A stretch of 51,211 nucleotides of DNA, the filler included, from an uncultured virus (IMG/VR IMGVR_UViG_2061766007_002667) (lineage: Duplodnaviria > Heunggongvirae > Uroviricota > Caudoviricetes). It is 4 parts of one record of this genome, joined end to end, with 100 filler letters (N's around TTAATTAATTAA, not from the genome) between each part and the next. Parts side by side here need not be neighbours in the genome. Positions count along the whole stretch, not along the records: positions 28,828 to 51,211 come from IMGVR_UViG_2061766007_002667; 3 more parts are not named here. The stretch is one strand, 5' to 3'. The notes under the pieces were generated by a model. The model ran no database searches. It was given only the letters and a program-made list of their open reading frames with translations, and had not been told where the DNA came from. Numbering within the stretch: the first letter of the stretch is position 1; each line of letters begins with the position of its first letter. Positions 1 through 51,211 of the stretch are shown here, piece by piece. The position numbers and the translations under genes were made by a program.

Positions 1-273
1 TTTAGCAAAACAATTATATTTATTTCTTCCCCAATCTTCTTCTTTTATATTTTGTGCTATACCTTTAGAATTTTTAGCTATTTTAAGTACTTTTTTATTA
101 TCTATTTGAAATGTTATGCGTGATGAACCATTTCCAAGAAGTTTTAATCTTTCTTTACAATATTGTATACGATCTTTAAAAGTAGGGATAGTAGAAAAAT
201 AATGTAAATCAAAGTTGGATGGATATGTCATTTCTTTTATAATTGATTCTACTATTTTACGAAATTCTGACAT
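1..273 (-). CDS. Protein-kinase-like protein, N-terminal part (runs off window start), with putative capsid-targeting leader
   Basis: Absent from the ORF track; translated by hand as MSEFRKIVESIIKEMTYPSNF...LKLLGNGSSRITFQIDNKKVLKIAKNSKGIAQNIKEE. Gly-rich loop (LGxGSSR), VLK lysine and downstream Glu. AGGAG RBS at 281-285 (minus strand). Confidence 0.65.
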   Translation of the reverse strand, partial: MSEFRKIVESIIKEMTYPSNFDLHYFSTIPTFKDRIQYCKERLKLLGNGSSRITFQIDNKKVLKIAKNSKGIAQNIKEEDWGRNKYNCFAK

Positions 274-298
274 TATACTACTCCTATTAAGATATGCA

Positions 299-311
299 TA
301 TTAGAACTTTT
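299..311 (-). promoter_or_regulatory. Candidate phage late-promoter motif AAAAGTTCTAATA (copy 1)
   Basis: Identical 13-mer also at 10155-10167 (+) and 32710-32722 (-), each 25-50 nt upstream of a start codon on the same strand. Confidence 0.55.
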
Positions 312-314
312 GGT

Positions 315-343
315 TTTACTTTAAATTATTTATAGCGTATGAT
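315..343 (+). promoter_or_regulatory. Sigma70-like early promoter TTTACT-N17-TATGAT
   Basis: -35-like TTTACT, 17-nt spacer, -10-like TATGAT, upstream of ATG 379. (G)TTTTACT recurs in other intergenic regions. Confidence 0.5.
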
Positions 344-1010
344 TTATTTATATTAATGTAAATAAGGGAATTTGTTATATGCTTAAAAGAAGATATGGTA
401 TTATAGATAAGAAAGGTACATTTAAAGTTAAGACCNNNNNNNNNNNNNNNNNNNNNNNNNNNNNNNNNNNNNNNNNNNNNNNNNNNNNNNNNNNNNNNNN
501 NNNNNNNNNNNNNNNNNNNNNNNNNNNNNNNNNNNNNNNNNNNNNNNNNNNNNNNNNNNNNNNNNNNNNNNNNNNNNNNNNNNNNNNNNNNNNNNNNNNN
601 NNNNNNNNNNNNNNNNNNNNNNNNNNNNNNNNNNNNNNNNNNNNNNNNNNNNNNNNNNNNNNNNNNNNNNNNNNNNNNNNNNNNNNNNNNNNNNNNNNNN
701 NNNNNNNNNNNNNNNNNNNNNNNNNNNNNNNNNNNNNNNNNNNNNNNNNNNNNNNNNNNNNNNNNNNNNNNNNNNNNNNNNNNNNNNNNNNNNNNNNNNN
801 NNNNNNNNNNNNNNNNNNNNNNNNNNNNNNNNNNNNNNNNNNNNNNNNNNNNNNNNNNNNNNNNNNNNNNNNNNNNNNNNNNNNNNNNNNNNNNNNNNNN
901 NNNNNNNNNNNNNAATAAACAATGAAAGATGAATTTTGGTTTGTAATTGGTTTTGTAATGGGTGTTATTTTTACTCTTGTTATGAAGTGTTTATTGTAGG
1001 TGAATTAAAT

Positions 1011-1727
1011 ATGAAAAGTTATAAATATAAACCAGGTGGCATTGTAAATGATTGGAAAATATTATATAAATATGATAATAAGNNNNNNNNNNNNNNNNNN
1101 NNNNNNNNATATCATGTACAATGTATTAAATGTGGTGAAGAAAGAGATTTGTATGGAATAAGCGAAATTTTAAGTCATAAATGTGAATGTAAAAAAGCTT
1201 CAAAGGCTTTAAAAACATTAAAAGCAAAGTATGTTGGTAATATATATGATGATAAAAAAATTTTAAATTTNNNNNNNNNNNNNNNNNNNNNNNNNNNNNN
1301 NNNNNNNNNNNNNNNNNNNNNNNNNNNNNNNNNNNNNNNNNNNNNNNNNNNNNNNNNNNNNNNNNNNNNNNNNNNNNNNNNNNNNNNNNNNNNNNNNNNN
1401 NNNNNNNNNNNNNNNNNNNNNNNNNNNNNNNNNNNNNNNNNNNNNNNNNNNNNNNNNNNNNNNNNNNNNNNNNNNNNNNNNNNNNNNNNNNNNNNNNNNN
1501 NNNNNNNNNNNNNNNNNNNNNNNNNNNNNNNNNNNNNNNNNNNNNNNNNNNNNNNNNNNNNNNNNNNNNNNNNNNNNNNNNNNNNNNNNNNNNNNNNNNN
1601 NNNNNNNNNNNNNNTTACAAAAAGCGGTGTAATAAAATATATAAAAGAAAAAGATTTTGAGGGATTAGAATTGTATTGTTTATTTACATTACATAAGTAT
1701 AATATGAAAGAAAGAAGAAAAGGATGA
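1011..1727 (+). CDS. Zn-ribbon protein of the type associated with phage homing endonucleases (largely in gap; may be two genes)
   Basis: YHVQCIKCG...HKCECKK motif resembles the C-terminal YTCKCIYCG segment of the neighbouring HNH protein. Confidence 0.4.
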   Translation: MKSYKYKPGGIVNDWKILYKYDNKXXXXXXXXXYHVQCIKCGEERDLYGISEILSHKCECKKASKALKTLKAKYVGNIYDDKKILNXXXXXXXXXXXXXXXXXXXXXXXXXXXXXXXXXXXXXXXXXXXXXXXXXXXXXXXXXXXXXXXXXXXXXXXXXXXXXXXXXXXXXXXXXXXXXXXXXXXXXXXXXXXXXXXXXXXXTKSGVIKYIKEKDFEGLELYCLFTLHKYNMKERRKG

Positions 1728-1817
1728 TGAATAATAAATTTTGGTTTATAATTTAAACTTATAACCAAAANNNNNNNNNNNNNNNNNNNNNNNNNNNTTG
1801 TTGATAGGAATATAAGT

Positions 1818-2732
1818 ATGAGTATATTTGAAGATATAAAAGATTTAGATGGTGAAATATGGAAAGATTTGTCAGAATATGAAGGTTTATATCAGGTAAG
1901 TAGTAAAGGAAGGATTAAACGAGATAATCATCTAATTAAACCTGTAATTCAAAAAACAGGATATTTGTGTATTTCTTTATGTAAGAATGGTGTAAGTAAA
2001 ACATATAGAGTTCATAAACTTATTGCTAAAGTATTTATACCAAATCCAAATAACTATCAATCAATTAATCATAAAAATGGTAATAAACAAGATAATCGTA
2101 TTGAAAATCTTGAATGGTGTACACAAGCTTATAATAATTGGCATGCTAGATTTATTTTAAACAAAAAACAAAATAAATTATCTATGGAAGATGCAGATAT
2201 AATAAGAAAAGATGTTTTAAATGGAAAATATAAAAATACAAAAGAAATAAGTGAAAAATATAAATGTAATAGAGTTATAATTGAAAATATATTAGCCAAT
2301 CGTTATTATAAAACCAATAGTAGTTATCCTATTGAAGTATTACATAAAAAAAATATTTTATGCAAAGAAATAATTAATAATATACGAGCAGATTATATCA
2401 ATACTGAAATGTCAGCTGCAAAAATTGCTAAAAAATATAATATAACACGTGGATTAGCTCAAAATATAATTATGAATAAAAGTTATACAGATGCTAATTA
2501 TCAATATAAACCACATATAACTTATGAAGTAGGTAAAATTTACGGTGTTTTAGAAATATTAAAAAAAGAACGTAGAAAAAAACATACGACATATACTTGT
2601 AAATGTATATATTGTGGGAATGTACACAAATACTCTGATAAAATAAAATTAAAAGATCGAGCTTGTATAAACTGCAATAAANNNNNNNNNNTAAACGGTT
2701 TTACTTTATTCATATTATATTGCAATTTATAA
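1818..2732 (+). CDS. NUMOD4-HNH homing endonuclease
   Basis: EIWKD..YEGLYQVSSKGRIK (NUMOD4); RVHKLIAKVF..INHKNGNKQDNRIENLEWCT..YNNWHA (HNH); HTH-like repeats and CxC/CxxC at C-terminus. 3' end uncertain (gap at 2682-2691). Confidence 0.9.
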   Translation: MSIFEDIKDLDGEIWKDLSEYEGLYQVSSKGRIKRDNHLIKPVIQKTGYLCISLCKNGVSKTYRVHKLIAKVFIPNPNNYQSINHKNGNKQDNRIENLEWCTQAYNNWHARFILNKKQNKLSMEDADIIRKDVLNGKYKNTKEISEKYKCNRVIIENILANRYYKTNSSYPIEVLHKKNILCKEIINNIRADYINTEMSAAKIAKKYNITRGLAQNIIMNKSYTDANYQYKPHITYEVGKIYGVLEILKKERRKKHTTYTCKCIYCGNVHKYSDKIKLKDRACINCNKXXXXNGFTLFILYCNL

Positions 2733-3165
2733 ATATGATATAAAGTAAAGGATATAGTATGACTAATTGGAATAATGATTATAAATATAAATTTACCTAT
2801 GATGATACTAAAATATATGAAACATATTTANNNNNNNNNNNNNNNNNNNNNNNNNNNNNNNNNNNNNNNNNNNNNNNNNNNNNNNNNNNNNNNNNNNNNN
2901 NNNNNNNNNNNNNNNNNNNNNNNNNNNNNTATTTGTAAGTTTTATGATGAATACGAAGATGAGTTTGGTAATAATCAAATAAGAATCATTACAAATCCAC
3001 AAGATATTTTATTTTGGTTAAATGAATATAAAATTGATACATCTGGTTTTGAAATTAAACAGTTACATGGTGAAGAGTTTTTATTTTTAAAATTAGAATA
3101 CATTAATAAAANNNNNNNNNNNNNNNNNNAATGCTCTTAAGCATTTTAAATTAGTTTCTAAACTT

Positions 3166-3414
3166 ATGACTTATATACTTAGAGATTATAAAAAACGTCT
3201 TTCTGTATTTCAAACTTATGGTAATTTAGATAATTTACATTTAATATATGATTCTACTGATAGTATTAAGTTGATAAAAAATAAATTTAAGTATCTTGAT
3301 ATTGAATTTTGTAATAAAGCATATGAAGAAAGAACAAACAATTCAAATATTTATATTTTTAAAGTAAATAACTTAGATAATACAAATATTATGTTACGTA
3401 TAAGCGGAAAATAA
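3166..3414 (+). CDS. Hypothetical protein
   Basis: Intact 82-aa ORF in a co-directional cluster. Confidence 0.55.
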   Translation: MTYILRDYKKRLSVFQTYGNLDNLHLIYDSTDSIKLIKNKFKYLDIEFCNKAYEERTNNSNIYIFKVNNLDNTNIMLRISGK

Positions 3415-3418
3415 TAAT

Positions 3419-3760
3419 ATGTTTTCAAAAAATATATCAGAAAAAGCACAGTTTAGACATGAACAAGCAAATCATTTTTGTTATGAAATTTTACAACAGT
3501 TACATGTAGCTGAATATTTAGCTGATGTACATTATATAGATTATAATCAACTTAAGCCCGGTATTATTTTAAGATTTATATATGAACAAGATGTAACTTA
3601 TGACTATAATAAATTACAAGAAATATATCAAAAAGTTGGTATTATATCATATTNNNNNNNNNNNNNNNNNNNNNNNNNNATACATATAAATCTTAAAAAA
3701 GAATATATTGATAAATTAGATGAATTAATGCTTATTTTTAAAATACAAAGAGTTTATTAA
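3419..3760 (+). CDS. Hypothetical protein
   Basis: 113-aa ORF, tightly coupled to the previous gene. Confidence 0.6.
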   Translation: MFSKNISEKAQFRHEQANHFCYEILQQLHVAEYLADVHYIDYNQLKPGIILRFIYEQDVTYDYNKLQEIYQKVGIISYXXXXXXXXXIHINLKKEYIDKLDELMLIFKIQRVY

Positions 3761-4169
3761 TTTAGCTTTTATATTTATTTATTTTTNNNNNNNNNNNNNN
3801 NNNNNNNNNNNNNNNNNNNNNNNNNNNNNNNNNNNNNNNNNNNNNNNNNNNNNNNNNNNNNNNNNNNNNNNNNNNNNNNNNNNNNNNNNNNNNNNNNNNN
3901 NNNNNNNNNNNNNNNNNNNNNNNNNNNNNNNNNNNNNNNNNNNNNNNNNNNNATTTTGTTTTAATATATGAAGATGGATCTAAAACTGAGCCAGAAGGTT
4001 TATATGATTTTCCTCATAATAAAGATTACTTTGAAAGAAATAATTTGTTTGTAAATGTAAAAGACTTTATAGAAAGTATTGTTGCTTGGAATAAACATAA
4101 TGGCTGTATTGGNNNNNNNNNNNNNNNNNNNNNNNNNNNNNNNNNNNAAATAAAAAGGATTAATAAAAG

Positions 4170-4520
4170 ATGGTAAGTAAATATATAAAAGCTTTTAAAG
4201 AAGCTGTAAAAAAATTACAAGAGCATGAATTTGATCCAACTATTATGAGCATAGTGGATTATGATGTAGACGATCTTGAAATTGAAGAAGATAAAGAATT
4301 AAGGAATGAAATTATAACTTTAATAGAAAAACTCAATGAAATTGCAAAAGAATTTAGAGAATTAAGTAAAAAATATCAAAACAATAAAATTAAACAGCTT
4401 TATCATTACTTAAGTCGTGCAATAAAACAAATTCTTGATAGAGTTACAATAACAATTGATGTAGATGAGTACACAAAACGATATCAAGATAATTTATATG
4501 ATACCGAAGAAAAGGAATAA
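4170..4520 (+). CDS. Hypothetical acidic coiled-coil protein
   Basis: Intact ORF with AAGGA RBS; N-terminus MVSKYIKAFKEAVKKLQE. Confidence 0.7.
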   Translation: MVSKYIKAFKEAVKKLQEHEFDPTIMSIVDYDVDDLEIEEDKELRNEIITLIEKLNEIAKEFRELSKKYQNNKIKQLYHYLSRAIKQILDRVTITIDVDEYTKRYQDNLYDTEEKE

Positions 4521-4528
4521 TTTATAAT

Positions 4529-5203
4529 TTAGCCTTTATATCCATTTGCAAACATAGCTTTTCTTTGATTATCAGCTTGTTTTTTAGTTTTGAAGGTACC
4601 ATGAGTGCCTTCTTTTCCTTTATTAACCCACGAATTACCTTGCTTAACTGTATCTTCTTCAATAGGTTCATTAATAATGTCTATTGTTTTACTTGGATTA
4701 AATACACATATGCTCGGTACATCCCACAAATTCATTCCAATTCTTAAAGCTCGAGTATATTTAGGATCTTGTAATTCTGTATCATCTATTTTTATACTAA
4801 AATGTAATTCATTATTACCATTTTTAGTTAACTCAACTGCATCATAATCTTTAGCTAACTTTAAATAATCTATAAATATATTACCATCAGAGTCTTCAAA
4901 TTGATAATTTTTTAACAAATATATAAAATCATCTGTGTTATTTACTATATATAATTTAGAATTTGGTTTTAATGTCCATTCAAAATAACTTGGATTATAG
5001 CCAAAATCATTTTCTTCACACCATTCTTTCCAGCTATCATCACGACATCCCCATAATCCTCTTAATGGTTTATTCATAAAACTATTATCTATATTATTTA
5101 GATATGGCTTATCTGCATAAGTACGATATATAACTTGTTCTTCATCCAAAACAATATTATTTTCTTTTAATATATCTTCTACTATTTTTCTAAATTGTGA
5201 CAT
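4529..5203 (-). CDS. Putative internal head protein: leader + globular domain + short basic C-terminal module
   Basis: Intact ORF. Leader MSQFRKIVEDILKE nearly matches the ORF at 1-273; tail EEDTVKQGNSWVNKGKEGTHGTFKTKKQADNQRKAMFANGYKG. Confidence 0.65.
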   Translation of the reverse strand: MSQFRKIVEDILKENNIVLDEEQVIYRTYADKPYLNNIDNSFMNKPLRGLWGCRDDSWKEWCEENDFGYNPSYFEWTLKPNSKLYIVNNTDDFIYLLKNYQFEDSDGNIFIDYLKLAKDYDAVELTKNGNNELHFSIKIDDTELQDPKYTRALRIGMNLWDVPSICVFNPSKTIDIINEPIEEDTVKQGNSWVNKGKEGTHGTFKTKKQADNQRKAMFANGYKG

Positions 5204-5218
5204 TAGTATATTACTTTA

Positions 5219-5890
5219 TTATTCCGCCTTTACTAATTCCCAACCATTATTATCATAAGAAGTAAACATATAATGTCTTTCTAATTCATCATTTTTAACA
5301 TGATAATAAAGCGTTGGATTTTTAAGATCACCATCTGCTTTAATAGAGTATAATGTAAATTGTTTATTATTATAAAATCCATCTTTTACAAATTTATCAC
5401 CTATTTTATAAGGAGCATTTTGTTCAGCTTGCTTATATATTTTTTGTTTTTCTTCATACCATTCTATATCTTTTTGAGTAGCTGGTCTAAATCCGAATGC
5501 TCTCATATAAGAATCAAAAAAACTATCGGTTCTTAAACTTTCTAATGATTCTACATTATAAAAATATGTTACTGAACTTTGACCTCTAGATTTATATTCG
5601 TGTCTATCTATTTTATTTATAACATAAAGTTCACCGTCTTTAACAAATTTATCACCAACTTTATATTTAGGGCCTTTATCTTCTTCTGTTTCTATACTTC
5701 CAAGTTCATCTAATAATTCATCATATCCTTTTCCAGTCAATTCTTTTAATTTATCATCAATTTCATGTAAATGATTTTTAGCATCAGTTGTTCTTTCTTT
5801 CCATAAACTATAATTATCTATATTATTAGCAGCAGTATAACTATTTTTTGCTCTTTCATAATCATACATTAAATCATCAATTTCATCCAT
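5219..5890 (-). CDS. Hypothetical protein with two internal repeats (true start probably in the upstream gap)
   Basis: Repeats PKYKVGDKFVKDG and APYKIGDKFVKDG. Confidence 0.65.
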   Translation of the reverse strand: MDEIDDLMYDYERAKNSYTAANNIDNYSLWKERTTDAKNHLHEIDDKLKELTGKGYDELLDELGSIETEEDKGPKYKVGDKFVKDGELYVINKIDRHEYKSRGQSSVTYFYNVESLESLRTDSFFDSYMRAFGFRPATQKDIEWYEEKQKIYKQAEQNAPYKIGDKFVKDGFYNNKQFTLYSIKADGDLKNPTLYYHVKNDELERHYMFTSYDNNGWELVKAE

Positions 5891-6869
5891 ATTTTCATAA
5901 NNNNNNNNNNNNNNNNNNNNNNNNNNNNNNNNNNNNNNNNNNNNNNNNNNNNNNNNNNNNNNNNNNNNNNNNNNNNNNNNNNNNNNNNNNNNNNNNNNNN
6001 NNNNNNNNNNNNNNNNNNNNNNNNNNNNNNNNNNNNNNNNNNNNNNNNNNNNNNNNNNNNNNNNNNNNNNNNNNNNNNNNNNNNNNNNNNNNNNNNNNNN
6101 NNNNNNNNNNNNNNNNNNNNNNNNNNNNNNNNNNNNNNNNNNNNNNNNNNNNNNNNNNNNNNNNNNNNNNNNNNNNNNNNNNNNNNNNNNNNNNNNNNNN
6201 NNNNNNNNNNNNNNNNNNNNNNNNNNNNNNNNNNNNNNNNNNNNNNNNNNNNNNNNNNNNNNNNNNNNNNNNNNNNNNNNNNNNNNNNNNNNNNNNNNNN
6301 NNNNNNNNNNNNNNNNNNNNNNNNNNNNNNNNNNNNNNNNNNNNNNNNNNNNNNNNNNNNNNNNNNNNNNNNNNNNNNNNNNNNNNNNNNNNNNNNNNNN
6401 NNNNNNNNNNNNNNNNNNNNNNNNNNNNNNNNNNNNNNNNNNNNNNNNNNNNNNNNNNNNNNNNNNNNNNNNNNNNNNNNNNNNNNNNNNNNNNNNNNNN
6501 NNNNNNNNNNNNNNNNNNNNNNNNNNNNNNNNNNNNNNNNNNNNNNNNNNNNNNNNNNNNNNNNNNNNNNNNNNNNNNNNNNNNNNNNNNNNNNNNNNNN
6601 NNNNNNNNNNNNNNNNNNNNNNNNNNNNNNNNNNNNNNNNNNNNNNNNNNNNNNNNNNNNNNNNNNNNNNNNNNNNNNNNNNNNNNNNNNNNNNNNNNNN
6701 NNNNNNNNNNNNNNNNNNNNNNNNNNNNNNNNNNNNNNNNNNNNNNNNNNNNNNNNNNNNNNNNNNNNNNNNNNNNNNNNNNNNNNNNNNNNNNNNNNNN
6801 NNNNNNNNNNNNNNNNNNNNNNNNNNNNNNNNNNNNGTTTTAATATAGTTAATAAAAGAGGTAAAAATT

Positions 6870-7400
6870 ATGTTAACAAAAGAACAATATATAAAAGAGT
6901 ATGGATGTGCAGAAATAGAAAAAACTTCTTATTTTGTTGCATTTATTGCTGATTATTTAAATGAAAATTTAAAGCAATTAGGTGATATAGAAGAAAGAAA
7001 AAACTGGATTGGTTTAGANNNNNNNNNNNNNNNNNNNNNNNNNNNNNNNNNNNNNNNNNNTAGTAAACATGTATATTGTACAATCGATATGTTTAGTAAT
7101 ATGGAAGGTTATGTTTCTGATCAAATTCCATTGATTCGTGAAAAACTATACATGTTACAACAAGTTTTAGCCAAATTAAGGTTAGACAAATGTATTAAAT
7201 TAAAAATTGATTTTGAAGATTGGTCAAAAAAACCAACAAAAAATGAAGAATATGATCCTATAAATTATCCTTATANNNNNNNNNNNNNNNNNNNNGTTAA
7301 CATGGATATAAATTTAAACATTATTCCAAAAGATTTATTAGGATATTTAGTTATGAATAATGTAGATTTACCAGAAAAAGATTTTGAATTATATGAATAA
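6870..7400 (+). CDS. Hypothetical protein
   Basis: GAGG RBS; frame kept across two small gaps. Confidence 0.65.
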   Translation: MLTKEQYIKEYGCAEIEKTSYFVAFIADYLNENLKQLGDIEERKNWIGLXXXXXXXXXXXXXXXSKHVYCTIDMFSNMEGYVSDQIPLIREKLYMLQQVLAKLRLDKCIKLKIDFEDWSKKPTKNEEYDPINYPYXXXXXXXVNMDINLNIIPKDLLGYLVMNNVDLPEKDFELYE

Positions 7401-7484
7401 TAAAAACGCGCTTGATGATTTTAAAATACTAAAAAAAAGATTTTGAGGCTTTTTGTGGATTATGTAAAATAATAGGAAATTAAG

Positions 7485-8108
7485 ATGACTTTATTTATTG
7501 ATAATACAAATAAACTAAAAGATATAATGGAATTTAAAAGTGGGACTTATTATAAGTTTGTTTGTTTAATAAGAAAAAAGGATTACAAAAATAAACAAGA
7601 TATGCAAATTCTTAATTGTATGGAAAAACAAGAAATTCTCGTTAAAGATTGGCTAATTGATAGTAAAGAGAAATTAGAAGAAACGCTTCCTGATATGCTA
7701 AAATATACTGAATTATTTAAGTGCAGATTATATATGTGTACTGATAGAAAATCTATTCTTAAAACTCTTAAAACAATGAGAAATACTATTCAAGATTATT
7801 TAGATCCATTTTTAGGTAATCCTGATGCTGATTGTTCTGTTAGAGCAATTAAGAAAATAGCTTCTTCTGCAAGTAATATGGATGAATCTTCTGATAAAGG
7901 TGGAAGAAAATGGTTATATGATATTGATATTAAAGATCCAGTTATTGTTGATTATGTTTTTAAGCATTGTGAAAGTAGATATATATGTTTTGAAACAAAA
8001 AACGGATATCATGTTGTAGCAAATAGAACGTATGATGCACATAAAGAATATTTACCGAAAGAAGTAGAATTAAAAGAAAATGCCATGGTATTAATCGCTA
8101 TGGCATAA
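7485..8108 (+). CDS. Phage protein with AEP/PrimPol-like motifs
   Basis: WLYDID (hhhDxD) followed by ETKNGYHVV (TxxGxH), the pattern of AEP motifs I and II. Confidence 0.45.
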   Translation: MTLFIDNTNKLKDIMEFKSGTYYKFVCLIRKKDYKNKQDMQILNCMEKQEILVKDWLIDSKEKLEETLPDMLKYTELFKCRLYMCTDRKSILKTLKTMRNTIQDYLDPFLGNPDADCSVRAIKKIASSASNMDESSDKGGRKWLYDIDIKDPVIVDYVFKHCESRYICFETKNGYHVVANRTYDAHKEYLPKEVELKENAMVLIAMA

Positions 8109-8126
8109 TGAAAATATTTTATTAAT

Positions 8127-9291
8127 TTATCTTGATCTTCTTAAGGCATCAATAATAAGTTTATCATCTAACTTATTATTACCTCTAAAATATAATTGTC
8201 TATCTTTTTGAATTTCTTCTTTATTTGTTACATATATTCTTGAAACATCTGTAACACCATATTTTTCATCTACATAAAATAAAGTTTGCGATGGATAAGC
8301 CGGTTCGAGTTTTAAATCTCTAGCATATTGAGAATATCCAACTGTTGTTCCATTAGCTATTGTATGTTCGAGTTGCATTGGAGTATGAAAGTGACCTATT
8401 AAAAGCCAATCAACAGGTTTTCCAATTTGAGCATAAGCTTGTCTTGTTTTATGTTGGCCTCTTGCAATAGTAGCAGAACAACCTATAAAACCTTGACCAC
8501 CGCGTGAACCAATTCTATCACCATGTGTTGCTAAAAAGTTATATCCACATAATTCAAAATATGCTTCACCAGATTTTGGAGTATAAAAACTTATATTTTT
8601 ATTATCTTCAAGTTGTTTTTTAGTCATAGCTGCAATTAAAGTATCATAATTATGTTCACCAAGTTCTTTTGATTGTGGTTTTTTAGTAGTTCTTCCATGA
8701 TTACCCATTACTGAAATAACCCATACTTTACCGTATTCTTTTTCAAATGTTTTAAGCATTTTAACTTTTTGAGCAGCAACATCCATACAAGCATCGATAG
8801 GTGTTTTATCATTTGTTTCTCTTAATTCATCATGTATGTCACCAGAAATATCATCACCGAGAAAACAAACAACAATACCTTTAGATTTCTTTTCTTTTGT
8901 ACGTGTTTTTCTTATTGTATTTTCTATTAATCTATTCCAACGAGCTTCTGCTACTTTTGGTGAATAGCAATTTCCATCTGGTACTTCTTTTGGATTTACA
9001 TTTTCACCATAGTGAAAATCAGAAACAAGCAAAACTGGAATATTATTAGAAAATTTACTATTATTATTTTCTATTTCTGGTAAAGCCCATTCAGGAACCT
9101 CAGCTTTAGTATTAACTAATCCTAAAGTTTCATCAAGACGTAAATTAAGCTCGGCAATTTCTTGTTGAGATTGATNNNNNNNNNNNNNNNNNNNNNNNNN
9201 NNNNNNNNNNNNNNNNNNNNNNNNNNNNNNNNNNNNNNNNNNNNTCAACAGCTTCATCTATTCTTTCTTCTAAACGCTTTGTATCACCCAT
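8127..9291 (-). CDS. Calcineurin-like metallophosphoesterase with N-terminal coiled coil
   Basis: SDFHYGE, LGDDISG, GNHG, THGD, GHFH motifs. Start reassigned to ATG 9291 (MGDTKRLEE, AGGA RBS) upstream of the gap. Confidence 0.85.
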
Positions 9292-9474
9292 ATTAAAATT
9301 CCTAATTTTCCAGAAATAAAAATATAAATATTAGTAGTATGATTAGAAAAAAATTATAATAAAAAANNNNNNNNNNNNNNNNNNNNNNNNNNNNNNNNNN
9401 NNNNNNNNNNNNNNNNNNNNNNNNNNNNNNNNNNNNNNNNNNNNNNNNNNNNNNNNNNNNNNNNNNNNNNATAT

Positions 9475-9825
9475 ATGTCTGATTTAATAAAAATTTGTAT
9501 ATTAGAAGGTAAAAAATCACCATGGATTTATACACTTTATAAACCATATAGAGATGTTTTTTCAGAATTGTTTAAACCAATGTCTAATATTTTTAATTTC
9601 AATGAAATACCTTTTTATTCAAATGATAAAGACAACACTTATTTGCAAGTTGTTGATTACAAAGAGTTAAAAGAAGAATTTCAAAATATATTTTGTAAAG
9701 ATAAAAAATTATTTCGTGATATAATAAAAACCAAAATTTCACTTTTAAAAGCTTCTAATAAAGCATATACTTCTTTTTATCTCGAAAGNNNNNNNNNNNN
9801 NNNNNNNNNNNNNNTAATAATTTAA
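9475..9825 (+). CDS. Hypothetical protein (ends uncertain)
   Basis: Open frame between gaps. Confidence 0.45.
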   Translation: MSDLIKICILEGKKSPWIYTLYKPYRDVFSELFKPMSNIFNFNEIPFYSNDKDNTYLQVVDYKELKEEFQNIFCKDKKLFRDIIKTKISLLKASNKAYTSFYLEXXXXXXXXXXII

Positions 9826-9933
9826 ATACTGTAGATAATCTATTAGATAATCCATGGCAATATGTAGCCTTATTTACAAAAGATAAATTCAAAAGATTTA
9901 TTGTATATTTAATGAAAAATTATAAGATAGATG

Positions 9934-10033
9934 NNNNNNNNNNNNNNNNNNNNNNNNNNNNNNNNNNNNNNNNNNNNTTAATTAATTAANNNNNNNNNNN
10001 NNNNNNNNNNNNNNNNNNNNNNNNNNNNNNNNN
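9934..10033. other. Artificial scaffold-joining linker
   Basis: 44 N + TTAATTAATTAA (stops in all six frames) + 44 N = 100 nt; same structure three times. Confidence 0.95.
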
Positions 10034-10154
10034 AACTTTATAAAAACGAAAAAGCAATTGAAAAAGCAATAACTGCTTTATTTGATGCTATGGTTTGTCC
10101 GTTTATTAAAAAGATATTAAAATTAGCATAGATTTTAAAGAACAAATAGATATA

Positions 10155-10167
10155 AAAAGTTCTAATA
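10155..10167 (+). promoter_or_regulatory. Candidate phage late-promoter motif AAAAGTTCTAATA (copy 2)
   Basis: 35 nt upstream of ATG 10203. Confidence 0.55.
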
Positions 10168-10202
10168 AATAATTGTAATAATTTATATCATTTATTAAAG
10201 CT

Positions 10203-10915
10203 ATGACAACAAAAATACAACAAGAATTTAAAGAAGCTGTAGATCTTTTATTAACAGAAAGAAATGTTCGTGGTAAAGAACTACGTAATTTAGATAATAG
10301 TCTTTCTAAAACTAAATTTAAACAATTATCTAATGCTGCAAATAATCCAGAAGCTTTTTATGATGCTCCTGAAGAAATTCAAAGTAATATTTATTCTGCA
10401 GATAAAGATGATACAGCTCGTAAAAATTTAAATTGGCTTTGGTCAAATGATTCTTTTAGACCAAAAAATTATTTAGATACTCATCCAGAATTTTGGCATA
10501 ATTATGTAGAAAAACCAGATAGAAAAAAGAAAATTGTAGGCCAAAGAATTTTAGATAAAGATAAATTTATAAACGCATTGACTAATTTTATGCAAGATTT
10601 ACCAGAAGAAAATCGTATTGATCCAAACGAATTAATTACTACTGATCCAGATAAACCAGGTATAGAGTATTTTAATAAAGAACATCCTTGGGTTAAAAAT
10701 AAAGCAAATCGTCAAGTTTATGCTGATAAATATTATTATCCATGGGTTAATTCTAATTATGGTCAAAGTGGAAGTATGGGTGCTAAAACAGGTGTAAGTA
10801 AATTAAAACACTATCAAAATGCTTCTGATGAAATAAAACAAAATTTTTATGATCAAATAAAGATAGATCAGGCAAATAAAGCTGCTAGAAATATTCAACG
10901 TGGTTTTGATAATAA
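10203..10915 (+). CDS. Putative virion/internal head protein, N-terminal part
   Basis: Leader MTTKIQQEFKEAVDLLLTE; preceded by the 13-bp motif; runs into a ~950-nt gap. Confidence 0.6.
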
Positions 10916-11861
10916 NNNNNNNNNNNNNNNNNNNNNNNNNNNNNNNNNNNNNNNNNNNNNNNNNNNNNNNNNNNNNNNNNNNNNNNNNNNNNNNNNNNNN
11001 NNNNNNNNNNNNNNNNNNNNNNNNNNNNNNNNNNNNNNNNNNNNNNNNNNNNNNNNNNNNNNNNNNNNNNNNNNNNNNNNNNNNNNNNNNNNNNNNNNNN
11101 NNNNNNNNNNNNNNNNNNNNNNNNNNNNNNNNNNNNNNNNNNNNNNNNNNNNNNNNNNNNNNNNNNNNNNNNNNNNNNNNNNNNNNNNNNNNNNNNNNNN
11201 NNNNNNNNNNNNNNNNNNNNNNNNNNNNNNNNNNNNNNNNNNNNNNNNNNNNNNNNNNNNNNNNNNNNNNNNNNNNNNNNNNNNNNNNNNNNNNNNNNNN
11301 NNNNNNNNNNNNNNNNNNNNNNNNNNNNNNNNNNNNNNNNNNNNNNNNNNNNNNNNNNNNNNNNNNNNNNNNNNNNNNNNNNNNNNNNNNNNNNNNNNNN
11401 NNNNNNNNNNNNNNNNNNNNNNNNNNNNNNNNNNNNNNNNNNNNNNNNNNNNNNNNNNNNNNNNNNNNNNNNNNNNNNNNNNNNNNNNNNNNNNNNNNNN
11501 NNNNNNNNNNNNNNNNNNNNNNNNNNNNNNNNNNNNNNNNNNNNNNNNNNNNNNNNNNNNNNNNNNNNNNNNNNNNNNNNNNNNNNNNNNNNNNNNNNNN
11601 NNNNNNNNNNNNNNNNNNNNNNNNNNNNNNNNNNNNNNNNNNNNNNNNNNNNNNNNNNNNNNNNNNNNNNNNNNNNNNNNNNNNNNNNNNNNNNNNNNNN
11701 NNNNNNNNNNNNNNNNNNNNNNNNNNNNNNNNNNNNNNNNNNNNNNNNNNNNNNNNNNNNNNNNNNNNNNNNNNNNNNNNNNNNNNNNNNNNNNNNNNNN
11801 NNNNNNNNNNNNNNNNNNNNNNNNNNNNNNNNNNNNNNNNNNNNNNNNNNNNNNNNNNNNN

Positions 11862-12245
11862 TTTATATTTGATAAAGATATAAATAGCATCAAAACTAAT
11901 CACACACTAAAAACAGTAATAAATAAACTAACTAAAAAAGAAATTGTTGATTCTGGAGAATTATATTTTTATTGGGAAGAATTACAAATGACTAATGAAA
12001 TTCCAGAAACATTATATCCAAAGATGGAAACTGTTATTGTAACATCTTCAGGCAAAAAAGTTAATTTATTAGATTTATCAGAAGATCAATTACATAAGAT
12101 TAATGTTTGTATTGATGATACATTTAGAATTTTGAATAAAGAAGGAAAACTTATTGAAACTACAAATATTAAACCAACTTTATTTCAAATTTTATATGGT
12201 TTAATTTGTGAATTAAATTTATTTAAAAGAGAATTAAATGTATGA
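11862..12245 (+). CDS. Hypothetical protein, C-terminal part
   Basis: Open frame after the gap; stop overlaps the next start. Confidence 0.5.
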   Translation, partial: FIFDKDINSIKTNHTLKTVINKLTKKEIVDSGELYFYWEELQMTNEIPETLYPKMETVIVTSSGKKVNLLDLSEDQLHKINVCIDDTFRILNKEGKLIETTNIKPTLFQILYGLICELNLFKRELNV

Positions 12246-12435
12246 GACTTTATATTTAAAGATTAGCGGAAATGGACGTGATAAAATTATAAATATGATA
12301 GCTAAGTTTTCCGAAACTTGTGAAATTTGGCAATATAAAAAAGAATATATTATAAATATACCACCAAAATTACGTGGACAATCTTCAAAATATCCAAAGC
12401 TAAGTAGTGAAGATTATTATAAATGTGTGAAAAAC
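12238..12435 (+). CDS. Hypothetical protein, truncated by scaffold end
   Basis: ORF overlapping the previous stop. Confidence 0.45.
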
Positions 12436-12535
12436 NNNNNNNNNNNNNNNNNNNNNNNNNNNNNNNNNNNNNNNNNNNNTTAATTAATTAANNNNNNNNN
12501 NNNNNNNNNNNNNNNNNNNNNNNNNNNNNNNNNNN
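12436..12535. other. Artificial scaffold-joining linker
   Basis: 44 N + TTAATTAATTAA + 44 N. Confidence 0.95.
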
Positions 12536-12989
12536 TGCAATTTTAGATGGTGGAATGTCAAGTAGATTATTTCAAGAAGTCCGCGAAAAACATGGATTAG
12601 GATATATAGTCGATGAATTTGTTTGGCAACATTCAAACGCTGGAACAATTGGAGTTTATTGTGCTGTTGAACCAAAAGATTTAGATGAAGCAATTAAAGT
12701 TTGTAAAGAAACTGTATTTTCAATGCATAATATTACACAAGAAGAATTAGATATTGCTAAAAATAAAGTTTTATATCAATTGGCAATTAGTTATGATAGA
12801 TCTATGGGTCAAGCTGAAAAGAATGCAATTTCTTTATTATTGAAACATAAAATTGAATCATATGAAGAATTAAAAGAAAAAATAAGAAAAATTACAATAG
12901 ATGATGTTTTAACTTTTGTTAATCAATATATAACAGATAAAGTTAGTATAGCTATTTTGGAACCTTCTAAAAAATGGAATAAAATTTGA
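12536..12989 (+). CDS. M16 (insulinase-family) peptidase, C-terminal part
   Basis: ILDGGMSSRLFQEVREKHGLGY signature; ITQEELDIAK; IRKITIDDV. N-terminus with HxxEH lost at the scaffold edge. Confidence 0.88.
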
Positions 12990-12990
12990 T

Positions 12991-13244
12991 ATGTATTTAA
13001 GACAAACTGATCCATTGCCAAAAAATTTATACCTAAATAAACANNNNNNNNNNNNNNNNNNNNNNAATACTAAAGTATTTGAAAGTAAATTAGAATTAAT
13101 AAAAGAAATTAATCTTTTAAACGTTTTAGATACAAAAGAATTATTTGATTTATATAAAATTAAACATATAAGTCATAGACATTCTGGTAATCATTTTAAT
13201 AGTTTAACAGATGCTTTTGGAGAATTTATAAAAACTACTGGATA
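12991..13244 (+). CDS. Hypothetical protein, partial
   Basis: ORF running into gap. Confidence 0.4.
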
Positions 13245-13799
13245 NNNNNNNNNNNNNNNNNNNNNNNNNNNNNNNNNNNNNNNNNNNNNNNNNNNNNNNN
13301 NNNNNNNNNNNNNNNNNNNNNNNNNNNNNNNNNNNNNNNNNNNNNNNNNNNNNNNNNNNNNNNNNNNNNNNNNNNNNNNNNNNNNNNNNNNNNNNNNNNN
13401 NNNNNNNNNNNNNNNNNNNNNNNNNNNNNNNNNNNNNNNNNNNNNNNNNNNNNNNNNNNNNNNNNNNNNNNNNNNNNNNNNNNNNNNNNNNNNNNNNNNN
13501 NNNNNNNNNNNNNNNNNNNNNNNNNNNNNNNNNNNNNNNNNNNNNNNNNNNNNNNNNNNNNNNNNNNNNNNNNNNNNNNNNNNNNNNNNNNNNNNNNNNN
13601 NNNNNNNNNNNNNNNNNNNNNNNNNNNNNNNNNNNNNNNNNNNNNNNNNNNNNNNNNNNNNNNNNNNNNNNNNNNNNNNNNNNNNNNNNNNNNNNNNNNN
13701 NNNNNNNNNNNNNNNNNNNNNNNNNNNNNNNNNNNNNNNNNNAAGAAAGCAATTCAAGTTTGGAATGCAACAATGACAAATGCTAGTGGAGAATAAAAA

Positions 13800-14245
13800 A
13801 TGAAAACCACAAATGGAAAAAGAGTTTTACAATGGTTAAATCATTTTATTGATATGGCAAAACTTATTTCTACAATGTCTAAAGATCCTTCTAAAAAAAT
13901 TGGTGTAGTAATTGTAGATGAACATAATAGAGTAGTTTCTACAGGTTTTAATGGCTTTCCTAGAGGTATAGAAGATAGTCAAGAACGTTTAGAAAATAAA
14001 GATTATAAGCGTGCTATTACATTACATGCAGAAGAAAATGCAATATTATATGCAAAACAAGATTTAACCGGATGTGATATGTATATTTATGGTTTACCGC
14101 CTTGTTCACATTGTGCGGCTATGATTATTCAAAGTGGTATTAGAAATGTTTATTATAGAATACCAGATGAATATGAAATATCAGATCATTGGAAAGAAAA
14201 TTTAGCAATAGCTGAAACAATTTTGAATGAAGTTGGAATTAANNN
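13800..14245 (+). CDS. dCMP deaminase
   Basis: SKDPSKKIG, STGFNGFPRG, HAEENA, PCSHC zinc motifs. Stop presumed in gap 14243-14265. Confidence 0.92.
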
Positions 14246-14270
14246 NNNNNNNNNNNNNNNNNNNNAAGCG

Positions 14271-16220
14271 ATGAACATACAAATCAAAGAAATATTAAAA
14301 AAATGTAACGAAGCTTATTCTAAAGGTGAAGAATACTGTTTAAAAGATGATGAAGTACCTGTAATAGAAAATGAATTTAGTATTGTTTTACCCTATATAT
14401 TTGTAGATGATTCTTTATATGATATAATTTACTTTTGTGCTAAAGAAAAATGGCCAGAAGATTCATTTTTTAATAAATTGACTTCAGAAAATACTGGATA
14501 TGGACAAGATATTATTCATGAAATACCAATGGGTAGTATGGAAGAATTAAAAGAAGGCGATTTGGAAAAATGGACTAAAGGTCATGAGCAATTTTTAATT
14601 TCAGATAAATTAGATGGATGTTCTTTAATCCTTACATATGAAAATGGTGAATTAACCGTGGCTGCTACACGTGGGCATGGAACTAAAGGCAAAGATATCA
14701 TGAGACATGTTCAAAATGTAGGATTTCCTAAAAAAATAAATTACAAAGATAAAATAATAATTAGAGGTGAGTTATTATTTCCAAAAATCGCAATACCAAC
14801 AATATTAAATTTATTAGAGCAAGTTAGTGGCAAAAAACAAAAAAATGGTAGAAATACTATAGCCGGAGCATTAAATAGTAAAGAAACCAAACCTTATATT
14901 TTTGAACAAACAGAATTTGTAGCTTATTGGACCTCTAAGGATCAAGGTACATTAAAAGCGTTTGAATTTTTAAAAAATGAAGGTTTTATTACTCCTTTTT
15001 ATCAAATATTATCTGCTGAAACATTAACCGATGATAATATGATTGATTTAGTTAAAACTCGTATAAAATTTTCTGATTATGAATTAGATGGTCTTATAAT
15101 AACTCAATTAGATAATATTGAAAATGGATTTGTAGGTGGAACAATAAATCCAAAATGCAGTCGTAAATTTAAATTAGGTATTTATGATAATATTGCAGAA
15201 TCTACTGTTACTAATATAAATTGGCAAATAAGTAGATGGGGAGTATTTACTCCAGTATTAGAAATTGAACCAGTAAATGTTGTTGGAGCTTTAATTACAA
15301 ATATTACAGCCCATAATTATGATAATGTAATTAAATCTAAATGTGGTATTGGTTCTAAAATAAAATTTAAAAGGGCAGGTTTAGTTATTCCAAAATTAGA
15401 AGAAGTTTTAATACCTTCTGAAAACTATAATTTACCAAAATGTAAAACTAAAGTAGAAGGTGTTGATTTGGTATATATTTGGTCCGAGGATACTCCAGAA
15501 TACGCTAGAGAAATGGGTATAAGAAGACTAGAATATTTTGGTGAAAAATTAGATATTGAACAATTAGGATATGGAAATTGTGCAAAAATATATGATGAGT
15601 ATATAAATGATAATTATTTACATTTATATGATAATCCATATCGTATTTATGAGCTCCCAGAAGGCGAAATTACAAAATTAATAGGTGAGAATGGTAAAAA
15701 GATAGAAGCTAGCTTAAAAGCCAAAAAAAGTACCTTTACGGAGACACAATTTGCAGCAGCATGTGGTAGTTTTGGTCCAGACATTGGAGAAAGAGTATTA
15801 AATCTTGTTTGGAATGCTTATGGTACTTTAGAGCACATGACAGAAGAAAAATTACAAGCTTTAGAAGGCTTTGGTAAAGCTAGAATTGAGCAATATCTCG
15901 AATATGAACATTTATGGTATATGACTAAAATTCATATACAATTAAATAGTTATGGAATAGAATTTAAATCACAAGAAAAAGAAATAGAATCAACTATTTG
16001 TGCCAAATATAATGTATGTTTTTCAGGTATTAGAGACAAAGCTTTAGAAGCATATATTAATAAAAATGGTGGAGAAGCATCTGATAAATGGAATAAAAAT
16101 GTGAATTGTTTAGTAGTAAAAGATTTATATGGAACTTCTAGTAAAATAGAAAAAGCAAGAAAAGCAAATATAAGAATTTGTACTTTAGAAGATTTAAAAG
16201 AGGAGTTAAATTATGACTAG
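14271..16220 (+). CDS. ligA: NAD-dependent DNA ligase
   Basis: SDKLDG (motif I), ATRGHG, RGE, RN..AGAL, ELDGLI, OB-fold WQISRWGVFTP, HhH, C-terminal BRCT (VCFSG...SSKIEKA). Confidence 0.93.
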   Translation: MNIQIKEILKKCNEAYSKGEEYCLKDDEVPVIENEFSIVLPYIFVDDSLYDIIYFCAKEKWPEDSFFNKLTSENTGYGQDIIHEIPMGSMEELKEGDLEKWTKGHEQFLISDKLDGCSLILTYENGELTVAATRGHGTKGKDIMRHVQNVGFPKKINYKDKIIIRGELLFPKIAIPTILNLLEQVSGKKQKNGRNTIAGALNSKETKPYIFEQTEFVAYWTSKDQGTLKAFEFLKNEGFITPFYQILSAETLTDDNMIDLVKTRIKFSDYELDGLIITQLDNIENGFVGGTINPKCSRKFKLGIYDNIAESTVTNINWQISRWGVFTPVLEIEPVNVVGALITNITAHNYDNVIKSKCGIGSKIKFKRAGLVIPKLEEVLIPSENYNLPKCKTKVEGVDLVYIWSEDTPEYAREMGIRRLEYFGEKLDIEQLGYGNCAKIYDEYINDNYLHLYDNPYRIYELPEGEITKLIGENGKKIEASLKAKKSTFTETQFAAACGSFGPDIGERVLNLVWNAYGTLEHMTEEKLQALEGFGKARIEQYLEYEHLWYMTKIHIQLNSYGIEFKSQEKEIESTICAKYNVCFSGIRDKALEAYINKNGGEASDKWNKNVNCLVVKDLYGTSSKIEKARKANIRICTLEDLKEELNYD

Positions 16221-16494
16221 TACTATAGAAGATGCTGTTATAAGTAATTGTAAAATAACTGGAGATTGTACAATAGATAATTATCTTATTCAACAACCTA
16301 TATCAACTGTATGTACAACTTCTAATATTTTAGAATATGCTGGAGAAATAGTAAGAAATGGTTTACAAATGTTAAGTAAACAAGAATTAGCTAAGATTTT
16401 TTATGATAATTTAATATATGATTTATTATCAGATCAAGATANNNNNNNNNNNNNNNNNNAATTATGCGTCTGTTATACAAAGTTTAATAAATAG
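16213..16494 (+). CDS. Hypothetical protein
   Basis: Overlaps ligase stop; GGAG RBS. Confidence 0.55.
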   Translation: MTSTIEDAVISNCKITGDCTIDNYLIQQPISTVCTTSNILEYAGEIVRNGLQMLSKQELAKIFYDNLIYDLLSDQDXXXXXXXLCVCYTKFNK

Positions 16495-16503
16495 GAAATA
16501 ACG

Positions 16504-16620
16504 ATGACTGCATTATATAATAACATTTTTAGCAATTGTACTTCATTGAAAAATATAGAATTTCCATCTCTTACTGTATTTTCTTCTAATAAAATTAATG
16601 AGATAAATGAAGCTTATAAA
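16504..16620 (+). CDS. Protein beginning with a BspA-type leucine-rich repeat (partial)
   Basis: IFSNCTSLKNIEFPSLT matches the FxxCxxLxxIxLPxxL repeat; remainder in gap. Confidence 0.4.
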
Positions 16621-17453
16621 NNNNNNNNNNNNNNNNNNNNNNNNNNNNNNNNNNNNNNNNNNNNNNNNNNNNNNNNNNNNNNNNNNNNNNNNNNNNNNNN
16701 NNNNNNNNNNNNNNNNNNNNNNNNNNNNNNNNNNNNNNNNNNNNNNNNNNNNNNNNNNNNNNNNNNNNNNNNNNNNNNNNNNNNNNNNNNNNNNNNNNNN
16801 NNNNNNNNNNNNNNNNNNNNNNNNNNNNNNNNNNNNNNNNNNNNNNNNNNNNNNNNNNNNNNNNNNNNNNNNNNNNNNNNNNNNNNNNNNNNNNNNNNNN
16901 NNNNNNNNNNNNNNNNNNNNNNNNNNNNNNNNNNNNNNNNNNNNNNNNNNNNNNNNNNNNNNNNNNNNNNNNNNNNNNNNNNNNNNNNNNNNNNNNNNNN
17001 NNNNNNNNNNNNNNNNNNNNNNNNNNNNNNNNNNNNNNNNNNNNNNNNNNNNNNNNNNNNNNNNNNNNNNNNNNNNNNNNNNNNNNNNNNNNNNNNNNNN
17101 NNNNNNNNNNNNNNNNNNNNNNNNNNNNNNNNNNNNNNNNNNNNNNNNNNNNNNNNNNNNNNNNNNNNNNNNNNNNNNNNNNNNNNNNNNNNNNNNNNNN
17201 NNNNNNNNNNNNNNNNNNNNNNNNNNNNNNNNNNNNNNNNNNNNNNNNNNNNNNNNNNNNNNNNNNNNNNNNNNNNNNNNNNNNNNNNNNNNNNNNNNNN
17301 NNNNNNNNNNNNNNNNNNNNNNNNNNNNNNNNNNNNNNNNNNNNNNNNNNNNNNNNNNNNNNNNNNNNNNNNNNNNNNNNNNNNNNNNNNNNNNNNNNNN
17401 NNNNNNNNNNNNNNNNNNNNNAATAGAAGCAATCGTTTAAGAAGGATAAATAA

Positions 17454-17969
17454 ATGGAAAATAGATATTTGTTTGTAACGCGTGGATTACCGGGGGCTGG
17501 AAAATCAACTTTTATTAAAAACACTTTTCCAATAGGAATTACTATAATTTGTCCAGATGCACTAAGATTACAAGAGTTTGCAAGATTAAAGAAAAAATAT
17601 GTCAAAGCTTTATCACGTGTTGAAACACCAATAAATGAACATAAAATTTGGACGATTGCTTTTAAAAATTTAGAAGCGTCTTTACAAAAAAATAAATATA
17701 CTGTTTTTGATGCTACAAATACTTTAGAACGGTATTTAACAAAATATAATAAATTATGTAAACAATATAATGTAAAACTGATTATTATTTCTTTTGAAAA
17801 AGTTAACATTGATGAATGTAAAAAAAGAAATAGTACTCGTGGTGTTTTTCAATATGTACCTGAAGAAGTAATTGATCGTATGCAAAAACAATTAAGCAAT
17901 GGTATTCAAGGTGAAACAAAAAATTATATAATTGATTACGATGTTTTTGATTTAAAAAATTTTAATTAG
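17454..17969 (+). CDS. Polynucleotide kinase (AAA_33/Pnk kinase domain only)
   Basis: RGLPGAGKST P-loop, CPDALR, VFDATN, RN..R..VPEEVIDRM. Confidence 0.88.
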   Translation: MENRYLFVTRGLPGAGKSTFIKNTFPIGITIICPDALRLQEFARLKKKYVKALSRVETPINEHKIWTIAFKNLEASLQKNKYTVFDATNTLERYLTKYNKLCKQYNVKLIIISFEKVNIDECKKRNSTRGVFQYVPEEVIDRMQKQLSNGIQGETKNYIIDYDVFDLKNFN

Positions 17970-17980
17970 GATAAAAATAA

Positions 17981-19168
17981 ATGCTTTACCAACCACTATT
18001 GGATTTAATAAGAAAAAATAAAAATTGGCAAGAATTTTTAAAAAATGAACCTAGATTTATTTCAGTAAAACAATGTACATGGACTAATAAAGATGGTTCA
18101 TTAAAATATCCATATTTGTATATGTTATCTTATGATGGAATTTTTAGTGATTTTAATGACGAAATAGTTAGACTATGCAGAGGATGTGTTGTTTCTTTAG
18201 AAAATCCTTTAAATCCAGAAATGATTGTTGAACCATTTTATAAGTTTGGAAATGAGGGTCAGTCTTTTTGTCCTAAAATAGATTGGTCATCGGCTTTAGT
18301 AGAACAAAAAGTAGATGGTATTTTAATAAAGCTTTTTAATTATAAAAATGAATGGTATTGGATTACAAATAATGGTTGGGATATTACAGTACCAAATTCT
18401 TTTATAACAAAATTACCTTCAAAATTCAGAGAAGAAGAAACAGACAATTGTAAAACAGTAAAAGATTTAATAGAATATTCTTTACTTAATATTAATTTTA
18501 ATTTAAAAACTTGNNNNNNNNNNNNNNNNNNNNNNNNNNNNNNNNNNNNNNNNNNNNNNNNNNNNAAAACAAAATTAATATATTTAGGATGCAGAAATAA
18601 TTATACTGGCTTAGAATTAACATTAGAACAAGCCTATACTATTAATCCAAATTTAAAAATGTTTGATACTGTAAAATATTTTGATTTACATAATATTGAT
18701 GAAGTACTAGCTTTGTGCAATACTTATAAAGGTGATGAAGATGAAGGTGTAGTTGTTGTAGATAAATATTTTAATCGAGTTAAAATCAAATGTGAAAATT
18801 ATATACTTTTAAAAGGTTATAGAAATGCTTTTGATACAACAGATGAAAAAATTTTTAAAGGTATTAAAGAAAATACAATTGATGATGCTATAGGTGCTTT
18901 TCCAGAAATACAAAATACTGTAAATAAAATTAAAAATGATTTAATTGCTTATAAATCGTTTTTAATTAGTATTGTAAACAAAGGTAAAGAGCATTTAGAA
19001 GTATTAAAGCAAAAAGTCAGCTCTGATTTAGTAAGAAAAGAATATGCAAATTGGGTAAAAGCATTAAATACACCTTATGCTTTTGCTTATTTTGAANNNN
19101 NNNNNNNNNNNAATCATTTAAATAAAATTCAATATAAAGATATTAAAAAAGCTCTTAATAAAGAATAA
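17981..19168 (+). CDS. RNA ligase, T4 Rnl1-like
   Basis: CRG, PFYKFGN, EQKVDG (motif I), EGVVV (IV), RVKIK (V); directly follows the Pnk gene. Confidence 0.88.
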   Translation: MLYQPLLDLIRKNKNWQEFLKNEPRFISVKQCTWTNKDGSLKYPYLYMLSYDGIFSDFNDEIVRLCRGCVVSLENPLNPEMIVEPFYKFGNEGQSFCPKIDWSSALVEQKVDGILIKLFNYKNEWYWITNNGWDITVPNSFITKLPSKFREEETDNCKTVKDLIEYSLLNINFNLKTXXXXXXXXXXXXXXXXXXKTKLIYLGCRNNYTGLELTLEQAYTINPNLKMFDTVKYFDLHNIDEVLALCNTYKGDEDEGVVVVDKYFNRVKIKCENYILLKGYRNAFDTTDEKIFKGIKENTIDDAIGAFPEIQNTVNKIKNDLIAYKSFLISIVNKGKEHLEVLKQKVSSDLVRKEYANWVKALNTPYAFAYFEXXXXXNHLNKIQYKDIKKALNKE

Positions 19169-19174
19169 TTTTGC

Positions 19175-19205
19175 TTTACTAATTATAAAAAGCATTCTAT
19201 ATAAT
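19175..19205 (+). promoter_or_regulatory. Sigma70-like promoter TTTACT-N17-TATATA(AT)
   Basis: Intergenic; same pattern as 315-343. Confidence 0.4.
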
Positions 19206-20168
19206 AAAATATCTTGTTTTTTATTGGATAAAAATATGTTTTTCAAAAAATTAACATCNNNNNNNNNNNNNNNNNNNNNNNNNNNNNNNNNNNNNNNNNN
19301 NNNNNNNNNNNNNNNNNNNNNNNNNNNNNNNNNNNNNNNNNNNNNNNNNNNNNNNNNNNNNNNNNNNNNNNNNNNNNNNNNNNNNNNNNNNNNNNNNNNN
19401 NNNNNNNNNNNNNNNNNNNNNNNNNNNNNNNNNNNNNNNNNNNNNNNNNNNNNNNNNNNNNNNNNNNNNNNNNNNNNNNNNNNNNNNNNNNNNNNNNNNN
19501 NNNNNNNNNNNNNNNNNNNNNNNNNNNNNNNNNNNNNNNNNNNNNNNNNNNNNNNNNNNNNNNNNNNNNNNNNNNNNNNNNNNNNNNNNNNNNNNNNNNN
19601 NNNNNNNNNNNNNNNNNNNNNNNNNNNNNNNNNNNNNNNNNNNNNNNNNNNNNNNNNNNNNNNNNNNNNNNNNNNNNNNNNNNNNNNNNNNNNNNNNNNN
19701 NNNNNNNNNNNNNNNNNNNNNNNNNNNNNNNNNNNNNNNNNNNNNNNNNNNNNNNNNNNNNNNNNNNNNNNNNNNNNNNNNNNNNNNNNNNNNNNNNNNN
19801 NNNNNNNNNNNNNNNNNNNNNNNNNNNNNNNNNNNNNNNNNNNNNNNNNNNNNNNNNNNNNNNNNNNNNNNNNNNNNNNNNNNNNNNNNNNNNNNNNNNN
19901 NNNNNNNNNNNNNNNNNNNNNNNNNNNNNNNNNNNNNNNNNNNNNNNNNNNNNNNNNNNNNNNNNNNNNNNNNNNNNNNNNNNNNNNNNNNNNNNNNNNN
20001 NNNNNNNNNNNNNNNNNNNNNNNNNNNNNNNNNNNNNNNACAAATGATTGCAGCCAATGATTTTTTAATTTGGAGTCCAAAAACGGATGAAAATTTAAAA
20101 GATAATGTAATTAAAATAATTTTACCTGGACATGATGATTACACAGAAGTAACAAAGGATAATATATA

Positions 20169-20345
20169 ATGACTGAAAATGAAACAAAAGATAAATCACT
20201 TAGTAATATACTTGGTATGAACTTTAAAGAAGATGGTACTTGGACAGCTAAAGATATTGGTGCTACTCCAGTTAATCAAAAAACAAACAGAAAACAAAGA
20301 AGAATTGCAAAATCTATTTTAAGAAAAGCTAAAAAGGTAAAATAA
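20169..20345 (+). CDS. Small basic hypothetical protein (58 aa)
   Basis: Below ORF-track cutoff; MTENETKDK...NRKQRRIAKSILRKAKKVK; AAGGA RBS. Confidence 0.55.
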   Translation: MTENETKDKSLSNILGMNFKEDGTWTAKDIGATPVNQKTNRKQRRIAKSILRKAKKVK

Positions 20346-20346
20346 T

Positions 20347-20811
20347 ATGTATACTTATGTTACATTAGATTCTGATCAAGATGTAAATTTAGAATTTGAT
20401 CGAACAAATAATAAAAGAATTCTAGAAAAATTTAAAAGTTGGAATGATAAGTCACATGAATATTCTAATGAAGAAATGGAAAAATTAGAAGAATCATTAG
20501 ATATGCTTTATCATTATCCAACTGCATTTCAAGTAGAAGCTAATGTAGATGAAGTTGAATTATCAGAAAATACAATAGAAGATGCTTACAAAGATATACA
20601 TTCTTATGAAGGTTCTTATGATGATGGATATGAAGATGGCATAAGTCATATTAGAAAATATAAACAAGATATACAATATAAGTATAATATCTTATTCCAA
20701 AAATTAGAGCACTTGTGTTTTAATTATGGAAAACAAGAAGAATTAACAAAAGATGAATTAAAAATAATAAGAGATTTATTACATTATGAATATGGAGATG
20801 GTGCTATATAA
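20347..20811 (+). CDS. Hypothetical acidic protein
   Basis: Intact ORF; YDDGYEDG motif. Confidence 0.65.
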   Translation: MYTYVTLDSDQDVNLEFDRTNNKRILEKFKSWNDKSHEYSNEEMEKLEESLDMLYHYPTAFQVEANVDEVELSENTIEDAYKDIHSYEGSYDDGYEDGISHIRKYKQDIQYKYNILFQKLEHLCFNYGKQEELTKDELKIIRDLLHYEYGDGAI

Positions 20812-21744
20812 TGGTTAAATGTAGAATAATATCAGATTTACATTATACAGCTGGAATAAATGGACCTTATTCTGGTCATACATATTTAACTAGTCCATTT
20901 TATGAACAGTATTATCAAGAACTTCAAAAAGAAAAAAATTGTATAACTCTCATTGCTGGTGATATTGCAGCGGGTATAAATAAACATAATGAATTTTTAC
21001 AATGCTTTTTTAATCAACAACAAGTCATATTTATAGATGGTAATCATCTGTGTTATGAATATACTAAAGATAATAAACACCCAATTTTNNNNNNNNNNNN
21101 NNNNNNNNAATTTCCAAAAGAACATATGTTTTGGCATTATCTTGAAAACGATTGGATATGGATAGATTATCCTAATGTAGCAATAATTGGAAGTACATTC
21201 TATACAGATTATATGTATTGTGATTTAACTTTAGAAGAGTTTAATGATAAACTTAAAGCATGGNNNNNNNNNNNNNNNNNCTTACCTAGTAAGTATGAGC
21301 CGATTACAAAATTGACAAAGCAAACTATAAGAAATGAAACTATGGCTGAAGCTGGTAGTAGAATGAATGATTTTAAATGGGGTAAAGAAAATAATATGTT
21401 TTACCTTTCACCTGAATATTATCTTAAACTTCATAAAAAAGCTAAAAAAGAAGTAAAAAGATGTCATGATGAGATATTATCAGTAAATCCTAATGCTAAA
21501 ATAATTCTTATGACACATCATGGTTTATCACCAAAAATGATAAGTCCTAAATATAAGAAGGGTCTGCTAAATGCAAGTTATGTGTCAGATTTAGAAAATT
21601 GGATTGATAAAAAACTTTCTAATATTAAGCTTGTTATATCCGGACATGTACATAATAGATGTGATTTTACATTTGGAAAAAGAAATGTAAGATATATTGT
21701 TAATCCATGTGGTTATATTCCATACGGAGAAAATAAAAATAAAC
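20811..21744 (+). CDS. Calcineurin-like metallophosphoesterase
   Basis: ISDLH, AGDI, GNH, THH, SGHVH, NPCGY; end in gap. Confidence 0.9.
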
Positions 21745-21891
21745 NNNNNNNNNNNNNNNNNNNNNNNNNNNNNNNNNNNNNNNNNNNNNNNNNNNNNNNN
21801 NNNNNNNNNNNNNNNNNNNNNNNNNNNNNNNNNNNNNNNNNNNNNNNNNNNNNNNNNNNNNNNNNNNNNNNNNNNNNGGAGATTAAAAGTT

Positions 21892-22509
21892 ATGGATAGT
21901 ATTGAACAAATGATGGAACCAGAACTTAAAGAAATATATAATGAAGTTAAAAAAGAATTAAGTTCAAAATGGTTAAAAGATCAAAAAATAATGCCATTAA
22001 CAAGTATTTCTAAAGAAATTGTAGAAGGTTTTTGTACAGACTTTAATTTAACTCCTCCTGAAAATTTTAAAAAAGAAATGACTACTGTTTTTTCTATGGC
22101 TAAATTTATTCAACTAAATAATCAAAACAATGAAATTCAAGATAGAGTTAAAAATGAGTTAGCTACATTAATAAATGATGAAACAATTAGTTGGATTTTA
22201 TGTAGAGATTTTACAAATACTATTATTTTTACAAAAGAGTTAGAAATAAACAGTGAAGAAAAACCACAAAATCTTTTAGTAAAATACAGATTAGATAATG
22301 AAAACGACCGTATCATTTATAGTTTACATGGAACTTGGGGGTGGGATATTTCAAAAGATGAATTAAAAGCTTTACTTCTTCATAAAAAAGAAATAAATAA
22401 TAATTATTCAACACCTACAAAAAAATCTAAAGAATTTAATCTTATACCAGAAACAAATGGAATAACTGTAAATGTTGATGATATTGTAATTATAGTTAAA
22501 AGGCAATAA
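21892..22509 (+). CDS. Hypothetical protein
   Basis: GGAG RBS then ATG 21892 (MDSIEQMM); intact to stop. Confidence 0.65.
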   Translation: MDSIEQMMEPELKEIYNEVKKELSSKWLKDQKIMPLTSISKEIVEGFCTDFNLTPPENFKKEMTTVFSMAKFIQLNNQNNEIQDRVKNELATLINDETISWILCRDFTNTIIFTKELEINSEEKPQNLLVKYRLDNENDRIIYSLHGTWGWDISKDELKALLLHKKEINNNYSTPTKKSKEFNLIPETNGITVNVDDIVIIVKRQ

Positions 22510-22529
22510 TTTTTTTTGGAGTATTTATA

Positions 22530-22940
22530 ATGGCTTTTGTAAAAATTAAAATGAATACTTGGCAAAAAAGATCAATACGAGCAGTAAAATTTAAACGTAA
22601 TATTGCTGCACGCGAAGGTTATATTGATTATTCAGAAAAAGACAAAAAATTTATATTAAAAGAAACAAGTTTTAAATGTAAACCTTGGGATACAAGCGTT
22701 TCAAGAAAAACTGATATATCATATATTCAAGATAAAAAAGATACTTATTCTGGTTTGTGTTTTAAAAATAGAAAAGATGCTGAAACTTTTATGAATTTAC
22801 ATAAAGAAGACATGGATAAATTAGCTGCACAAAACCCATTATTTACTCATTGGTCAATTATGAACATTATTGAAAAATTTACTCCAAAAAAGGTTTTACT
22901 TTACGGAAGGGATATTATAGAAAATAATAAAAATAATTAA
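22530..22940 (+). CDS. Hypothetical basic protein
   Basis: Intact ORF, GGAG RBS. Confidence 0.7.
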   Translation: MAFVKIKMNTWQKRSIRAVKFKRNIAAREGYIDYSEKDKKFILKETSFKCKPWDTSVSRKTDISYIQDKKDTYSGLCFKNRKDAETFMNLHKEDMDKLAAQNPLFTHWSIMNIIEKFTPKKVLLYGRDIIENNKNN

Positions 22941-22955
22941 TAAGGAGATTTAATA

Positions 22956-23337
22956 ATGGTAAGAATAGTAGGATATAAACAATCACAAAATTATTATAAT
23001 ATATCTCCAACCATATCAGATAAAATTTATGATTTATCAAATATTTTTGAAACACGTTGTGATCCTACTAAAACAGCCAAAACAGTTCAAGATTTATTAC
23101 AAAAACCTATTAAATATTGTTTTACTTTAAATACTAAACAAAAAAGTGCAGCAACAGCTTTTAAACATTGCTGTTACTATGATAATTTAATTGATGCCAA
23201 AAATGCGCACAGAATATTTAAATTAAAGTTATATGATCAGGAAACCGCACCTTATCTTAAAAAAATTTCTAATAAAAGAAAATTAACATTAGAAGATAAG
23301 GATAAAATTTTAGGAATTTTTGATCATATGGATAGTT
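22956..23337 (+). CDS. Hypothetical protein (end in gap)
   Basis: AGGAG RBS. Confidence 0.65.
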
Positions 23338-23417
23338 NNNNNNNNNNNNNNNNNNNNNNNNNNNNNNNNNNNNNNNNNNNNNNNNNNNNNNNNNNNNNNN
23401 NNNNNNNNNNNNNNNNC

Positions 23418-23636
23418 TAAATCTTTTTTATAATTTTTATTCTTTTTACGAGTAATATGCCCTTTTTTGACAGCTTCAGAGTTACCTTTGATTCCTTTAT
23501 ACATGTCACTTCTTAAAAAAATTTCATCTTCTGATTTTTCATGTTGATATTTAGATTTAAGATATGCACCATAATTTTTAAATTCTGGATGCTGTAATAA
23601 TTCAATAGCATAATCTAAAACGTCATCTAATCTCAT
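23418..23636 (-). CDS. Hypothetical protein (end in gap)
   Basis: ATGA overlap with the upstream nuclease gene. Confidence 0.5.
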
Positions 23637-24100
23637 ATTAATTCTTTTCCTTGTATGTAGATTTTTTGTGCAAATCTATTTTTTTTATAATCTGATTCCC
23701 AAGTATAAATTACTCTAAAACCTAAAGAACAAAAAAGATTAAATCTAGCTTTTGTTGCTTCATATAATTGTCTATATGTAGTTTTTGTTAATGGGTTTAA
23801 TGTATCAAATATTTTAGCATATTTAATAGGATTGGCATGATAAAAATCACCTAAAAATTCATAAATTGTACGAGTATTTTGGTTATAACCATCTACAATA
23901 TATACTTTTCCATTAAAACCATATATAACTTTGCTTCTTTCTGGTACTTGTAAATTTGTTAACCAAATTTCTTCACTTTTTGATAAACCATGTTTAATAT
24001 TTGTATTACCAACTTTCACAAATCCAATAGACGGTTTTTTTGGCATAAAAAACCGCATTTTTCTAACTCGTGATAATTTATTAAAGTTACTTTTTCGCAT
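23633..24100 (-). CDS. Vsr/DUF559-like PD-(D/E)XK endonuclease
   Basis: SKSEEIWL, IVDGY, IYEFLGDFYHANP, GFRVIYTWE; paralogous to the C-terminus of 49115-49945. Start reassigned to MRKSNF. Confidence 0.75.
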   Translation of the reverse strand: MRKSNFNKLSRVRKMRFFMPKKPSIGFVKVGNTNIKHGLSKSEEIWLTNLQVPERSKVIYGFNGKVYIVDGYNQNTRTIYEFLGDFYHANPIKYAKIFDTLNPLTKTTYRQLYEATKARFNLFCSLGFRVIYTWESDYKKNRFAQKIYIQGKELI

Positions 24101-24227
24101 ATTTGATAGAACTAAAAAAAATGGTTTTACTTTATATAAAAATAGTAGTTCTATTATAATGTAAATGCTCAAAAAGAGGTTTACAAAAAATAATTTATTG
24201 CTAAACATTTAATTAGGATAAAATAAA

Positions 24228-24719
24228 ATGAGAAATTCTTTAATGCCAGTTATGCGTGGCTCTTTATCGCATATGATTGATTCACAGTTTAATTCTTTAA
24301 TTGATGAATTTTTTAATAACTCTTTCCCAACAACTTTAATTAAACAAGATTCTTATCCAAAATACAATATTAAGCGCCTTTATGCTGAAAAAGGCGATCC
24401 TAATATATATGATAACGGTTTTGTTATTGAAATGGCTTTGGCCGGTTGGGATAAAGAAGATTTAGAAATTTATACAGAAGAAGGTACATTGCATATTGCT
24501 AGTAAAGTTCAAGAATCTGAAGATAATCAAAAACAAAATATTTCAGAAGATTATTACTATAAAGGTATTTCGATGCGTAGTTTTTCTTGGTGTATGAATC
24601 TTCCTAAGTATGCTGTAATCAAAGACACTACTTTTAAAAATGGTTTACTTTCAATTACTGTTAAAGTAGAAGTTCCAGAAGAACAAAAACGAAAAACTTA
24701 TGAAATTTCTGATAAATAA
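24228..24719 (+). CDS. Small heat-shock protein Hsp20 (IbpA-like)
   Basis: SYPKYNI, IEMALAGW..EDLEI, YKGISMRSF, FKNGLLSI, C-terminal YEI. Confidence 0.93.
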   Translation: MRNSLMPVMRGSLSHMIDSQFNSLIDEFFNNSFPTTLIKQDSYPKYNIKRLYAEKGDPNIYDNGFVIEMALAGWDKEDLEIYTEEGTLHIASKVQESEDNQKQNISEDYYYKGISMRSFSWCMNLPKYAVIKDTTFKNGLLSITVKVEVPEEQKRKTYEISDK

Positions 24720-24734
24720 ACTTAAATAAAATTG

Positions 24735-24765
24735 GCGCCCTATTGTTAATAATAAGGCGCTTTTT
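24735..24765 (+). terminator. Rho-independent terminator after hsp20
   Basis: GCGCCCTATT/AATAAGGCGC stem followed by TTTTT. Confidence 0.75.
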
Positions 24766-24767
24766 GT

Positions 24768-24796
24768 TTTACTTTTATACAAAATTTACTTATATT
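24768..24796 (+). promoter_or_regulatory. Sigma70-like promoter TTTACT-N17-TATATT
   Basis: Immediately after the terminator and upstream of ATG 24828. Confidence 0.5.
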
Positions 24797-24827
24797 TTAT
24801 TTAAATTTTAAAAGATGAAAGGTTAAT

Positions 24828-25301
24828 ATGATACTTTTATTATATAGTATTATAACGATGTGTATTTTNNNNNNNNNNNNNNNNNNNNNNNNNNNNNNNN
24901 NNNNNNNNNNNNNNNNNNNNNNNNNNNNNNNNNNNNNNNNNNNNNNNNNNNNNNNNNNNNNAAAATTACCATTACATATTTTAACAGAAAAAGATGCTAT
25001 GTATTTTTTAGATTTTAGTTATTATATTTCTAACAATATTTGTAACATTAAAAAAGCTCTTGAACAATTATCACATGATGAAGTTTTAGATATTAAATTA
25101 CGTATTGCTAGTCTTAATTTAGAATATACTAGGTACAAAGCGGCTTTTTATGATAAGCTTACAGTATTTATTGCATATTGTCATGAAAGATTATCTAAAG
25201 ATACAATTAAGCTTATTAAAGATTGGATGGAAAAAGATCTAAACGAAAGTAGAGATATGAGTTTTTTATATTTAGAATTTGCAGAGTATTTAGGAGAATA
25301 A
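24828..25301 (+). CDS. Hypothetical protein with hydrophobic N-terminus
   Basis: ORF spanning a gap; coupled to the AAA ATPase gene. Confidence 0.5.
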   Translation: MILLLYSIITMCIXXXXXXXXXXXXXXXXXXXXXXXXXXXXXXXXKLPLHILTEKDAMYFLDFSYYISNNICNIKKALEQLSHDEVLDIKLRIASLNLEYTRYKAAFYDKLTVFIAYCHERLSKDTIKLIKDWMEKDLNESRDMSFLYLEFAEYLGE

Positions 25302-25302
25302 A

Positions 25303-26200
25303 ATGCAATTTGATCCAAATGATTATTTTAAAAATTTAAAAGGTGATGGTAATATGTGGTTTACAATTACATCAAGTGGAAATAATATAGATCCATCTAT
25401 AATTAATTGTTTACCACCTGAAATTCAGCAAGCTTTAATGCAAGATATCGGTGGAAATACACCACTCAAAAAAGAAGAAAATGAAATTAAAGAAGAAGTT
25501 AAAAAAATTAATTTTGATTTTAAAATGGTAAATTGTAATACTGATTTAAAAGAACTTACTAAAAAACTTAAAAAATCTAAAATTAAAAACTATGGTATGC
25601 TTTTATATGGAGAATCGGGAGCCGGTAAATCATATTATGCGCAATACTTAGCACAAGAACTTAAAATGCCATTTATTAAAAAACGCGCTTCTGACATTAA
25701 AGGGAAATGGGTAGGTGAAACAGAACAAAATATTAAAAATGCATTTTTAGAAGCTAAAAAACAAAATGCTATTTTGCTTTTAGATGAAGCTGATTCTTTT
25801 CTTATGGATAGAAAATATGCAGATANNNNNNNNNNNNNNNNNNNNTGAATTACTTACTCAAATGGAAGATCACCCTTTACCTTTTATTATGACCACTAAT
25901 TTAAAAGATAAAATTGATAATGCTAGTATGCGTAGATTTATTTTTAAAATTAAATATGAGTACATGACAAAAGATAATATTAAAGCTGGTATTAAGACAT
26001 ATTTTGGTAAGCAATATAAATTAAATGATGAACAATTAGATCAGTTAACACATCTTTGTTCTGGTGATTTTAAAGTTGCACAAAGAAAACTTGAAATACT
26101 GGAAGATAATAAACCAACTAATAATCTAATTTTTCAATATCTATTAACAGAACAGAATGAAAAAAATATTAAAAAAGGTAGTAATAAAATTAATTTTTAA
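25303..26200 (+). CDS. AAA+ ATPase (one gene split by a gap)
   Basis: LYGESGAGKS, KWVGETEQNI, LLDEADS, then ELLTQME, TTN, IDNASMRRF after the gap at 25825-25845. Confidence 0.9.
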
Positions 26201-26216
26201 AATGAAAGAATAACTA

Positions 26217-27501
26217 ATGTCAGATATACAATTATCAAAAGAACAACTTAATGCTTTTGAAATCTTACAAACTACTAAGAAAAATGTTTTTATTCAAGGT
26301 CAAGCGGGAAGTGGAAAAAGTACATTTATACATTACTTAAAAGATCATTTAAATAAAGAAATGGTTTTGTGTTCTCCTACTGCTGTTGCTGCTATGAATA
26401 TCGGTGGTATGACATTACATTCTTTTTTTAAACTTCCAATTGCTGATTATATTACTGATGATATTCTCTTTAAAAGAAATAGAAAAAGTATTAAAGAAAT
26501 TGTACAATCTATGGAAGTGCTTGTTATTGATGAAGTTTCTATGGTTCGACCTGATATATTAGATGCAATAGATAAACTTACTAAAATAATGCGTAAATCA
26601 TATAAACCGTTTGGCGGTATTCAAGTAGNNNNNNNNNNNNNNCCACCTGTTATTACATCTAACACTTATGATATATTTAAAGAAAAATATGGTACAAAAG
26701 ACGTTTATTTCTTTGATTCACCCTCATATCAAGACGGTAAATTTACAAAAATTATCTTTAACAAAATTTATAGACAAGAAAATACTGATTTAATTGATAA
26801 TTTAAACAACTTACGTGAAAATAAAAATTTAAGTGCTTCTTTAAACTACTTCAATTCTTGTAAAATTGAAGATAAAGATGTACTAAAAAATGCCATGACT
26901 ATTACACCATATAGAGTTAAAGCCGATGAATTAAATGAAGAAAAATTAAAAGCACTTAAAGGAAAAGCTAAAACTTATAAAGCTATAATGGACGGATCTT
27001 TTAAAACAGCTACCCAATACCCAGCACCTAAAGAATTATCACTCAAAAAAGGTGCCTTAGTAATGTTTAATAAGAATAACCTCCCTGAGTGGCTTAATGG
27101 TTCAACTGGTATTGTAGAAGATTTAAAAAACGATGTTATACTAGTAAAATTAATTTCTAATAATGAAACTGTCATTGTTACAAGAGAAGAATGGGAAAAT
27201 AAAGAATACAAAATCCAGACAATTAAAAATGAAAATAACGAAGAAGAAAAAGTCATTGAAGAAGAAACTACTGGTACTTTTCACCAATTTCCACTTCAAC
27301 TCGGCTGGGCANNNNNNNNNNNNNNNNNNNNNNNNNNNNNNNNNNNNNNNNNNNNNNNNNNNNNNNNNNNNNNCACATGGTCAACTCTACGTCGCTCTAA
27401 GCCGCACTAGAAATAAGGAAGACATGCACATTTGCGGTACCATAAAAAAATATGATTCTATTATTAGTCCAAGAGTTGTGGAATTTATGAATAAAGTATA
27501 A
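26217..27501 (+). CDS. PIF1/RecD-like SF1B helicase (one gene split by a gap)
   Basis: GQAGSGKS, PTAVAA, IDEVSM, PFGGIQ, YRQ, QFPLQLGWA, then HGQLYVALSR. Confidence 0.92.
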
Positions 27502-27504
27502 AAT

Positions 27505-27538
27505 AAAAGGGTAATTAAAATGATAATTACCCTTTTTT
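27505..27538. terminator. Bidirectional terminator between convergent genes
   Basis: AAAAGGGTAATTA...TAATTACCCTTTTTT inverted repeat. Confidence 0.8.
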
Positions 27539-27552
27539 AATATTTAATTTAA

Positions 27553-27864
27553 TTATTTTAGAGTATTAAAATCAGTATTATCAACAATAAGCTTTGCACC
27601 ATTTGTAAGACTTATCAAATAATAATCTTCTCTATAGCCTTCTAATTTAACAGCTTTTATAACATGATCTTTATTTACATATATATTAGATAAATTATCT
27701 TTAATTGTATATTGAGGAACATTATATTCATGATTTACTAATATAGATTCACATTCAGGACATTTATCTAAAATACCTTCAGCTATGTGACCACACGATG
27801 AGCACACAGTTTGATTAATATATGCTGTATCAAATTCACATTTTTTAACTTCAATTAAACTCAT
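27553..27864 (-). CDS. Small zinc-ribbon protein
   Basis: CSSCG...CPEC; start reassigned to MSLIEVKK (AGGA RBS). Confidence 0.6.
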   Translation of the reverse strand: MSLIEVKKCEFDTAYINQTVCSSCGHIAEGILDKCPECESILVNHEYNVPQYTIKDNLSNIYVNKDHVIKAVKLEGYREDYYLISLTNGAKLIVDNTDFNTLK

Positions 27865-27883
27865 TTTATAAATCCTATTTTCA

Positions 27884-28708
27884 TTATATAAATTTAGTGT
27901 GTGCATCAACTTGTGAATTGTCTGTAATTTCAACTACCATATCATCAGTTACTTTTACTTTAACTTCTGTTTGTGCATTGTCAATAAAGAAAAAACTAAT
28001 GTGGTAATTTGGATTATATAAGCATTCTCCATCAAATGTAAACCCTTTAATCACACACCCTTTACGAAGAGTTTTAACATAAGCTTTTTTACCAACATAA
28101 TTCACTTCTTTTACATTAAATTCAGGATACTCTTGTGCGAATCTATTATATATGTCTGGTAAATAACTTTTTAACTGGTACAAAAACTCCGGAACTGCTT
28201 CTTGTTGATAACTCTTGATAACACCACTCATCATAGCACGTGGTTCGAATGTACAAACGTGATGTATAAAATCATTTGTAAAATCTTCTTCTTTAACATA
28301 TATCCAACCACCTGAAGTAAAAGAAGGATCTGTTAAACAATTGTTTTCTTCACTGTAACCAACATAACTAAGCTTCATTCCAACATAACTATTAGTTTTA
28401 AACAGTTTCTGATCTTCTGGGGCTTTTACTTTCTCATATGTATCAGTTTCTTTATGCACACGCTGAAATGTACTGAAAGATTTTGCTCTTCTTGTTGGAC
28501 CACTAATTGTTTTTACTTTACCAAATTTACAATTGTCCCAAGAAAAAAGATTAAAACCTCTACATACACATCTTCCTTTCGCATATAATTCACATTTATC
28601 ATAAGCTGAACATATAATCTGAGTTGCTTCTGATGATTCTTTCTTTTTATTAAACATAGAAGTACCATCATAAAATCTTGTATTTATAACCTTCTCTTGT
28701 TCCGACAT
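27884..28708 (-). CDS. Hypothetical Cys-containing protein
   Basis: Intact 274-aa ORF, GGAGG RBS. Confidence 0.75.
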   Translation of the reverse strand: MSEQEKVINTRFYDGTSMFNKKKESSEATQIICSAYDKCELYAKGRCVCRGFNLFSWDNCKFGKVKTISGPTRRAKSFSTFQRVHKETDTYEKVKAPEDQKLFKTNSYVGMKLSYVGYSEENNCLTDPSFTSGGWIYVKEEDFTNDFIHHVCTFEPRAMMSGVIKSYQQEAVPEFLYQLKSYLPDIYNRFAQEYPEFNVKEVNYVGKKAYVKTLRKGCVIKGFTFDGECLYNPNYHISFFFIDNAQTEVKVKVTDDMVVEITDNSQVDAHTKFI

Positions 28709-28727
28709 TCCCTACCTCCATATATTA

Positions 28728-28827
28728 NNNNNNNNNNNNNNNNNNNNNNNNNNNNNNNNNNNNNNNNNNNNTTAATTAATTAANNNNNNNNNNNNNNNNN
28801 NNNNNNNNNNNNNNNNNNNNNNNNNNN
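28728..28827. other. Artificial scaffold-joining linker
   Basis: 44 N + TTAATTAATTAA + 44 N. Confidence 0.95.
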
Positions 28828-30929
28828 TTTGGAAAATCTTTTTCTCTCCTAGTCTTATTCCATTGTTCCACCAAAGTAAAGAACCCAACCACGCGAGTCA
28901 TATGTTGTACTTTTTTAGAATGGCAATGCGGGCATTCTTCCCAATTAGCCTTTTCTACTGTTCCACATTCTGTACATCTACTTATAACTCTATTTAATGC
29001 AAAATGTTCGCAATTAGATTCTACAGCTTTCATTATAATGGCTTTGGCCTGTGTTGGTGTTACATCAGAACCTATTGTCAAATGTGAAATAACTCCACCA
29101 GAAAGATAACGCTCATATTTACCTTCAATTCTCATTTTTTCAGCTATTGTTACATCATTCCAAAGAGGTACAAATTGATTAGCGTATAATTCTGGAAAAT
29201 TATATGGATTACCATATAATAAATTATCAGCTTTAAATAATTTTGGTGCACATGATTCGCCTGGGATCTCTTCTCGNNNNNNNNNNNNAGCTTCTATAGT
29301 ATACTCTTTAAACGCTTCGAGTATATCTAACATATAATCAAACTCATGATTTCCAAATTTATCTTTGCATATAATATCAGCTTCATATATTCCAAGCATA
29401 CCAAATGTACTAAACATCCTTCCCAAATCTATAAAACCAAGTTTAACAAATGGCTCTAATCCCATATCAGTTAACTTATACAAAAGAACTTTGTGAGCTT
29501 TTAATACTTTTGAAGCATCATCAACACGTGCTTTTAATAACTGTTTATATTCATCATAAGTATTTGCTTGATAAGCTATTCTTGCAAAATTAATTGTTAC
29601 AACTCGATGAGAACCCAGAGAAGCTCCCCCAGAACCACCAAACGAATTCATTGTAGAACCAAGCTGATCCATCATTTCTTTATCATTGATCATTCTACAA
29701 CAGGAAGCGATGCGTTCTCCGGTGGAAGTGAACAAGTTATATTTAGATATATCTTTTTTAACTATATATTCAAGCAATTCGTTGTTTTCATCTACATATA
29801 AAGTTCCATTTTCATCTTTGTGTTTAGATATATTTACTGTTACAACAGGAAAACGATAATTTATTCCGTTTTGACTCGGATCTCCTTTATCAAATAGATC
29901 AACAAAAACTTTTTGAACTTCAAAAATATAATTCACAATAAATTTTTCAAATGCCTCTTTTGAAATTTTGCCATTATCATCGCCTAATTCATTATCTGCT
30001 AATACTTTGATATTTTTTGGAAAATACCAACCGTAATTTTCATCACTAATAAAATGTGAGATTTTTTCTTTATCAAAAATAGATACATTTGTAAATGGAC
30101 TTTCTATACCATTTCTAGATAAGCTATTACAACTATGAATGAATTGCTGAAATTCATTTTCTAATTGTTTACGAAAAGCTGCATTATGTATTAATTTGTC
30201 ATAAGGAACTCTTTGCTTATATATAAGCAAATGACTTACGTCCATAAAGAAGGTTCCCAAACTTACTGCACCAGCAAGATGACTAGACATTTGATGTATA
30301 GTTTCACAAAGAGCTGCAACATAAGAACTAACTCGTTTGGCTGGTTTTGATGGCAATTGACCAAATTGCCTACCTAACATTACTATTTTAGAAGCATCAA
30401 ATGCCCAACAATATGGAATTAAGCAATTAGTACTATCCCCTAAAGCCAAAGCATAACTATACATTTCTCCCGTTATACGTTCAGCTTCATCTTTTCCATA
30501 TAATTCTTTCATTGTACGAAACAAATAATCATATCCAATTAATTTATCAAATGGTAATTCTAATTCTTTTAACGTTCCTTTTATTGATACCGAATCTTTG
30601 TTAGCATTATCATCGATACTAATATCATTTAGTTGAGTCGACATGTATTTAGCAAATTGTCCCATTGGATCAAATCTGTCATCCGATAATCCATGTAAAG
30701 CTAGCATAGCATTTACTTTTTCTGTTAACTCATCTTTATCAACTATGCCATATTCTTTTCTAAATGTTTTTACTAGTGCTCTTTTGATATGCTTCAATGT
30801 ATTAGTTGTAGAAGCATTGGCAAAAGATTCAGCCGTTAATTTAGCTAATTCTTCATCATATGTATTATCTACAATCGCTTCTGTTTGATAGTTCTTTGGA
30901 TAATTTACTTTAATGATATCTGGACTCAT
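28828..30929 (-). CDS. nrdD: Anaerobic (class III) ribonucleotide reductase, no obvious ATP-cone
   Basis: IPYC, SPFTNVS, ASCCR, VVTIN, IPGES, CxxC...CPHC zinc ribbon, glycyl-radical motif RVVGF; last codons lost at the linker. Confidence 0.93.
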
Positions 30930-30952
30930 GTCTTTGTATTCCTTTGTTATTG

Positions 30953-31453
30953 TTAAAATTTTAATATTCCATTTTCTGACAGCTTATTGTAGTTGCCGTC
31001 ATAAAAGTCTTGATTTGAGGAGGCTAGTACATATTCTTCATCTGTCTTTTTTGGGGTACGGTATTGGTCTTGAACAAATCTACCACATTTCCAGTATTTG
31101 ACGCCGTGAAGATTTAGATGTTTAACTGTATCTATGTCGTAACCTGTAAAAATACAAATATCATAGTCATTAGAGAGCGTATGGACTAAGTATTTGGTAA
31201 TTTCAAAGTTAGAGTCTAAAAGAGGATCACCGCCTAAAAATACTAGTTTATTAGTTTCAGCTCTTTTAGCAAAATTTATAAGTTTTTCAGCTATTTCTTC
31301 TTTAGTTTCTGCATATTTTACTATTTTTTGAAGTGTTGAACTATGGCATCCTGGACAATGATGAACACAGCCTGCAAAATAGAGTATAATAGCATTACCA
31401 TCAGGAGATGGATAGTCTAAAAAAGTTTCTTCTATTACAGTAGTATATTCCAT
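30953..31453 (-). CDS. nrdG: Class III RNR activase (radical SAM)
   Basis: GCVHHCPGCHS, LGGDPL, FTGY, SSNQ; adjacent to nrdD. Confidence 0.93.
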   Translation of the reverse strand: MEYTTVIEETFLDYPSPDGNAIILYFAGCVHHCPGCHSSTLQKIVKYAETKEEIAEKLINFAKRAETNKLVFLGGDPLLDSNFEITKYLVHTLSNDYDICIFTGYDIDTVKHLNLHGVKYWKCGRFVQDQYRTPKKTDEEYVLASSNQDFYDGNYNKLSENGILKF

Positions 31454-31627
31454 CCTTTTTTATACCATTTGATTGTTATAGTGTAAGTAAAATAAGGCTT
31501 TTTAAAGTGCCAAGTTATTTANNNNNNNNNNNNNNNNNNNNNNNNNNNNNNNNNNNNNNAAATTTTAATAAAAATATGCTCTAATTTTTTAAAAAAGAGC
31601 ATATAATTAAATTTATCAATAATTTAT

Positions 31628-32662
31628 TTATTTTGGTTTTGCACTGAAGAAAAAATGCTTTTTTATAGGTTTAACTTCTTCTTTTTTAGATTCTTGATTT
31701 TTAATAAATTTTTTTTCAAAAGGCTTTAATAAATTATCTTTTTTTGTATATTCTTTTTCTTTTTTTATTAATATAGGCTCTACTTTTATTGTTTGTTCAA
31801 TAGATTCTGGTTTGATTTCTTTAATTATAGGTTTAACTTCTTCTTTTTTTACAATTTCAAAAGTATTGAAAGCTAATTCTTTTTCTTCTTTTTTAATTTT
31901 TTTGTTTTTACGTGTATTAACGGCCAAAACAATTGCAATTTGAAGATAATCTGTACCTATAATTACAAGAAAAATAAGTATATTAAGAGCATTTTGTAAA
32001 TTATCATATGTATTACAGGTTTTTTGAGTTAATTTACATGTAGTTAAAATAACATTAGCGATTTCACTTTGATTTTTAGTTTTTGTTGCAGCTGTTTCTT
32101 CAATAGTATCTAATTTTATATCAGCTTGGTCTAAAGCTTCTTTATAAGCAACTAGAGCTTTTTTATCTAAAGCTCTTTTAGTATTATTACACCTATTTTC
32201 TGCTTCTTTATTACCACGTGCTCTAGCAATACAATTACTTAAATCGTTTTTATTCCAATCTAAAGCATTTTTATATTCATCTTCAGCAACTTTTGTAAAA
32301 TTTTCAGATCTTTGTTGCTTAGTTTGCGCGTTTTCTAACGCTGTATTATAAGAAACCGTATTAACCATAGCTTCACGCGTATTTTCTGTAACTAATGATG
32401 ATAATTTAGAAAATACACCGATACCGCTATAAATAAATAATAATGCTAATATAAAAGCTATAAAATACTTTACTTTTCTTAAGTTATGCCATTCATCTAT
32501 TACAAAATTAAAAAGTATAAAACGTCCTAAATCGATTGTAGCAAATAAAATTATGATGAACATACCTGCTGCACCAAAAAGTTCTGCTAAACCAAATGAA
32601 GTAAGGGCTGAAGAAAAAATAGCCATAATAAATGCTATCATAAGCATAAAAGCATATTTCAT
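31628..32662 (-). CDS. Multi-pass membrane protein with long coiled coil
   Basis: Three N-terminal hydrophobic helices, a coiled coil with Cys pairs, a fourth helix and a Lys/Glu-rich tail. Start likely MKYAFML because ATG 32710 overlaps the promoter motif. Confidence 0.7.
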   Translation of the reverse strand: MKYAFMLMIAFIMAIFSSALTSFGLAELFGAAGMFIIILFATIDLGRFILFNFVIDEWHNLRKVKYFIAFILALLFIYSGIGVFSKLSSLVTENTREAMVNTVSYNTALENAQTKQQRSENFTKVAEDEYKNALDWNKNDLSNCIARARGNKEAENRCNNTKRALDKKALVAYKEALDQADIKLDTIEETAATKTKNQSEIANVILTTCKLTQKTCNTYDNLQNALNILIFLVIIGTDYLQIAIVLAVNTRKNKKIKKEEKELAFNTFEIVKKEEVKPIIKEIKPESIEQTIKVEPILIKKEKEYTKKDNLLKPFEKKFIKNQESKKEEVKPIKKHFFFSAKPK

Positions 32663-32709
32663 TTTTACTATTCTCTTAAAAAATAAAAAAGTCCTAATTA
32701 GGTTACCCA

Positions 32710-32722
32710 TATTAGAACTTTT
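32710..32722 (-). promoter_or_regulatory. Candidate phage late-promoter motif AAAAGTTCTAATA (copy 3)
   Basis: Identical to copies 1 and 2. Confidence 0.5.
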
Positions 32723-33400
32723 AATTACCGTAGTTTAGAAAGGAACAAATACTACGAAATTCTTGTTATACATATAATCTTTTTAAAATCTTTTAATGAA
32801 GTAANNNNNNNNNNNNNNNNNNNNNNNNNNNNNNNNNNNNNNNNNNNNNNNNNNNNNNNNNNNNNNNNNNNNNNNNNNNNNNNNNNNNNNNNNNNNNNNN
32901 NNNNNNNNNNNNNNNNNNNNNNNNNNNNNNNNNNNNNNNNNNNNNNNNNNNNNNNNNNNNNNNNNNNNNNNNNNNNNNNNNNNNNNNNNNNNNNNNNNNN
33001 NNNNNNNNNNNNNNNNNNNNNNNNNNNNNNNNNNNNNNNNNNNNNNNNNNNNNNNNNNNNNNNNNNNNNNNNNNNNNNNNNNNNNNNNNNNNNNNNNNNN
33101 NNNNNNNNNNNNNNNNNNNNNNNNNNNNNNNNNNNNNNNNNNNNNNNNNNNNNNNNNNNNNNNNNNNNNNNNNNNNNNNNNNNNNNNNNNNNNNNNNNNN
33201 NNNNNNNNNNNNNNNNNNNNNNNNNNNNNNNNNNNNNNNNNNNNNNNNNNNNNNNNNNNNNNNNNNNNNNNNNNNNNNNNNNNNNNNNNNNNNNNNNNNN
33301 NNNNNNNNNNNNNNNNNNNNNNNNNNNNNNNNNNNNNNNNNNNNNNNNNNNNNNNNNNNNNNNNNNNNNNNNNNNNNNNNNNNNNNNNNNNATTTTGTAT

Positions 33401-34008
33401 TTAATCATCATTATACCTTTCTTTTATTGTTTTTATAATATTTTCTATATAAATCGGTTCAAACGGTCTTGTATTTAGAACTTTATCACTTGTATCAACA
33501 CCAACATGAATTGCTCGAAAATTCATACTTTTANNNNNNNNNNNNNNNNNNNNNNNNNNNNNNNNNNNNNATAAAGATGAATATAGGTAGGACTTTTCTT
33601 TGGATCTTTAAATGCACCGTTAAATTCTAAAATGGGGTAATGAAACATTAAAAATCTATATACTGTGTTATCTTCACCTCTATAACGCAATTCATGATAA
33701 TCACGTAAAGATTGAATTAAATTCTTATTAAGCAAATATGCTAATTCTTTTTTTCTATCATGATTTCCTGCAATACAATGACAAGCACCATTTAATTGCT
33801 TAAAAATCTTTTCCAAATATTCACCATTTACACCAACATAAATATCACCTAAAATATATACTAGATCTTCTTTATTAACAACTCTATTCCAATTATCAAT
33901 TAAAGCCCGGTCATGTTCTTCTATTGTCTTAAATGGTCTTCCTTTACCTAACCTTATAATATTTTCATGACCAAAATGTAAATCACTAGTTACAAAAATC
34001 TTACTCAT
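33401..34008 (-). CDS. Calcineurin-like metallophosphoesterase
   Basis: TSDLHFGHENI, LGD, GNHD, HYP; continues after the gap with IHVGVD...P to a stop at 33401. Confidence 0.9.
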
Positions 34009-34222
34009 TTTCGTTACTTTCTTTAATATTTATATCTTTTAAATCAATTAGTGGTGAAAATTCATTTATTGTTCTAATTCTTTTGTTAAAGTGTGCTTCT
34101 AAACCCATTTCTTTTAGATCTTTTTCAACTGTTTCTTCAAAGTATTTCTTAAAAAATAAATATACATCTTCATGTTTTTTAAATGAAATAAATTTTCTAG
34201 ACATATATGTCTTAACAATCAT
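34001..34222 (-). CDS. Hypothetical protein
   Basis: Short ORF in a co-directional cluster. Confidence 0.45.
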   Translation of the reverse strand: MIVKTYMSRKFISFKKHEDVYLFFKKYFEETVEKDLKEMGLEAHFNKRIRTINEFSPLIDLKDINIKESNENE

Positions 34223-34245
34223 ACCGTATTTATCTAATACAGCAT

Positions 34246-34461
34246 TTATATTTGGTAATAATACTTNNNNNNNNNNTCTAAAATAGCATCTAATTCATCT
34301 TGCTCAAAAGTAACTTTATATTTATGTGTAATTTTATAGCGTATACACCTTTTATCATGACTAACTGGTTCTGTCTTAAAAAATTTTACACACTTTTTAA
34401 ACCAATAACTTTCATTTATAGTACGCATATATAATTTACATGGTATTTTCTCTAGAAGCAT
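34246..34461 (-). CDS. Hypothetical protein (may continue into 34001-34222 across the gap)
   Basis: Short ORF with gap. Confidence 0.4.
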   Translation of the reverse strand: MLLEKIPCKLYMRTINESYWFKKCVKFFKTEPVSHDKRCIRYKITHKYKVTFEQDELDAILXXXXKYYYQI

Positions 34462-34462
34462 A

Positions 34463-34657
34463 TCATTTTTCTTTCATATTTAAACTAGGACAAAATACAA
34501 TTACTTTTTGTTTAGTTGATACTTTTTCACCAGTGATAATTTCTGTATAAAAAACTTCTTTATCTTGTTTTACTCTAACAATATCANNNNNNNNNNNNAC
34601 TTTTTTTAAATCTTTAACTGTATCTATTTCTGTATATTTTAACATATTTCTTCCCAT
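34463..34657 (-). CDS. Hypothetical protein
   Basis: Short ORF. Confidence 0.4.
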   Translation of the reverse strand: MGRNMLKYTEIDTVKDLKKXXXXXDIVRVKQDKEVFYTEIITGEKVSTKQKVIVFCPSLNMKEK

Positions 34658-35060
34658 TTGTTTTCAGATGAATTCCAATGACGTTTATCATGAATTCCAA
34701 ATGTAAATTCTAAACCAAGTATTGCTAATTCTATTTCAGTCATACTATGATTGCTATGTATTTCTGAAATAAAAATAACTTTGGTTTCAAGGCTTGGTAA
34801 ATATGATAAACTAATTTCAATAAATTTATACTTATTAATAGAAAACATTTNNNNNNNNNNNNNNNNNNNNNNNNNNNNNNNNNNNNNNNNNNNNNNNNNA
34901 TATAGAAAAATTATGTAAACTAATTGAAAATCCAAAAGCCAAAAGAATAGTAATTGAATACCACCATTCTTTTAATTCATTCTTAAGTTTTTTCATTTTA
35001 CTATTCCTTTTTTTAATTTATTTTAATTTTATATCTGAATTACAAATTTTGTAAAACCAT

Positions 35061-35936
35061 TTACACTGCTATTGGGAAATTTACTTTTTCACCATGTTTA
35101 TAATCATCTAAATTGGCCATATCATGAGTAAAATTAAATACATCAGCTTTTGAATTTAATATCAGTTTAGGTAATTCAAAAGTATTATTATAAAATTCTT
35201 TTCTATGCTCATTATAAATATCTACATGATTATCATATACATGGCAATTACAAAGATTAAATGTAATTGTTCCTGGTTCCATATTAACTGTTTGACAAAT
35301 AAGATGTAATAAAATACTATAAAATACAATATCTGTTGGTACTCCCAAAATTAAATCACAACTTCTTTGATTAACCGTCATGTGTAATCTATCATTAAGA
35401 TAATTTAATTGAAATGCATATACACATGGAGGTAAAGCCATTTTATCTTGGTCATGTAAATTCCAAGCACTTACAACTAAACGTCTATCATATTTATTTT
35501 TCTTTAAAGTATCTATAATATATTTAATTTGATCTGCACCTTTTCCAGTATAGTCAGTATCGCAATCAATATATTCTGTGCCACCAAATTTCCATTGCCA
35601 ACCATAAATAGGACCAAGATCTCTATTTTTCAACATATTTTCTTTATCACCGTATGGAACTTGATCTGGTCTACACCATTCTTTCCAATACATACATTTA
35701 GCTACTTCATATTGTTCTTTAGCTGTATAACCATGTAAAAAACATTCTAGCTCACCACAAGCACCTTTAAATGGCATTTGTCTAAATGTAGGAATAGGAA
35801 AACCATCTTTTAAATCATGTGTTAAAATTTGATTAAGTAAAACATGTGTATTATTTCCAGTACGACATGGATTAATTGTACCCTCTTCTAATACCTTATC
35901 AACTAATTTTAAATATTGAAAATCGTAATTATTCAT
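35061..35936 (-). CDS. thyA: Thymidylate synthase family protein with dCMP-type active-site residues
   Basis: CRTG, DLGPIYGWQW, DRRLVVSAWN, MALPPC, QRSCD, HVYDNH, C-terminal IAV. Has PPCV (not PCH) and GVPTDI (not PFNI). Confidence 0.92.
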   Translation of the reverse strand: MNNYDFQYLKLVDKVLEEGTINPCRTGNNTHVLLNQILTHDLKDGFPIPTFRQMPFKGACGELECFLHGYTAKEQYEVAKCMYWKEWCRPDQVPYGDKENMLKNRDLGPIYGWQWKFGGTEYIDCDTDYTGKGADQIKYIIDTLKKNKYDRRLVVSAWNLHDQDKMALPPCVYAFQLNYLNDRLHMTVNQRSCDLILGVPTDIVFYSILLHLICQTVNMEPGTITFNLCNCHVYDNHVDIYNEHRKEFYNNTFELPKLILNSKADVFNFTHDMANLDDYKHGEKVNFPIAV

Positions 35937-36529
35937 TTATATTACCTCCGACGCCAAAGTTTTATTCTTTTCTATTATATTACGCCAAGGATATTCACCA
36001 TTTCGATCATGGATTAAACATCCTAACTCGAACCATAATTCATAATTATTTTTTAAATTTGGTATATATGGCAATAAAGAATTGTACCTATGTTTAATAA
36101 GATGAATTGCTCTATTTAATACCTGTAATTTAGTTTTATCATAACATTCATATTCTTGTTTATCATCTATATGATGAATAATTAACCAGTTATTTATCCA
36201 AGTATGTTTATAATCAATGTTAAATAAATCATAATTTAATTGTTTAANNNNNNNNNNNNNNTTTCTTCACAAATAAAATGTTTCTCTTTTTTTAATTCAT
36301 GTGCAAAATTAATCCAATTTATATTATTTTCAGCCATATTTTTACGTTCAAAAAAAGTTTCTTTATGATCTAAATACTGACCAAATTTATTTAATTCTTG
36401 ACTTATTAAACACATATTTATTTCTTCATCTCTATACGGAAAATAACAAATTTCAGTTGGACAAATATACATGTGATATTCGCCATCATTTAATCTCTTT
36501 AAATATGTGAAAAAATCAATTTTACTCAT
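35937..36529 (-). CDS. Hypothetical protein (one gene split by a gap)
   Basis: An open frame continues after the gap at 36248-36261 to a TAA abutting the thyA ATG. Confidence 0.55.
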
Positions 36530-37042
36530 TTATTTTTTATTTTTGTTNNNNNNNNNNNNNNNNNNNNNNNNNNNNNNNNNNNNNNNNNNNNNNNNNNNNN
36601 NNNNNNNNNNNNNNNNNNNNNNNNNNNNNNNNNNNNNNNNNNNNNNNNNNNNNNNNNNNNNNNNNNNNNNNNNNNNNNNNNNNNNNNNNNNNNNNNNNNN
36701 NNNNNNNNNNNNNNNNNNNNNNNNNNNNNNNNNNNNNNNNNNNNNNNNNNNNNNNNNNNNNNNNNNNNNNNNNNNNNNNNNNNNNNNNNNNNNNNNNNNN
36801 NNNNNNNNNNNNNNNNNNNNNNNNNNNNNNNNNNNNNNNNNNNNNNNNNNNNNNNNNNNNNNNNNNNNNNNNNNNNNNNNNNNNNNNNNNNNNNNNNNNN
36901 NNNNNNNNNNNNNNNNNNNNNNNNNNNNNNNNNNNNNNNNNNNNNNNNNNNNNNNNNNNNNNNNNNNNNNNNNNNNNNNNNNNNNNNNNNNNNNNNNNNN
37001 NNNNNNNNNNNNNNNNNNNNNNNNNNNNNNNNNNGTTTTTAA

Positions 37043-37550
37043 CTATTTAATGCCAGTACCTTCACCAAAACCTCTTGCTCCACGCTTTGTTTTTGGACCT
37101 TGCTCATATGCTTGTTCAGAAACAAAAATTGCATCTTCATTTGAAATTTTATGAATGATACCTNNNNNNNNNNNNNNNNNNNNNNNNNNNNNNNNNNNNN
37201 NNNNNNNNNNNNNNNNNNNNNNNNNNNNNNNNNNNAACACGAATATCTTCAGAGCCTTTAACTACTTTAAATAAATTAAGATGTATCTCGCCACGGTAAG
37301 CCGCATCAATAATTGTAGCTCCAAAAATTAAGCCTCTTTTTAAAGCAATTCCGCTTTTATTATCCATTTTCATCATTTGATCTGAATTAAGCTTAATCTT
37401 AATACCTGACGGAATATTAACTTGTTCGCCAATTCTTAAAATATATTTTTTACCATTATTCCAATCATTTGGAACAAAAAAATCAAATCCGGCATTTTCT
37501 TCTCTTAACCCAGTAATGTCTTTAACATCTCTAACTTTAGTATATTGCAT
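37043..37550 (-). CDS. dut: Trimeric dUTPase
   Basis: AGFDF (I), KSGIA (II), IIDAAYRGEI (III), RGARGFGEGTG (V). Confidence 0.92.
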
Positions 37551-37627
37551 TTATTTTTATCCTTTTCAAAATTAAAACTGATATATAGAATATGTAAATT
37601 ACTTTGTTCTACATAACTATTTTTCCA

Positions 37628-38116
37628 TTATTTATAATCAATATTTAAAATTCCTGTTCTTCTCATATTTCCTATTTCAAAATCACCATAATCTATACAA
37701 TATAAATTTTTATTTTCATCACATCTGAAATTTTCTGGTTTAATATCATTTATTACAAGATGCACAGTTTGTTCACATAAATATTCTTTATCTATATCCT
37801 TTACACGATGACCAAATGTACAAAGAGCTTCCCAATCTAATTCCACAGGTAAATGTTTATAAATATTTACTAAACCAAAAAAACTGAAATAACAAGGACA
37901 TAATATGGGTCTCATCCAATTATATTTCCATTCTCCTCCCCATTGTTTCATTGGTTTATACTCTACGTAATACTTATAACGTTTCCTTTCTAAAACATTC
38001 ATGATTATACCACACAAAAACCCAAGAAAAGGATTGCCATTATAACTATTGTATCTAGGAATCTTAAATCCAAACTTTCCTATGTGAAAATAATATCTAT
38101 AAACACCTTTTTTCAT
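37628..38116 (-). CDS. Minimal protein-kinase-like protein
   Basis: KGVYR, FKIP lysine, NDIKPENF catalytic loop, CIDYG (DFG-like) in 162 aa. Confidence 0.65.
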   Translation of the reverse strand: MKKGVYRYYFHIGKFGFKIPRYNSYNGNPFLGFLCGIIMNVLERKRYKYYVEYKPMKQWGGEWKYNWMRPILCPCYFSFFGLVNIYKHLPVELDWEALCTFGHRVKDIDKEYLCEQTVHLVINDIKPENFRCDENKNLYCIDYGDFEIGNMRRTGILNIDYK

Positions 38117-38346
38117 TGATTAATATACCTCTTAAATAATCTTTCTAATAAGGGTTTAGGTTTATCTAATTGTCTTATTTTTGAAGCTAATCGATTAATA
38201 AAATCGAGTACATCATCATTTACTTCATTGACATTCTTATCAATATTTATAGCTAATGGTCCACCAATAAAATTATTAATCGTTTCAATATTTGTTTCTA
38301 AAAGAAATTGGTCTATATTTTCTAAATTAGTCATTATTCTATCCAA
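38113..38346 (-). CDS. Hypothetical protein
   Basis: Short ORF overlapping both neighbours. Confidence 0.55.
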   Translation of the reverse strand: MDRIMTNLENIDQFLLETNIETINNFIGGPLAINIDKNVNEVNDDVLDFINRLASKIRQLDKPKPLLERLFKRYINQ

Positions 38347-39880
38347 TCTATTTCTGGTAATCCATTGTAAGACTTATCCCAAATAAACATAGCATAAGCT
38401 GCTGCACCACCATTTTTAAAAACTCTTGTATTTTTACCACAACCTTGACGATTTACATATTGCCAAACATATTTTAATTTATGATTTTTAAATAGTTTAA
38501 GGCGTCCTTTTGTTTCAAGAAAAGTAGTTTTGAGAAACATTATACATATACCATCATTATCTAACAATTCTAATGCCTTTTCTACACATTCTTGAGCATA
38601 TTTATATGGAGGATTTGTAAATATACATTTCATATAGTCTTTCCATTCTGGTCTTAATGTCTCTTTCTTTAATTTAAGAAAATCTATATTACCTTCACCG
38701 TATCCTCTATCAATCAAATCCGTAGAAAGTACATCATGACCTTGCTTAATTAATTCATCAGATATAGATCCAAGTCCACAATTTCCTGTGATAAATATCT
38801 TATTATTTCTTCTTAATATTAGCATGCCTGTTGAAACCGTAAAACAATATACGAAATCATTATAATTCTCGATTATTTTTAAATTTTTATTAATTTTACG
38901 TTTAGCCAATGTAAAATCTTTTATTTTGCTAAAACATACTATATAATTTTCATTTTCAGATCTATTATCTATAGTAATTGTACTATGTTTACCAATAGAT
39001 GCTCCAATTAATTGAATTAAATCTGCATCTTGCTTTTTATTAGTTGAATATCGTATATGCTTACTATCAAAACATCCATCCCAATAATGTAACTCTTCAA
39101 TAATAATTTCTCTATATTTTTTATCTAAGAATAACCACTCTTTTGGAAACAATTTACAACCATAAGGACTATTAAAAAGTATTTCAGTAGTATCTTTATA
39201 TTCGTATTTGACATACTCAAGATTAGCCTGTTTTAAGAGCCACAATAAACGTTGTAATTTTCGTTCTTTTTTAATACCTATTTTATATTTATTATCTTTT
39301 TCAATTCTAATTGTGCCATCGGCATTACATGCTATGGCCAATCGTAAAAACCACTCATTTAATTCTTTTCCTTCATTTTTTAAATCAAATGTTGTTGGAA
39401 TTTTACCTCTAAAACCATTTGAATCTTTATTATAAGTGTTTATTATTTCATTTGCTGTATTAATTTTTAACAAATTTGTTCTTCTTTGCTTATATACAAC
39501 TCTATGATCTTCAGTCAAACACATATCTAGAGATTTACTTTGCCAAAGATATAATTTTTTACTACTAATATGTTTAATATAATTTTTTGGATATTCTAAA
39601 TGNNNNNNNNNNNNNNNNNNNNNNNNNNNNNNNNNNNNNNNNNNNNNNNNNNNNNNNNTTCAAATCCATTATAAAACTCAGTAATAGAATCAACACAGCA
39701 AGGTTCCCATACTTTTACTGGTATTTCAAAATTACGTTCTATACATTTTTTAAAAAATAGTTGCATAGATTCAGGATGTGTACAATACAAATCATTTTCT
39801 GATACATCTTCTTCTTTTGTACGATGATTACATGCATATATACTAGTATTTCCAGTCCAATCTTTATTTTGCTCTGTCAT
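38334..39880 (-). CDS. Amino-DNA methyltransferase (NPPY; N6-adenine likely) interrupted by an intein
   Basis: N-extein ends DLYCTHP...VWEPC; C-extein begins CGLGSIS...STDLIDRGYG...IDFL...IFTNPPY. Joined exteins restore motif I WEPCCGLG. Confidence 0.88.
38781..39697 (-). mobile_element. Intein with LAGLIDADG homing endonuclease
   Basis: Starts CVDSITEFYNG; block B LTEDHRV; LAIACNADG and ELHYWDG; block F/G VYCFTVSTGMLILRRNNKIFITGN followed by Cys(+1). Confidence 0.9.
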
Positions 39881-39885
39881 TTTTT

Positions 39886-42800
39886 TTATTCTCCACTTTC
39901 TTCATAAGTATCTTTATATTTATTCCAATAATGATATTTAGCTTTAATTGTATAAATATGATTTTTTTCTAATTTAGCGGGAATCATTTTTAATAATTCT
40001 TCCATAGAAACTTGTGATATTAAAATTGGAGATAACTTTTGACAAGCATTAAAACGATTACCTTCTGACCAGTCTTGACGTTTAATATGTCTTTCTAATG
40101 CTTTAATATCTACTTTGCCTTTGTATTGTGTAGGTTGTTTTAATTCATCTTTGAGTTTAGGCATGTTTTCCAATATTTCAATTAAATTAAATTCATATTT
40201 ATTTTCACTATATAATGTTTGCATTTCATTTGTTTTTGGATTAATTTGATCTGGAGTACGCGTATATCTATTTGGTTGAGCACATTGTTGATCTGCATTT
40301 TCTAAACCTAATTTATAAGCTAGATAATACCAAATTTTTTTAAATGAAGTACTAGTTACAGGAGCACTTAGTCTAACTACAATATGATAACTTCTATGAC
40401 CAGACCAAACAATACGATATGTATATTGTTCTATTTGTTTAATTAATTCTTCTTGTTCTTCTTTCGTTAGATAATCACATTCAAATAAAAAGTTTTGACA
40501 TACAACCCCACTTTTTGTAGGATATTGATCNNNNNNNNNNNNNNNNNNNNNNNNNNNNNNNNGTAAATAAGCAGGCTCCTCTACTTTTGTATAATTAATA
40601 TCATAATATGGACCAAATACTTCTTTTTTATTTAATAAGTTTTTGGCAAAATTTATATATTCTTGTGTATTAATTTCATCCATACTTAAATTATTAATAT
40701 CATCAACAATAAGCATATGTTCTGTAAAACCAGTAATTTTTGAAATAGAATTAATAACTTCTGTTAATTTATTACCATTTTCATCAGTAACTGCTTTTCC
40801 TTTTTCATCTTTTATGACTACTTCTCTTTCATTTCTACTACGACTATAATATGCTTGAGTGCGTGGATCATTTTCTTTACCAACAACAAAAGCTAAACTA
40901 CGACCTTCAACTTTTTTATTAGTAATAGCATCATAAATTTCACCAACACTATGTCGTTTATAAATTACAAAATCTCTTGGCATAACACCTTCTAATAATG
41001 GTTTATGAGTCACAATATTGCATAAGATTTTTGAAGTTGCTTTGCCAAATTTTTCATTTGATAAATAAAAACCTTTAGATTTAACTTTTCCGTTTAAAAA
41101 AGCGCAATAATAATTATTTACATTATTTTGTTGAAGAATTTTAATTTCATCAAATTCAAGTACTAGGCGTGTCTCCTTCATCCATTGCTCACAAATAGGC
41201 ATATAATCTACAGTTTCTTGTTTTTCAATCATTATACCATCAGTATTTGTTTGGACAATATTAAACCCAGCATCAAATAATCTTCGGCATAAAATAAATA
41301 ATAACAATTGACCGTGAACACATACTGTACTATTTGACCATGTATCATACAATGGATTAAACTCAGAAAGCATAGCACCAATTGCTCCGTTTAAAACTAA
41401 TTTTAAACCTTGATTAAGAAGCGTTTTTCCAGTATGTTTGGCTTCAATACGAGTTTCATAAACTTGTTTATATGAATCAGGATTAGCTGCTGCACCGCGT
41501 GACATTAAATTATATTGAATTAACAATGAAGGATAAAGAGAAGCAACATCCATATTTACTAAATTTTCTGAACCATAATTAAGTAATGCTTGATGTAATC
41601 CACCGAAACCAAATTGATACAAATGCCCTTCATCATCTCCTCCCATATAATATTCAAATTTTTCTCTAATATAATTTGGATTATGTTGATTTTTTAAATA
41701 AAAGTCTAAAATTGGTGTATTTGCNNNNNNNNNNNNNNNNNNNNNNNNNNNNNNNNNNNNNNNNNNNNNNNNNNNNNNNNNNNNNNNNNNNNNNAGCATT
41801 TTCACCACAAAGAACTTTTCCAGCAAAAGAGGAAGATTTTGTAATAAGATTTAAAGCTTTCATTTTATATTCTACAATAAGATTCCATTTAATATCATAA
41901 GAATCTCTTGCATATTCACGCATTTTATATTTTGGATCTTCTTCTTTCTTTTTAACATCCTCTGGATCTGGTAAAAATAAATCTAAGGTATTATCAACGT
42001 CCATTTCACAATATTCTTCAACTTCTTTTCTTTGTTCTTCTGTCAATGGTGTTGTAATATCAAAAGGTACTGTTGAATCATAATTTTTTCTATCTAAAAC
42101 AGACATTGTAAGCTTTTTAAGTGAATTTCTTCTAATATCAAAAGGTAAATGAAAACTAATATCCCAAGAAATAAAATTAGGAGGAGTAATATCTTCAATT
42201 ATTTCACCATCTACATTAAAAGCATATCCATTTTTGTATTCTTTTATTTTATATTGCGGTTTAACTTCAGGATACCTGTCTAAGTTTTCTTCATCTAAAA
42301 CCAAAGCGTCTGAAAACTCTTTAACGGTTTGAGTACCTTCAATAGTATAAGGATAAATCATAGCATGTTTAATAACCTTATCATCATATCCAGCATTATT
42401 AAATCCAATAAGTATTTTATCTTTAAGCCAATTTCTTAAACTATCACCATCATTCCAACAAATTATTTTGTTCTTTTTATCTAAAGTTTTGGCAACAAAA
42501 AGCCAATCATATTTAAAAACTTCAATATCATATACCCATTCATATCTATCTTTAATATTATAACCATCTCTACGAATTTGATTATCAGACATTTTTGGTC
42601 CAATTGCTGGCTTAAATGCTTCTTTGTACCATTTATTATACCATTCAGACTTTTTACCGTTTGGATTATTTTCATCACCAAAAAATTTAAAGCTTTTATG
42701 CAAATTATCAAAAGAATATGATTCTACTTCATCTTGTGAAATTAGAGTAACTTTATTAAAAAGATTAAATTTTGTTAATGCTTTCTCTACATTTTTACCA

Positions 42801-43569
42801 TATAAAGGTACTGTTGTTAATAATTCATTAAAACTTATTTTATATTCTTTATTGAATTCGTTAGCGTCTGGTGCCTCTTGTTTTTTATAAGCTAACTCAA
42901 TTTTAGAAAAATTATCACTTAAGGTATAATACTCAACATTTTCAAAGCTATCTAATTTAAAATCTAATTTAAAGCCTTTTATAAGATTAAGTTTAAAAGC
43001 TTTAATAATAAATTGCATCTTCGTTATAATTTTTTCAGTAGTTGTATATGGTGATTCATTTGTATTTATTCCTAATTCTGTATTATTTAANNNNNNNNNN
43101 NNNNNTCATTAACTTCAGGCAAAATTACGAAAGGAATATTGAATTCATTATGATTAAGTTTATAATCAAATAAATTTAAATAATCTTTATAAACTGTTAA
43201 TTTTCTTATGTTTAAATCTGTACTAGAATTATAACTTTCTTTAAACGCATTAAATGCAGATTGTCCAATAAATCCAATTAGAAGATTATCTTTATCAAAA
43301 GCTTCTTTAGTATTATATTCTTCTAATCTTACAAATAATACTTTTCTACTAAATTCTGTATTATTTTCATCATATANNNNNNNNNNNNNNNNNNNNNNNT
43401 TGAATTTACTCTTAAAAACAGTAGATAAGTATTCCATACCTTTAACTGAATCAAAAATGCAATATTTATCATTTTGTAAAGGTTTATCTGCTATTAATAA
43501 TAATTTTAATTTTGATGAACATTCATATTCTTTAATATTTCTATTTATTATATCAACTTCTTTTATCAT
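39886..43569 (-). CDS. Family B DNA polymerase, probably with N-terminal UDG-like domain and C-terminal AEP primase domain (reconstructed across gaps)
   Basis: ExoI YDIEVF, ExoII GFNNAGYD, ExoIII YCEMDV, motif A MDVASLYPS, B KLVLNGAIG, C NTDGI. C-terminal NFLFECD, SGHRSYH, ADQQC..NRYTRTP. Frame is open upstream of ATG 43018 to the gap at 43091. Confidence 0.85.
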
Positions 43570-43591
43570 GATAAACCTTTCTTTTATATAT

Positions 43592-43623
43592 AAAAATAGA
43601 ATCCACTTTTTATATGGATTCTA
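43592..43623 (-). terminator. Hairpin/terminator between gapR-like gene and polymerase
   Basis: TAGAATCCA...TGGATTCTA stem with T-run on the minus strand. Confidence 0.6.
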
Positions 43624-43637
43624 CTGAAAAAATTAAA

Positions 43638-43886
43638 TTAATTTTCATTTNNNNNNNNNNNNNNNNNNNNNNNNNNNNNNNNNNNNNNNNNNNNNNNNNN
43701 NNNNNNNNTAATAACATGCGTAATCGCTTTGGTATCAAAACCAGCAGATTTAGCTTCTAACATAATACCTTTACGATCTTCTTTTAATTCTTGAATTTCT
43801 TGATCTAAATTTTCAATACGTTCAATAATTGATTTTAAACGTTCTGTATTTAAACCACCAACTTCAATATCTACTTGATCTGTCAT
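43638..43886 (-). CDS. gapR: GapR/DUF2312 (UPF0335) DNA-binding protein
   Basis: RLKSIIERIENLDQEIQELKEDRKGIMLEAKSAGFDTKAITHVI matches the family consensus. Confidence 0.88.
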   Translation of the reverse strand: MTDQVDIEVGGLNTERLKSIIERIENLDQEIQELKEDRKGIMLEAKSAGFDTKAITHVIXXXXXXXXXXXXXXXXXXXXNEN

Positions 43887-43893
43887 TTTTAAT

Positions 43894-44184
43894 TTACTCC
43901 ATAATTAAATTAGATTTGTGAAAATTACAAACATTACCATCTTTAAATTTTTTAACACCCATATATGATTTTAATGTACCAATATATTTAGTTTTTCCAT
44001 CAATATGTTTATTAAGTTGTACACAAGACGGTTTACCTTTATTTAACTTTAAACTTATTGTATAACCATTATTAACTAATTCATTATATACTTTAAATGG
44101 AAGAGTAATAACATTATCTTTTTTAAGTAAAGTTGCATATTCTTCTTTAGTTTTTCTTTTAAACAATTTAAAAATATTAAACAT
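43894..44184 (-). CDS. Hypothetical protein
   Basis: Intact ORF, AGGAG RBS. Confidence 0.65.
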   Translation of the reverse strand: MFNIFKLFKRKTKEEYATLLKKDNVITLPFKVYNELVNNGYTISLKLNKGKPSCVQLNKHIDGKTKYIGTLKSYMGVKKFKDGNVCNFHKSNLIME

Positions 44185-44198
44185 TTTTATTCTCCTTT

Positions 44199-45266
44199 TT
44201 ATTCAATAATTTCACCAGTTTCTGGATCATAGTCAGGTGTTTCAGTGTCTTCAGTAATAGTTTTTTCAACATTTGGTTTCATAAGAATCTCTTTTACCTT
44301 TTCCATAACAAAATTCTTAATATCTTGATGTTCTTCTAGCCAAGTTTTTGCTTTAATTGAACCTTGACCAATATTTTCACCATTATACTTAAACCAACCA
44401 CCAGCTTTTTCAATAATACCAAATTCTACTGCCATATCAAACATTTCATTATCAGCGGAAAAACCTTTACCATAATAAATCATAATTTCAGCTTTTCTAA
44501 ATGGAGGAGCTAACTTATTTTTTTCAGTACTGACAGAAATTTGATTAGCTATAACATCTCCTTCTTTATTTTCTTCTTTTTGTGATTGTTGCCTACGAGT
44601 ACGACATATAATAGATGCAAAAAATTTCTGAGCTTCACCACAAGGTAATACAGAAGCATCACCATATTTACCAGGGGCTTGTCTCACTTGATTTGTACAC
44701 ATTAAAGCACAATTAGCCATTTCTAATGCTGGAGTAACTTGTTTAAAGAAAGAACTAAATAATTTAGCTTGACGACCAATGTTCATGTCAGCCAATTCAC
44801 CTTCTAATTCACTAGCTGGTACACAAGCAACAATAGAATCAAGAATAATTAAATCAGCCGCTTTTTCTTGAGCAAGTAATTTAATAGCTTCTAATGCTTG
44901 CTCACCTCCATCCGGTTGTAATAAAATTAATTCTTTCATATTACAACCAAGATTTTCAGCATAAATTGGATCTAAAGAATGTTCCATATCAACATAAGCA
45001 CAAACTAAACCTTGTTTTTGAGCATTTGCAACAGCTTGAAGGCAAATAGTACTTTTCCCCGAACTGTAATCGCCCCAGATAAGAGTAACACGTCCTCTTG
45101 GCCAACCACCAATTCCTAAAATTTTATCTAATTTTAAAGAACCAGAAGAAATAACATCGACTTTAGTAATTCCAACATTATCAAAAGTCATAGCAGCATC
45201 ATCACCAAACTTTTTTCGTAATAACGCAAGAGCAGAATTAACTCTACTATTACTTTTATCTTCCTT
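44199..45266 (-). CDS. recA: Recombinase RecA (start in gap)
   Basis: SSGSLKLD.ILGIGGWPRGR, GDYSSGKST, DMEHSLD, QPDGGEQAL, NQVR, KNKLAPPFR; frame extends upstream (ALALLRKKFG) to the gap. Confidence 0.95.
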   Translation of the reverse strand, partial: KEDKSNSRVNSALALLRKKFGDDAAMTFDNVGITKVDVISSGSLKLDKILGIGGWPRGRVTLIWGDYSSGKSTICLQAVANAQKQGLVCAYVDMEHSLDPIYAENLGCNMKELILLQPDGGEQALEAIKLLAQEKAADLIILDSIVACVPASELEGELADMNIGRQAKLFSSFFKQVTPALEMANCALMCTNQVRQAPGKYGDASVLPCGEAQKFFASIICRTRRQQSQKEENKEGDVIANQISVSTEKNKLAPPFRKAEIMIYYGKGFSADNEMFDMAVEFGIIEKAGGWFKYNGENIGQGSIKAKTWLEEHQDIKNFVMEKVKEILMKPNVEKTITEDTETPDYDPETGEIIE

Positions 45267-45364
45267 NNNNNNNNNNNNNNNNNNNNNNNNNNNNNNNNNN
45301 NNNNNNNNNNNNNNNNNNNNNNNNNNNNNNNNNNNNNNNNNNNNNNNNNNNNNNNNNNNNNNNN

Positions 45365-45505
45365 TTTATTATGTACTTCATTTATTAATACATAATCTTT
45401 CATTACTTTAGCTTCTACTTCTTTATCATTTAGAGAAGCAACAACAGTAGATCCAAACTTAGTAACTGCAACTTTTCTTAAAGCTTTAGAGTCAATATTA
45501 ATCAT
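45365..45505 (-). CDS. Hypothetical protein, partial
   Basis: AGGA RBS; runs into gap. Confidence 0.45.
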
Positions 45506-45524
45506 CTTATTTATTTCCTATTAT

Positions 45525-45560
45525 AAAGAGAGCAATAATATAAATCTATTACTCTCTTTT
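45525..45560 (-). terminator. Terminator after SPFH gene
   Basis: AAAGAGAGCAATA...TATTACTCTCTTTT inverted repeat. Confidence 0.65.
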
Positions 45561-45569
45561 AATCTACCT

Positions 45570-46742
45570 TTATTCTACTTTATTTGACATTTGATCTGAT
45601 AATTCATAAAGTGCTTTTAAACCAACTGCATCAAATGGATTAATGCTTGAATTGCCATTTCCACCACTAATAATCAAATGTTCTGGGAATTTAACAGTGG
45701 CTAATGCTTTTGCTATTTCAACTTTTGTTTCTTTTGCAATCTGAGCTTTTTCAAGAGGTGTTAAACCAGCTTCAACTTTCTTTTTAGCTGCATATGCTTC
45801 GGCTTCACCTTGTGCTTTAATTTTTTCTGCTTCAAATTTTGCTTGTTCAGCAGCTAATTTAGAAACTTCTTTCTTTTGTTCTGCTTCAATTTTGGCAATT
45901 TCTGCAACTTTTTGAGCATTTGTTACAGCGGTAGCTTTTTCAACTTCAGCGTTTGCTTTAGCTTCTGCAATTCTAGCTTTACCTTGTTCTTCAGCAGTAA
46001 TTGCATCTTGTTTTGCCTTTTCAGCATTAGCTTGTGCAACTACTTTGTTTTGTTCAGCATCTTTCTTACGTGCAATTAATTCATTAATTTTATCATCATA
46101 TTCAAAATCATTAACAACAAATTGTAAGATTTCAATATTATAATGCTTTAACAATGATCTTTTTTGAATGATAGGATTACCATCATCTGTATAAACTACA
46201 CGAATTTCTTTTTTCTTAAATTTAGTGCCATCGGTATCAATAACGTCAATTGTTTTTGTACTTGTTTTAAAAATACCTTCTTTAAGTTGTTGCATAGCCA
46301 TGTCTGAAAATTCTGCACGACCTGCTGCATATGAATCTTCAGCGACCATATATGTTGCAGTGTTAGAAAGAGCTTCTGCAACATTTCTCACAATAAGATC
46401 TCGCTCAACATTTTGATAATTTGCATAATCTCGATGTAATTCTTTTTGACTTTCTTCATTTGAAGGTAACTTAAATTTTACGGTACCTTTAACCTTAGCG
46501 ATAGACCCATCATTAAAACGCACTTGTAATTTATAATCTTCAAAATCAACATCTTCAGATACAGGATAAGTAATAATATCACCAAACATTTGTAAATAAA
46601 GACCTGGTTCATTTCTTACAGTAATAGTACCTGTACCTGCTGCTTGTTTAATTTGATAATTACCAAAAGTATTTGTTTCAAAAATTTTACTTGATGCTAA
46701 TAATACAGCAACAGCAAAAAATCCCGTAATGATAAAACTAAG
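45570..46742 (-). CDS. SPFH/Band-7 membrane protein
   Basis: Frame extends upstream to a TM helix (FIITGFFAVAVLLA) and PGLYLQMFG; VRFNDG; Ala/Glu/Lys coiled coil. Confidence 0.85.
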   Translation of the reverse strand, partial: LSFIITGFFAVAVLLASSKIFETNTFGNYQIKQAAGTGTITVRNEPGLYLQMFGDIITYPVSEDVDFEDYKLQVRFNDGSIAKVKGTVKFKLPSNEESQKELHRDYANYQNVERDLIVRNVAEALSNTATYMVAEDSYAAGRAEFSDMAMQQLKEGIFKTSTKTIDVIDTDGTKFKKKEIRVVYTDDGNPIIQKRSLLKHYNIEILQFVVNDFEYDDKINELIARKKDAEQNKVVAQANAEKAKQDAITAEEQGKARIAEAKANAEVEKATAVTNAQKVAEIAKIEAEQKKEVSKLAAEQAKFEAEKIKAQGEAEAYAAKKKVEAGLTPLEKAQIAKETKVEIAKALATVKFPEHLIISGGNGNSSINPFDAVGLKALYELSDQMSNKVE

Positions 46743-46754
46743 NNNNNNNNNNNN

Positions 46755-46953
46755 TTTTAAGTTTTTTAAATTTGTTAATACTTTTTTGTTCTTTTATATA
46801 ATTATCATATAAAAGAGCACCTTGTTTAGCATCTTCAATTTCTTCTTTTGAAAGTTCTTGATTTAAATGCCTATTAATCTTACTATAAATTCTATTTAAA
46901 TTAAGCAATAGTAAAAATCCTACAAATAAAACAGTAAAAATGGCCGCATTCAT
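46755..46953 (-). CDS. Small membrane protein upstream of SPFH
   Basis: N-terminal hydrophobic helix; AAGGA RBS. Confidence 0.55.
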
Positions 46954-46955
46954 TA

Positions 46956-47012
46956 TTATATTCCTTTATGTGACCTAACTATTTCATCAACAATACCATA
47001 TTCAATGGCTTG
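46956..47012 (-). CDS. ClpP-type C-terminal fragment
   Basis: Hand translation QAIEYGIVDEIVRSHKGI* matches the ClpP terminal A.EYGLxD.I motif. Confidence 0.7.
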   Translation of the reverse strand, partial: QAIEYGIVDEIVRSHKGI

Positions 47013-47701
47013 NNNNNNNNNNNNNNNNNNNNNNNNNNNNNNNNNNNNNNNNNNNNNNNNNNNNNNNNNNNNNNNNNNNNNNNNNNNNNNNNNNNNNNNN
47101 NNNNNNNNNNNNNNNNNNNNNNNNNNNNNNNNNNNNNNNNNNNNNNNNNNNNNNNNNNNNNNNNNNNNNNNNNNNNNNNNNNNNNNNNNNNNNNNNNNNN
47201 NNNNNNNNNNNNNNNNNNNNNNNNNNNNNNNNNNNNNNNNNNNNNNNNNNNNNNNNNNNNNNNNNNNNNNNNNNNNNNNNNNNNNNNNNNNNNNNNNNNN
47301 NNNNNNNNNNNNNNNNNNNNNNNNNNNNNNNNNNNNNNNNNNNNNNNNNNNNNNNNNNNNNNNNNNNNNNNNNNNNNNNNNNNNNNNNNNNNNNNNNNNN
47401 NNNNNNNNNNNNNNNNNNNNNNNNNNNNNNNNNNNNNNNNNNNNNNNNNNNNNNNNNNNNNNNNNNNNNNNNNNNNNNNNNNNNNNNNNNNNNNNNNNNN
47501 NNNNNNNNNNNNNNNNNNNNNNNNNNNNNNNNNNNNNNNNNNNNNNNNNNNNNNNNNNNNNNNNNNNNNNNNNNNNNNNNNNNNNNNNNNNNNNNNNNNN
47601 NNNNNNNNNNNNNNNNNNNNNNNNNNNNNNNNNNNNNNNNNNNNNNNNNNNNNNNNNNTTTCAATATTTTTATTACATATACTTGCCATAATATCCATTT
47701 C

Positions 47702-49057
47702 TTAAGCCAATGTATCTGGTGGAGTTGGATCGTTATCTTGAAGTGATTTTTCTACTTCTTTTGCTTTATAAAATGGACCTACTTTATCTAGCATTTTTTT
47801 GACCGTAGAGCATATACTTTCACTTTCGAAGTCAACTAAACCTTCTGGAACATCTTGCTTACCACGGAGTAAAATACGAGCAATAAGCTGGCCTAATTCA
47901 AAGCACATGGACTCATTAAAACCACGAGTCGTAATTGCTGGAGTACCAAGACGAATACCTGATGGATTTTTAGAATCTGTATCACCAGGAATAGTATTCA
48001 TGTTACATACTATATGATAATTTTTGAGTAATGTTTCTGCTTCTTTACCAGTTAAATTGGCTTTTTTAACATCAATTAATACTAAATGTGTATCAGAACC
48101 ACCAGATACAAATCGTAATTTTTGTTCTGAATTTATTGATTGAATACCGTGAATCAAAGCTTTCATGTTTTTGATAATCTGTTCAGGATATTTATACCAA
48201 TGTGGTTCATCGGCTTCTTCCAAAGCTGCACAAACACCCGCTAACATATTAACAAGTTGTCCACCTTGAAGAAAAGGAAAACAAGATAATCTAATAAATT
48301 TCATATATTCTTCTGAGTTTGTTACAATTATAGCATGACGTCCACCACGCATTGTTTTATGTGTAGTTGTTGTAATAACAGGAATAGCCAATGGACCATA
48401 ATCAAATTCTAATGGATTAGGATATTGTCTTCCAACAACTAACGCTGAAGGATGAGAAATATCAAATACTAAAACTATTTCTTCCTTTAATGCTTTTACA
48501 TAATCTGCTATTTTTTGATAATCTATGATTCTTGAATAAGCTGAAGTACCAACAGTAAGAATAATGTGTTTTCCTTTATTTTGTAACAAAAGTTGATGAA
48601 TTTCTTCGTAGTTAATCAACTCATTTTCATCTAAACCATATTGATGACTTTCAAAATTTTTACCAGTAATTGAAGGTTTAGAAAAGTGACTTAAATGTCC
48701 ACCTGCACTAAGCTTTTGTCCAATACCAACTATTTCTTCAGATTTACATTTCCAATATTTAGTTGCAGCTTCATATACTATTAAATTTGCTGAAGAACCT
48801 GAATGTGGTTGTACACAACTATATTTACCGTTATATAATTTACATGCTAATTCTTGACAATTTTTTTCTAATTCGTCAACAAACTCACAACCTTGATAAT
48901 ATCTAGCCCCTATTTCACCTTCTGAATATTTATTTTGTATAGGATGACCACAGCATTCTAATACATATTCCGAACAATAGTTTTCACTAGCTATTAAGTT
49001 AATTTCATTGTTTTGACGAGTTAATTCATCATTTAAAATTTCTTTTACTGTTCTCAT
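47702..49057 (-). CDS. glyA: Serine hydroxymethyltransferase
   Basis: LIASENY, NKYSEG..ARYYQG, QPHSGSSAN, GGHLSH, TTHKT (PLP lysine), SGIRLGTPAITTRG; own AGGAG RBS and ATG at 49057. Confidence 0.95.
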   Translation of the reverse strand: MRTVKEILNDELTRQNNEINLIASENYCSEYVLECCGHPIQNKYSEGEIGARYYQGCEFVDELEKNCQELACKLYNGKYSCVQPHSGSSANLIVYEAATKYWKCKSEEIVGIGQKLSAGGHLSHFSKPSITGKNFESHQYGLDENELINYEEIHQLLLQNKGKHIILTVGTSAYSRIIDYQKIADYVKALKEEIVLVFDISHPSALVVGRQYPNPLEFDYGPLAIPVITTTTHKTMRGGRHAIIVTNSEEYMKFIRLSCFPFLQGGQLVNMLAGVCAALEEADEPHWYKYPEQIIKNMKALIHGIQSINSEQKLRFVSGGSDTHLVLIDVKKANLTGKEAETLLKNYHIVCNMNTIPGDTDSKNPSGIRLGTPAITTRGFNESMCFELGQLIARILLRGKQDVPEGLVDFESESICSTVKKMLDKVGPFYKAKEVEKSLQDNDPTPPDTLA

Positions 49058-49114
49058 TAAATTAAATCTCCTNNNNNNNNNNNNNNNNNNNNNNNNNNNN
49101 NNNNNNNNNNNNNN

Positions 49115-49945
49115 ATACTTGTTGAGTTTAAAATTATTTTTATATTCAGAATCCCATATATAAATAACTCGAAACTCATTATCAGCAAAAAAAGTAAATC
49201 TTCTTAATGTTTCGTAATATAAATCTATAAAACGCTTTTTGTTTACTTTGTTTATACCATTTCCTTTATACAATCTTGGATTACCATGCCAATAATCACC
49301 CAAATATTCATAAACAGTACGCTCTATCCAATCTATTCCATCAACTATAAAAGTATATTCTCTATTTTTACCAACACCTGCTATTTTATATTGTCTCCAC
49401 TTTGCTGGTATTTCCATTTCATTAAGCCAAGCTTGTTCTCCGGTTGAAACTGAACTTGAAGAAAAATATTTTTTTCCTTTGATTGCATTTATTTTTGCTA
49501 AACGAATAGGTTTATTAATTTTGTAATATTTTAATAATCTTTTGACTTGATATTCTGAAATATTTAATTTTTCAGCCAATTGCTTACGTGTTAAATTTTG
49601 ATTTATATATAAATCGTTTAAAAAATTCTNNNNNNNNNNNNNNNNNNTAGATTTTACAGTTTCACGTGTCAACATTTTTGCAGCTTTTATATCTTTTTTA
49701 ATGTTATACAAAGTTAAATCATGTCTAACATTATTTTCAAGTACATTGAAAAACGAGGCTGTTTCTTTTTCACTACAGTTACATGTTATATAAACATAAT
49801 ATAATTCATCTTTTGGAATTAATTCACTCTTTTTACCATATATATTTCTTCTTAATCTAAACAATGGATTTTGATAATAATCACGAGAAATTTTAGAAAG
49901 ATCAATATTCCTACGCTCTATCAATGCTTTAACTTCATCAATCAT
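49115..49945 (-). CDS. HTH-repeat + Vsr/DUF559-like endonuclease (homing-type)
   Basis: Two HTH-like repeats (LYINQNLTRKQLAEKLN), then STGEQAWL, IVDG, YEYLGDYWHGNP, VIYIWD; stop presumed in gap. Confidence 0.78.
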
Positions 49946-50189
49946 TATTTTGTTCCTTTAATCTATTTTCAATATAATCATCACATTGTAGTTTCATATG
50001 AAATTGATCTAAACTTGGATCTGCTACAAATAATATATCATTGTCTTTTTTAATAAACATAATACCTTTTTGTATTCCAATATCTAAACCAGATTTATTT
50101 TTAGGTAAAGCAAAACATATATCATATCCACTTTTTTGATATACTATTTTAAAATCTAAACCATCAATTTCATACAATTTTAGTGTCAT
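49938..50189 (-). CDS. Hypothetical protein
   Basis: Intact ORF overlapping neighbours. Confidence 0.6.
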   Translation of the reverse strand: MTLKLYEIDGLDFKIVYQKSGYDICFALPKNKSGLDIGIQKGIMFIKKDNDILFVADPSLDQFHMKLQCDDYIENRLKEQNND

Positions 50190-50663
50190 TATCTACTACT
50201 CCAAATAATTCATCATAGTGATCATATGTATATTGTAAATCATCACATATTTCAGTGGTTACATCAGTTATATCTTCACTATCGTCCCAGCCTACCCATT
50301 TTTTCTTTATGTCATCAATTGTAGTTAAATATTCTTCTTTATTGAAAAAATATGTAAAATATCTTTTTTTAGTATTATTCCAAATGTGTTTATAAATTTT
50401 AGTTTCTTTATTTTCATGACTTAAAATATAAAACTCTGGTACTTCATCAAATTCTAACCAATGGTGATAAAGTTGTAAACACATTTCTAAATATTGAATA
50501 CGAACAGAATCATTATATTCATTAGTANNNNNNNNNNNNNNNNNNNNNNNNNTCATGATACATATTAGACAGAGCGTTTCGATATGGATCTTTAGCTAAA
50601 TTTTTATAATCATAATCTTTCCAACAATCTTTTAAAAAAGTATAAAATAAATTTATATAACTT
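50170..50663 (-). CDS. Hypothetical protein (start missing)
   Basis: An open frame SYINLFYTFLKDCWK... begins at the 10-N gap with no start codon and probably continues across the next gap. Confidence 0.5.
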
Positions 50664-50673
50664 NNNNNNNNNN

Positions 50674-51167
50674 CTCAACGTCTTTACCTGAAGCTTCTGC
50701 AATCATATTCATTAACATATCTTGTAAACGACCTACTTCTTCCAATGTAATTTTCATATCATGGAAAGATGCTTTAACCCCACTAGAAACACTGTGTAAC
50801 ATATATCTGGCATGTGACATTATTTTACGTTTACCTTTTGTACCAGACAATGCAATCATAGCATCCATACTCGCAACTTCACCTGAAACAATAGTAGATA
50901 CTGGACAACTAATCATGTTCATTGTATCAATGATAGTAAGTCCTGCCGTTACTGCACCACCAGGACCAGANNNNNNNNNNNNNNNNNNNNNNNATCTGGA
51001 TCTTCTGCTTCTAAATATAAAAGCTGAGCTGTAATTGATTCTGCTAATTCATCAGTAACTTCTCCAGAACATAAAACAACACGATCTCGCAAAAGTCTAC
51101 TTGTAATATCTACACCACGCTCATTACCATTACTATCTTTATAAATAACTGAAGGTATACCTAACAT
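50674..51167 (-). CDS. clpP: ClpP protease, N-terminal ~165 aa (C-terminus missing at a 10-N gap)
   Basis: [34 protein letters not shown], catalytic ASM and MLH; ends at GKDVE. Confidence 0.9.
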
Positions 51168-51211
51168 TTATTTTCCTTTCTTTAAATTAAATTTTTTATA
51201 ATTAATTTAGT

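Follow-up and report, generated by a model that had tools for sequence, protein, structure and literature searches.

A thymidylate synthase homolog with the diagnostic residues of a dCMP methylase in jumbo phages of the ruminant gut

The stretch of DNA analyzed here, referred to as the window, comprises 51 kb (51,211 nucleotides, filler included) of AT-rich phage DNA from an uncultured member of the Caudoviricetes (IMGVR_UViG_2061766007_002667), with a G+C content of 26% counted outside 8,730 masked bases. It carries an intact open reading frame (ORF) of 291 codons for a protein of the thymidylate synthase (TS) fold, in which Asn177 and His147 of dUMP-specific ThyA (EC 2.1.1.45) are both absent and Asp202 and Val172 are found instead. 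The gene probably encodes a folate-dependent deoxycytidylate C5-methyltransferase (5-methyl-dCMP synthase, EC 2.1.1.54 activity) that evolved from an ordinary ThyA. Earlier publications already describe natural Asp177 dCMP methylases, the two diagnostic positions, and the bypass by a deaminase. What is new is a distinct ThyA-derived lineage in jumbo phages of the ruminant gut, together with its folate-cycle context; no new principle is involved. The features of the window are collected in the table, and positions in the protein family are given in E. coli ThyA numbering.

The window protein is a member of the TS/dCMP hydroxymethylase superfamily and has a canonical ThyA scaffold. The ORF matches PF00303 (Thymidylat_synt) with an E value of 1.2e-70 and 238 bits, residues 7-291 covering profile positions 2-266 of 266. 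It also matches phrog_160 and, at E 8e-52 and weaker, solved TS chains in the PDB. The AF2 model, for which 30 clade sequences served as input, has a mean pLDDT of 95.6, and in Foldseek the whole chain superposes on human, Babesia, and WSSV TS with a TM score of 0.90-0.91 and on 5HS3 with 0.90. The thymidylate synthase equivalog model TIGR03284 is matched with 182 bits against a cut-off of 108, and the seven other TS equivalog models fall below cut-off.

To place individual residues, the protein was aligned with sequences from annotated records: E. coli ThyA (b2827, NC_000913), the TS homolog of Xp12, and T4 gp42. The T4 numbering that results agrees with the published names Cys148 and Asp179 (PMC8670742), which provides a check on the alignment. 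The window protein is 35% identical to canonical E. coli ThyA and of the same length class and fold. Residues R21, E58, W80, W83, Y94, R126, R127, L143, C146, Q165, and R166 are kept, as are S167, D169, G173, H207, and Y209. Among them, the catalytic C146 and the phosphate-binding R21, R126′, R127′, and R166 correspond to C171, R25, R151, R152, and R191, and the deoxyribose-binding H207 and Y209 to His232 and Tyr234. The equivalents of W80, E58, and Y94 and the hydrophobic C-terminal tail (...FPIAV), which are parts of the closed reductive site, are likewise retained. The catalytic residues differ only at 147, 176, and 177, where ThyA has His, Phe, and Asn and the window protein has Val, Thr, and Asp. 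Beyond 177 and 147, the protein departs from E. coli ThyA by F176T, and also by D205N and T206C.

Features of the window and the evidence for each (positions count along the whole window)
Feature	Position	Strand	Basis
TS-fold gene, 291 aa, predicted dCMP C5-methyltransferase (5mdCMP synthase)	35061..35936	-	PF00303, PDB, AF2/Foldseek
Asp202 codon (GAT), equivalent to E. coli Asn177, T4 gp42 Asp179, Xp12 Asp196	35331..35333	-	alignment
Catalytic Cys171 (35424-35426) followed by Val172 (GTA, 35421-35423); Cys146-His147 in E. coli	35421..35426	-	alignment
Leu168 codon, equivalent to E. coli Leu143	35433..35435	-	alignment
Asp194 codon, equivalent to E. coli Asp169	35355..35357	-	alignment
Divergent dUTPase-family gene, candidate dUTPase, possibly dCTPase	37149..37550	-	PF00692 E 3e-6, phrog_135; 72 bases masked
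dNMP kinase slot of relatives, unreadable here	36530..37150	-	collinearity with G001; 487 bases masked (N 36548-37034)
dCMP/cytidine deaminase-family domain, candidate 5-methyl-dC nucleotide deaminase	13800..14240	+	PF00383 E 4e-18
NAD-dependent DNA ligase, in frame after the deaminase domain	14271-16220	+	LigA domains; bases 14243-14265 ahead of it masked
SHMT (makes 5,10-methylene-THF)	47702..49945	-	PF00464 E 1.9e-98, residues 299-686
Anaerobic ribonucleotide reductase NrdD	28776-30929	-	PF13597 E 6e-65
NrdG activase of NrdD	30953-31453	-	PF13353, PF04055

An earlier note on this DNA had read an Asp codon at the equivalent of Asn177 and a Val codon at the equivalent of His147. Both are where it had put them: codon mapping and the alignment place Asp202 at the first, Val172 is found at the second, and the ORF contains QRSCDLILGVPTDIVFY and MALPPCVYAFQ. 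The stretches of E. coli ThyA that it had quoted for comparison, MALAPCHAFFQ and QRSCDVFLGLPFNIASY, are indeed those of the NC_000913 gene, and its statement that T4 dCMP hydroxymethylase has Asp at the same site agrees with D179 of gp42 in the alignment. At position 147, where E. coli has His, the residue is Val172 in the window protein, Pro166 in Xp12, and Thr149 in T4. In a TS that carries the Asn-to-Asp change, removal of the His beside the catalytic Cys reportedly adds a further benefit. At position 143 the window protein has Leu168, T4 gp42 has Asp145, and Xp12 has Asn162.

These are the positions to which published work attaches substrate and product. In an alignment of 433 phage homologs, positions 177 and 147 showed the strongest association of TS with cytosine-modified phage contigs, and Asp177 predominated in such contigs (MetaGPA, eLife 2021, PMC8670742). 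The same paper cites E. coli and L. casei TS in which an Asn-to-Asp mutation shifts the preference to dCMP. A bulky Leu at 143 goes with a methyl product, and Asp or Glu, as in T4-like enzymes and MilA, with a hydroxymethyl product (2026 NAR, PMC13326640). This rule is called merely a correlation by its authors (PMC13326640), and it is not strict, since the proven Xp12 methylase has Asn162 at this place in the alignment. As Leu143 is kept in the window protein, a methyl rather than a hydroxymethyl product is predicted. Asn169 (D169N) is the mark of flavin-dependent 5-hydroxy-dCMP synthases, that is, of RB69 gp48, DLP3 gp80, and nine further tested homologs (PMC13326640); Asp169 is kept here, which by the published rule excludes such a synthase. 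The published diagnostic residues Asp177, Leu143, and Asp169 together predict conversion of dCMP to 5-methyl-dCMP. When seven Asp177 homologs were expressed with T4 gp1, five of them and the Xp12 control gave 5mdC in vivo, and two gave none (bioRxiv 10.1101/2024.12.05.627091). Because the Xp12 enzyme is 22% identical to the window protein and lies elsewhere in the tree, the activity proposed here is predicted from residues and not from close homology.

The residue pair is not peculiar to one sequence. A search of 5.8 billion proteins returned 42 sequences at 49%-89% identity, after which identity drops to ≤43%. In all 42, PPC is followed by V/L/M/I, and the motifs P-[T/A/S]-D, NCH[IV]Y, and CRTG[ND] are also present. 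Of the 78 matches listed after them (P0044-P0121, 38%-43% identity), all have the canonical PPCH and PFN except for P0084 and P0090, which have Asp. A library of representatives at 50% identity held one further clade cluster only (P0122, 53%), followed by a match at 37%. In a tree of 83 sequences rooted on T4 gp42, the clade of 45 sequences (P0001-P0043, P0122, and the gene of the related contig G001 described below) is monophyletic with a support of 0.963 and is nested among canonical ThyA, apart from Xp12 and T4. Asp at 177 and a non-His residue (V/L/M/I) after the Cys are found in 45 of the 45 members, which are 49%-89% identical, and Asp194 (position 169) is invariant in the clade alignment. 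The Asp/non-His pair is a fixed trait of the clade, beyond chance or error. Other changes specific to the clade are Cys24, Thr, Ala, or Ser201 in place of Phe176, and Asn230-Cys231 in place of Asp205-Thr206.

The fixation of Asp together with the loss of His147 in 45 sequences looks like adaptation to a new substrate, and the gene probably descends from an ordinary ThyA. The nearest natural canonical relatives are ThyA of CPR/DPANN-type metagenome bins (38%-43% identical). In the 83-sequence tree, Asp177 occurs in at least eight separate places among Asn177 forms. The ordinary ThyA scaffold has undergone the Asn-to-Asp switch many times, and the automatic annotation "thymidylate synthase" therefore hides a recurrent change of function.

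DNA of the window is present in bovine and other animal gut metagenomes. Contigs of other studies, which as assembled sequence are silent on base modification, span both codons (X3 and X4) or the Val codon only (X6); X1, which consists of three short pieces, and X2 come from what may be the source sample and were left out of this count. Asn or His codons in independent sequence had been named by the earlier note as evidence against its reading. None is seen, and neither the Asp nor the Val codon is changed, among the 40 of 75 contig differences listed. Near-identical DNA was not found among cultured phages, and the best cultured-phage TS is 36% identical, so that none of the isolates could serve as its substitute.

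Analogous to the window protein, the dCMP methyltransferase of Xp12 (MT664984 45326-46195), a phage whose DNA is fully 5mC, has a TS fold, the catalytic Cys, Asp at 177, a non-His residue at 147, and Asp169. Xp12 also encodes a dCMP-deaminase-family protein and a DHFR. In contrast, the Xp12 enzyme differs at 143, where it has Asn, and in its C-terminus, and it branches outside all canonical ThyA, whereas the window clade branches inside. Xp12, a siphovirus with a 64-kb genome that infects an aerobic plant pathogen, has its TS, deaminase, and DHFR genes side by side; in the window phage and its relatives they are scattered over a jumbo genome. The window enzyme is predicted to work like the Xp12 type but forms a separate lineage, the two having no common descent as methylases. 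The Asp177 homologs described from metaviromes (PMC8670742; 10.1101/2024.12.05.627091) show the same signature at 177 and 147; for them a 5mdCMP product has been predicted and partly verified, and a deaminase route has been proposed. They were compared by residue signature only and may share the lineage of the window protein. In those metaviromes the distance from deaminase to TS gene is at most 3 kb for 70% of the deaminases; in the window some 21 kb separate the two genes.

Engineered E. coli N177D and L. casei N229D demonstrate that a canonical scaffold with a single Asn-to-Asp switch methylates dCMP (PMC8670742). Compared with these, the window form is natural and long fixed and carries the further clade-specific changes. 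T4 gp42 likewise has Asp179, Cys148, dCMP as substrate, and a gp1-type dNMP kinase as partner. However, it is 20% identical to the window protein, has 246 residues, lacks the TS C-terminal tail, stopping about 45 columns sooner in the alignment, and carries Asp145 at position 143. Its product is hydroxymethylated and its folate is not oxidized.

For the rest of the genome, the IMG/VR contig G001 was used as a stand-in (227,383 bp, CheckV 95%, orthologue 84% identical), since the two are collinear apart from a circular permutation. Further IMG/VR records that bear the clade are G002-G006, of which G003 is 98% and G004 93% complete; no difference separates G005 from G004 in the stretch that was compared. 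The earlier note had suggested a search of the genome for a second ThyA or ThyX, a DHFR, and a dNMP kinase. No second synthase turned up: PF00303 is matched exactly once per record in 6 of 6 related records (three of them 93%-98% complete), and ThyX was found in none of the six. DHFR is present in all three near-complete relatives and in none of the three fragments. SHMT was found in 5 of 5 related records searched, and the dCMP-deaminase family in 4 of 5, in each case in addition to the window. Within the window itself, SHMT is the one gene readable among DHFR, SHMT, and dNMP kinase.

The order dUTPase-family gene, variable slot, TS gene, and NrdG-NrdD is kept in all six related loci. The variable slot holds a T4-gp1-like dNMP kinase (PF21448) adjoining the TS gene in G001, G003, and G006, and a PF18909 dNTP diphosphohydrolase in G002 and G004. 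The kinase of G001 (L006:2754-3392) matches PF21448 DNMK at E 3e-14. Homology of another G001 ORF, L006:3385-3963, to the PF18909 hydrolase of L020 was considered and rejected (BLASTP E 0.018). These neighbor genes, the dNMP kinase and the PF18909 hydrolase, support modification at the level of the nucleotide pool. In each of the six related loci a dUTPase-family homolog is found upstream of the TS gene, at a distance of 1.1 to 4.7 kb; the G001 orthologue scores 45 bits against the NCBIfam dut cut-off of 102. Thymidine kinase is present in G001. The dUTPase-family gene and the thymidine kinase of the relatives also fit an ordinary dTMP economy. The G001 orthologue of the deaminase matches human DCTD and the PBCV-1 dCMP/dCTP deaminase 7FH4, matches that do not tell of a preference for 5-methyl substrates.

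A TS-fold methylase oxidizes its folate, and a hydroxymethylase does not. A DHFR therefore has a job only if the sole TS homolog oxidizes folate, and its conservation, which favors methylation over hydroxymethylation, is the strongest contextual argument between the two. It bears directly on the alternative that the protein is a dCMP hydroxymethylase like T4 gp42, in which water, not hydride, would resolve the exocyclic methylene to give 5-hydroxymethyl-dCMP for later decoration of the DNA. Asp at the specificity site and loss of His147 are indeed common to gp42 (D179, T149), the gp1-like dNMP kinase is a hallmark of T-even phages, and the Leu143 rule is a correlation only (PMC13326640). Hydroxymethylation is nevertheless improbable. 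Position 143, Asp or Glu in T4-type enzymes (D145 in T4), is occupied by Leu168, the TS C-terminus is complete here and the corresponding segment is lacking in gp42, and a DHFR accompanies the sole TS homolog in all three near-complete relatives, where hydroxymethylation would not need it. In addition, a Pfam scan at E 1e-5 of 282 G001 ORFs (≥70 aa, not crossing 20-kb fetch boundaries) returned neither a glucosyl- or carbamoyl-transferase acting on DNA nor a Tet/JBP, and a single GT2 only, about 90 kb from the TS gene; C5 DNA methyltransferase and MazG/PRA-PH were also absent from these ORFs.

It is unlikely, too, that dTMP is still made, either by an ordinary TS that tolerates Asp or by a bispecific dUMP/dCMP enzyme that alone provides the phage with both T and 5mC. 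That the protein is the only TS homolog in the related genomes, that its scaffold is otherwise fully canonical and passes the TIGR03284 cut-off, and that two possible producers of dUMP are encoded (the dUTPase-family and dCMP-deaminase-family proteins) would all suit such an enzyme. Against it stand the switch of E. coli and L. casei TS to dCMP on the same substitution (cited in PMC8670742), the co-fixation of Asp with the loss of His147 in 45 sequences, and the alternative routes to T offered by thymidine kinase, the deaminase, and the host ThyA. Other chemistry of the superfamily, namely flavin-dependent 5-hydroxy-dCMP synthesis of the RB69 gp48 type or CMP modification of the MilA type, is highly improbable. 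Both types of enzyme carry Asp at 177 (PMC13326640), but the D169N of all tested 5hodCMP synthases is absent, Asp194 being the same throughout the clade. Position 143 is acidic in MilA and in 5hodCMP synthases (PMC13326640) but Leu in the window protein; the deoxyribose-binding His232 and Tyr234 are kept, and the gene lies within a block of phage dNTP metabolism.

Methylation of dCMP on a canonical ThyA scaffold, as the earlier note had proposed, is thus supported in silico by residues, fold, published rules, and gene context. In the scheme that follows from it, the anaerobic reductase would deliver dCTP, and a pyrophosphatase would give back dCMP; candidates are the divergent dUTPase-family protein or, in some relatives, the PF18909 enzyme. 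Cys171 would attack C6 of dCMP, with Asp202 reading and protonating cytosine N3/N4 where Asn would read uracil. 5,10-Methylene-THF would then provide the carbon and subsequently the hydride in the closed TS-type active site, yielding 5-methyl-dCMP and dihydrofolate. The folate could be recycled by the phage SHMT seen in the window and the DHFR seen in relatives. The gp1-like dNMP kinase of some relatives and a host NDP kinase would convert the product to 5mdCTP; incorporated by the phage polymerase, this may serve in the DNA as a base that resists restriction.

The phage deaminase would probably turn some of the 5-methyl-dC nucleotides into thymidine nucleotides. A deamination route to thymidine had also been put forward in the earlier note, at the monophosphate level. 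The route as such is already published; the level is not borne out by the characterized linked deaminase, mSCD-B5, which converts 5mdCTP, not 5mdCMP, to dTTP (10.1101/2024.12.05.627091). According to its authors, the mSCD-B5 route bypasses the need for a second thymidylate synthase (10.1101/2024.12.05.627091). More tentatively, the rumen jumbo phages may have given up dUMP-dependent thymidylate synthesis altogether. A single dCMP methylase fed by SHMT and DHFR would then supply all C5-methyl pyrimidines, 5mC would replace C, and T would come from the small PBCV-1-like deaminase beside the ligase; in a variant of this scheme the enzyme would be bispecific for dCMP and dUMP.

If the assignment is true, T4-like phages of about 230 kb in the ruminant gut replace cytosine with 5-methylcytosine at the level of the nucleotide pool. 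This would affect their resistance to host restriction and to CRISPR-type nucleases, and it would alter the behavior of DNA from rumen viromes in bisulfite, enzymatic-conversion, and nanopore procedures. The phages would also be a source to mine for methylases, for polymerases and ligases that tolerate 5mC, and for deaminases selective for 5mC.

Two automatic "methyltransferase" labels in the window were set aside. The gene labeled by phrog_9968 (47702-49945) is SHMT instead, and the phrog_799 label at 38334-39524 is without Pfam support.

The active-site residues of the TS enzyme vary further among its relatives outside the window. In one sub-clade, 27 sequences (P0014-P0038) carry the motifs PPCLHTWQ and P[A/S]DM..QG, in which His147 (E. 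coli ThyA numbering) is replaced by Leu and a His is found one position further on; this shifted His possibly compensates for the replacement or retunes the site. In the homologues P0090, P0144, P0149, P0199, P0173 and P0251, Asp177 occurs together with a retained His147 in an otherwise canonical sequence. They are dispersed among Asn177 forms in the tree and may be further independent dCMP enzymes. At two loci of related records, L018 and L020, a PF18909 protein fills the slot that holds the dNMP kinase in other relatives, and this protein is a candidate dCTP-clearing enzyme.

Coordinates of features in the window and in related records
Feature	Record	Position	Strand	Remark
dCMP-deaminase domain + NAD-dependent DNA ligase	window	13800-16220	+	single 806-aa ORF
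NrdD	window	28776-30929		one 717-aa ORF
DNA polymerase	window	39886-43018	-	phrog_1252
Bacterial-type RecA	window	43638-45191	-	PF00154, E 6e-74; 'UvsX-like' in PHROGs
SHMT	window	47702-49945	-	domain at residues 299-686
NrdD	G001	L006:9741-13024		two ORFs, 587 and 144 aa
PF18909 dATP/dGTP-diphosphohydrolase-type protein	L018	8827-9198		between dUTPase gene and Asp177 TS gene
PF18909 dATP/dGTP-diphosphohydrolase-type protein	L020	9216-9611		between dUTPase gene and Asp177 TS gene

The SHMT ORF of the window, whose family is labeled 'methyltransferase' in PHROGs, is 747 aa long, whereas the SHMT of the related contig G001 has 449 aa. Residues 93-148, in the N-terminal part, match the HNH endonuclease family phrog_8446, and in four relatives the SHMT match falls into two pieces inside one open frame. 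Taken together, these observations suggest a homing-endonuclease or intein-type insertion in the SHMT gene. NrdD reads as a single ORF in the window, unlike in G001, where the two NrdD ORFs are followed by a GIY-YIG/NUMOD3 homing endonuclease. A 1045-aa ORF of G001 (L007-L016) contains an intein.

Between the deaminase and ligase domains, the window ORF runs through 23 masked bases (14243-14265). The G001 counterparts are two genes with 244 bases between them, and the G001 ligase is longer by 37 residues at its N-terminus. The single ORF of the window is a candidate fusion of the two domains. The DNA polymerase matches of the window are divided between two overlapping ORFs, and a masked stretch (41725-41794) lies where they split. 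Both ends of contig G001 map exactly to this polymerase region, and this demonstrates a circular permutation of G001 with respect to the window.

In the window, RecA has as its neighbour a GapR-like DNA-binding protein (PF10073). The related jumbo phage G001 (L007-L016) encodes GroEL/GroES, DnaJ, two ClpP, Hsp20 and GMP reductase, together with an acyl-carrier-type protein, an F420-glutamyl-ligase-like protein and a QueC-like protein; its capsid, portal and baseplate genes are T4-like.
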